NCBI RefSeq assembly: GCF_006345805.1 | Contig: NC_042998.1 | Coordinates: forward strand, 118,420,001-118,484,000 | Direction: 5' to 3' | Length of the DNA: 64,000 nt | From: Octopus sinensis | Lineage: Eukaryota | Part shown: one piece after another, positions 1-64,000 of the stretch | Layout of the letters: every line of letters starts with the position of its first letter | How positions within the stretch are numbered: the first letter of the stretch is position 1 | The notes under the pieces: generated by a model | What the model was told of the DNA's origin: nothing | The model's input: the letters and a program-made list of their open reading frames with translations, nothing else | Database searches by the model: none | Translations under genes and position numbers: made by a program

Positions 1-169
1 ATAGCATGACATAAACACATCCGATGGGGCCTCAATATAACCACAATACAGACTAGACATTACTAGACAGACAGAAACGTGATGCTACCGTTTCTTAAAT
101 CATCCAATTAATAAAGAATATGAAACCTGAAATTATTGATTAGGTGTCAAAAATCTTTTCTAATATAGC

Positions 170-345
170 CACGACGCCTGAAGTCTGTTTTGTAGGGAGG
201 GGTTAGTTGATTATATCAACCCCAATACTCAGCTAGTACTTTTCTATCCCCAATGGATCAAGGACAAAGTCTAATTCGGTGGGATTTGAAACCAGAACAT
301 AAAGTGATGGAGGAAATGCCACGATGCATTTTCACCGACGCGTTT
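170..345 (-). mobile_element. Degenerate tRNA-derived SINE fragment
   Basis: Diverged match to the SINE copies at 7150-7393 and 35649-36042 (B-box-like GGTTTCAAATCC on the minus strand, followed by the shared core). Confidence 0.45.
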
Positions 346-789
346 TGGGGGTCTAAAGTGAATTTGAACAACGGAAAAGCTTGGATTACATTTAACTAGA
401 GACCCGAAAAGACCACATTTCTTGAGATATATTTGTAGCATTTACCCTGTTATCATTAGTTATATAAGAGAAAGCATTAACAAAAATATCTGATTATACA
501 CATCTTTTTAATTATTAAAAACAAAGAGTTTATTATATTCTAGTTTACACGTTTCGTGTATTAGTAAATCAATTCTCTTAAATAAAGTATTATCTCGATA
601 ACGATCTGTGTTATGTTTGTATGTTAATAAGTGAGTATATTTATAAATAGGAATGAACAAAGAATAAAACAAACCACACATTTCACTTGGAGTAGATATA
701 AATCTATACGAATCGAAAACGTATACATATAATGAATATAAATATGCACATACATGCACATATACATATACACATGTACATGTATATAT

Positions 790-790
790 T

Positions 791-846
<56 letters not shown>

Positions 847-885
847 TATATGTACGAATGAATTTTTGTATGCATGTATATATAT

Positions 886-918
<33 letters not shown>
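790..918. repeat. (CT)n/(TA)n microsatellite
   Basis: Direct reading. Confidence 0.95.
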
Positions 919-923
<5 letters not shown>

Positions 924-1646
924 TTTGTATATAGGATATATCCTTTTGCATATAGGATATTTTGTACAAATATAATATAAGAAACAAATACAGTGCTAAT
1001 AGTATTACTGTATTATTTTTTTTTTGCCGAAGTGTAGATAATCCATATTATCTGCGGATAATTTCAAAATCGGATTGTGTATTCGAAAGTACAAGAAATC
1101 AATGATAAACGATCTTGTTCATAGGTTTTATATTCAATTTTTAAATACAAATTTCAACTATCGGAGAGTAAAAGTATTGACACCAGTGAAATAATATAAA
1201 ATCATTCGTCAAGTATTATAAATCAAGATTTTTCAAAATCATTAAACAATGAAAAATATTTAATCTTTGAAAGATTTGTTGGAAGACAAACTTAAAGTAA
1301 AAGATACAACAAATATATGGAATTATCATAAAATACGAACTAACACACACTACTCTAAGCGACATTTTGCATATCCGAAATTTAAATACCGAACTGACAG
1401 AATTCATAACTCTGCAATAATATTGCACTCATGTCAATACCATACTGCTTCAAAGACGGATACTAATAGTTGTTTTCTTTTGCTCTTTTGTAATAAGATC
1501 ATAACTAATCACAGAAAAAGACATTTAAGAAATTCGCATACTTATAGTGTAAGTAAATATATGGGTTTTTTGTAGCAATCAATACAAAAATTCGCACAAA
1601 ATATGAAGATTTTAATTAAATCTATGCACACATATGCATATAAGGC

Positions 1647-1647
<1 letters not shown>

Positions 1648-1702
<55 letters not shown>

Positions 1703-2044
1703 CTGTGTGTGAATGTGTGTGTATGTGTGTATGTGTGTGTGAATGTGTGTATGTGTCTATGTGAGTGTGTGTATGTGTGTACATAAACTCAAACTGACAC
1801 AAATATTATTGATATAGTTTACGTGGTGCTATACTACTACTCATGCATACAGGTGCACATACACACATACTTACATACATACAGATACATACATACATAC
1901 ACACATACTTATATACATACAGATACATACATACATACATACATGCATGCATACATACATACATACATACATACATACATACATACATACATACATACAT
2001 ACATACATACATACATACATACATACATACATACATACATACAT
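1648..2044. repeat. Compound (TA)n/(TG)n/(TACA)n microsatellite
   Basis: Direct reading; explains the spurious MYVC/HTYI ORFs in the track. Confidence 0.9.
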
Positions 2045-2054
2045 GATCCGAGTC

Positions 2055-2200
2055 ATTGATGTAAAAATCTGAAAAATACTAAGAAGCACACAGAATTTCC
2101 AAATAAACAGTGACGTAGACCGCCTCTACCTAAAACAAAAACAAGGCGAACATTGATCCAAAATGCCTTTGAATGTCGTGTCATTTCATCAGCTAAAATT
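2055..2200 (+). mobile_element. Short decayed R4/Dong-like LINE RT C-terminal remnant
   Basis: Translates IDVKI*KILRSTQNFQINSDVDRLYLKQKQG, then LIQNAFECRVIS in a shifted frame. This matches IDRKTRKILTGSRMHHPKSDIERLYIQRIEGGRGLIQ in the 12265-13203 ORF. Confidence 0.55.
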
Positions 2201-3010
2201 TCTGTTACTGTGTCTGGAAGAAGTTTGCGATATCCGCATGGAAATCGTAAGGGTTCAGACAATACAAGACGAAGATAAGTCTTATGATTGAAAATACCGG
2301 CGGCGTTAGAAAATTCTTGCAAATGAAAACAAATAGATCTAATATAAAAGATTGTTATGAAATACTAGTTTGAAACAGAACAAATAATTACAATGGTGTT
2401 TTTAACTTAAGACACAAACAAGGAAAATTACTATAGGAAAGAGAATATATATAAAAGACATTCGTCTGGAGACAACGTGATGAGAGAGAACTACTGGATA
2501 CGTGAGGTTAGCGCGATGACTGAAACAAAAGGCTGACGGAAAGAAATAGCTTGTAGTACAAAGTAAGGATTATTCAGTATAGTTATTACATGTGTGCACT
2601 TGTGAATATGTCTTTATGTGAGTATCTTGGTGTATGTGTATGTTTGGGAGGTCGTCATATGTGCAGTAGCTGATGAAATATTTCCTTACAAACTATGATA
2701 GGGTTTTCAAAAATTGTCCATTTTATTATGTGCCAAATTTGATTATCATATCTATTCCCTTAGATAGAAACTATAGAGAATCTAAACCAGCCAACATTAC
2801 TTGGATGATCCTACACCTATAGCTTAAAAATTGGTTACGTAATTGTTTTATTGTGGAATATAAATCTCAGCAGTACATTCGAATTTTGATGTCCACTTTC
2901 TGCGATTTAGCAATTTTTATCAATTTAAATTTTGGGTTTACCCCCTTATCATGTTTGACTAAAAAGTATTAAGCTAACTCCACAACAGTAATTTTAATGA
3001 ATCAAAAAAT

Positions 3011-4775
3011 TTTCGCTTACGCTATATAATGGTTTAGCATTGGATTCAGTTCAAAGGGTTTGATCAATATATTATCAATTTCTTAATTTATTTGTTAATC
3101 AGTACCTTTTCATATAGGGAGTATTCAAATCCTTTGAACACGAGCGATATTCATTTTACTAGCCTTGAACTCATGGAGGGTTCTGTCCCGTTTTTCTTCC
3201 TAATTTAACCATGATAATAATATCATGGTTCAGAGAACATTAATATTCAATATTAGTATATTAATAAAGTTAAGGTTTATAACAATATTATTACGTTACT
3301 AATAATGCACAAACGTTGTCTTGTGTATCTTCAATATTTATATTATTAAAACCATTTAAATTAGCACAAAATAAATTTGCAATAAAAAGCAATTACGCTA
3401 TATTCACGAAATGGCATATTTAACCAAATGTATGAGATAAAGATTTAATTTAAATATTAGGGATAACAATGTTTTGAAAATTGCTTTAAAATTGAACTGA
3501 ATTAAATTTATTTGTTTATAAATAATTAAATTATTCCATTTAGAAAGCGGAATTTGAAAAAAGCTTCTTTTAAAATAGAACTATTTCATTTTATCTCATG
3601 TACATATAACTGGCGACATTTAGTTCAGATTTCTACCAAAGCAAAATATTGCAACGAGTAAATTTCCATATGATTCTCGATCTGTCAGAAATGGCTGCTA
3701 ACTTACCCTCAATCAAAACCAAATATTTAATAATGAGCAGCAGATTACACATCACTACAAGGCTGCTAGAATGCCTTGGATCAGACATCTGTTCCAACAG
3801 AGTTGACGGGGAGCAAATCTTCATAAGCAGCAGACATAAGAGAAAGTACGTCTCTTCGCTTTGCTATGAAGTAACAAGTACTTACCCTGAACATTTTGAA
3901 AAGAAAAAAATTCACATTGGATCGTTTGTACCTAGATCTCCTTAAAATAGATAAATTGGCCCATGCTGGAAAACTTCTGATCGTTGATACGCATGGCATA
4001 ATGATTTGGTAGTAAACAACTGCACTGAAGAGAAAGCATTTAGAAAAGCAATACTTAGAATATATTTTAATGGTTCATGACGTAATCATGAAATGTTCGA
4101 AATACTTCGAAAATGTTTATATGTTTCAGATTCCTTTGGCTAAATCTTATTATTATGATCGGCTTCCAGAATAATTCTTGTACGTTCCAGCCCAGGTCTC
4201 GCTGAAAAACAGAAGTAAAATATAAATTCGACTGTAAATATAGAAAGCAAAACGTTTGTACAGAAATTAATTTCATTCTAACAGGTAATAATTTAATACT
4301 TATTTTGGGATCAAAGAGGAAAGAATTAAATATAAACACCTTTAGCTGTGGCAATGCTGAATTTCGAGAATATAATCCTTTCTTCCGTGTATAAATGCAA
4401 CATCGAACATTTACACAGAACGTAACTGCGTTGTTATTATAAGTATCATATTTATACGCTGCAGTTGCCACATAGCTACTTTTCAATTGGGATGGTTTTA
4501 ACGATATAATATCAAAGTTATAGAAATATTATTGTGGTACATTATAAATACATCTTGAAACATACTATTTAGTATTTTGGATTTCAGTACAGATAGTAAA
4601 CGTCACAATATGAGCAGAGGAGATAGTATTCAGACATAGGTAAGTCGAATTCCTACTAAATGCAAGGAATATAGCTGTTTTCCAATTTAATTAGCATTAT
4701 GGTCGTCATGACCGTTATAATTAAGGTGATGGATAAGGCTTGCATCCTTTAGGCGATATTAGAGTTTTATGTCTT
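3011..4775 (+). pseudogene. Possible decayed endogenous viral element, bunyavirus-like L (RdRp) polymerase core
   Basis: Motif-like strings in the expected order: LRYIMV (3017-3034), LIMSSRLHITTRLLECLGSDIC (3727-3792), GFNDIISKL (from 4494), HYKYILKHTI, MSRGDS (4610-4627), IKVMDKACIL*AILEFY (4720-4770). Frameshifts and stops are needed; motif A is not clean. Confidence 0.35.
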
Positions 4776-5140
4776 TGGAAGCAGGTGTGTGGTTAAGGAT
4801 ATTACTTTGTAACCCCGTGGTTCCGAGTTCAGTCCCACTATGCATCCCCAGGGAGGAGTGTTTCTACAATAGCTCCAAGCCAACCAATACCTTGTGAGTG
4901 GATTTGGTACTTGAAAACAGTATGGAAACCCCTCATATTATATATATATATGTGAGTGTCTTTGTGTTTTTCAGTCCCACCTTCTACCGCTTGGCAACTA
5001 GTGTTGGTATTATTTACGTCCCTGTAACTTAGTATTTCAGCAATAGAGCCGGAGAGAATAAGTACCAAATTTAGAAAATAAGCAATAAGGCGGATTTGTT
5101 TGGCTAAACACTACAAGGCGGCACCCTAGCATATCAACAT
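4776..5140 (+). mobile_element. tRNA-derived SINE (diverged)
   Basis: Head TGTGTGGTTAAG...GGTTCCGAGTTCAGTCCCAC, internal (TA)/(TG) tract, core GAGAGAATAAGTACC; same family as 33037, 41215 and 42451. Confidence 0.8.
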
Positions 5141-5392
5141 TCCTATGAATAAAATTAGTAAGGAGATCAAAATAAGACAAATTATGAAGGAAGGATCACG
5201 AGCTATTTAACAAAATGTGCCATTATATAGAATATATTTGAATATTTGTGTGGAATTCCCATGCAGCATATTGATAAGTTGGCATAAATGATTTAAATGA
5301 TTCAATTTCTACACACCCTACTTTATCACAGTCAAAACCGTACTATATGTGTAAAATAAGTAGAAACGCCACGAATCAAAATGACAAACTCA

Positions 5393-5657
5393 ATGAATAC
5401 AAAACAAACTGAATATCCCACTTCCGTTACAAATTTTTACAAACTCTCAAATTGAAAAAATCTGTTGTTATCCGTAACCTTCCACAAAGCTTTGCTGCAA
5501 TTAAGATCGGGGATAAAGGCTTCTCTTATTAATAGGGAAATATTTCAAGCGTATTTAGAAAGTAAATCTCAAGAAAGCTGAAATGAAACCTATATTTGAA
5601 GTACTATTCTTCGCCAAGTTAATTTTGTTGTTCTGCATACAAACACCACATAAATAA
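5393..5657 (+). repeat. 265-bp direct duplication, copy 1
   Basis: Identical to 7584-7848 except for one substitution near the start. Confidence 0.95.
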
Positions 5658-7149
5658 TCATGGTACTTACATTAAATTGTCTACAGCATCAGTTAGCTTG
5701 ACGTTTCCGCACTCGTAATAATATCTCAAAAGTTATTAATCAGTAATAATTGTATGTGACATTGGTTTTTTATAAAATGAAGATGAGCAAGTCGACAGCA
5801 TGGCAAATGCCTTCAGGTACCTCGCATATTAATGCTAAGAGCTTTTTCAGCCCAAAAGCTGTTCAACTACATATCTGTTGCAGTACTACAGCCAAAGAAA
5901 CTTTCTAGTAATTATGAAATAAGTAAATAAGTTATTCACGACCTGGAGAGATACAGAGCATACCTCGTGTATCACAACTTGCGAGATGTTTTGCCTAACA
6001 AATGTCTACTTAGATCCTTGCCAAAAGATAGCTATAAATATTTCGATCCCAACTCCACACCTGATCAATCAATATAATCCGTCAAACACTGCCCATCTCC
6101 AAGAAAAACTTTGCAACCAGTTTCTTTGTAGGAAAACACTCTTCAGCTGGGCCCAGTGGAGCAGTTTTGACTTAACTAGTCGACCTATCAGAATATACAA
6201 ATTTCTTTGAATTTGAATTATAACCTTTTATAAAATATGCAAGGCAAAATTGATCATATACTTTTAGATAAAATAAGTAACACTACAAAACCGAATGGTC
6301 ACATCTATACAATTTATTATGTAGTATATATTTTGAACCAAGCTTCATGAATAACTGAAAAAGAAATGTATTTACAATAATTTCAGTCCAATAAAGCAGC
6401 CGGTCAGCATGACATGTACTTTAAAGCTAACTTGTAACATTACCAAATTCTTCAATCTCTTATTGTAAAAATAGAAGCGCTGTGGAATACATATACCCAA
6501 CAAAGATAAACATTTCTAAACGTTGGTTAAACGATGAGCATGGAATTGCTTCATTATTGTCTTACAAAGCTAATAATAACTCACGTTGCTTTTTACTGAA
6601 ATACAGTGCCCTTTAGATATACTTATGCCCTAAAAGCGAACGCGGCATAATGGGAATTTGTTCGAAATGCTGAACAGTATTCTCATTGCTTGAAGTTGAG
6701 ATATGTTATCCACGTAAGGGGTACCTTATTTAACCCAGCCAACAATACTCATTTCTCACATTCAAGTAGAATCAACAAATCTGTTTTCAACCTTTTCTCG
6801 TTGGACATTAGCAACTGCATAGTTTAACTGCAGCGAGTTTACTCTTCTATGACAATTACCTTTGGTCTCTCGTACTTGAGAATATGGCAAATACAGTGTT
6901 ACTGCACTCAGCCTCGAAGCTACCCGTTGTCTCTTATGAACTGACAGATATTTTGTTCATTCGTCTGTGACGTCTTGGATCAAAGACTTCATGTCTGACT
7001 TCATCATTACACACTGCTGGGGATGGACTTCATTACAGCTCATTTTCTATTCATTTTGATGTACTTGATATTTGTAACTGACTATCAAAACTATGTACTG
7101 TCATTAAGAACAGAAGCATATGATACAAGGAATCGCTCGCATTTAACCT

Positions 7150-7393
7150 ATTTTTTTTACTACCCACAAGGGGCTAAACGCAGAGAGGACAAACAAGGAT
7201 AGACAAACGGATTAAGTCGATTATATCGACCCCAGTGCGTAACTGGTACTTATTTAATCGACCCTGAAAGGATGAAAGGCAAAGTTGACCTCGGCGGAAT
7301 TTGAACCCAGAACGTAACGGCAGACGAAATACTGCTTAGTACCGCAAAGCATTTCGATCGGCGTGCTAACGTTTCTGCCAGCCCGCCGCCTTA
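7150..7393 (-). mobile_element. tRNA-derived SINE
   Basis: Minus strand starts TAAGGCGGCGGGCTGGCAGAAACGTTAGCAC, with B box GGGTTCAAATTCC and core AAATAAGTACCAG. Confidence 0.85.
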
Positions 7394-7583
7394 TAACCTG
7401 TCACATTGAAATGTCATGTACGGAAGACCTACAAGCATGATTACAAAAAATACTGAATTCTAGAACAAATATCTTAAACCATTTTCAATGGAAAATATGT
7501 CAAACATATTTCTTCATTGCATTGTGTATGTTTCTTCATTACAGCCCGTATAACTACCATCGAAATGTACCTACACTCTAATG

Positions 7584-7848
7584 ATGAATACAAAAGAAAC
7601 TGAATATCCCACTTCCGTTACAAATTTTTACAAACTCTCAAATTGAAAAAATCTGTTGTTATCCGTAACCTTCCACAAAGCTTTGCTGCAATTAAGATCG
7701 GGGATAAAGGCTTCTCTTATTAATAGGGAAATATTTCAAGCGTATTTAGAAAGTAAATCTCAAGAAAGCTGAAATGAAACCTATATTTGAAGTACTATTC
7801 TTCGCCAAGTTAATTTTGTTGTTCTGCATACAAACACCACATAAATAA
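7584..7848 (+). repeat. 265-bp direct duplication, copy 2
   Basis: Matches 5393-5657 at an offset of 2191 bp. Confidence 0.95.
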
Positions 7849-8739
7849 AATCTACAAATAATCTACATTCAAGTGAGTAGCAAAGTTTCAATACCAAAAT
7901 TTTCAACTACCATTAGCTTTGTGTTTCCTCTCTTCCATTAAGATAGATTATGTTCTTATAAACTACGGGCCGGTATACATAGCTCACACAGAGGGACTTG
8001 ACCTATGTATGCATCTTTTTTCTGTAAAATTTTAGCTATTCATTGTGCAATAAAGATTTCAATCATAAATCAACTGCTCATAGATGTTAGGATCTTGAAT
8101 ATGTATATTTTTCTGAAACATAACCATTTACAGAAAATGAATACATATTGACGAACATGTCACCAGGTTACAGTTGGGATATAAATAACAACTGGAACAG
8201 TACTTTCGGCACAGCCTGACAAATCTTAAGCCAATGCATCGACATCGCCACTAATGCCGACAGAAGCAGCAAAAACAATGCCAGCAAAAATGAAAACAAT
8301 TAACAGCAACAGTGACAGCACCACCAAGACGCCAATAAATTGCAGTGACAGCAACAATTTGGACAACCACAAAAGAAAGAAGCAGCTACAATAAAAACAA
8401 AAGCATTCTTAGGAGGACGAAAATAATAAATCAACAGCAACAGTACCACGCCTACAAATGCAGCCAACATTACCATGGCTACTGTCACCATTAATACTAA
8501 AACTATAAAATAATGGCTATACCGTGACTAGCAAACAAATAGTTGACAGCTTCGCTTACGCGGTTCAAATGGGAGATTTAGATTTTATATCATCGAAGGA
8601 TTTGCAAAGTACTGGCCAGTTCCTAACCAATTTTGGACAAACATTATATAAAATGGTATACTAAAGCAATCTTAGAGACGTGCAGTAGTACACCCAAAAT
8701 GTGTATTATATACAGTTGATAGGATCGAGATCCACAAAA

Positions 8740-9180
8740 GTGGCCCAAGTGACACAACACGAAATTGAAAAGCGTATAAAGGTTTTAAACCAATTTGACG
8801 GATCCAAACATACTCTACTGCAGGCAAAAAGTTTGACAGAATTGAAGTGAGATCCCCAACCGAGAAGGAGACCAGAAAGCGTTATATAACATCCTAAAGG
8901 TGTGGTGAAATCCTCGTCAAACCATTTTCGATCTGATGGAGAGAGGGAAATAGACATCGGCTGGATACTGGCAACTGTTATGCTCCATACAAAAAGAAAA
9001 TTGCCCGGGTACAATATTGGAGATACTGCTCCAAATTTGTCAATAATAATGGAAGTCATCCCAGACGTGATGAATCTGTCAGTTGGCTTGCGACTATCAT
9101 AGAGGTTGTGATTAAGAAACCAAAATGTCCGTTATATTGTGATCCAAGCTTTCTAAGAGTTTTCAATTCTCAACGCAAAA
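8740..9180 (+). pseudogene. Decayed L1/Tx1-like ORF1 remnant
   Basis: Fragments YKKKIARVQ..IGDTAP..DESVSWLATII resemble NKRVTKVQIKNIPLEVETQWLVSAI in ORF1 at 23310-24677. Flanked by similar ACA/AAC-rich low-complexity tracts (8200-8520, 9200-9700). Confidence 0.35.
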
Positions 9181-10061
9181 AGTGAGAAATACAGAATCTC
9201 CGCAGCCGACGCCGCTATCACAAAGTAACGATACTGGGAACAGGAACAACAGCAATATTAGCAATAAAGTGTAACAGTAGTAGCAGAAACAAAGACAGAA
9301 ACAATTGCAACAAGATAATCGATTCCCGCGAAAGAAGTATCAACAACAGAAACAACTCCAACTACAGGGGAAACATCAGTAATAAAAACAACAAAAGGAA
9401 CACAGCTCTCAAAGACTACCCCATTGCCTACAACAGTGACAAGTGCAACAGAAAAAATGTGCGCAATAGACAGAAATGAAAATAAGAGGAAAAAAAAAGC
9501 AATATAGCAAAACACTGTTGGTTCCGAATGTGCCATCAAGATACATTTAAATTACAATACATTATCACCAGCTTCAACTTCCATTCCAAAACACCAACAT
9601 TCTCAGCACCATTACCATCATCACCAGCACCACCACTATCACCACAGACACTTTCAACAGAAAACTACTGATACCTTGGATAATACCCTTGAATATAACA
9701 TATAGCGTTATCTTTGTAACAGAACTCTTTCAAGGTAACAAACACAATTTCCACTTCTATCACAATCTAAATTTCAACATATTCAAGAAAAACATACCCA
9801 CAAAGCAACTTCAAAACCCCCGAGCATATAAGTAAACAACGAAAGAACTATTAACTCGTATACATCAACAGAGAAACAATACGCAGAAAGGTTTCATCAC
9901 ACGAGTACATCCTAAACACCGTACAATAAATAGCGGAGAGACTATAATAAAAATATTTGCAGAAAAAAGAATTGTGGAAACGTTCAAAAATCACCAGACA
10001 GAGAGACCGGCCAATAAGAAACACGTGTTATCATCATCATCATCATCATTATTATTATTAT

Positions 10062-10595
10062 TGAGCGAGAGAGCTGCGCACTTCATCAAAGTGACACTTG
10101 AGTACAATTATACGATGACCAATATACCTATCTTGACTACCCGTCTGATAAGGATACATCTGCACATGCATCAGAAACATATGCGTGCGACATTGTGATC
10201 TTATATCGAAATTAACAGTGCATGACCTTGCAGATGCGGCCCATTTAACATTTATTTCCTTCAAGTCGAGTAGCTCATCCCCCTCAAAAAGTCCCAGAAA
10301 AAAGGGTTTTTTTTTAAGGCTGACGAACGAAGCACCATTGTTTCCAGAGGTGAATTATTCAAATCCCAAAGAATATATCTCAACACATCGCTATAATGCA
10401 TCCCCACTATGTCTGCCAAGGGACATGCTCAACTGGTTAAGATCAAACAACTGACAAGCAAATCTGTGGTATTGAGGAGAATATTTGCTGTAACCTATCG
10501 TTTATACCAAGACAAAACAATGTACATGATAACACTTCCAATCAGTTAAGATCAGGAGCCATGAGAGCCACTGCCTGGTACTGCATCAGGGCATT
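10062..10595 (-). mobile_element. ~540-bp non-coding interspersed repeat with (AAT)n tail, older copy
   Basis: Homologous to 10623-11181 and 48267-48824; more diverged and with internal deletions. Confidence 0.85.
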
Positions 10596-10622
10596 TATTA
10601 TCATTAATATTATTATTATTAT

Positions 10623-11181
10623 TGAGTGAGCGAGCAGAGCATGCCATCAAAGTGACACTGGGGTAAAATATACGAAGCCCAGTATACCCATCATGACTAC
10701 CCGTCTGAAAAAGGGTACACCAGGCACATGCATCACAACCATATGTGCGCGACATGGTGATCTCATATCAAGATAAACAGCACATGACCTTGCAGGTGGA
10801 GCTCAGTTAGAATTTTCTTCAGATCGAGTAACCCATCCCGCTCAAAAAGTCCCTGAATAAGGGTTGTTTAAGGACGTTGAACGAAACACCCATGTTTCCA
10901 GAGGTGAATTATTCAAACCCCAAAGAATCCTTCTCAACACATGGCTATGATGCTCCCCCACTACTTCTGCTCGTGATCAGAGATGCACATATCGTCAGCC
11001 ACTAAGGGACACGCTCAATTGGTTAAGGTCAAACAACTGACAAGCAAATCTGTGGTATTGAGCAGAATATTTGCTGTAATCTATCTTTTATACCAAGACA
11101 AAACAATGTACATGATAACACTTCCAATCAGTTAAGATCAGAAGCCATGAGAGCCACTGCCTGGTACTGCATCAGGGCATT
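10623..11181 (-). mobile_element. ~560-bp non-coding interspersed repeat with (AAT)n tail
   Basis: Near-identical to 48267-48824; starts AATGCCCTGATGCAGTACCAGG on the minus strand; (ATT)n on both sides. Confidence 0.9.
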
Positions 11182-11198
11182 TATTATTATTATTATTA

Positions 11199-11241
<43 letters not shown>

Positions 11242-11244
<3 letters not shown>

Positions 11245-14200
11245 TAGTTTTATTTTTATAGCGTGCTTTCACTTCACTACCGAGCGCAGCTCTGTGTGCC
11301 TTGGGTATGTGTTGTGATTTGTTGTGATGCTCTGATGGTTATTGTATGGAAAGTGTTCTGCGTAGGATGTGTGCAGTGCCTAGTAGTGCAATTTTCTGTA
11401 TGTTATATGTGTTTGTAAGTCCTGGTGTTTTTGTTATGTATTTGTCTGAATATTTTTTTATCATGCCTAATGCACCTACTATGATAGGAATTGTTTCTGT
11501 TTTCAGGTTCCACATTCTAGTTATCTCTATTTCCATGTATTTGTATTTTGAGAGTTTCTCCATTTCTTTTAGAGACACGTTGTCATCTGCCGGTATTGAT
11601 ACATCAATTAGAAAGCATTTTTTTCTTCATGACAACTATATCTGGTATGTTGGCCTTAATTTCTCTATCTGTGTGTATCGGCATATCCCAGAGTATGGTT
11701 GCTTTCTCGTTTTCTGTGACCTTTTCTGGTGTGTGCCTATACCATCTTTTTTCTGTTGTTATTCCATAATGTTGGCATAGCTTCCAATGTATGTAGGTTC
11801 CAACTCTGTCATGTCTGTGAATATATTCCTTCTTAGCCAGGACTGGGCAGCTAGAGATAATATGATTTATTGTTTCTTGTCCATCTCCACATATTCTGCA
11901 GTTACTTGTAATATTTCTTTTCATTACATGTTTTTGGTAATTTCTGGTGGGGAGGCTTTGGTCTTGTGCTGCAATAAAAATCCCTCTGTTTCTGCTTTGA
12001 GTCCTGAGCTTCTCAACCATTGCTGGGATTTTTCTTTGTCTATTTCTTTTGCGTTTAGTTTAATGCAGTATTTACCATGAGGGGCTTTTCTTGCCATCGT
12101 TTTATCATGGCTCGTTGCTGTTCTATTTTTAGTTTGGATTTCATTTGTTTTATAGCTTTTGTTGTTTCTTCATCATCTTCTTCTTCTTCTTTGTGTCTAT
12201 TAGGTGGTATGATTTCTTGTTTGTATTTGTCAGCTTCCTGAAATACTGAGAACAGTTTTTTGTTTTACTCGTGTTTTGCTGCTATCTGGATCAGTTTTCC
12301 TTCCTTCTTAAGTAGGTATTTTTGCAGTCCTATGGTGGTTATTTTATAGTAGTTTTCCAGCTGTATAAGGCCTCTACCACCTTCTATACGTTGTATATAT
12401 AGTCTTTCTATGTCAGATTTTGGGTGATGCATCCTAGATCCTGTCAGTATTTTTCTTGTTTTCCTATCTATTTTGGACAGTTCATTTCGTGTCCAGTTAA
12501 GGATATTGTAGCTGTAACTTATAACTGGGACAGCTAAAGTGTTGATACCTATTATCTGTTTTAGCATTGAGCTTGATTTTAGTATTGATCTAACTCGTCT
12601 ATAATATTCTTTTTTTATTTTCTCTTTCATTTGTGTGTATTGTGTCTTATCTAGTTCATGGATTCCTAAGTATTTGTAAGTTTGGCTTTGGTCTAATCTT
12701 ATTTCATTGGTTTTATCTAGTGTGATGTTGTTACTCTTAACTAGTTTTCCTCTTTTCATGGTTACTTTGGCGCATTTTTCTAATCCAAATTTCATATCTA
12801 TTTCTTTGGTAAATCCATGAACTGTCTTTAATAGTGTTTCCAGCTGTTTGTCATTTGCAGCGTATAGTTTTAGGTCATCCATATATAAAAGGTGGCTGAT
12901 CGTTTTGCCGTAACATTTATATCCGCATCCAGTTCTATTTAGCATATCAGATAGAGGTGACAGTGCCAAGCAGAAAAGGAGTGGAGAGAGCGTGTCTCCC
13001 TGGAATATTCCTCTTCTAATGGGGATGTCTTTGGTTTTCATGAGTCCCTCTTTTGTTTGGAGGTGTAGGACTGTTTGCCATTTATTCATAGAGTGCTCTA
13101 TGAATTTTATGATTGTTGGTGCTACTTTGTTAATGGCTAGTGTTTCGAGGATCCATGTGTGGGGGATGCTATCAAACGCCTTTTTGTAGTCAATCCAGGC
13201 CATACTGAGCCTTTCTTCTTTCTGTGGCTGTCTTCAGTTACGGCTTTATTAATCATTAGTTGATCTTTACAGCCATATGAGCCCTTGCGGCATCCTCTCT
13301 GCTCTTCTGGGAACAGTTTGTTTTCGTCCAGGTGCTTGTTCAGCCTTTGCGATATCACTGCAGTAAATGACTTGAACATAGTAGGGAGGCAGGTTATTGG
13401 TCTGTAGTTTTCTGGTTTTGTTTCATTTGATTTGGGAATTAAGATGGTTTTCCCCTTCGTGAACCATTCAGGCATTGTCTCTGGCTCTGCTAGTATGCTG
13501 TTAAAATTTTCAGCCAGCTTTTTGTGCATTCCTGTTAGATATTTCAACCAGAAGTTGGGGATCTTGTCATGCCCAGGTGCCTTCCAGTTGCTTAGTTTTT
13601 GCAGTGCCTGGGTGACCTCTTCAGTTGTTATGGGGGTCCAAAGTTGTTCAGATGCCGAGTTTGTTATTTTCATACTCTTTTTTTTGGCTGTTCGTTCGCC
13701 GACAATATTTCTCTCCAGAATTCTTCCAATTCTTCTGCCGTTGGTGCTGCAGTGACTTCTATTTTATTTTTGCCCAGTTCTTGGTAGAACTTTTTGGGGT
13801 CGGAGTTGAACTTTTTGTTCTGTTCAAAGAAGCGTTGGCGTTTCTCGTACCGGCGGATCCTTTGAGCTTGGCAAGGATATCTTGCTTCAGCTTTTCTTTT
13901 ATCTCCGGCAAATCTTTTTCTGTGATGTTATATTTGCGGAGCATTTTTGTTCTCTTTTTGTTGCTTAGTAGCGTTGCTTGTTTGCTGATTTCATTAAGAA
14001 TCGACAGGTCTTTTCTAATTTTTTTAATTTTGTTTTGGATGTTATTTATCCACAGGGTTTGTTTGGGTGGTGGTACTGCTGTTTGGGCGGGTTTGGGTGA
14101 GTATCCAGCTTCTTTTGTGGCTGCATGGCTGCTGCGTATATCAAGTCATTTAGTTCAGTGATATCACTTTTTTTTGTTTCAGTGGCTAGTTCAGTGACGG

Positions 14201-14813
14201 CTAGGTTTATGTTGTTTATAATTGGTGTTGTTATTGCGTTTATTTTTATTCTTGGAGGTATGGTCGGTGGTCCATTTTGGGCTCTGTGGTTTTTAGTTCT
14301 TTGATTATTTTATTTTTTATATTATCATAATCATTAGGCTCCCCTTCGTTGTTTACATCGTGTTTGTTGGGAATGTTGCGTTTGTCTTCGTGTTTTACAG
14401 TTTCAGTGTTTATATTATTGGGCATTGTTGTGTGGCTTCTATCTACATTTTCCTGGTGTATTTTTTCTTTTAAATGTTCTATTTCTATTTCTGATATTTT
14501 TTTGGCTTTGAGAATGTATCTTCGTACGTTAGCTAATTTATTAGGGTTCATTGCTGTATCCAAGTCTAATTCTCTATTATTTTCCTTCCATATTTTATAT
14601 GTATGTGTTGTTGTATTTTCATTTTGTGGGTAGAGCATTGCTGTGAAGTATGCGTGTAAGATAGAAATGTATTCCTCACGTGTCCATTTACGTCTTTTGG
14701 GTTTTAATTGCGGGACATGAGGTACAACGTCCGGCCTATTATTTTGACGGTCGTCATTTTCGTAGGGTACCGGTCCGTTTATTTCTGTTGTCACATTATT
14801 TCGCACGTGTAGC

Positions 14814-14814
<1 letters not shown>
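11242..14814 (-). mobile_element. Full-length R4/Dong-like non-LTR retrotransposon (RT + restriction-like endonuclease), frameshifted
   Basis: Six collinear ORF pieces: N-terminal KRRKWTREEY domain, RT with KAPGHD, NYRPITCL, DYKKAFDS, GIFQGDTLSP and YMDD, the CRICGDGQETINHIISSC zinc knuckle, and PDIVV..LIDVSIP RLE motifs. (TAA)n on both flanks. Confidence 0.92.
12265..13203 (-). pseudogene. RT domain segment of the R4/Dong-like LINE
   Basis: 312-aa ORF with DYKKAFDS, FQGDTLSPLLF and LYMDD; continuous with neighbouring frames only through frameshifts. Confidence 0.9.
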
Positions 14815-14895
<81 letters not shown>

Positions 14896-14896
14896 G
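14815..14896. repeat. (ATT)n microsatellite at the 5' junction of the R4/Dong-like LINE
   Basis: Direct reading. Confidence 0.95.
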
Positions 14897-16216
14897 TTAT
14901 TATTATATTGCTGTTGTTACTGTTGTTGTCGTCGTCGTTTTGTTTTTTTGTTGTTATTGTTGTTATTATTATTTGGGCTGGCTATCAGCTTTAAGAAGAA
15001 TGAATATTTATTCCAACCGAAGTCTGATACAGAATATATTCAAGATTCAAATGTGATGACAAGCCATTGAAATCGGTCACGTTATCTTAATATCTTAAAA
15101 GTACAATACACCATAAGAGTCCTCTTTATGATGGAATCAATATTAGAGTATCTAAGACTACAAGTGCTTTTCGAAAACTTTCTCATCCTTTGTGAGATGA
15201 ATATGGTGTCGGCCTGGAAACTAAAATAAATGTGTATAAAAATATATTCTGGATGGTTAATAAGTAGAGGGATTCCGCGGCAAAGATACGAGGATGTGTT
15301 GAAACAACCACTACAATACCTGCAGTTTAATTTAACATCTTGGGAAAATTATTGTCTCGACCGATATGAGAGGCATATAATCTCTCATGATGAGTATAAA
15401 TAATTTCAGTTGAAGAAACAAACATAAAAACTTTATCCTCTAATCAACAGGCACATTTGTTCAGTCTCAGGCAAAATCAAAGCCATTATTGTTACCCTTG
15501 TGTCTTCAGAGCAAATCCATACTTGGGCTCAAATTATATTCAGGCAGCCATCGCAAATCGATGCAGCTTCTTTTGTTTTATCTTTATTCTTTCTTTCAAC
15601 CACACACATATATCGAAATCGACGAGAATAATCGTCATTATTATTATGAATGAAGAGTTCTGCAGTAGGGAGGTTAATATAATGTATATTTACTTTAATA
15701 AAAGAAGATATAGTCCATAAAATAACGTAATATATCAGGTAAAAGTTGACTTTGGAATTGCGAGATTGGTTTTTGTCAAGATAAATACTGTTTTATGCAG
15801 ATTTCGAAACGGCAAAAAGCAATTGTGAATTCCCCCGTAAGAATTTATGACTAATAAGATATTCTATGAGTTCTTTTTCAAGGTTTTAATTCTTTAGATG
15901 GATAATGATTTGCTTTAGATGGATAAACGTTTGCTTTTTATAAATGCTGCAGGTTTTATAAACATTTTCTAGTTGAGAAAATTCAAACAAACTTTTGTTC
16001 TTTAACAATGATATCAATTTCATGACTCCCCTGCTATGGCTCTCAACAATCCAACTCGTATGCTATTGTTGCTAAGTATCACGTATTTTATTGTATTTTC
16101 AATTCGAACAAAGAAGCCAGAAACTACATTAATGCCTTGAATAATACCCAGGAATATAACATTCGATGATAACTTTGTAACTTAATATCTTCTCAACTTC
16201 AAGACACAATCTGAAC

Positions 16217-16217
<1 letters not shown>

Positions 16218-16248
<31 letters not shown>

Positions 16249-16330
16249 TGTATGTATGTATGTATGTATGTATGTATGTATGTATGTATTATGTATGTGT
16301 ATGTATGTATGTATGTATGTATGTATGTGT
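16218..16330. repeat. (TATG)n microsatellite
   Basis: Direct reading. Confidence 0.95.
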
Positions 16331-17144
16331 ATGTTTGCATGTATGAATGTGTGTATGTAAATGAAAAATGCATTCTAATTAAACGACAGATAAAAAAACG
16401 TATGCGTATAAGGCACAGTGTCCCTAATTCTTCATCAGTTATCAACCAGAATGGTAATGCTAAGACCGAGGGGCTTCCCATCTTGGCGGTGACTGTGGAA
16501 GGCGCAGAGAATCGGGCCTCCAGCAGACAAAATGACAAAGACGAAACGAAAAGACCAAAAGACAAGAATGGTGGGTAACGCTTTGAAAAAATCTTGAAGG
16601 ATACAGTAAATTGCAAGATAGAAAGCTTTTAGGTGACCGAACCGCTGGGTGACCAGTGAGAAAAAGAGAATAAAGGAAAACTGGTCATGCCTCATGCTTC
16701 AGCAGCAGGCAGAGAAGGAAGGGAGAGATAGCGGCAGGGAGAAGATAGAGAGAAAATAAGGAAGGAAAGAAAGTGGTAAAGGAGAATGGCTACAAATACG
16801 AGAGAGCGAGAGAGAAAAGGGGCAAAGAAGCCAGGCTTGCAAAGTAAGTAACAGGGTGAGAGAGAAAGTGAGAAAGAGAAGAGTCACATGCGTAACACTC
16901 CACAGACGGTTAGTAACAGTAAGTTTACGTATATTCTGTTTGACCCTGTTCTTTGGTTCACATTGCTAGTGGAGCGGCCTTGCTTACACTGTAAAGCCAG
17001 AAACAAAAATGGCGCAATCGGGTTCAAACTTCGATCACGTGACCACAATAGTGCCAACTATAAGCACGCATGCACAGAAGGCAATGTGACAATAATAAAG
17101 ATATGTTATGGCAAAAGTACAGGTAATTTTTGGCATCCCCTTGC

Positions 17145-17179
<35 letters not shown>

Positions 17180-17201
17180 ATATATTGTCAACTAGACTTG
17201 A

Positions 17202-17957
17202 CTAAGGGTGTGAAATAGTGTCTCTCCTGTATGAATACGTTTGTGTAAAGTCATAAATATTTTGAGAGAATAATTTACCACAGATATCACAAGAATATGG
17301 TGTTTCTCCTGTATGAAAACGTCTGTGTCCAGTTAAGTTAGAACTCACGGTGAATGATTTACCACAGATATCACAAGGATATGGTGACTCTCCTGTATGA
17401 ATACGTTTATGATAAGTTAGAGCACTTTTACCAGGATATAATTTACCACAGATTTTACAGGAATATGGCTTCTTTCCTGTATGAATACGTTCGTGATTAG
17501 TTAAAGCACTTCTTTGAGAGAATGATTTACCACAGATGTCACATTGAAATGGCTTCTCTCCTGTATGACAATGCTGGTGATTATTTAAAACACTTTTATC
17601 AGAAAATGATTTACCACAGACACTACAATGATATGGCTCCTCTCCTGTATGAATACGTTTATGTTGAGTTAGAGCACTTTTATCAGAAAATAATTTACCA
17701 CAGATATTACAGGAATATGGCTTCTCTCCTGTATGAATACGTTTGTGGGTAGTCAAGGTAATTTTTTGAGAGAATGATTTACCACAGATTTCACAGTGAA
17801 ATGGCTTCTCTCCTGTATGAATACGTTTGTGACTATTTAAGTTACATTTACTTGAGAAAGACTTTTTACACACGTCACAGTCATGTGACAATTTTTGTCT
17901 CTTTTTTTTGCTACCTTCTGGTAAAATCTGTTCCTTCACTTTCTCACTCTTTTCCAT
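17202..17957 (-). CDS. C2H2 zinc-finger protein, 7 complete tandem fingers plus a frameshifted 8th
   Basis: Repeated CxxC-x12-H-x3-H units joined by TGEKP-type linkers, in one exon. The 8th finger resumes in another frame (MTLHKRIHTGE). Confidence 0.88.
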   Translation of the reverse strand: MEKSEKVKEQILPEGSKKKRQKLSHDCDVCKKSFSSKCNLNSHKRIHTGEKPFHCEICGKSFSQKITLTTHKRIHTGEKPYSCNICGKLFSDKSALTQHKRIHTGEEPYHCSVCGKSFSDKSVLNNHQHCHTGEKPFQCDICGKSFSQRSALTNHERIHTGKKPYSCKICGKLYPGKSALTYHKRIHTGESPYPCDICGKSFTVSSNLTGHRRFHTGETPYSCDICGKLFSQNIYDFTQTYSYRRDTISHP

Positions 17958-18562
17958 TATTTTTCCTTCAACTTCACAATATACGTTCTTTTTTTATTCT
18001 TTTTGCTTCTATAGTCTTTTGTTTACAAATATTTCAACTGTTGTATTTCTGGCCACTGTTATCTTTGTCACAAAACAACTAAATTTATCCACATTCAATC
18101 TGTAAACAGGCTCATCTTGTAGACACTCCAGCCAGTGATGTCCAGAAGGTTTGCTAATAACACAATTCAGAGTAAATATATCAGAGGAATTCCACCACAG
18201 ATTTATAGAAACAATCTTATATATCTGTTCTGTACGATATTTCCATTTTGGTCTTTAAAAAATTGATAAATAATGAGAATGTATCTACAGTTATGCCAAT
18301 GTCATCTGATATTAAAAAACAATTCAAAAATTACTAAAAATACGAGCTAAAATGCTTCACTGCAATTACAAAGCACATAACATATAATTTGTAACAGCAC
18401 TGGGGAATTTTAGCTCACATTTCTAACAATTTAAGTGTTATACACGTTTAGTTGACGACTATAATTTTCCCATAATGGTATACATGTATTCCGATGACTA
18501 CCGAGTGTACACAAAACAGCGACAATCTAAGCAATAACGTATCTCTTCATTCTTGATACGCT

Positions 18563-18617
<55 letters not shown>

Positions 18618-18760
18618 GAGGAGGAGGAGGAGGAGGAGGAGAGAGTTGTTGTTGACAAGGCGGTGTTGATTTAGTCACAAGGCCAGCTATTTTAAGAGTT
18701 AGAGAGAAGTTTTTCCCATCGACCATGTTACTTGGCCATTTTCATTTTAGATATACATAC

Positions 18761-18861
<101 letters not shown>

Positions 18862-19383
18862 TGTTTCTTTATTAGCCACACAGGGCTGCACACAGATAGA
18901 ACAAATTACAAGGTAGAGCTTTTCTTTTGAAGGTTTAAAAAAAAAAAGGAAGGGGTGAGTTTCGATCAAAAGGGATCGTAAAAGGAGAGAAGGAGGACAA
19001 AATAAAGAGGGGTTAAAGAAAAAGGGGGAGAGGAAAAAAAAATTTGATCAATAGGGATCGTTATCACAGAAATGTCAATATGAAGTGTAAAGGGGAGGAC
19101 AGGTGAGGTTTACCCGTGGAAAGAAAAGCCTACGGAAAAGACCACGGTAACCTCGGTCAATGGAGTCACATGTTATATTTCTATATTTTTTTTTTTTTGC
19201 GAATAAGCAACTCACTGTTTTCAATTTCTGGGTTCATAGGATTATGCTCAAGGTGGCTTCGTCATTCATACGTGCCATTCTTGCTACATTCACCCATCTT
19301 TTTTTAAAACATTCGCTAGACAAAACTTGCCTCTCTACTCTCACTTTCCTTTTCAAGTGGTACTTGAAGAAGTTGATGAGAGA

Positions 19384-22300
19384 TTAACCAGAGAGGAAAG
19401 TGTTTGTCTCCAATCCTTTCAGACGCGTCCACCAGATACATCCTTTCGCCATAGCCACAAGGATGATGAAAATAGCTCTTCCTTCCCGTTTGAAGGAAGG
19501 AGGCGTGACAATATTGACGATAGACTCAGCTGATAAACCGACTCGTCCCACACGTGACAGCAGTTGTTCGACATAAGCCCACAGGTCGGAAATTGTTGGA
19601 CACTGCACGAGTGCGTGCAGAACGGTTTCGTCGCTCTGACCGCATCTCGGGCAGGTCGGCCCCGTGTTTCTCGAGCCGTGTCTGTAGAGCTTATCCCGAA
19701 CGGGTAGCGCTTCTCGGTAGCACTGCCAGGCCAGGGATCTCTGGAAGTTGTCCATGGGCCCTGGCCCGAAAGTCGTCCTGAACAGGCGGATCAGGTACTC
19801 CTCGTCGACGTCCAGGTTCGCCCCGAGCTCGTCGTCGTACCTCCCCTCCACTAATCCCCTATAGAATGCTTTGGTTGTGATGAAGTCACTCAAGGTCGAC
19901 CCAGGACGGCAGAGTTGCTTGAGAGCAACGCGACACTCGCGGTGCAATTCGCCCTTCCTCGGCCTCTTTTTGATCCACGACTGCAGCTCGGTCATGGAGA
20001 CGAGCTGCGGGAAAGCGTGCCTCACAAACGGCGACCACACCTGTTCACCGTCGTCTACATAGAGCCAGAGATGTCGCAGTCTCAGCGCGTGTCTGTGCAT
20101 CATCAACCACGGCATGCCCAGCCCTCCTTTTAACGGGTGCTGACAGCAAATGGATCGCCTGACCATCGGGACGCATCCTTTCCACAAGAAGCGAAAGAGA
20201 ATGCGTTGTAGTTTGGTGATGGTAGGGTCGGGACAAGGTACGACGGTCAGGCGGCAGTAGATGACGGACGCGATGTACGTGTTCGCCACCTCCGCCCGAC
20301 CTTTTAGGGACAGTTTCCTCTCGGCGAGAGGACCACCCTACTCGTTATCTCGTTCCAGTTCTTCTCCACTTGGAGGTCCGGACCAAACCAGACCCCGAGC
20401 AACTCAACCGGGCCGTCGGTCCAGCGTCCCACGACGGAGGCGCTGGTGGACGGCATGGGCTTGCTTCTCCAGGTGCCTAGTCGCAAGCCCAGACTTTTCC
20501 CGGTTGATTTTCGCTCCTGTTACCGCTTCGTAGTTTTTCAGTGTCTCGCCGACCTGCTCGATGTGCTCGTGGCTAGACACTATGACGGTGACGTCGTCCG
20601 CGTATGCAGACACGCTCGTCGCGCATCCCAGTTCTCGCGGGATGCCTCTCAAAGTTGCCAGCTTCCGCAATAATGGCTCGAGACTCAATACGTATAGAAG
20701 CGACGAGAGGGGGCATACCTGACGGACCGAACGTGCGATGTGGAAGGGTCTCGATAGATGTCCATTCACGCGAATTACCGAACGGATGCCTCTGTACAAA
20801 GCGGCTATCCAGCCGCGGAAGACGGGACCGAAGCCAGCCGCTCCGAGGACCGCCTCCAAGTATCGATGGTCCACCCTATCGAAAGCTTTCGATTGATCCA
20901 AATTGATCAGCGCCCCACCCATGCCAGGTTCGTTAACTACCCTGTCTATGATGTAGCGCATCAGGTGGAGGTTGTCATGGATGGTCCGGCCTGGCACGGC
21001 GCATGTTTGCACCTTGTCGACCAGTTTCTCGATGACAAGCGCCAACCTCTTGGCTAGCACCTTGGCCAAAATTTTCAAGTCTGCATTAAGCAGAGTGATG
21101 GGCCTAAAGTTATCTATTACATTTCCCTTGTTTAGATCTTTCTTCAGCAGTGTTACGGCTCCTCGGCTCACAAAACCAGGAATGCTCCCGTTTTGCTGCC
21201 AGTTGCAGTACACCGCCGCCAAGAGATCTCCAAACAAGTCTGGCATACAATTGTAAAGCTCGTAGGGTAGACCATCCAAACCCGGTGATTTGTCCCTCGA
21301 GCATTCTGCCATCGCTTCCTGCACTTCCGCCGCCGTGATGGCACCTTCGCAGCACCCTGCCTTTCTTGTCGAGAGTCGTGGTAGGCTATGTAGGTAGGCA
21401 CTGAAGTCCACCCTACGTTCTTGCCCTCCACTCGTTCCGAACAGTCGGGCAAAATGCTGCTGAAAGGCCTCACACATTTTACTTGGCTCGAGCAATTCGC
21501 GCCCCTGTTCATCTACCAGGGACCGAATGGTGGCTTTGTTGCCCTGTTGCGCCTCTGCCACCCGGTCCTCTCTCGCGGCTCCAACACCTTCGTTCCTTAG
21601 AGCACGCATCCTAGCTCTGACAGCACATGCTTCGTGTTTGGCGTTGAAGTGTTGGTCGAGGGCCAACCTCGCCGCCAAAACGTCGGATGCGATGCCGCTT
21701 CTAATTGCCTCTTCTAGCTTCTTAACTAGCTCACCCTCTACTCTATTTCTATATATGGCTAGTGCTTTGCTGTACCTAATCGCTTCTGCTTTTACTGCTC
21801 TCTTGAGGGCAAACCACCATTTGTTGTTGATGATGGCTCCCGTCAAAGCCCTCTTTACTAGTGTGTTAATCCGGTCTCTGAAAACCTGTCCCGATGGGAA
21901 AGACGCGTTTAGTTTCCAGTATCCGGGACCCTGCCTAGGTGTCTTACCTAAGTCTAGCGTACATGTCACAAGTTTGTGATCCGTGTAGCTGACTATGTGG
22001 AATTGTGGACATCCTATGCTATCTCTGTCTACTGTCCTACACAGTATCCTATCTAGATACGATCTCGACGACCCGATGCGGTTGCTCCATGTCCACGTTG
22101 GCGCATTCGGGTGGTCTAGTCGGAACCTGTCAGACAGTTGAAAGCGTCTGAGCAGGTCTCTGAGGCATTTGCATCCCCGTCTATTCCTATCTCTACCCAC
22201 GTAGTCTACATGCGTGTCCAATGTAGCATTCCAATCCCCCACTAAGAGTAAAGGACGAGACGTTCCCAAGAATACTTCTAGACGTTGAAAGAAATCCGCC

Positions 22301-22642
22301 CGACCTGTCAAGGGCGGTGCGTAGACTGATACGAGTCGAAAAGCGCACCCATTGCTGCCGTCGACATCCAGGACGACCAGTCTACCCTCCGGGTCTACGA
22401 ATATTGTCCTTACTTTGAGATCCAGACTCTTGTGAAAAAGTACCGCCCATTCTCGGCAGACAGTGGGAAAAATAAATGTTGAACCGTCCGCCAAACATGG
22501 TCTTTAGGGCCCGCGGATTGTGGAGTCTGGTCTCACTTATGGCTATGATTTCTAACTTATGTGACTTTATGTCATTTAAGAGGTACCCTTGTTTCCAAGG
22601 GGACCCCAAGCCACGCGCATTTACACAACCAATCTTGATCAT
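19384..22642 (-). pseudogene. ORF2 (AP endonuclease + reverse transcriptase + C-terminal zinc finger), at least 3 frameshifts
   Basis: MIKIGCVNARGL, AISET, LVGDWN, YLDRIL, SDH-like YTDHKLV, KSPGLDG, NFRPITLLN, DQSKAFDRV, AYADD, CPRC..ETVLHALVQC across ORFs 22382-22642, 20404-22494, 20304-20486 and 19384-20289. Confidence 0.9.
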
Positions 22643-23309
22643 AGTCCTAATGAATTAGAATACAAGTGAAAGGAACAGAGGGTTACTTACTGCTCGAAAG
22701 TTTTTGCTTTCTCCTCCTTTGGTTTGTCCTCGATGAGATCCCAGTACAGTTTCTTTGTGAGATATTTTTGGCATTTACCAACCGCGCTGGGGAAAATGCC
22801 TTTGAGTGTGTGGTGCAGACTTTTGGAGATGTGTAATATTTTGATATGGTCTGGTGGTGTTGTGTATGGGTGATTGTTTGTTTTTATGTCATCTTCTGTT
22901 ATGTTTGTTTTTGATTGGATGTATTCCATCAAATTTGTGTTTTTGGTGTCTATAGCTGTGAGCATGTTTGCTGTATATATTTTGTGGTGTTGGTGTGGCT
23001 GTTGTTTGCGTTGGGTTTTGAAATGTCTTCGTGAGGTGTATTTCCCCCTGCTTTGTTCGTGTTTGCATTTGGTTTGGTTGTGTTTCTGTTCTTTATTTTC
23101 CTTCTTTGTGTAGCTATTTGCCATTCCTCACTGGTTTCGTCTTCCGACGAAATTTCTGAGGAATCAGTAGGGGGTAGGGGTATGTTGTGGGCTTCTATGT
23201 ATGTCTGTGTAAGTGGTTGTGTTGTTGGTTGTTGAGTGTTTGTGTGTGTTGAGTGCGGTATAAGGGATGGGGGATCAGTTTGTGTGTGTTTTCTTTGTTT
23301 TTCTGTTCC

Positions 23310-24677
23310 TTAGGGGTTTGCTGTTGTTGGTGGTGTTGGTATTTTTTCAGGTGTTGAGTGGTTTTTGGTTGATGATGGATTAGCTTGGTGTGCTTCTCTT
23401 GTCGTCTTCTGTGTTGATGGTGGTGTGGGTAGTAGAGCTTTTTTTCCGGAGTGCTTTGGTTGTGGTAGTGGTTGTTGTTGTTGCTCTTGGTGTGCAGTGG
23501 TTGGGCACGTCTTTTTCAAGTGTGTTTCGCTTCCACACAAATAGCAGCGTAGTCGCCTGCCCTCTACCACTATATAGAGTTTGTAGCCTCCTGGCAGTTC
23601 TATAGCGGTGGGTATCTTCTCTCTTGCTGCTTCATCCAATTGAAGCAGGAATTCGATTGATTTGCCCACATAGTCTTTCTCTCCTAGAACCGCGATTTCA
23701 AGGATGTTTGTCTCTGACATTGTCTCTGTCATTTCAAAGCAGATGGCAGAGACCAACCATTGTGTTTCGACTTCAAGTGGTATGTTTTTTATTTGGACTT
23801 TCGTGACCCTTTTGTTTAAATAGACTGGTATCATTACCAAGTCGTCCGAATGCAGCTCCAATGTGGAAAAACGTTTTGCTAAACTTTCGTTGAGGAAACG
23901 TACTTGGACTGTACCAAATTTGTTTCCCCAACTGATATATTCCTTGGAGTCCCATGCAGGACGAAGGCGTTTTTCGATTTTTTCCTGCGGTGCATTTTCT
24001 GTTCTTCTTGTTTTCTTGTTTATTACTTTATAAATTATTGTTTTTTTTTGTGTGTTTTCCACGATGTGTTGTGGAATGTGAAGGTGCAATTCGTCTCCTT
24101 CTTTGGAGAAGAGTGCCTTTGTACGGTTTATTTCTTGTGTGGTGAATTTTACAATTGTTCTTTTTTGTTTTGTTACGTCCGCAAAATTCGTTTTGAATTT
24201 GGCAGTAGAAGTGTTAATTGTGGCAGTTGAAGTCATGGTAGTGGTGTTGCTGTTGGCGGTATTAGCAGCAGAAGGCTTAGTTGTAGCATTTGACGACGTA
24301 GTAGTGGTGTTGGTGTTGGCGGTGTTGTCTTTGGTAGGCGGCTTTGTGTCAATTTCGTTGTTGTTGTTGTTGGTGGTGATGGTGGTGGCGCTGGCATTCA
24401 TGTTTTCGTTTGTATTCATTTTTGAAATCCCTTTATCCGTCCCTTTATCATCAACAAGTGGTGTGGGGAGTGAGGGGAAATCTAAGTTAACGTCTTTGGT
24501 CGCGGCGATGGTGAATGCGACGTTAGTTTTGTTGTTGTTGTTGGTGGTGGTGGTGGTGATGGTGGTGACAGCGGTGTTCACGCTGCGATGTTTAGCAGCT
24601 AGTGGTAGCAATAGTGTTTTACTACCGTTCTGCATGACTGGCGGGCTAGCCACGTGGTTTCTAGTTGCCATTTTCAA
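23310..24677 (-). CDS. LINE ORF1 (gag-like nucleic-acid-binding protein)
   Basis: 455-aa intact ORF upstream of ORF2, with CYLCGSETHLKKTC (C-x2-C-x4-H-x4-C) and a T/N-rich N-terminus. Confidence 0.8.
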   Translation of the reverse strand: MKMATRNHVASPPVMQNGSKTLLLPLAAKHRSVNTAVTTITTTTTNNNNKTNVAFTIAATKDVNLDFPSLPTPLVDDKGTDKGISKMNTNENMNASATTITTNNNNNEIDTKPPTKDNTANTNTTTTSSNATTKPSAANTANSNTTTMTSTATINTSTAKFKTNFADVTKQKRTIVKFTTQEINRTKALFSKEGDELHLHIPQHIVENTQKKTIIYKVINKKTRRTENAPQEKIEKRLRPAWDSKEYISWGNKFGTVQVRFLNESLAKRFSTLELHSDDLVMIPVYLNKRVTKVQIKNIPLEVETQWLVSAICFEMTETMSETNILEIAVLGEKDYVGKSIEFLLQLDEAAREKIPTAIELPGGYKLYIVVEGRRLRCYLCGSETHLKKTCPTTAHQEQQQQPLPQPKHSGKKALLPTPPSTQKTTREAHQANPSSTKNHSTPEKIPTPPTTANP

Positions 24678-24880
24678 AATGAAAAATGGCTAAAAAACCA
24701 ACGAAAGTTTTGAAAGTTTCTGGTAATTTCGCCCATACAGGGGCGGAATTCTACGTGAATAATTCTCAGGTTTTTTAGTGAATGAACTTGCACAACGATT
24801 AAAACAAAATATTTGACAAGGAGTTTTAAACATGTAAAAGTGGCCAACTTACGTGGAGCCGATATGACTAGCGTCCGTCC

Positions 24881-24952
<72 letters not shown>
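24881..24952. repeat. (GATA)n microsatellite at the 5' end of the Tx1-like LINE
   Basis: Direct reading. Confidence 0.95.
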
Positions 24953-24953
<1 letters not shown>

Positions 24954-25129
24954 ATCTTACTTGGAAAAGGATGCGTGGCGTTCGATCATATAACAATATA
25001 AATAATATATAAATATATGCATATATACATATGTGTGTATATTTGCATATATTTATATATTATTTATAGTGTTATATACAGGGCACTGTCTTGGGACCAC
25101 TGCTTTTTATAGTGGCCCTCTCAGATATG

Positions 25130-26115
25130 CCCGGATAGCCACTCGGGCAAGCTATGCAGATGATACGAAAAATCTCGCAGAAAATACAGAATCCCAGCAA
25201 TGTTGCACACATGCAGCAGGAGTTGGACTCAATTTACAGATGGACTGAGGAAAATAATATGCAGTTTAATGATGAAAAATGTCAAGCCCTGCGCTACCAG
25301 CATCCACAACTGAATATGAATCTTTCAGGGTACACCTGTCAACAGAGAATTTCAATCCCAGAGCCTAAGTCAGTGAGGGACCTGGGTATCAACATGAGTG
25401 ATGATACCTCTTTCCATGTGCACATTACCAGGATGGTGACAAAGTGCAGACGACTGGCTGGATGGATCCTAAGAACATTCAGAATCAGAGATAAGGAAAC
25501 CATGATGGTGCTCTGGCGGACATTCGTCCTCAGCTGCCTGGATTACTGCTCACTGTATGGTCACCCACCAGTGTGAAATTAAGAGCGGACCTTGAAGCAA
25601 TCCAGAGAAGATTCAGAAAGTAGATTGTCTCTTTGAAACAGCTCAGCTACTGGGAAAGGTTAAAACAGCTAAGACTCTACTCCCCGGAGAGAATGCGGAA
25701 GAAGTGTGCAGTAATATATCTCTGGAAGATCCTGGAAGGAATTGTGCCAAATTTTGGTATTGAAAGCTACACCAATGCCAGAACGGGAAGGCACTTCATA
25801 GTGCCAAAGGTCCCAGCAATGCCATCACGCTTCAGGACCAGTTACTGCAACATCCTAGGTTTTAAGGGCCCACAGCTTTTTAATATTCTCCCAAAGAGTC
25901 TGAGGAACTTGCAGTAGGGGTTTTAAAATCAAAGCTAGATCTCTTTCTGTCGAGAGTCCCAGATGAACCTACCTCACGGCAATAGGTGCAGATGAGGGTA
26001 GCTATATCAAACTCCATTCTTCACCAAGTGCCAGACATTACAGGAGGCTCTCAGTAATAACAGAGTCGCAAAACGGTGGTGCATCAGCATGGCCGCCGCT
26101 CTGAGCTGAAACTAG
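25130..26115 (+). mobile_element. 5'-truncated CR1-like LINE (RT C-terminal part and 3' UTR)
   Basis: YADDTK at 25153, QQELDSIYRWTEENNMQFNDEKC, VRDLG, LDYCS, LSYWERLKQLRLYS, GPQLFNILP, FKSKLD; frameshifted. Confidence 0.85.
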
Positions 26116-26229
26116 AGAATATATATATTACTTTCGCGCATGTGCATTGTTTGTTTTGTATTTTGTCGACTACACAGTATCATAGGGTCCGTTGAGCACT
26201 GTCTGTGGGTAAAATAGCACCATTGTGCA

Positions 26230-27218
26230 ATTCACTCTACCAGAAATTTGGGAAATACATGCTGTACTGCTTGGCATTCGCACCAGAAACTCCAATATGA
26301 ACATTTCTCAGGACAGTGCAGAGGATTCGGAAACGGTTGGATGAGTTCAATGATAATTACGAACGTACGGCAGCCAGGAAAACTCAATCTGATCGTTCTG
26401 ATAAGAAATGAACACCTGAATTTGTTGGTGAGATCCAGGTCATAATCGACAACAATCCCTCCAAATCAATCAGGTCCATCGCTAGGGACATGGGAGTGTC
26501 TGAGCTTCTTATCAGGCAGGTAGTGCAAGACGACATTCTGTTTTCCTCATACAAGATGAGAAAGAGCTAATTTGTATCACAAGCCGTCAAAGAAAAGAGT
26601 AAAGAGCGCGCTAGGAGGCTTTTGAACAAACTCAATTGATCCCCTCCAACCGAACGGGCTTTGGTTTTTCTCAGACAAGAAAATTTCTGCCAGGGTATAG
26701 ATGGGGAACACACAGAACAACTTGCACTGCTGTGTCCCCAAAACATCTACCGAGAGTTATAAATATTTAACATCCAGTTAACATCATAGTGTTTAGAGTG
26801 GTGACTAGTGATGGCGAAGTTACACCTCCATTCATCTTCCTATACGGCCTTAGACTTGACACACCAAGTTTCAACGTCAAGTGCTGTTGTGGGTCAGGAG
26901 GATGGCTGCTGAAAGACCCTGTGTCTGGCAACACGGCCCAGCAGAATGCAGTCATAGCTGTCAGATAATTTCTGCGACCACATCACCACTAAAATCTGAC
27001 TACATAAGTCCCTAGACTGCCGCCCCATTGATTATTATGTGTGGGACGCAGTTGAGCGAGACAGCAACAAAACGCCTTGTAATACCAAAGATGAACTGAA
27101 GGCAAGGATTGTGGAAGCATTCACTAACTTAAGCAAGCAGACAATCCAGAAAAGTTGCAGGAGATTCCAAAATCGTGTGTAGACTATAGTTGCAGCCAAT
27201 GGCGATTTTATTGAATAA
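26230..27218 (+). mobile_element. Tc1/mariner-superfamily transposase pseudogene
   Basis: HTH-like PSKSIRSIARDMGVSE, WFFSD, PPFIF, C(R)PIDYYVWDAVE and ANGDFIE* C-terminus; many stops and indels; TIRs not identified. Confidence 0.8.
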
Positions 27219-27271
27219 AGGTACTCTTTAGTATTTCAAGATATTTTTATGTAATTTTGGTAAATATAGGC

Positions 27272-27348
27272 AAAGGATGAAGGCGCATGTCTTAGTGGTT
27301 AGGGCATTCGACTCAGCATTGTAAGGTCGTGAGTTCAATTCACAGCGA
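27272..27348 (+). mobile_element. tRNA-like SINE head fragment
   Basis: A-box-like TTAGTGGTTAGGGC and B-box-like GAGTTCAATTC; no complete cloverleaf. Confidence 0.55.
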
Positions 27349-27508
27349 CAAATATACATATTTGAAAGTCTATGAAGATTTCTTAATTCGGTTTTTGAAG
27401 TGTAGAGGTGATTTCTTAAAAGAAATTATCTTTTTAAAAAATCTCGTGAAATCTGCTATTAGGATGTCACCGGTTTTGGTGTCAATGTTTTCGTTAAACT
27501 TTTTGAAA

Positions 27509-27600
<92 letters not shown>

Positions 27601-27619
27601 GATAGCGATAGATAGATAT

Positions 27620-27701
<82 letters not shown>

Positions 27702-27789
27702 GATAGATAGATCGGTAGCCACTACACACATTTGTTTCTCTCCTTTCTTCTCTCCTTGCTTCTCTCCTTGTTTCTCTCCTTGTTTCTTT

Positions 27790-27925
27790 CTGTGTTCCTT
27801 TATGTAGAAGGGCGTAGGCTCGAAACATGAAAGACTTTTTTCACTTCCTGAGCGTTATATTGATACATCTGTTTGTTTTCTACACCACCTGTCTACGTCT
27901 TTTGTGCTTTCGTGAACTCTACCTA
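27790..27925 (+). mobile_element. Degenerate Penelope-type terminal repeat fragment
   Basis: Shares GCTCGAAAC and TTCCTGAGCGT with the minus-strand element at 62020-62200; the CUGANGA half is decayed. Confidence 0.4.
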
Positions 27926-29527
27926 TATATACACACACTCAATTATACAAGTATATGTATACATGCATATACGTGTGTGTGTGTGTATGCGTGTGCGCGT
28001 GTGCATGTTGTGTGGTAATCGTAAAGCTGTAACTCAACAATATGTATTCTTGATATATTCCCCAGCCATATCCATATACATATCAACTACAGGCATTTTG
28101 TGCCATTGCTGCAATTCACTTAGTACCAAATTCTTGCATGTGTGTTCAGTTTCGCTATTTCCCTTTTAGTCATTTTAACGCTCTTTTTCCATACTTCAAG
28201 ATTCGCATGCAAATAATTTAATAAAGAGATATGCAAGCTGCTGTACTGATTCCATTATTACAAGATATTTCAGTTTAAACTAACTACTACACTTGATTTG
28301 CGAGATATAGTATTCTGTCAAAAATGATCAGCTAATTGCTATGCTTAATTTGTAGAATATAGTTTGTCTGTTGTAACATTTTCAGCTCGTGTGTATGGGC
28401 AACTTTTATGTAGCCACTGCGTATCACATCTGGATATTTAGCTCGTCTAGCTCGTCTATGTTTATTGTCATTTCCATCCCATTCGTTTTCCTTCTTAATT
28501 TTGTATTTAATGCTGTTGACGCATACGTATCATTGTGATTTTAATAAATTTTCACAGAAAATCCTTTTTATTCCTAACACATTTTGAAGTTTTGAGCCTA
28601 TCTCTCTAAAATGATGAACAGATACTAAGCATGCGTAGCTTTAAGTAATATACTTTTGTAATACACAATAGCATTTGCTTACTTACAATTAACCACAACA
28701 AAAGTATTTCGCTTTCCTTATGAACTTTGCATTATAGTGACAAGCGTTATAGAAATTCCAACTTTGTATATTGAACGGAACTCAAGGATTTATGAACTAA
28801 AACGCGTTAGTGAAATCAATAAATATAAGAACAATGGATCTGAACCATACCGTTCTATGTTGTTCCAATAGACCCATTTTAACACATGTATTTGCTTCGG
28901 ACAACTTCCGAAGGCTGAAAAGCTATATTGTGTAGTGAACAATAAGTCGTCAACCATTGATCGTATTCTAACAAAGGGCAGTTGAATAATTTTATTCACT
29001 GATTTATGGGTGTAATTCCGAGCTCGGTGATCATATACGGATGCTTTTCTTTCTTTGAGAAAATGTTTTATTACGCATTTGCAAACATCGAGTATGATAC
29101 AACTTTCACAATTTTGGTTATAAATTTTAGGAATCTTCTTTTCAAGCTTTCTCTGCATTACATGTTTGCTTCGATGGCCGTCCGAGAAATTAGATCAGCA
29201 AATTTTTTGTTGCAGAGATGAATTTATATTGCTCTTAGAATTTATATTGCTCTTAGAATTCACAATATGAGGAATATTGTAAATCTATATTATATATTAA
29301 ACATCTCTCAATCAAACATTGAGTCGCGGGAGGGCTTTGTTACAAAGTACTTAATGTATTCTTACCATGAGTGTAGCCTAACCCCGCCGCCATGAATGTT
29401 TTTCAGTAGTACGCCTCTAACAGTATTCTTGCGACCACATTGTAGCTACTCATTCTATAGAAACTCATTTTCCTCACATCACAGTAGAGCATTTATAGAG
29501 AAAAGAGAATGCATCGTATTCTTGTAG

Positions 29528-29695
29528 AAGTTGGAAGAATTGTTAGAATACTGGACAAAGTGCTTAGCGGTATTTCTTCCAGCTTTACATTCTGAGTTCA
29601 GAGTCCACCGAGATCGACTATGGCTTTCTTTCCTTCAGGATCGATAATATATCATACTTACCAGTTAAGCCCTAGGCTCGATGAAATCGTCTACA
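29528..29695 (+). mobile_element. Degenerate tRNA-derived SINE
   Basis: GCTTAGCGGTATTTC..TTCTGAGTTCAGAGTCCACCGAG, same family as 7150-7393. Confidence 0.65.
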
Positions 29696-30337
29696 CTCTG
29701 CCCCAAAGTGTCATTCATTGCGCCTATAGTAGAAAGAATTATCTAGCTCTATGTGGCTCAATTGTAAAACAAAGCAATCTTGTCGTCCTTAATCTGTCAG
29801 TTCTGATCTCGAATTAAGCAGCAATAAAAGTAATCCCTTCGTGTATATAAAATAAGTTTTGTTGACGTCGTTTAGAGTATGATGCACGTATATGTCTCTT
29901 TGACTAATTATCATTCTAGATTGGTAGATTTCAAGATAGAGCAATAAGAGAATGCACATCCTAGAATAAAAAAACTTCGACCTCCGATGGGATAATAGAC
30001 ATTGCACAATCATGTACTATGCATTCTATTACTAAGCAAACATGTTCAGCATTTCCAAAATGATAAATAGATACGTGCATGTGATTATACACTGCCTTTT
30101 AACACATTCGGTACTGCACTTTAGTACGAAGTTTACTATGTTCACAAACAGATCAACGCTTATATTGTAAAATTTGATTGATGCAAACATTATGTACGCA
30201 TGCTGGCTATAACTGTCAATCTATGTATATAGGTATTAATCTATTTATATATCAACCTATCAGTCTATCTATCTAAAGTATCATATAGATAGATAGAGAG
30301 ATAGATATAGATAGATGGATAGATAGATAGATAGATG

Positions 30338-30399
<62 letters not shown>

Positions 30400-30877
30400 A
30401 TGTAATATAGTGGCACCCATTTATCTCGTAAGACTAAAATGCTGCTTCTACGTCTTAAAACTATTGCTTCGGTCTTGATGGCAAAGTATCCCCTGCTATG
30501 TCTATAGAAGCCAGAGATTCACATGTAAGTGACGCCCTCCTTTTCGTCTAGGCTTTCTTCAACAAATTTCGACCACTCCTCTCATTTTTGAAAATGTTGT
30601 CTAGTTTCGTCTAATCTTCACCTGTTAATGTTTTATGGTGTGCAAATTATGATATACGACGGGCTCCTTTCAGTTTCAATCTACTAACTCGACTCACAAG
30701 CCTCTTACCACACAGCCACGCCTGCAACCATATATATATATATATACAGAGAGAGAGAGAGACAGACAGAGACAGAGAGCCAGAAACAGAGAGACAGGCA
30801 GACAGACAGACAGGCAGGCAGAGACAGAGAGACAGACAGTGACAGAGAGCCAGAAACAGACAGACAGACAGACAGAC

Positions 30878-30949
<72 letters not shown>

Positions 30950-33036
30950 GCATATACACAAAACATATACATATGTATGTGTTTATGTATGTAGGTATGT
31001 ATGTATGAATGTATGCATGCATGCATGCATGCATGTATGTATGTATGTATGTATGTATGTATGTATGTGCATTTTAAAAAATCTTTTAGTTTTTTTTCCG
31101 GTTTTCAGTTCTTCCACATCTGACAAACAGTGGAGCATAATTTTGAATGGTCCTTTTATCAAATCACTCTGAGGACTTATTTAAAGCGCGATAATTGTTT
31201 TAGCGGTTTATATTTCTCATGAAATATAAAGAAACCAACAACGGTCGGTAATCAGTATCATGTACTTACGTAATTAAACTAATATAAGCACATACATATA
31301 TTGGCGCATACAAACACACACATTCACATGTGCGCGCCATATTCACTCACACAGCATTGATCAGCACATTGTTATAGCCCCTACCTTTTCATGCCATGGT
31401 ACTGAATCCAAATCTACAAAGTTTCGAACCTTTTAATCATACAGCTAATATGAACCTATTGTTCACCTGCCCTGTATTTCCTAATAAATTTTACTTCACA
31501 TCTACTGGTTGTTCTGTACAAAGCTGTATATGCTAAACTTTAGATACATTTAGTCACTAGTGAAACAATTGAAATGAAAATATTTAACACTTCTACGTTT
31601 GATTTGTAAAGTAACTTATGACAACTTGTTTATTTACTTTAACATCATAAAATTATTTGAACTGACTTATTGCTGATGGTCTTTTATGTATAGTTTCATA
31701 AATCCTTAACTTTGAGAATTTCAACTGACCATAAATAGAATATGACATTGGAAAGCTAATAATGACTGTGCATCCAATTAGCATTCAATAAAATTTCAAT
31801 GGCATTCTTGTGAACGGCATAACTAAAAATGGCATTGTTGATTAATTAATGTTAAAATAAAATTATGTAAAACTCATAACCGAAGCATTTGAATTATTCA
31901 ATCTTGAGCAGTTAAAAATATCAAAAGCTTCGAGTCTGAAATTCTATAGATATGAGGTATGGCTTAGTAAATTAGGAGCGGCGAGTGACAATAGTAATTG
32001 CTGTGTATAATGGAAGTTGATCAAGTAGTGCGGTTAAGAATGCCGATAATGGACGGACATCACCGAGGTCAGTTTAAGTCAGTTTATTATTTCATATTCC
32101 TGGTGAGTGCAGAGTCTTATTGATTTTTCTATAATGAATGTCGAAGATCTACTTAACGAGCTGCTACACTTGACGTTCATTACAAATTTACTACACTAGC
32201 CGTTCGGCATAATATTAAGTTGACTGCTTTCTAGAAGATTTACAACTCTTTTACGATAACAAAATCTGAAAGATAACCAGTCTGATCATCAGCAAAATAA
32301 TCAGCATTGTCAGTAAGAGTAACATAAATACTCTTCTTCTTTCCTCTACTACCATCTCATTGTCATTAACCCCTACAAGTACGACACCCACCAACATCTT
32401 CACCACTCTTATAATGAATAGACACATGATCATCATCGGTATCATCCACATTATTCTCATTGTCATCTTCGTCTTCACCATCATCGTTACCATCACATAC
32501 TTCATAAGAGACCCAATGGAGAAGCATCTATAGGATCCCCTGAACTACATTTAATTACTCAACATAAATTTAGTATTTATTCTCATCAGAACAATAACTA
32601 CAACAGCAACAAAAGAAATTTAAAATAAGCAAAAGCAACGTTCACCAACAGCGAAATATCTATGTTCAAATATCTAGAGATACCTACTCTCCAGCAAATG
32701 ACTCTTTATCTTCTTGTCTCAAATATGGAAATCAAAAACAAACATGGGATAATATAGTCATACAGCGTATAAATGTTGGGATATGTGCTGGAATACCTTT
32801 AATCACGGGTACTCTCGGTAAGAATTAACTGAGTGAAACAACAACAATAACTACACTAACATGATCAGCTCCTACGCAATACTAGATGCAATTTAAATAT
32901 GAAGCTACATTGATAAGCTATCTTTTATTTTAATTATTTTAATATTTTTTAATAGAATTTCATAGAATAAAATTTAATTATTACTCGTTTACAGACTCAT
33001 AAACTTATAGATGTTAGTATGGTATAACCAACTCCT

Positions 33037-33453
33037 AGGCGTAGGAGTGGCTGTGTGGTACCACATGGTTCCGGGTTCAGTCCCACTGCATGGCACCTTG
33101 GGCAAGTGTCTTCTGCTATAGCCTCGGGCCGCGCAAAGCCTTATGAGTGGATTTGGTAGATGGAAACTGAAAGAAGCCCGTCGTGTATATGTACATATAT
33201 ATATATAAATGTGTGTGTGTGTGTGTGTGTATGTGTGTGTTTGTTTGTGTGTCTCTGTTTGTCCCACCCCCTCAGCATCGCTTGACAACCAATGCTGGTG
33301 TGCTTACGTCCCGATAACTTAACGGTTCGGCAAAACAGACCGATAGAATAAGTACTAGGCTTACAAAGAATAAGTCCTTGGGTCGATTTGGTCGACTAAA
33401 GGCGGTGCTCCAGCATGGCCAAGGTCAAACGACTGAAACAAGTAAAAGAGTAA
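33037..33453 (+). mobile_element. tRNA-derived SINE
   Basis: AGGCGTAGGAGTGGCTGTGTGG..GGGTTCAGTCCCAC, GATAGAATAAGTAC core, CCAGCATGGCC..CTGAAACAAGTAAAAGAG tail. Confidence 0.9.
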
Positions 33454-35648
33454 ACTGCAAATGTCTCAACCGAAAGAATGGATAGTGTTCCAGGGAGAAT
33501 TTACCGTGTTTTCTAGTGGATCAACTGACACTATAAGAAGTCTCATTGTTCACGCAAAGAAAGAGTTTCAGAATATGGTCAATATTGATTTGGTAATAGT
33601 TCTCCTGATTTGTGCCAATTTCTCACTTCAGCTGCATTCTTAATTTACTAAACCAAATTAACTTATAGTAACGTGGGTTCCAGCCCGCTGCGTGTTGTGT
33701 GTCAATGCATTATAATTTATGAAAATTATTCCCTTTCTGAAACAATATTATTAGTCAAGTACGAAAGATGATAAAGTCCAGGTAATAAGTTTAAAAAGGG
33801 ACAAAATGCAGCGATGAGGTAGACTGATCTTTGACTGGGCGGTGACAGCTCTGACATAATGAATAGTAAGAATGTAGGATTGCACTAACTGACCACTGAG
33901 TAGCATGTTAACTTAAATGAAAGTGAAATACATTCTAGTGCGTCAACAGGTTGAATAACGAAGTACTTACTGATTGACTCCCATAAGGTGGATATCAATA
34001 CAGTGAGTACAAAAACGGAATACGGTCACACTATATGTGAACGACTAACCAGATCTTTAAGATGCGTTATTAACCAATAATATAGGGCATTTGTTACATA
34101 TTTTTAAGTATAATAAATAAGTATGTTTATCAAACTTAAAATTTACAGACATTTGCATACTTATGGTTGGAGTATCAGAAGTTTGCATAAATGTTCATGA
34201 TGTTTATACACAAGCATACATAAAATATATTATATATATTCATACATAAAATATATCGAAGTAATTTTATACTAATTTTGTAAAATTTAGTAAAATATTG
34301 CTTTACCCATAACGGTGCCACTTGAAAATATTATATCTCTACTTGCAATGAAGATACTTATCTCGTATACACCTCATAGTTATTTAATTCCGTACGAGAG
34401 CTTGTGCGCCAACACATGGATGGCATCTAAGCAGATAATTAAATGTAGTAGAACAACAACTGTTATATTCTGATCGTATCGTACTTACCCGGTTCCTCTG
34501 TCACTACCATATGAATCTATGTACGGAAACAAAGTAATGAGCAAGCAGCTTAATTCTCACCAGCCTACAAGAATTAGCAACGACGTTTCCTCTAAAATAT
34601 TCCCTACTGTCTGTATGATGACAAAATAAATAATTAACATAGCCCGGCGTATTACTGAAGGAAATATAGAATGCTCAGCCCTTCATCGTATTTTATTCAG
34701 AGATCTGTTTGTTCCTGACTAACTTAACAAGAGCAATATCAACACGATTTATACTTACAAAAAGAACAACGAGCATACACAAGTGAACTGGGAACTGGAC
34801 TGAATATATATCCTAAATGTCACATTATGTTCCAAAGAATTCCCTACCCCTTGTGGAAATGTTTAATATTGATCTCGGCCTGACAGATGCAAGGTGTAGC
34901 TGGAATAATAGTTACATTTGTAGCTGGAATAATAGTTACTTTAGTTACATTTGCTGGTTAGGCTGATCAATGAAGCAGGCTTCAGCGCCACACACACTAA
35001 CAATTTCTGAAATTTGATGAAGCATTGGAGATGATATCTGGAACTTAAATTAACTACATCTATTTTCGTAGATCTTATTCCAACAGTTAAAATTTCAATT
35101 TCCTTGTTGCAAATACTTTGATGATCTGTAAAAAAATTAATCTTCGAAACCATTTACTGTTAATTATGAGACAGTATTTGTTTATTGCCTGGAGGTTAAA
35201 ACCGTCACTGTGCTATAGCTCCCATTCTTGTTTAAATATATTTTACTCGCTTTCACCTAATAACATTTGTAAAATAGGCATTAATTTATTTCTTCATAAA
35301 GTATTTATGGTCTGCTTTCAGTCAATCATACCTAATAAGGGACATTTTTTTAGTATTCGTTGGTTTAAACACCACAGAGACAACCTGAATTTTTTAACGT
35401 CCATGTATCATTTTTTTTTTAAATCTCTTTTTTCTTTATTTGTACATTATTCAGTCAAAATTACATTTAGGAAGACCGGTAAGAGTACTATAAGATGTGA
35501 GATGTAACAATTGTATACAACTATTTTATAGTATTGAAGGATTTCGATAAATCACAATCTTGAAAAGAAATGTGTAAGTTACTCATAATTACATGTACAA
35601 TTTTATGAGGAAATGTGATAGTTGAAATTAATATAGGCACTCATAAAT

Positions 35649-36042
35649 CCTTTCTATTGGAAGCACAATGCCTCAGATTTGGTGGGAAGGGATTAAAGCG
35701 ATTACATCGACTCCAGTGTGTAACAGGTACTTATTTACTCGACTTCTGAAACGATAAAATGCAAAGTCGACACCGGCGGAATTTGAACGTAGCGACAGAC
35801 GAAATACCTATTTCTTTATTGCCCACAAGGGGCTAAACATACAGGGGACAAACAAGGACAGACAAAGGGATTAAGTCGATTACATCTACCCCAGTGCGTA
35901 ATTGTTACTTAATTTATCGACTCCTAAATGGAGAAAGGCAAAGTCGACCTCGGCGGAATTTGAACTCAGAACTTAACGGTAGACGAAATACGGCTACGCA
36001 TTTCGTCCGGCGTGCTAACGTTTCTGCCAGCTCGCTGCCTTT
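35649..36042 (-). mobile_element. Dimeric tRNA-derived SINE with 15-bp target-site duplication
   Basis: Two head/core modules in tandem; TAGGCACTCATAAAT at 35634-35648 and 36043-36057. Confidence 0.85.
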
Positions 36043-38630
36043 TAGGCACTCATAAATAATATATATTATTTGCATCTGCCAGTCATAATTTTATTTCTTT
36101 CATAAACTAATTATATGAAATATATGAGAAAGAGTAGTTTATCTTACCCCAGTATTTGACTAGTACTTTATTTTATCACCCCCGGAACGTTGTAAGGTAA
36201 TGTTGAGGAAGTGCTTAATAAAACCAAGAAGAGAGACATAACAAAATACTGTATCATTGTATCTGGCGCTCAGCGGTTTCTAAATATTCACCATCTTAAA
36301 TTTACTCATACCAAGTTTTCCCATGATTAAATTTAAGTACACAAGCTACTAAATCATTATTAAAAAATAGCATTTTGCAAATATATGTGTATACTGCAAA
36401 AAAGTTTCTTTGTATACTTATTTAGGTAACTCACGAAATAGTTCAAACACAGAGATATACCATAAAATTTAGGAACACATTTTCTCAAAATGAAAAATGT
36501 TGACGTATAATTCTTTCCTGTGTCAATTAGAAACCTAACAAAATAGTAGCAAATGTTTCATTAAATACTACACCAGTCATATAGATATGAAATATATTGT
36601 CTAATAAATTTAACATAATATACATCTAAATTTATTGAAATGATCACCCTCTTTATTTTTCTTTTGAGTCTCGCTAACATAATTTGTAATATATTTTGAG
36701 GAAAGTATAACATATACACTTTTTTAAACAAATCATTACTCTCTAGATACTTTAAAGATTTTTCAATACTCCTCTTTTCTTTCGTGAGCTTATGAAATAA
36801 GCTTATTGAATTTTAAACTGCTCTATACTTTTAATAACAAACAGCCGGACTCGTTTTTTTATTTCGGGAACCAATAACTTAATATGACTATTATCTTGTA
36901 TCTCGTTTTAACATTTACCTTCTGTAATTCGGTGAACCAGAGAGGAAAACATTTAATAGCTCAATAGATTGTTCACTAAGAAATCAGTCAGGTATATTAG
37001 TCTTGTAAAACATTTGTCTCAATGCAGACAAAATTATTTGAATATATTCCTATCAAATATATTTTTATCTGTACTACGCTAAGAGAATAAAAGAGAATAC
37101 TTCAGGCTCACTGTATTAGGTGAGTTGTAATCTGTAATTACACAAAAGTAAACTCGTAAAACATTATGAAATTTACCTCAGTCATTTATTTATTCGTTTT
37201 AATTATCACCAGTCTGGAAAGTACAAAACCATATACTTTGTCGAGAAGGTCTAATAATAACGAAATTTTAATCACTTCTAACGCTAAATATTCATTTTAA
37301 TGAATTGTAATTTCAGAGCACTCTCTCCTATCTACCATAACAATATTTAAATAGAGTTAATATTTCCCTCTTATCACAGTAGTTCGAGTCTTTCTGAAGT
37401 AACATGTTTTGTATTGTTTTTGCTCAATATGTAATGTAAGATATTAGGGGCTTAACGTAACAATGAGCAAGTACGAATGTATTGAACATGATATCGCTGT
37501 TAATTATTACCTAAAATGCACAATCTCGAAAGGATTCTGTCAAAAGAAATAGAATCTGTAAACAAATTGTCCTAACACAATAAGATTAAATAACTCTGAA
37601 TATTTAAAATCGAGAACACACGTCATTTTTATTATTCTAATGAATATAATGCCAGAAATACAATAAAGAGCTGTATATATTTATAAATGGAACAAAATTA
37701 GAATGCTTACTTTCTGATGTTTTATAATCGGCTATTGATTATTCTGGCATACTAATAATAAATGCTTGATTTTTTTTGGCTATTATTTAAAGTATATATC
37801 GATCAGGTACTTCTACACTGCCTCATTACTTTTCAAGTGGAAAATACTTCGATATTTCGCCGGCTGTTTCAAATTTCAAGTTAATACATTTAAACCACAA
37901 TAATATATCTAATTAATAATATTATGGCAGTTGAATATCTGAAAAGACCATACTATCAATCAAACTTTTATTTTTCCTGCTACCAATCTCTCACAAAAGA
38001 ACTAAAATTATTAATTTCTTTCTCTAAGGCAAATGCGGTAATTCTCTAAATATTAGGATTGTGTTGATCATGAAATCAAGAATCATTTCTTGCTGCGTTA
38101 TATTTGTCCATAATAGTGATGAAATACAACCGAAAGTTCCTGATTTTGAAAATTGCCACATGGCTTCGAATCGCAATAGGAATCACTTATAGAAAGCACT
38201 CTTTGGAAAAGAAATGCTTCATCTTGCAATAAAATTTACACCTGCTAAAGGTTCGCATGCAATAATGATATGAAAGTCACATATATTAAGATAATAAAAA
38301 TCTAGCGAATTAATGCTGCATTTCCATTCCCGATTGAGATTCCTTAGTCTATACATATCTCTGAGAATATTATATACGTTAAACAAAATGGCCATGTTAC
38401 TTTAAGTTTCTGGACTTAAGCCTAGTCAAAACAAATGCAAAGTGCATTCAGAAACTCTTTATTATTTATCAGTTTGATAATCAACGAAGCGAATGATCTT
38501 GTGTATAACTGGAATGTACTCCATTCAGTCGTTGCTAAGAAAGCCATTGAGAGAGAGATTAAGCTGTTATCGATCTACTTGAAAGAGTAGCTAAATAGGA
38601 TATTTTCTGTTTGATTGCACTTTTTGAAAT

Positions 38631-38831
38631 TACAGTTCTATATTTAAGAGATGAGGAATTATGTATATTATTTACATTATTTACATTTGATGGATATTTG
38701 TCCCCATCTTTGTTGTTAACACGTTTCGGCTGATAAAACCTCCAGCGGGCATATGACGTAGTAATTAAGACCGCGGACAACTAGCATCAAGATTCCTAGT
38801 TCAATTCCAGGCAATGACCTGAATAATATTC

Positions 38832-38874
<43 letters not shown>

Positions 38875-39028
38875 TAATAATAGTAACAACAGCAACATCG
38901 AAATATACCTTAAGAATGAGTCCCCAAGACACCTGATGGAGGCTGGACGGTATATTACCCGAACTGTTGTGTTAACAACAAGCAAGATGAGGGAAAATAT
39001 CCGTCAAATGTAAATAATGTAAATAATG
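38631..39028. mobile_element. Inverted pair of Penelope-type terminal repeat fragments with degenerate minimal HHR
   Basis: 38655-38750 is the reverse complement of 38940-39028. The right arm reads ACAC-CTGATGG-A-GGCTG..TACCC-GAAC-T-GTT-GTGT (38929-38972). Confidence 0.6.
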
Positions 39029-41214
39029 TTTTTGAAATTAAATGAAAATTTTCACATTTGATATATTGATGTAATTTTCCCCGCTGATTCACTTGCTTCA
39101 CAAAAATTATTTAAAAAGGTTACGGAGGCTTAAATTTTGATAATTTGTACCCAGTCAGAAACAGGACTTGGAAGCTGTCACTTTGTGCATGACTGCACGT
39201 GTTCACAGTATTGCGCCCGGTAGCACCTGTTTAATATCAAACTGTAAACAAATGAAACAATGGCGGATTTCCGCTTTACGCACGCCAGATAAACCCCTTA
39301 TAACTTTTTTATTTGTTGGAATTTTCAGAAAATTTAGGCGAATTTGTATTCTACACGCGGAAATGCATACGATTATGCATACGATTAGAATATCTTAGAA
39401 CCACATTTTACCTCGTGTTTTAAGTATTTAATAAACAAAAAATGACAACGTGGCTGACAGGACAGCAACGTAGGGGTAAGCAGCTTGGAAACAGCATGGC
39501 TTGTTACTATGGAAAGTGACACTTATATATGTGTGGGTTTCGATTGAATAAAATTACCCAAAATTAGCAAACTTTAAAGCTATTAGCTCTTTATTTATCA
39601 ATGTATGGCGAAAATAAATTTCATGTCAATAATTAACATACAAAATTACACCAAAAACATCAATACACCAAATAGGAAATCAACTGGAACAAAATTGAAG
39701 AAATTGAAAAGTGGCAGCCAAACAGATAATGATCCACCAAATATCCTTCAAATCCTCTGAATATATATTTAAAATAACGTCTGAACATTGTATGCCTGCA
39801 TAGAAAATTGCTGAATAAATAAAGTAAATGATATGAGCATAGCATGAGAGTTTCCGGTTATATGTTATATGCTATATGCTCAATCACTATGAAACTGAAA
39901 CAACGATAACATTCCTTTCCTTTCAAAAGTAACTACAATTTTTTACGTCTCAGATTTTTTTAAGGAAGGAATTAACACTATTAAACGGCACTTCAGCTTA
40001 GTTTATCAACAGTAGAGGAGTGGAATTCGGCGTGATTTGCAACAGCCTTTCAATCTAGAAAGAGCATCCAAGATCACTCATGCGTTAAAAACTGTAGACT
40101 ATCAGGCAAGTAGACTACTAATTTTAGCTCCTCGTCCACATTTAAAGCATAGATAACAAATAGCAATGACAAATTATGGGCTTCCAAATTCACATGGAAT
40201 GAAAATTAAGCATTGATTTAAAAACTATAACTATTCCCAGTATTACATATCTGATAAGGTTCCGTGTCATATGATTGCGATTGATTCTCGTTTTGCTCTC
40301 AAATTGAAAATCCAAATAGATAGTTTGGTTGTAAATTTATACGCGAAATTGTTTCCTGGAATAAACAACAATGTATTGCGCATTTAACTTTTGATACACA
40401 CTTGTGTTTCAGTAATTAGAAAACATCCGTAAATATATTAAATTCTTTTCAAATATTTAAGGCAAACATAAAATGCCATAAGTAGGCTACAATATGTCAA
40501 CAAAAGCAATATATCAGATTATAAACGATTTCTATAGCTTGTAATTATTGTGTCTAACTTCCAGCGCCTACACAAAAGAATCTTATTATTTTCAAAAATA
40601 AGGTTATTAATATGGGAAATTAAATGAAATGCCTACATTTGTCAAGATCAGACCAGCTAGAGACGCGTAAATAAGATATTCCTTGAAGACATAGAAAAGT
40701 AATATGTAGTTTTATTAAATAAAGTATTCACAAATATAATTATCTTCGAAGTGATATTTTTATCAGTACAAAATCAGAAATACTCATGTATTACACGAAC
40801 ATGTATGCGAAGTATAAACGTGGAAGTAATTTATTGACATGTAACAAGCACTGAATGAAATTGCACAATTTAGTTACCAATAAGGTAGATACCTAATCCT
40901 CAATCAACAACACAATTTCCTTTCTTAAAACTTTTTTTCTGAAACACTTAAAGGTTTGTTACATTTCGGGACTAAATGATCGTTCTTGTGGTCAGCTAAA
41001 GTAATTATGGTCCGTGAGAGCTGCGAGTAGTAAACACTTATTTTCGATTATCAGTTACTTCTAATTTCGGAAATAAAATCTGGCAATCCAAGTGATACAT
41101 ATCCACATTTGGAGTCTGTACACAACCAGGATTCACTATAAAAATCAAATATTCCTCAAATCATACTCATGATGAAATGAGAGGAAGGGGAACAGACAAT
41201 ATAGTTATAAAATT

Positions 41215-41612
41215 AGGCGCAGCTGTGTGGTAAGAAGCTTGCTGCTCAACCACATGGCTCTGGGTTCCGCCACACTGCGTAACACTTTGGACAAGTGTCT
41301 TTTACTATACCCACGTGCCGACCAAAACTTGAGAGTGGATATGATAGAGGGAAATTAAGAGAAGCCCGTCCTATATACATGCATGTATATATCTATGCGT
41401 GTGTGTCTGTGTCTATGTTTGTCCTCTACCACCACTTGACATCCGGTGGTGGTATGTTTACGTCCCCGTAATTTGGCATTTCGGTAAGAACGATCGATAG
41501 AACAAGTACCAGACTTTACAAAATAAGTCCTAGAGTAGATACATTCGACTAAAAACCTTGAAGGCAGTGCCACAGCATGGCCGCAGTCAAATGAGTGGAC
41601 TAAGCAACAAAA
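41215..41612 (+). mobile_element. tRNA-derived SINE
   Basis: Same head, core and CAGCATGGCCGCAGTCAAATGA tail as 33037. Confidence 0.88.
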
Positions 41613-41948
41613 ATATGTGTGTATAGATAAATATATATACATACAATATGTGTGTGTGTTTGTATCTGTGTGTGTGTTTGTATCTGTGTGTGTGTGTGTG
41701 GTGTGTGTGTGCAGTTCTGTCTATTTTAACGTCATCATTTTCAGTCATCGTTGGAGTATTTCCATCCTTTGCATGGTTTCTGTTTCATTCAATTTCTACT
41801 AATTTAGTACACCTCCCATACTATTTCAACCAATATTTTGGTTTCTGCTATCATTTGTTCTCTATCTTCTCTCCGCCTACTTTCATTTCTACAAATTATG
41901 CTATATGTGCTAGAGAAAGTGAGTGCATCTGTGTCTCTGTTTGTTTCG

Positions 41949-42015
<67 letters not shown>

Positions 42016-42450
42016 TGCGCGTGGGTATCAGCATGTCTCTGTGTTTATGTATGAAATTAGAAACACTTCATGAAGTCAAAACATAGAAATGTGGTAGATC
42101 CGAACGTAAAAAAACAAATAGTCAGAAACCTTCATTACATCAGTAGATGAGATCACAAACACATTGCTGATCGTTTGATATACACAAAGCCACAATGGAA
42201 AAACTATTTCCCCAAATTTCTAAAATTATAACAAGTAGCATACTAGCACTCTAATTCGGAAAATACATTGTTAGTTATATTATTGACTGCAGAATAGCAT
42301 ATTTTTATGAGAGTGTCTGACTTTTCTAACTTAGGTTTCGTCATAACCTCCAGATTATTTCAACGCAGCATCCAGTCCTATTTCATGTAATATCAATCAA
42401 ATGTACATTGCTAGGACTTAGCATGAGGAATTAAAGATCCTCAAACATAT

Positions 42451-42585
42451 AGGCGCAGGAGTGGCTGTGTGGTTCCGGGTTCAGTCGCACTGCATGGCAC
42501 CTTGGGCAAGTGTCTTCTACTATAGCCTTGGACCGACCAATGCCATGTGAGTGGATTTGGTAGGCGGAAACTGAAAGAAGCCCGT

Positions 42586-42637
<52 letters not shown>

Positions 42638-42845
42638 ATTTGTGTCTGCGTTTGTACCCCCACCATCGGTTCACAACCAATGTTGCTGTGTTTATGTCCC
42701 CGTTACTTAGTGGTTCCGCAAAAAGAGACCGATGGAATAAGCAGTAGGTTTACAAAGAATAAGTTCTGGGATCGATTTGTTCGACTAAAGGCGATGATCC
42801 AGCATGGCCACACCCAAATGACTGAAAGAAGTAAAAGGAGAAAAG
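42451..42845 (+). mobile_element. tRNA-derived SINE
   Basis: Same family as 33037 and 41215. Confidence 0.88.
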
Positions 42846-43849
42846 TATCAAAGAATTTATCGCCAATATTGAATAAATAGAATAATGACATTTCACTACT
42901 TTATCAGTTTTAACTTAAATATTAAGAAGTTTCATTAATTTTTTTTTTATAATATGAATTCAAACGACCCTTAGGACATTTTTCCTTTCCATTTGCCTTT
43001 TTTCCTTAAAATACTCTTTTTGTTGTCAGGGATTGATTTGAGTTGATTAATTACATTTCAGTACAGATGATGCAATTGAACAGACAGATTGCATTATTGA
43101 AACTTCGAAAGATGTTGAACGAAAGATATTGAACTCAGAAAATATAAAGACGTAGATAAAAAGCTAAAAATTACTTCTTGTTGTCTTGCTTTTACTATTT
43201 GAATTATCTTATTTTATCTTTAATAAATAATATCTACACACGTTCCTTTAATTTTCTTATGGTTACGCGAAGTGTAATTCAGGATTATGTGAATTTTAGT
43301 CGTTGGATACAGATTTAGTCTTAGCCAAGACTGTAATTGCTTTCTTGTGCATACTAAATACATCTAGCACAAGTTGTCTCACTTTGATCAGGTCTGATAA
43401 TCCCGTTTATGCAGTTATGTTGATTTTCTCGTTTGATTCGCTATGTTGTATGCTTAATTTTCAAAGTCAGCATTGGCAATAATCGACGATATTTGACTTA
43501 ATAGGACGCCTGGGCGCCACCGTCGTTTCATTATGGGACCTGTTGCAACAGCAACTACAGTAGGACTAGTAGTAATAAGAGAAGTAGTGCTTGTTGTTGT
43601 CGTTGTTGTTGTTGTCGTTGCTCTTGTTATAGTGGCTATTGCTTAGCTCCAGATCAAGTTCCATTCAGTAGACTCTTCGTACAATGGCCATCTCATTTTC
43701 TTATAGGTCCATTGTTTTGCATAACACAATCTTTCCTTCCCATTTAAAGAAGTATGGTGTGATTTGAAAGAGAATTTGCGCTATTTTTGACATATGAGAG
43801 TACTGCAATACACACTCGACTGTTAACCCGTCATGGTTGATTATGATTC

Positions 43850-45362
43850 TAAAACAGCTTCCTGCTTATATAATCTAATCTTGTGCATCTTTATTCAAGC
43901 ACTCAGCTTTCTGACTACCCATACTAACCACATTTATTTTTTTTTACGACCACCTTTTATAGCTATGTACTCGAAAATTATTGGACTTTATTTTTATTTT
44001 TGCTGTTTTATGTATCTTTGTTTTGTTGGCTGGTATGCTATCCTTATTGGAGCTTGCGTCAATATTTCCTGCATCTATACATCCTAATTGCTTCCTAATC
44101 TATAGAAAATCTTTTCTTTCATTGCGTTTTCTGCATTTGCTTAATTAGTTTGTAAAATCAGCTTTTATGTTCTGCGCGATAATTTCTTACTCCAACTATA
44201 GTTATTTTCAAGTAATTCTCTATTTGCAAAGTTCTGATCTTAATTGGAATTCCTTCCTCGCTACATCCCTGATTGAGGGTTATATAGTGAGATTTTTTGC
44301 AATAGTTTTCTTTTATGTGTTTCTGTCTACGGTTATTTGTTCACTTGATTAACATTTTATTTCATTTAAATTCTGGCTAATTATTAAGATAGCTTGAGTA
44401 TTTATAGCAATTATTTCGATTCTTTTTTCTCTTGCATTTTGTCTCTTCCTAACACTATTCTGATAAGACTATAGCAATCTGCTGAGATTTCTCATTCGTC
44501 TCTTTATGCTCTATATTTCCTGCTTCAATTATTCAGATCTATATTCAGTTGTGTATGTGTGTGTGTGTGTCTCAGTCTTTGATTTAGAATTGATATATCT
44601 TGATGGAGTTTTTTAGTAAATCTTCCTATTTTATACGGCGACTTCGGCACACATCTTAAGTCTACACTTGATGCATTCAATTTCGACCGACATTTGAAGA
44701 GAGCTAGTCTTTGATCAACATTATCGTGTTGATTTTTTAAATTTTTGTTCTTGTTTTTGTTCTATTTTCTTGTCATTCTATCTATTTTCGTTTTCCGTTT
44801 AATTTGCCGTTTAATTACCCTTTTAGCTTCGTCGTCACCAAGGCCTTTTATCTTCACTATCTTCTCATTCTTCTTACTGTTGTTTAACTTGACACAGATT
44901 TCATTATATTCCTGATAGAATTTAGTTGCGTATCTTAGACATCCACCAGCTGGATGTTCCTAAGAGGTAAACTTTTTGCAGAAGCTCTCTGGGACATTCC
45001 ATTCCTATCTGACAATATCATTACTCACATTACAGCCATTTGTTTATATTATTACTCACAATCCCCACTTATTACAAGGACAACTTTTGTAGTTTTCATA
45101 TTCCAATTCCCCGCAATTTCAAACTTGGAGGCATTGTATTTTTATAATTTTCGCCTTCTTTCTTTATCATGCTGAAAGGAAAAGGGCATGATGGATGAAT
45201 CAGACAGCAAATTCGCTTTGCCTTGACTATTATTGTCATATTTGATTTATTATTTTGATTCTTAAAATTGGAAAATGCTATAAAAATCATGCATTTTTCT
45301 GATTCAAGCGCCATCAACCCGAAGCCACGAGAGTCACGTCACTGCCTTATATTTTATCGAGC

Positions 45363-45364
<2 letters not shown>
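43850..45364 (-). mobile_element. Highly decayed 5' part of an R4/Dong-like LINE
   Basis: KKLHQDISILNQ (44579-44614) matches KKIRKDLSILNE in the full-length copy; begins directly at (TAA)n 45365-45505. Confidence 0.45.
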
Positions 45365-45422
<58 letters not shown>

Positions 45423-45431
45423 TACTATTAC

Positions 45432-45470
<39 letters not shown>

Positions 45471-45501
45471 TACTATTACTATTATTATTATTATTATTAT
45501 T

Positions 45502-45534
<33 letters not shown>

Positions 45535-46078
45535 AAAATATTAATTTATATACAGTTTCTTGATAATTATTAGCCACGGTACGTATTTAATCTATTTAAT
45601 CTATTATGTTTATTATTATTTTTATAATTATCTTTATTATCATTTTTATAATGTGATTGTACGTATTACATATAATTTACTTTGAGATATAGTTTTCTTA
45701 GACAATATATTACTTAATAGTTCGGAGGGTTATTCGTTACGTAGTATTACATTTAAGTAAATAAGTTTAATATTAATTAATATTTTGTTCAACTCTATAA
45801 GTGAGTGTAATATTAAATCTATATATACTATATATAGGTTAATAATATAGTAAGTTTACATATGTGTGTATTTTCTATTTTTAATTTTAATATCCATAGC
45901 TTGTACTAGCATTATGTATATAACTTAATATGAATTTTTTTTAGTTTCTAGAATAAGATTTAACTTGGATGTTTATTAAAAAAGTTAATTAATCTATGAA
46001 TAATTTATTTTAATGTATATAAATTAAATTATAGTATTTTAGTTTTTACTTAATGTACATTTTGTATTATATATATAT

Positions 46079-46132
<54 letters not shown>

Positions 46133-46382
46133 ATTATATATATATATGTATGTAGTATATATCTGTTTTAATACTTTAATAAATTTATGTTAATTTTCTA
46201 GTAATGGTATATAATATTATTCTTTTTCATATGAATTAAAATTTTATTATTAAAGATATAATAAATATTTATACATATTTACTCTATTTTTATTTACATC
46301 AGAATATATTTGTTATGGTATTTCGTATTTTACAAAATTATATACGTATAATTATTTGATTAGTTATTTCATTTTTTAGCTT

Positions 46383-46465
46383 TGACCTGAAGTGTGGCTA
46401 TATTTAAATTGAATTGATTTTACTGTTATCAGTTCTTAAATATAGCCACGAAACACGTGTAGTCA
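46383..46465 (+). ncRNA. Type I hammerhead ribozyme (A9U core variant)
   Basis: TGAC / CTGAAGT / 14-bp stem II GTGGCTATATTTAA..TTAAATATAGCCAC / GAAA / palindromic ACACGTGT / GTA cleavage triplet / GTCA. Confidence 0.75.
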
Positions 46466-46721
46466 TTTTACCAATCATATACGTTTTATTTATTATTTTG
46501 TATATTACTTAATTATTGGTATATGTTTTTATCTTATATTTACTTTTTTTCAATAGGATGTACTTTTTTCTATATGCTATAATTTATTTTTTTCATTGTT
46601 GAATTGATAAAAGGTGTTTTTTTCTAATTTATATATATATATTATATTTTGTGAAATTTGATTTACTATCTCTAAATTGAATTTTTCCCTGTAAGTTTGG
46701 AATAATATTCCCTATTATTAA

Positions 46722-46753
<32 letters not shown>

Positions 46754-46754
<1 letters not shown>

Positions 46755-48245
46755 TTTTTTTTTCTTCTTTCAAATTTGCTTCCATTTCTTGTCGAGTGGC
46801 TTCCCGACTCCTAGGGCAAAGAAACTCATAGTATACATTGGTAGGCCATTAAACCAAACTCAATAGTTCGTTCATTTTTTTTTTAAGTTAAATTAAAATA
46901 CATGAGCAGCAACAGTTCTCACATCGACAATGCTCTTCTCAATACGTGTGATGTACCAGTTAAGACAATCTTTTGCACTTCTTGCAGGGATGGTAAGCCA
47001 GGGATCATTCTCATATAATTTTCGGTTCCCTTCTTGATCATTCCTAGTGATCCTACGATCACTGGTATTGTAACCGCCTTGAGATGCCACATTTTCTCAA
47101 TTTCAATGAGTAGGTCTTTATATTTTCTGAGCTGATATGGTTACATATCTCTTTCGCTGAGATATTATGATCACAGGGGATGCTCATGTCGATCAATAAG
47201 CAAACTTTATTGTTTTGGTCTTTCACAACAATATCTGGTTTATTTGCCTTGATGGTTCGGTCTGTATGTACTGGAAAGTCCCACAGAATGGTTACATTTT
47301 CTCCTTCAGTTACAGCCTCAGGGTGGTGATTATACCACTTGTCGGCAGTTTTGATATTGTAATGCCGACTTATTAGCCAGTGGAGATATTGGCCAACTCT
47401 GTCATGTCTTAATTTATACTCCACTGGTGCTAAGATTTACATCCAGAGATTAGGTGGTCCACTGTTTCAATCATGTCGTTGCAGAATCGGCATTTTGGGT
47501 CTGCTCCATTTTTCATCACATTGGCCTGGTAGTTCCGGGTTAATAGGCTTTGATCTTGAGCAGCCAGGATGAAACCTTCGCTCTCTGCTTTTAGCCCTGA
47601 GCTCCGTAGCCACTGATGGGTTTGCTTCTGGTCAACATCAGCTTGTTTGCTGCGGGTCACATATTTGCCGTGCAGAGGTTTCTCCTCCCACCTATCAGCC
47701 AATTGCTCGTGCGCTTTTTTCGTTGCCATCATTTTCACCTTCTTTGCAACAATAGTTGCCGTACTTCCTCGGGTTGTTCAGTTTGGGTATCCTGCACGAG
47801 ATCAATAGCAAATTTTTTGCTTTCGTTTATAATAGAATGAAGCTTCTTTCGTCTCTCGTGATTTTCCACGAGCTTTAGCATCCAGTCATTCGATATTTCG
47901 AGATATTTGGCCAGTCCAATTGTGGTTGTTTTGTAAGCTAATTCAAATTGGATCAGGCCTCGACCTCCTTGGGCTCTGGGAAGGTAAAGGCGATCTACGT
48001 CTGCCTTTGGGTGGTGCATCCTATTACAACTCAGCAGCTTGCGTATTTTCCTATTTATATTCTTTACTTCACTCATATTCAAGTTCAACACATTGTAGCT
48101 ATAAGTAACAACTGGAACTGCTAAGGAATTTATAGCTAACACCTTGTTACGTGCATTTAGTTAAGATTTCAGGACTGCACGAACTCTCCTATAACATTCC
48201 TTCCTGATCTTCTCTTTCATGCTTGCATGCTGAATACCTGGGCCT
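46754..48245 (-). mobile_element. 5'-truncated R4/Dong-like LINE (second subfamily)
   Basis: HHPKADVDRLYL, CRFCNDMIETVDHLISGC, KPDIVV..LLIDMSIP, IPVIVGSLG; (TAA)n on both sides. Confidence 0.9.
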
Positions 48246-48266
48246 TATTATTATTATTATTATTAT

Positions 48267-48824
48267 TGAGTGAGAGAGCAGTGCATGCCATCAAAGTGAC
48301 ACTGGGATAAAATATACGAAGCCCAATATACCCATCATGACTACCCGTCTGATAAGGGTACACCAGGCACATGCATCACAACCATATGTGCGCGACATGG
48401 TGATCTCATATCAAGATAAACAGCACATGACCTTGCAGGTGGGGCCCAGTTAGAATTTTCTTCAGGTTGAGTAGCCCATCCCGCTCAAAAGGTCCCTGAA
48501 TAAGGGTTGTTTAAGGATGTTGAAAGAACCACCCATGTTTCCAGCGGTGAATTATTCAAACCCCAAAGAATCCCTCTCAACACATGGCTATGATGCTCCC
48601 CCACTACTTCTGCTCGTGATCAGAGATGCACATATCGTCAGCCACTAAGGGACATGCTCAACTGGTTAAGGTCAAACAACTGACAAGCAAATCTGTGGTA
48701 TTGAGCAGAATATTTGCTGTAGCCCATCTTTTATACCAAGACAACACAATGTACATGATAACACTTCCAATCAGTTAAGATCAGAAGCCATGAGAGCCAC
48801 TGCCTGGTACCGCATCAGGGCATT
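48267..48824 (-). mobile_element. ~560-bp non-coding interspersed repeat with (AAT)n tail, third copy
   Basis: Near-identical to 10623-11181; flanked by (ATT)n. Confidence 0.9.
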
Positions 48825-48843
48825 ATTATTATTATTATTATTA

Positions 48844-48876
<33 letters not shown>

Positions 48877-48931
48877 CATTATTATTATTATTATCATTAT
48901 TATTACACACACACACACCACACACACACAC

Positions 48932-49010
<79 letters not shown>

Positions 49011-49239
49011 CTCCAAATATAAAAATATTTCAGTCAACCATGACGGCTTCCATTAAAACTTTTCTTTCATTGTTTTTTCGGAGTTGTAGTTTTAGATTTG
49101 ATCTATCTTCTCAGCAACTAGCTGTCACACGTCCATGCAGTTTGTTTTCACTGCGGTCTTATTATTATTGGTATTGTTGTTGTTGTTGTTCATGATGATG
49201 TTGTTGTTGTTGTTGTTATAATTTTCCGACATTGGACAC

Positions 49240-49510
49240 ATGTCTTTTCCGATCTAACATTTCAAGATACGTCGGCTTACTCCGCGATTTCTTTCCAGCT
49301 TTGCTCTTTCATGACATTCAATAAGTGTGTCCTACCCTTCATTCATCCACGTATGTCTGTTTTTTTTGCGAACACAGTATATGTGATCTATTGTGACATA
49401 ACGACTGTCCGAGGCCGGACGTACCGGGTGGAAAACCTTCACCATGGTTTGCTATAGCTTCATTGTCGCCGTTAATTCTTCCCTTGTGTTGTATCAGGAT
49501 TTCATGAGCC
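49240..49510 (-). mobile_element. 5' end remnant of an R4/Dong-like LINE
   Basis: ATG a few nt from (TAA)n; RHTWMNEG*DTLIECHE..RGVSRRI resembles the KRRKWTREEY N-terminal domain. Confidence 0.5.
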
Positions 49511-49514
49511 ATTC

Positions 49515-49561
<47 letters not shown>

Positions 49562-49850
49562 GGTTTGGCTTAGGTTCAGTCTTATTCCTGTTAGGAATTA
49601 GGTGGATAGCGGGTAACATGTAACCTTAGGTATCCACAAAGCATCAACAGACTTTCAAGAGCGTAGAATCCTCCTGATAATGTTTTGCTGTCCATGAGAG
49701 AGAAACATTCTGTAGCAGTTCTACCGGGCATTCTATTTCAATCTCTTTCAGCCATTCGTCTTTATCTTGACTTACTGTTCCCAACGCACCAAGTATTATA
49801 GGTATGGCCTTTACTCCTCCCATGCACCAAATTCTTCCTATTTGAGACTA
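49562..49850 (-). mobile_element. 3' end remnant of an R4/Dong-like LINE (RLE C-terminus)
   Basis: QIGRIWCMGGVKAIPIILGALGTVSQ..WLKEIEI..LLQ, ending at (TAA)n. Confidence 0.7.
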
Positions 49851-52480
49851 TAACTTAAAGCGATTATATATCGTATTTCCTTTCAACATTATAACAAAGA
49901 AAAACAAACGAAGCTTATTTCCAGCGACATATTAGTTAGTGTCCCCATACATAAAAGTTTTCCTCAAAAGGACGGTATAATGACATATTCCTCACAGGAG
50001 CAAGTAATCGTGGATATTTTTTTAACCTTTGCTGCGTTAGGACACAGGACTTCTATACACCCAAATAGTTTTCTTTTCTTAGTTGCCACACTGATACTCA
50101 CATGTTTTTCAAGTATTTCTCGGCTTCTGCTTCAATTGCTTTTCTTGTTGATACATTTGTAGATGATTGTCCTCTTTTTATTTTTCTTGCAAGAGAAATA
50201 CGATCAGATCTGGCGTGGCTCAACAGTGCCCGTGCCTCAAGCTAAAATCCGAGTTGCCTTCCAAAGGTATGTTAACTCTCGTTTAATTTATAGTAGCAAA
50301 CGATAGTTCTGGTTTGGGATTTGTTGTTGTTACTATGAAGGTTGTCATTGTTCTCATTGTTGTCATTGTAGTTGTTGTTATTATTGTTGTCGTTACTGAT
50401 GCTCTGGGTCTTCAAGTATCATGCGTTTTCCACAATTGTCAATGACCTATTGAAATAATTTTATATCGTCTCCAGATTTTGTATTATTTCCGCAGATGTT
50501 TTAGATTTTTATTCTAAATAAGCTGTATTCTCTTTTCTCTAGCTGCACAATCAAAATAAAGGCGGTGCATCTTGCATACTAATATGTTCCCATACATATT
50601 AGTCTGCCACGGGACAAATAATACAGAGTGTTCTGTAACTTTATTCAATGTTTTATTCTCAGTCCCAAGCCTGACCTTTTCTCAATGCAGTGTTCTTCAA
50701 GATAATTTCTCTTCTTTGCGCATACAGAGTATAAATTCCACCGTTTCTATCAAACATATATATCGTTTTTGAAGTGTTTTGTGTATATGTGAGTGTGTGT
50801 ATGTGTGTGTGGAGTGGAGAGTCACATCTATTTCGTGCACAAAAGTATCTTCAAAATAGATCATAGCTGATTTGTGGAAGTCTATAGATTATATCGAGCA
50901 CGACAGTATAATAGTACTTCCCAAGCTTTCACCATTGTTTATGAAGTGAAGCGTAAGATTAATTCGGTTCCACACACAACCGAATATAGATTTATAACTT
51001 AATGTATGGACCAAAGCAATACACGAGTGAAGGGAAGCGGGACTCAAAACAGATAAAAATGCTTGGCTTGTTTTCACATATCTAGGGTAATAGGAAGATA
51101 TTTTGAATTTCTTGTATAAAGATCTCTGTATGAACTTACATGTTCTGTGACCCAAATAAGCAAATACACGGGCGAATACCGAAGGGCCTTACAGCAGCCT
51201 TGTCGCATCATTGGTACTGAAGTAACGGAAATGACAACTGCGGTGAAAGATATAGTCCAGCGCTTACATCTGTCGGAGTAAGAGCCACTGAAGAAATTTT
51301 ATTTCGGATAGCCCGCAGTAGCAGAACAAGGTTAACAGCAGGGCGCGAAGATTGCCGTCACAGTTGTGCCGCCATCCCCACATCCTAATGCTGCGCTGAA
51401 ATCCCATCTCGGTCACATACAGTAGTTCCTCCCGAGAATTTGATATTTCATTGGGTTTGATTTTGTCTCTGCAATATTTCACTTTTATATTGTGTTGAGT
51501 CAAAGATTTAGCAAGATTTTGGTACGTTATCTGCTTTATTCAAGTTACAATAAAACCAGCCTAAAGTTCAAAATAAAGGCCATCGTATCGTAACATCTGA
51601 AGCCACCTTTCTGCCAGTTCTTTGATCGCACACTGGTGCTAGTGCTACTTTTCTTTTTCCATTGAAGCAAAGAACTCTCTCATTGACGTTTGCACCTCCT
51701 TTTGGATGATGAAGAGGAGAGGGCACAGAAATACAACATACATTATTATTGTTATTCTTGTTGTTCAATCTGTCAGCAAAGCCTTTCTAGGCATGACATT
51801 ACTTCATTTTTTTTAGAGTGTTTCTATATTACTATTTATTTCATGTACCTCTAGCTTTCCTTAGTGGTAGGAAAACACATACTTTTAGAGAGGATTTACC
51901 TGCTATTGGTAAAGCTATCATGTATAGGCATTCTAGTCGCGTGGTTATACAAGGCTTCACATAATACACATAAAATTAACATGGTTAGGGAATAATTTAC
52001 TGATTGAGAGAAATACCTAACTCTCTAGATTAATGCGTATTTCTTTTCCTCCAGTATATGATTATATGCACACAAGTTATATAAATGTATGTTTAAGATA
52101 TTCCTATATAAAATTAATTGAATACACAAATATACATGTATAATATATCTAATAGCGTTACTAACTAGTTATCGCATTTGAATAAATGAAGACAATTTAG
52201 AAAATTACAGATTTAATTTAAAATCGGTAATTTAATTAATTTTTTTTAATCGGTTTATTCGTTCGCTTGTATAGAGTATATTTCTTAATTATAAAAGTTA
52301 ATTCGATAAGCTAACATAGAAATGTTGTTAATTCACAGAAAGCAAAAAACATCTGTATTTAATGTTCGTTCTAATATAGGAAACGAATGTGCTCGCAAAT
52401 CCAAACAGATATATACGCATACACTTATACTGAAATACACATCTACACACACACACGCACGCACACAAACAAACCACATA

Positions 52481-52525
<45 letters not shown>

Positions 52526-52620
52526 ATCACATTCAGACAGGTGTTTCTACTTGAGAAATAGTTCGATGTTACAAGCAGCGTAAGGATACTTGGTGTTATT
52601 TATTTTTGTGTCATTAGCAC

Positions 52621-52673
52621 GCGCCTCTGCCTGAAGAGACGAGAGTCGTAACATCTGGCTGCGTTGTACGGAG
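52621..52673 (+). ncRNA. Degenerate hammerhead-like motif
   Basis: CTGAAGA-GAC-GAGA-GTC-GTAA-C: correct geometry, but GAAA reads GTAA and stems I and III are weak. Confidence 0.3.
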
Positions 52674-52700
52674 AAAAACATTCACTATGTATATATAGAA

Positions 52701-53007
52701 CTAGCAGTATAGCCCGAATTTACTCGGGATTAAGTCAGGAATATTAAGCTAATCAAGCTCTTTGTCAAATTTGAGTGAAATCCGTTGATTGGGAAATCCC
52801 ATAAGATTTGATTGGGAAATCCCATAAGAAATCGGTTTCTCGATTTTTTCCGCTCATCGATTGTTTTTTCTTTTTATTTTCATGTAACCCCACTTTGCCC
52901 ATGTGTTAGGAACCCTTCCAGCAAAGAAAATAGAACGCCTAAAAGGGCTCCCGATCCTGTGTGAGAAGCGGTTATGTTCAGATTACAATTAAGTTTATAT
53001 ATATGGA
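52701..53007 (-). mobile_element. Non-autonomous Helitron (~307 bp)
   Basis: Minus strand starts TCCATATATATAAA; the subterminal hairpin CCCGA-gtaaat-TCGGG (52713-52728) is followed by CTAG then T. Confidence 0.7.
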
Positions 53008-53109
53008 CAAAACACACACACACCACACACAAACATATACGTACATACACCTATTGCATACATGTTTTTCCACGCCTTTACCCATGTCACTGTCCCACCA
53101 CCACCCCTT

Positions 53110-53382
53110 ACTCGAATAATACCATCAATTGAAGCAAATTTGGCACCCGGAAGTAAGTTTTGTAACTTTCGAAAACATGAACAGTTTCGAAACATTGTTT
53201 ATAAAATAATAGCTGATCGTTTGCGAAGGAGCGTGTCTACAGTCAACATGTAGGTATTTTACTCTGGTAACCTCTGCTCTCTCCCATGTTCACGCACGAC
53301 CAGCTATATATCGCTATGAGTAAGGCAATGGATTCAGCTAATTTGGAAATTAGTTGTGAAGAAACGGAGAATATCGTTTATG
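53110..53382 (+). pseudogene. Helitron PIF1-like helicase C-terminal remnant
   Basis: QHVGILL..PMFTHDQLYIAMSK..NIVY matches the VG..VFSHGQLYVALSR..NIVY Helitron helicase tail. Confidence 0.65.
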
Positions 53383-54429
53383 TTGCCCGTATATATATAC
53401 GCCCAACACACACACACAAACATTGCATACATGTGTCTTTTACGCATACATGCTTGTGTGTGTGTATGTGTGACTGAAGCCATTCAAACATACATACATA
53501 CATACTTACATACATACATTACAACACCTGGCGGTCTGTTATTGCCAGTAAAATGACGAAATTAAAAAAATCTGCTATCACTCTCTATCTCTCTCCCTCT
53601 CCCTCATTCTCTTTACACCGTCGCTAGCAGGGGACTTAACTCATGTTTGCTTTGTAAACAATGGTAGCTTTCGCCATCGTAAAAATTTAGAAGTTATGGC
53701 TCAAAATTATTTACCGCTATTCGCGGGTGTCTCGGGGGAAAATAATTTGACGAAAATACAGCTAGAATCGTGACGAATGTCCTACTAAAATTTGAGCGGC
53801 ATGCATGCTAATTTGTGGATATGCATAAATTACAAAAACGTACACACACACGCACACACATCTTGCCGTATATATATACAGATACGCACAAACACACGCA
53901 CACACACATATACACACATATATACATACATATATATGTGTACATAGATATATGCATGTAAGTATACCTATACTTATATAAGTAAATATAGACATATACA
54001 CGTGTATCTATTTACTTACACTCACGCCAATACACACACACACACACACACACCGAGGCAAAAACACACAATCATGCATATATAGCTATTACTACTAATA
54101 GTGTCTTACCATTGTGGTTAAGCAGATTTTTAGAACCTGCCTTGTGCATCAGCATGTCTGCTTTGTCGGAAAATGAGGGTTTTGGTACATGAGAAACCAC
54201 GAAAGAAAAAGTGGGAGCAGGTTCATGCAAAAAGTGGAATGAGAAAACAAAAGATAAATAAATGCGGAAAAAAAGAAAGAAAACAAAAGAAAATAATTAC
54301 AGTTCCGTCCGCTTTGACCGTAGAAATTATAATTAATCTAGCTGGTGCAGAATAATTCAATGCAGAGGAGTCCAAATTCTGCAGGACAGTTGCTCAATCT
54401 GGAGGGATGGTGCTCACCAGTTCGACAAA

Positions 54430-54990
54430 ATTAATGTCGTCATTCTTGTATTTGCTAAATCTTTCGGATATTGACTTCAGTAATGTTGTGGGATTCTTGG
54501 ATCTAAAAAGAATTAGCGATCTTTCAGCTACGCATCAATTGCGTCGCTTAAATCTGTTTACACTTGGTATAGATATGTCCACGATCCTACATTTCAATTT
54601 ATGTGATGTGGAGATGATCTTCAAACTCTATACGTAGTTATCCAACTTAGTAGCTTTAGTTTTGTTGATGAGACTGAAATAAGACTGGTGGTTTTCATAA
54701 CGAGTTTTAAAATTGCTTTCGCATAAATCGATGTAACTTTTATTTACAATTATGTTACCTTCATGCGTTGCAGTGACCTCTACCTAATAGACGAAAGAAT
54801 TTACTATACACGCTGGGTCACTTGGACAAGTTTCGGCGTCTCGATATTTGCACTTAGTAGTGGATTCTTGTTGAAGTTTGGGAGTAACAATGTTCTTCTT
54901 ATTGGAGCAGCACCTATATGCTATTATTTTAACGAGAACTTACTAGAATTCTTCTCGCTTTTTCTCGCCGATTCTCTAGTACAATGGTCT
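54430..54990 (-). mobile_element. Penelope-like element GIY-YIG endonuclease remnant
   Basis: CKYRDAETCPSDPACIVNSFVY*VEV..KSYIDLCESNFKTRYENHQSYF..TKLDNYV*SLK..RN*CVAERSLIL..SISE; YIG equivalent at 54727-54735. Confidence 0.8.
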
Positions 54991-55099
54991 TCTTTTACAT
55001 ATAGAACACATCATATGCACAGAGACCATAGATTACTTGGACACACAAAGAACGAAATCAAGATCTGCCCAAGTTCAATAGTGAGAACGTACTAGTAGG

Positions 55100-55270
<171 letters not shown>

Positions 55271-56210
55271 TCAATCAATATATATATGCAAACACACACA
55301 TGCACGCACGCAAACACACACAAATACATATATATATATATATATATATGCAAACATTAAAGATTATACATGCATATACAGCTACAGAAATAGATGCAGA
55401 GATAGATGTAATATAGATGTATGATCTTATATGTATGTATACACAATAAAATTGTCTCTTATGGCCTTAATATACATTTCAAAAAGATGGAATCGATGGA
55501 AATACCGGTTACCCACTCTTCCTCTGATTAAAATCACGTGATGCAAATGCTCGAGGCATTAATTCCCAAATGAAAGCAATATTCGAAAGAAATGTGCTTC
55601 AGATTGAATTTATATTAAGTGGGAAGAAATGTGCGTTCGTATTGAAAATCAATATTTACCTTTTCACACACACACACCACACACACACTCACACACACAC
55701 ACTCACACATATATGTATATATATATATATATATATATAAATATGTATATATATATGTATATATGTACATACATACATATATACATACATATATACATCT
55801 ATCTATATATATATATATATATACATATATATAAATACTATTTTTATTACTAAATTTGGCGAAACTGCAGTATAAGAAAAGTTAAGTTTGTAAAAGTTTT
55901 TAAACCTCATCTCACGAAATTTATCCAGCTATTGTGTATCTAGTACACTCTTCGCCTTGAATGTAATGATATATGTATAATATATGGCGTGTACTGGTAC
56001 ACCGGCGATTATAATTAATTTTATTGTATCGCATTTATCTTTGTTTACATATTCTCTCGATAAATTTCTGACCGTTAGACGATATACCACAATCCCCTAT
56101 TTTGTCGGGTTTGTTCGGAGTCTGCGCAGTGTTTTGAATAGTTTAGAAAGAGCATTTCGATAGAAGCACATGGATCTATTGGTATGGTCTTTCCAATCAT
56201 CATAACAGAA

Positions 56211-56280
56211 TCTACTGATGAGCCAGCCTGGGTAAATAATACTATTTTTATTACTAATTTGGCGAAACTGCAGTATAAGA
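56211..56280 (+). ncRNA. Type I hammerhead ribozyme, array unit 1
   Basis: CTGATGA 56215-56221, GCCA/TGGC stem II, GAAA 56264-56267, ACTGCAGT stem III, predicted cut after GTA 56275; stem I lacks one T. Confidence 0.82.
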
Positions 56281-56607
56281 AAAGTTAAGTTTGTAAAAGT
56301 TTTTAAACCTCATCTCACGAATTTATCAGCTATTGTGTATCTAGTACACTCTTCGCCTTGAATGTAATGATATATGTATAATATATGGCGTGTACTGGTA
56401 CACCGCGATTATAATTAATTTTATTGTATCGCATTTATCTTTGTTTACATATTCTCTCGATAAATTTCTGACCGTTAGACGATATACCACAATCCCCTAT
56501 TTTGTCGGGTTTGTTCGGAGTCTGCGCAGTGTTTTGAATAGTTTAGAAAGAGCATTTCGATAGAAGCACATGGATCTATTGGTATGGTCTTTCCATCATT
56601 AACAGAA

Positions 56608-56679
56608 TCTTACTGATGAGCCAGCCTGGGTAAATAAATACTATTTTTATTACTAATTTGGCGAAACTGCAGTATAAGA
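56608..56679 (+). ncRNA. Type I hammerhead ribozyme, array unit 2
   Basis: TCTTA / CTGATGA 56613-56619 / GCCA..TGGC / GAAA / CTGCA-GTA / TAAGA; predicted cut after 56674. Confidence 0.9.
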
Positions 56680-57007
56680 AAAGTTAAGTTTGTAAAAGTT
56701 TTTAAACCTCATCTCACGAAATTTATCCAGCTATTGTGTATCTAGTACACTCTTCGCCTTGAATGTAATGATATATGTATATATATGGCGTGTACTGGTA
56801 CACCGGCGATTTATTAATTTTATTGTATCGCATTTATCTTTGTTTACATATTCTCTCGATAAATTTCTGACCGTTAGACGATATACCACAATCCCCTATT
56901 TTTTCGGGTTTGTTCGGAGTCTGCGCAGTGTTTTGAATAGTTTAGAAATAGCATTTCGATAGAAGCACATGGATCTATTGGTATGGTCTTTCCATCATTA
57001 ACAGGAA

Positions 57008-57078
57008 TCTTACTGATGAGCCAGCCTGGGTAATAAATACTATTTTTATTACTAAATTGGCGAAACTGCAGTATAAGA
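57008..57078 (+). ncRNA. Type I hammerhead ribozyme, array unit 3
   Basis: Same architecture; CTGATGA 57013-57019; predicted cut after 57073; stem II extended by GTAATAAA/TTTATTAC. Confidence 0.9.
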
Positions 57079-57408
57079 AAAGTTAAGTTTGTAAAAGTTT
57101 TTAAACCTCATCTCACGAAATTTATCCAGCTATTGTGTATCTAGTACACTCTTCGCCTTGAATGTAATGATATATGTATAATATATGGCGTGTACTGGTA
57201 CACCGGCGATTATAATTAATTTTATTGTATCGCATTTATCTTTGTTTTATATTCTCTCTCGATAAATTTCTGACCGTTAGACGATATACCACAATCCCCT
57301 TTTGTCGGGTTTGTTCGGAGTCTGCGCAGTGTTTTGAATAGTTTAGAAAGAGCATTTCGATAGAAGCACATGGATCTATTGGTATGGTCTTTCCATCATT
57401 AACAGGAA

Positions 57409-57481
57409 TCTTACTGATGAGCCAGCCTGGGTAAATAAATACTATTTTTATTACTAAATTTGGCGAAACTGCAGTATAAGA
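57409..57481 (+). ncRNA. Type I hammerhead ribozyme, array unit 4
   Basis: Same architecture; CTGATGA 57414-57420; predicted cut after 57476. Confidence 0.9.
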
Positions 57482-57655
57482 AAAGTTAAGTTTGTAAAAG
57501 TTTTTAAACCTCATCTCACGAAATTTATCCAGCTATTGTGTATCTAGTACACTCTTCGCCTTGAATGTAATGATATATGTATAATATATGGCGTGTACTG
57601 GTACACCGGCGATTATAATTAATTTTATTGTATCGCATTTATCTTTGTTTACATT

Positions 57656-57736
<81 letters not shown>

Positions 57737-57897
57737 AAGATTCAAAGCTGATGTACACGAAGTACGATCATTGTTAGAAATAGCAGCCGGTGAGCATATC
57801 TCTTTACTGATCTTAGTTCATATTTTAACTGGGGAGTTCAGCCAAGTAAACAGGCAGAGATGAAGTGAATATTTAAAAACCACATCGACAATCGTTG

Positions 57898-57971
57898 ATT
57901 CAACTGACGATGACCCATCGGATTCGCACTTACGCACATGATCCGAAAAGTGTGAAACTGCAGTATTGAAT
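57898..57971 (+). ncRNA. Solitary type I hammerhead ribozyme of a different family
   Basis: ATTCAA / CTGACGA 57904-57910 / imperfect stem II base, inner TCGGAT-ATCCGA helix / GAAA 57954-57957 / ACTGCAGT / GTA / TTGAAT. Confidence 0.78.
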
Positions 57972-58604
57972 TATCCTTCATTCCTCTAACGGTCTCCGTA
58001 AAGGTAAGACGGAATTTTCCTATATTCACCACTCGCAAACTTCTCTGCCTGTTGAGATTCAGTGAAGCTGTACATAGCGCCGATAGCTTACCGACTGCTA
58101 TTGATTGTGTGCCTGCACATGTGATGATGTGTGTGTGTGTATGGTGTATTTGAAAGACACTTCGACCAAGGGATATAGCTTGATGCAAGACATTCAGACT
58201 ACATATACATTTTTGTTTTGCTTGGTTATTCAAATGATGTATTAGCTTTTTATCGAATTTGTATATACCAAATTACTTGTAGGAGGCTTTGTTGGAAAGA
58301 ACACTTTATATATGCAAAAGCGTCTACTGGATTTATTCAAACCCTCAGGAATGGTGGCTAGGATTGAAACTGTTTCGGTTGACCCTTGTTCTTTTGTTCT
58401 CCTTCCGCAAACATATTCTACATGACGACATGAGGTTCACATCTATTTAAAGATGAAGCATTTGGGGTTATAAATTTTGGTTATAATTTTTATATTTTTC
58501 GGTTATAATCCATTTATATTTGAAGCACAAGAAAACATTGAAACAAATCACTGTTAACTTATTAGTTTTATAAATACACACACATACAAACACATCTAGC
58601 TAAC

Positions 58605-59329
<725 letters not shown>

Positions 59330-60099
59330 CATAGATAGATAGATAGATACATAGATAGATACATAGATAGAGATGTATTTAGTATATATTTATGAAAATA
59401 TGTATAAACGTATATGGTATACGTATACATATATTTATGCCTATGCGCACAAATATGCATGAAAGGTATATATGTTTGAATTTGCGTAACCTAAAGCTGT
59501 TTGTATTTTGTTATCGCAAAATAGGAACAGCTCGAATTATGAAATGGACTTCGTTGTAATCATCTGCAGGAGGCAATTCATGCAACGCAGTTTAAAAAAA
59601 AAGCAAGGTCAATAAAAGCGAAGTTTCATCAGATATCATAAACGTAATCGATGCAAATTTGCAAATTTAGTTCATTTGCTCTTTAGACGTGGCCGACATG
59701 CGTCAGATCTGTGTATATCTATTTTCAAAATATCTATTAGCAATTTAAATTGGTACTGGATATGTATTCTTATAAGTATTGGGTTATTTTAACTTAACCC
59801 ACAGGAAATTTTTTCTGCAAACAGGGAAACTTCTTCGCGAATCAATGAAATAACTGTTACATGAAATAGAAGCAATGTCATCACCAAATAGCATCAAGAT
59901 GTGTTAAAATAACGATGATAACTTACATAATATGTTCTCTTATGAGCTAGGTTTCCAAAATGCGCGAGTCTAATATTCTGAATGCATTTTATTACAGATT
60001 TACTTTATCAGGCACATTTGGCTGAACAACAACAACAACAGCAACAACAACAATAATAATAATAATAGTAATAATAATAATAATTACAACAACAACATC

Positions 60100-60154
<55 letters not shown>

Positions 60155-60360
60155 GTTTTCAAATTTAGGAACGCGGTCAACAATTTCGGGGAATGGTTAA
60201 TTCGATGAGCTTTGCTCAGCTAGTCCTTATTTAATCGATCCCGAAAGGATGAAACGCAAAGTTTACCTTGACGGATTTCGAATTTAGAACGTAAAGATGG
60301 ACGAAATGCCTCTAAGCATCTTGCCCGGCGTACTAAAGATTCTACCAGCTCGCCGCCTTA
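60155..60360 (-). mobile_element. tRNA-derived SINE (diverged)
   Basis: Minus strand TAAGGCGGCGAGCTGGTAGAATC..; same family as 7150-7393. Confidence 0.8.
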
Positions 60361-61192
60361 CCAATAATAATAATAACAACAGCAACAATAACATCACAAT
60401 CACAGTCTTTCCTGTACCTGTGCCATGTATCGTCAGAATTATTTAAGCGTCGCACCACTCTGCACCATATCATGCCATGTTCTTAATGCTTTTTCACCAG
60501 TCTACCTCAGATAGTATACTAAACAATACGAGGGAAAATTTATATAATAGCTCTAACTGATGGAATTAGCAGAGCAAAATCCTTCAAGAAATAGCCTGCT
60601 ATTTTAAAGTAAAACAAAACTGGTTAATTTAGACATACCTGGTTGGAACACTTTTGATCTTTTCAGTACTTTCACAGAGCATGCCAGGTATTAAACAATA
60701 GCATTGTACTGAATCACATGTTTACGGCAGGCATATATGAATTTCAGTCTTCACTATTACTTTTATTCATTAGACACTCTTAGTTAAACACTTACATAAA
60801 ACATCTCTCTACAATTTCTGAAGCCTCTAGCATATTTCATCTGGCTATGATTCGATATTTCTTCAAAAAGAAAATATACTATGTACAGAGAATAAATTAT
60901 CTTGCATTGAAGAATAATACAAAAAGCTGGTGATTTCATGCACAAAATTGCTGTTCTTTTACAAAATATGAATAGAAAAATAACTAATATTCAGATTGTT
61001 TAAAATAGCTTGAAGAAAATATTTATAAACGCAGTGAGATATTTGGAGGTAAAAAAATCTAATAGAAATGTTGATTTGAATTAACCAATCAGGTATTTCA
61101 AATTAAATATTTGCCTCTAGCTATATTTATGAATACAACTTCTATTATACTTTGATTCCAGTCAACATTTATACGGTAATATATGTATATAT

Positions 61193-61255
<63 letters not shown>

Positions 61256-62019
61256 ATATAATATAATATAATTTAACAAACCATTCGAATATAGTTTATA
61301 GTCTTTATAATATATGATCGACAACAATAATTTCTTATTATCTATATATTACATGGATATACACGATTGGCTTTCAGTGCTGGATATAAATATAACTTGG
61401 TACATATGTGAACGCGCGCATTCACACACACATATACACACATATATGTGCACGCATTTGCATACATATATATATATATACAACTTATAAACAAGAGCAA
61501 AAGAAAAAAATATGCCGAAATTAGACAAATCGTCATAAACCATATAATTTATCACTATAAGCACGCGTCTCGAATTAAGCCGTCAGAAATTTCTAAAAAA
61601 TTCCGTTATTAACGTATTGGTCCCAATTTCAGAGTTAATTCATAAGAATTTTCACCTCGTCAGCGATAAATACGGTAAGAAATAAATGAAATACTTACTT
61701 ATACCCATGGAAGAATCAGACACTAAATCATGTGTACACTTAAGTACCCCAAATATATCCAAAATAGAAATTCTCCAGCACACCTCGAGACACGTGCGAT
61801 TGGAGTGAAAACTCTCATAGACTGAGAGAGTCCGAAAGTGAACACTATTAAATTTACATCTAATATAGGATAAAATTTTTCGAAACAAATTCTATCAATG
61901 GCCAGCATAATAAAAAATACCTTTGAAGGTTAAATTTATAAACAACCTATAAACAAAGGCAAAAGAAAAAAATATTATATATATATAATATATATTATAT
62001 ATATATATATACATATGAA

Positions 62020-62200
62020 AACACAAAGAGAAACCACAACAACGCGAGGACGTGAACCATGTACAGTGTTATTGGACGCTCAGGAAAGGAAAGAAAGAAG
62101 GAGGATTTAACGTTTCGAGCGGAGCTCTTCGTCAGGCACATCGAAAAAGGAAAGGACCAAGGAATGGAAGACGGGGAAAGAAAATCGCCAACGATACACA
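62020..62200 (-). mobile_element. Penelope-type terminal repeat with minimal HHR core
   Basis: Minus strand CTGACGA-A-GAGC-tcc-GCTC-GAAAC-GTT at 62135-62109; downstream sequence shared with 27790-27925. Confidence 0.55.
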
Positions 62201-64000
62201 CGCGGTCACAGTGTTTTCCTTCACATATACGCACATACACCTGCACGCAGATACATACGAATTAAACATTCGCATACGTACGGAAATATACATAAGAACA
62301 AAGTGAGAAACACATTGACATACACGTTTGCAAATACTGAACTGAAGCCGTGACAATAATCAAGAGATATTAAATATATATTGCCATTTTGGGATTTAAA
62401 ACTCACCCATATCATCTATTAAATGCTGCAATTTGATTTAAAACACATCTTAGTGATATTCATTGGTTGAAATGCCCACGGTATAGAATCACGAGTTTGG
62501 GTACAGAATAAGACTGACATGCAAACTATTTTGCTATTGAATTTCGACCACTGATGCATAATATTCGTTGTAAACGGCCCAGTTCTAATATACCATAGTA
62601 AAGAAATTAAATATGATATAGGAAATTAAGATAATATATCTAATACCAGAAAGACACCTCAAAAACTTTTAACTTCGTGGTATTTTCTTGCTATGCTATT
62701 AACGTACGTTAAGTGCAATTGGAAATGCAGGAACGATAAGTTACATCTCACCAAAACTAAAGATTCTTTACTTGGTTACAAACTACTGTCTTTATGCAAT
62801 TTAGAAAATATGTGTTTGTATACCGGTATGCTGGTTGTCTATAGCACATATTACTGTTTGAAATTCATGCTATGCAGAGCCCGCCCGTAAATCTATCTTT
62901 AGACAAGCTATTACAAAATAAAGACCCATAACGGAATCTGTCAGAACACACAATTCCCTTCGACTTGCACATAAAAGACGAACATTAACCTCAGCTATTA
63001 CTATTTTTCAAGATAACTACAATTGTTATTGCTGCAGTAATTATAACATCTAGTTTTCCAAAGGATCGATTTATTGTATAATCTTTCCCAGTTGTACTAC
63101 ACTGATATCGATATCCGATGAATCATTTAAGTACGTCAGTAAAATAGTATTTCATTGACTGAATAGTTGACCTCTGAAAAATCTTACGCTGGAATTTTTT
63201 TTTTATTTCAATTTCGTTTTCAAATATCATAATTGCACTTTGACATTTATCTTTTTAAAACATGAACAGCCGGCTTTTATAGGATATTTTAGAAGTATGT
63301 ACAATCGAAGCAAATATTCTTCCGGTATATCTTTATAATATAATTCTCATAATAGAAACCGAATTCTCATAGCTTGATTCATGGAGCAGTATTCTAATAA
63401 GGGTGATGATTAATTGATATTTTGATTCGAAAATTGCATTGTATAAACATCGGTAAAAGGTGTCATCTTTTATAAATGTCGAACAATGTTACAATTATTC
63501 TTCTGGTACTCAATATAACACATGGTGTCGTTAGTACCACCAATTGACATCCTATAGGAATGTATTAATTAGATATGGCACCTCTTATTTATAAAGGTGA
63601 TAATCAGCGATATATCGATGTCTGTACAATTCATACAATCTTTATTTCAATGTATGAAATGTTTCCATAATATGAATAGAAACTCTCTACTGAATGACTT
63701 GCCAATTATTGATATTAATTCGGCAAAAAATATCCAAAGTTATATAAATAACCGTATAATGCTACTTACTGGTTTTCTGTAGCAACAATCAGCCTGGATA
63801 AAGTAGAACTATGGTATATGACGCCTCAACCTTTATCATTCCATCTGTTATTTCCAAGCCTAGAACATAGAAGACTACATTATTCTAAGTATCCTATTTT
63901 TTCAACGATAATCCAGCTTGCTTAAGAGAGATCTCGTTATTTCTAACAGACCGAGTGACCACGAAAGAATCTCACCACGCTACTCTTGTCTTCCTGAAGG

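Follow-up and report, generated by a model that had tools for sequence, protein, structure and literature searches.

Is a short tandem array in an octopus genome, each of whose units of about 400 bp carries a hammerhead motif, the locus of a ribozyme-bearing retroelement, or the residue of an ordinary repeat? We addressed this question in a 64-kb window, the whole stretch of DNA analyzed here. The array is likely a non-LTR retrozyme locus, that is, a noncoding and nonautonomous retroelement of ~400-bp tandem units, each with a type I hammerhead on the + strand. Non-LTR retrozymes are characterized by one type I hammerhead per short tandem unit, low GC content, no conserved ORF, and no LTR (PMC7229834), with repeats of about 150–450 bp arranged as dimers to multimers and GC below 45–50% (PMC7229834; bioRxiv 10.64898/2026.07.22.740005). 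The array agrees with this description in repeat size, hammerhead type, low GC, lack of coding capacity, and lack of LTRs. A sequence-only reading had already proposed a retrozyme, and every trait of the class (PMC7229834) that can be assessed from sequence fits that proposal. Its wording of an "active or recent" family would follow solely from the intact cores and the identity of about 97% among units.

The array, its units, and its hammerhead motifs

Tandem Repeats Finder reported one array (period 399, 4.5 copies, 97% matches, 1% indels, score 3461), which extends the bounds read earlier, 55832–57653, by a single nucleotide at each end (Table 1). Unit boundaries set at the GAAACTGCAGTA ends recover the five cut sites predicted earlier, with partial units at either side of the four complete ones. 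GC content is close to that of the host window (34% vs. 35.5%), and the 64-kb window holds no second such array. No ORF conserved between units was found, in line with the earlier description of the monomer as lacking one; LTRs are absent, and the flanks are microsatellites. A SINE or tRNA-like origin of the unit was considered and rejected, as ARAGORN gave no match to a tRNA-like part. Most variants are private to a single unit, and units 1 and 2 have two in common, CAGAAT and ACTAATTTGG; many of the differences between units are changes in homopolymer length and could be read errors. The array does begin and end midunit, as previously noted, but these ends do not serve as a sign of reverse transcription from a circle because ordinary satellite dynamics would yield them equally.

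Table 1. Features of the array and its immediate surroundings (positions within the window)
Feature	Position	Strand	Basis
(CA)n preceding the upstream (TA)n flank	55665–55709		Tandem Repeats Finder
Upstream flank, imperfect (TA)n-rich microsatellite	55709–55830		Tandem Repeats Finder row 55709–55837
Whole array, 4.5 units of 399–403 bp, 34% GC	55831–57654	+	Tandem Repeats Finder, sequence
Leading partial unit, 42 nt	55831–55872	+	Starts inside helix II loop; 3′ strand of helix II, GAAA, helix III, cut site after 55872
Unit 1, 403 nt, cut site to cut site	55873–56275	+	Alignment
Hammerhead copy 1	56202–56288	+	Core intact; 1-nt deletion in proximal helix I (TCTA), distal helix I altered; descriptor failed
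Unit 2, 399 nt	56276–56674	+	Alignment
Hammerhead copy 2, intact, type I, predicted cut after 56674	56599–56687	+	Descriptor match; RF00163 20.2 bits, full model
Unit 3, 399 nt	56675–57073	+	Alignment
Hammerhead copy 3, intact, type I, predicted cut after 57073	56998–57086	+	Descriptor match; RF00163 20.1 bits
Unit 4, 403 nt	57074–57476	+	Alignment
Hammerhead copy 4, intact, type I, predicted cut after GUA at 57476	57399–57489	+	Descriptor match; RF00163
Trailing partial unit, 178 nt, ends ...TTTACAT	57477–57654	+	Alignment, sequence
Downstream flank, nearly perfect (AT)n microsatellite	57655–57734		Tandem Repeats Finder 57657–57734, 39.5 copies
Solitary degenerate hammerhead-like relic	57896–57973	+	Relaxed scan: 8-bp helix I, core CUGACGA, GAAACUGCAGUA as in array

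The core box CTGATGA occurs at 56215, 56613, 57013, and 57414, and elsewhere in the window once, at 2670, without hammerhead context. All four complete copies present the type I core (CUGANGA ... GAAA ... UH) with each invariant position in place: C3–A9, G12–A14, A15.1–U16.1, a non-G at 17, and the G10.1–C11.1 pair. The leading partial unit has the 3′ half, and the half-motif placed earlier at 55857–55877 is confirmed in sequence. A ribozyme is present on the + strand only. Three of the four complete copies (copies 2–4) also have intact helices I and II. The earlier statement that every unit joins TCTTA to an intact core stands for the core throughout and fails for stem I in the copy at 56215, which reads TCTA; this copy 1 ribozyme is probably impaired, or its 1-nt deletion is a read error.

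Helix I of copies 2–4 consists of 5 bp, an internal loop (AGGAA/AAA), and 5 further bp (UUAAC/GUUAA). The stem I given earlier, TCTTA/TAAGA, correctly describes its proximal 5 bp and not its full extent, since the distal 5 bp lie beyond the internal loop. Helix II comprises 5 proximal bp, a 4x4 internal loop, and a 9-bp AU-rich distal stem, where a short hairpin is usual, and helix III, formed by the palindrome ACUGCAGU, is either a 2-bp stem with a UGCA tetraloop or 8 bp as a dimer. Copy 4 illustrates the whole: helix I as UUAAC-AGGAA-UCUUA/UAAGA-AAA-GUUAA, the core CUGAUGA, helix II as GCCAG/UUGGC with its 4x4 internal loop and AU-rich distal stem, then GAAA and the palindromic helix III. 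Helix I (AGGAA/AAA) and helix II (CCUG/AAAU) are each interrupted by an internal loop 5 bp away from the core, a geometry compatible with a putative loop 1–loop 2 contact. Mussel ribozymes lack most conserved loop-contact bases (PMC7229834).

The hammerhead-like relic downstream lies outside the array, with helix II open at the core and no Rfam match, and may be an older related insertion. A second GAAACTGCAGTA there, at 57954, was considered as a fifth active ribozyme and rejected on the same grounds, the open helix II and the lack of an Rfam match.

Scoring, chance expectation, and folding

Rfam at its gathering score returned no match anywhere in the window. When E values up to 10 were admitted over 2.4 kb, it returned only microRNA-family look-alikes in the microsatellite, the hammerhead being lost to speed filters. 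When RF00163 (Hammerhead_1) was aligned over the full model, copies 2, 3, and 4 scored 20.1–20.2 bits (E about 0.007, for 101-nt searches only), below the gathering threshold of 34 bits; copy 1 gave no Rfam type I match. We attribute the low scores to helix II, which carries a 38-nt insert at a place for which the model provides about 8 nt.

We ran 300 first-order Markov simulations of 64 kb on both strands, with helices I, II, and III of at least 5, 4, and 2 bp, respectively. The expectation for an equally complete motif was 0.013 per 64 kb, or about 8e-5 per 400-bp unit, and the real window outside the array contains none.

Folding calculations bear on whether the motif would act singly or in pairs. 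The ACUGCAGU self-duplex has an energy of -13.1 kcal/mol; two ribozyme segments cofold at -44.9 kcal/mol, with an 8-bp intermolecular helix III, vs. -37.8 kcal/mol as two monomers; and the minimum-free-energy fold of a 516-nt transcript with two ribozymes pairs both palindromes. For a single motif, the hammerhead-compatible fold reaches -10.7 kcal/mol vs. -17.2 kcal/mol for an alternative that masks part of the core. These calculations predict that the palindromic helix III of adjoining units pairs to form a double hammerhead, and the cofolding and 516-nt results lend in silico support to the dimeric action suggested earlier. The complementary segments pointed out at 55916–55925 and 56059–56068 are likewise present, and they pair in the minimum-free-energy fold.

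The overall self-pairing of the unit is less informative. Its circular folding energy, -0.212 kcal/mol per nt (z -1.6), matches that of a validated mussel retrozyme, -0.213 (z -1.0). The idea that a "highly self-paired rod" speaks for a retrozyme was discarded: z-scores are modest (only -0.9 to -2.1) and the validated mussel element does no better, so self-pairing neither strengthens nor weakens the case.

Known retrozymes, Penelope-like elements, and the (TA)n flanks

Cloned ribozymes from mussel (ACGCGCGU), axolotl (Ax353, ACACGUGU), and coral have the layout seen in the array: A2.1/U1.1, CUGAUGA, GAAA, and a palindromic helix III. The Mytilus galloprovincialis retrozyme (clone Mg353; PMC7229834) likewise consists of noncoding tandem units with one type I hammerhead apiece, similar in size (350–390 bp vs. 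399–403 bp in the array), low in GC (37% vs. 34%), and equal in folding energy per nucleotide; each has an 8-nt palindromic helix III, ACGCGCGU in the mussel and ACUGCAGU in the array. The mussel ribozyme cuts after GUC, whereas GUA is predicted in the array, and its helix II is 3 bp with a 7-nt loop, in contrast to the 5 bp, 4x4 internal loop, and 9-bp distal stem described above. Expression and circular RNA have been shown for the mussel element and are putative for the array.

Amphibian satellite 2 and the axolotl retrozymes (Ax353, Ax330) share with the array a weak palindromic helix III that favors a double hammerhead in tandem transcripts, and Ax353 cuts after GUA, as predicted here. Axolotl cloned copies are richer in GC (51–58% vs. 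34%), their helix II is a short hairpin whereas that of the array is long and interrupted, and they number tens of thousands. The resemblance to plant LTR retrozymes (PMC4918200) is one of kind—nonautonomous elements, processed by hammerheads and spread through circular RNA. The array has no counterpart of their LTR-borne type III hammerheads, their 4-bp target duplications, or their GC content of more than 55%, and a primer binding site and polypurine tract are plant features (PMC4918200).

Sequence searches of the following collections returned no relatives. A specific DNA pattern had no match in viral contigs or metagenomes, and a relaxed pattern had none in viral contigs; in metagenomes and prokaryotic genomes, the relaxed pattern gave 30 matches, all of them unrelated bacterial sequences in which helix I or helix II is missing. 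When pseudo-ORFs of the unit were joined into a chimeric protein query, no related repeats emerged among called genes, exact look-ups of the window's ORFs found none on record, and a full-text literature search for the ribozyme sequence found unrelated primers only. The cloned coral, mussel, and axolotl retrozymes show no similarity to the unit outside the core. One 13-nt identity between the unit and a mussel clone (E 0.067) is probably due to chance.

The flanks provide a different kind of comparison. (TA)n adjoins both ends of the array, and runs of at least eight TA repeats make up only 1% of the window. Naiad-clade Penelope-like elements insert with a strong bias toward (TA)n, and a comparable bias of Neptune elements toward microsatellites has been proposed to stem from a linker motif (PMC8557442). 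A link to microsatellite targets is common to the array and this group. Penelope-like elements have been reported in cephalopod genomes (PMC8557442, PMC6962438), and animal retrozymes have been argued to derive from and depend on them (PMC7229834; bioRxiv 10.64898/2026.07.22.740005). Hammerheads in Penelope-like pseudo-LTRs are, like those of the array, type I, tandem, and likely dimeric, with a palindromic helix III (PMC4209133). The array differs from them in the distinct internal loop and distal stem of its helix I and in lacking a bulge at 10.1. Within the window, we found no Penelope-like element—the retroelement ORFs checked were APE-type LINEs or had no Pfam match—and a six-frame pattern scan for GIY-YIG gave no credible match.

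Alternative origins and the proposed cycle

The strongest competitor to a retrozyme locus is a decaying satellite or minisatellite, enlarged or reduced in place by unequal crossing-over or replication slippage, in which the hammerhead would be an inherited relic with no present RNA cycle or mobility. Several observations agree with it: a single locus in the window, the impairment of copy 1, the CAGAAT and ACTAATTTGG variants shared by units 1 and 2 as if by local duplication, midunit ends such as satellites normally have, and the degenerate solo motif nearby, which shows that such motifs decay here. We nevertheless regard this origin as unlikely, because three of the four ribozymes retain all core bases and three helices, with changes falling in loops and homopolymer runs, and because about 97% identity indicates a young array. 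The predominance of unit-private variants is what a single multimeric insertion would leave, and short arrays are typical of retrozymes, 75% of whose families have at most seven units (bioRxiv 10.64898/2026.07.22.740005).

The units could also be tandem pseudo-LTR remnants of a Penelope-like element that has lost its coding part, with no independent retrozyme family involved. Such pseudo-LTRs bear type I hammerheads with palindromic helix III, and Penelope-like elements integrate as partial tandems (PMC4209133, PMC8557442); a (TA)n target agrees with this origin, and retrozymes have been reported as sister to pseudo-LTRs (bioRxiv 10.64898/2026.07.22.740005). Yet neither a reverse transcriptase nor a GIY-YIG remnant lies within or beside the array, and its 4.5 head-to-tail units enclose no internal coding fragment, where the usual layout is pseudo-LTR, ORF, pseudo-LTR. 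Helix I, moreover, looks canonical, whereas Penelope-like elements have minimal motifs in which helix I measures 4–5 bp and loop 1 is poorly defined (PMC4209133). We judge this explanation very improbable.

Integration of cDNA from an exogenous circular RNA agent, viroid-like or delta-like, would account for a hammerhead-bearing unit of ~400 nt that lacks an ORF, but a ribozyme in a single polarity, a GC content equal to that of the host window, unexceptional folding (z about -1 to -2), and two viral-contig scans without a match make it scarcely conceivable. Equally implausible is an ordinary repeat in which a hammerhead-like pattern arose by chance: the missing Rfam match at the gathering score speaks for it, and the simulated expectation, the full-model Rfam alignment, the additional distal stem on helix I, and the layout shared with tested retrozyme ribozymes all speak against it.

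For a retrozyme locus, the published family suggests a cycle of which every step is carried over from its known members, the array itself contributing observed sequence features. The array would be transcribed as a multimer, the helix III palindromes (ACUGCAGU) of adjoining units would pair into a double hammerhead, and each ribozyme would cut after GUA. Cutting would free linear monomers of 399–403 nt with 5′-OH and 2′,3′-cyclic phosphate ends, which a host RtcB-type tRNA ligase could close into circles. A reverse transcriptase acting in trans, most likely Penelope-like, might then copy the circle by rolling circle and integrate the multimeric cDNA at a (TA)n microsatellite, leaving an array with midunit ends. 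A more specific proposition is possible though on balance doubtful: that the array belongs to a currently active retrozyme family, as yet undescribed, in octopus-like cephalopods, whose hammerhead has an unusually long and interrupted helix II and acts only as a double hammerhead, which produces abundant ~400-nt circles, and which Penelope-like elements insert specifically into (TA)n.

If active, the array would extend ribozyme-made circular RNAs to cephalopods, a lineage with unusual RNA biology and transposable-element-rich genomes. Its long, interrupted helix II would also make it a natural system in which to study how tertiary contacts and dimerization control cleavage. With (TA)n on both sides, the array offers a concrete way to test whether retrozymes are connected with the endonuclease through which Penelope-like elements target microsatellites; co-occurrence and sequence similarity have so far been the main arguments for such a connection. 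The array is a fresh example and no novel type of element: publications already cover the class, its mechanism, and its occurrence in molluscs. Satellite forerunners have been known since 1987, the class itself has been described since 2020 (PMC7229834) and is reported "from molluscs to arthropods", and 235 Hammerhead_1 matches have already been counted in the giant squid genome (PMC6962438). Because Rfam thresholds and speed filters missed this motif in a whole-window scan, counts such as that for the giant squid are probably too low.

Neighboring genes show moderate protein similarity to cephalopods: a LINE reverse transcriptase has 53% identity to Argonauta hians, and a zinc-finger ORF has 59% identity to Octopus vulgaris.

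Architecture of the array and its hammerhead motifs

From its sequence, the locus reads as a non-LTR retrozyme array inserted in a (TA)n microsatellite, retrozymes being small noncoding mobile elements that spread via circular RNA. Tandem Repeats Finder identified the array as the sole long-period array in the region (period 399, 4.5 copies, 97% matches, 1% indels). Cutting after every GAAACTGCAGTA defined the unit boundaries and gave four complete units (units 1–4; 403, 399, 399, and 403 nt), with predicted cuts after 55872, 56275, 56674, 57073, and 57476, a 42-nt leading fragment, and a 178-nt trailing fragment. These results bear out, almost to the base, the array and cut sites claimed in a sequence-only reading. 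Units differ chiefly in homopolymer-run length and by a few substitutions; the majority of variants are private to a single unit, and two are common to units 1 and 2. Unit comparison found no conserved ORF: The longest in the array (92 aa) is confined to one copy because of indels. ARAGORN detected no tRNA-like part in the unit, array GC is 34% versus 35.5% for the window, and the 64-kb window holds no further copies outside the array.

Coordinates of the array and neighboring features (window positions)
Feature	Position	Strand	Detail
C2H2 zinc-finger ORF	17202–17957	−	251 aa; 84-bp internal periodicity
APE-type LINE copies and fragments	19384–22494, 11604–13673, 47059–48142	−	Exo_endo_phos, RVT_1, zf-RVT domains
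LINE ORF	20404–22494	−	
Imperfect (TA)n-rich tract	55709–55830		Upstream of array; preceded by (CA)n
Retrozyme array (predicted)	55831–57654	+	
Almost perfect (AT)39	57657–57734		Downstream of array
Solitary degenerate hammerhead-like motif	57896–57973	+	490 nt downstream of last array cut site

In a complete unit, the 5′ strand of helix I (UUAAC-AGGAA-UCUUA) leads into the core CUGAUGA, followed by helix II (GCCAG ... UUGGC), GAAA, and helix III (ACUGCAGU, whose first A is common to GAAA). The cleavage site is the A after helix III, the predicted cut follows GUA, and the 3′ strand of helix I (UAAGA-AAA-GUUAA) lies 3′ of that site. All invariant hammerhead positions are present, and the motif is assigned by its sequence to type I because helix I is open-ended. 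Helix I comprises 5 bp, an internal loop, and 5 more bp; the proximal 5 bp described in the sequence-only reading stand, and the distal stem, which that reading missed, appears in minimum-free-energy folds of copies 2–4. Helix II has a 5-bp proximal part with one G-U pair, a 4×4 internal loop, an AU-rich 9-bp distal stem, and a 7-nt loop; this long, interrupted helix is the unit's one distinctive trait. A descriptor scan of both window strands matched only copies 2, 3, and 4. Copy 1, with its core at 56215, carries TCTA rather than TCTTA, and its distal strand is altered. The array is thus predicted to carry three intact hammerheads and one impaired, all type I; no ribozyme of any Rfam family was found on the minus strand.

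Covariance scores, chance expectation, and folding

Rfam returned no match at gathering score, and a search of 2.4 kb at E up to 10 did not report the hammerhead because of speed filters. With 101-nt searches, copies 2, 3, and 4 each matched the whole RF00163 Hammerhead_1 model (1–45) at 20.1–20.2 bits (E ~0.007), and copy 1 gave no type I match. These scores fall under the gathering score of 34 because helix II is long and interrupted, the deficit corresponding in the alignment to 38 nt inserted in the loop of helix II. Chance expectation was estimated from 300 first-order Markov simulations of 64 kb using the window's own dinucleotide frequencies: A loose descriptor matched 0.21 times per window, and motifs of the observed completeness arose 0.013 times per window (~8e-5 per 400-bp unit). 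Outside the array, the window contains no descriptor match as complete. A chance origin of the motif is excluded for practical purposes.

Fold energies are predictions from a nearest-neighbor model that ignores tertiary contacts. Helix III of a single motif is just 2 bp long and capped by a UGCA tetraloop, and the hammerhead-compatible fold (−10.7 kcal/mol) competes with an alternative at −17.2 kcal/mol in which UACUG, made up of the last bases of helix I and the first of the core, pairs with CAGUA. The helix III sequence is self-complementary (duplex −13.1 kcal/mol). Two cofolded ribozyme segments reach −44.9 kcal/mol versus −37.8 for separate monomers and form an 8-bp intermolecular helix III; likewise, a 516-nt transcript over two adjacent ribozymes pairs both palindromes together in its minimum-free-energy fold. 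This agrees with a rule published for type I hammerheads of metazoans, by which a short palindromic helix III weakens the lone motif and activity resides in the double hammerhead of tandem transcripts (PMC4209133, PMC7229834). The array hammerheads thus probably act as double hammerheads.

Relation to described retrozymes

Self-cleavage and circular RNA have been demonstrated for cloned coral, mussel, and axolotl units (Cervera & de la Pena 2020 supplement, PMC7229834). Their ribozymes share the present layout, including a palindromic helix III: ...CA CUGAUGA GGCC-AGAAA-GGCC GAAA CAGUACUG UC in coral, ...CA CUGAUGA GUC-UUUUGUA-GAC GAAA CGCGCG UC in mussel, and ...CA CUGAUGA UGCC-CACUA-GGCU GAAA CACGUG UA in axolotl Ax353, which is also cut after GUA. 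With a type I hammerhead in each complete unit, no conserved ORF, and this layout, the retrozyme proposed by the sequence-only reading is supported, and the array is a further example within a known class. Outside the core, the unit has no similarity to these cloned retrozymes, in agreement with the stated species-specificity of retrozyme repeats (PMC7229834). Folded as a circle, the unit reaches −0.212 kcal/mol per nt (z ~ −1.6), compared with −0.213 (z −1.0) for the mussel and −0.324 (z −3.1) for the coral retrozyme; its modest z-score is therefore no argument against a retrozyme.

Type I hammerhead retrozymes have been described in coral, mussel, and axolotl, with a stated range "from molluscs to arthropods" (PMC7229834). 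The literature searched yielded no description of cephalopod retrozymes; for the giant squid, an Rfam annotation published with the genome counts 235 Hammerhead_1 hits without analyzing them further (PMC6962438). Scans by sequence pattern across viral, metagenome, and prokaryotic collections turned up nothing related to the unit, and a protein search with its pseudo-ORFs gave no match. Four microbial-mat metagenome contigs (L005, L018, L020, and L027) have CTGATGAG...CGAAACTGCAGTA in common; their flanks are conserved and the middle varies. The descriptor rejected them as hammerheads, no helix I being formable. A 13-nt identity with cloned mussel Mg353 (TTACTAAATTTGG, 57451–57463 and equivalent sites in other units) lies in the helix II 3′ strand in the array but directly 3′ of the cleavage site in Mg353; at E 0.067, it is probably chance.

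Insertion site and neighboring features

The 5′ junction lies in the loop of helix II, which is AU-rich (...tatacatatat/ATAAATACT...), and the 3′ junction reads ...TTTACAT/taatatata, where an intact unit would run on as ATATTC; both therefore leave room for microhomology of a few bases with (TA)n. Stretches of 8 or more TA repeats make up 1% of the window, so two (TA)n flanks are unlikely to be coincidental. A target-site duplication is not readable within the microsatellite. Insertions of Naiad-clade Penelope-like elements are strongly biased toward (TA)n, and Neptune elements have been proposed to favor microsatellites in a similar way (Craig et al. 2021, PMC8557442). Animal retrozymes have been proposed to be derived from and mobilized by Penelope-like elements (PMC7229834; bioRxiv 10.64898/2026.07.22.740005). 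By analogy, we infer a possible tie between the array's (TA)n site and such elements. The 64-kb window contains no Penelope-like element and no credible GIY-YIG motif; among 10 retroelement-like ORFs checked against Pfam, 5 carry APE-type LINE domains and 5 have no match.

The solitary motif downstream has an 8-bp helix I (TGATTCAA/TTGAATTA) whose bases differ from the array yet pair, a CTGACGA core, and the identical 12-mer that ends each array unit, for which ~0.008 occurrences are expected per window. Its core lies some 15 nt from any pairing of helix II, and Rfam does not match it; the motif probably represents an old, related insertion.

One LINE ORF (696 aa) is largely intact. The tabulated LINE ORF shows 69% identity with a protein of assembly GCA_024449705.1 and 53% with one of the octopod Argonauta hians, its closest named relative. 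Contig Ga0314842_014093 of JGI metagenome 3300037538, which looks like animal host DNA within the sample, encodes a LINE reverse transcriptase with 65% identity to that of the window. The only near full-length matches to the zinc-finger ORF in the search are from Octopus vulgaris (99% coverage, 59% identity). From the matches of these two ORFs, a cephalopod source, probably an octopod, is plausible. Microsatellites are very dense: Runs of 8 or more copies occupy 3.8% of the window, among them (TA)n, (CA)n, (ACAT)n, (TAGA)n, (GATA)n, and (TTA)n, and spurious subthreshold Rfam microRNA matches (mir-297, mir-466) arise from several of these.
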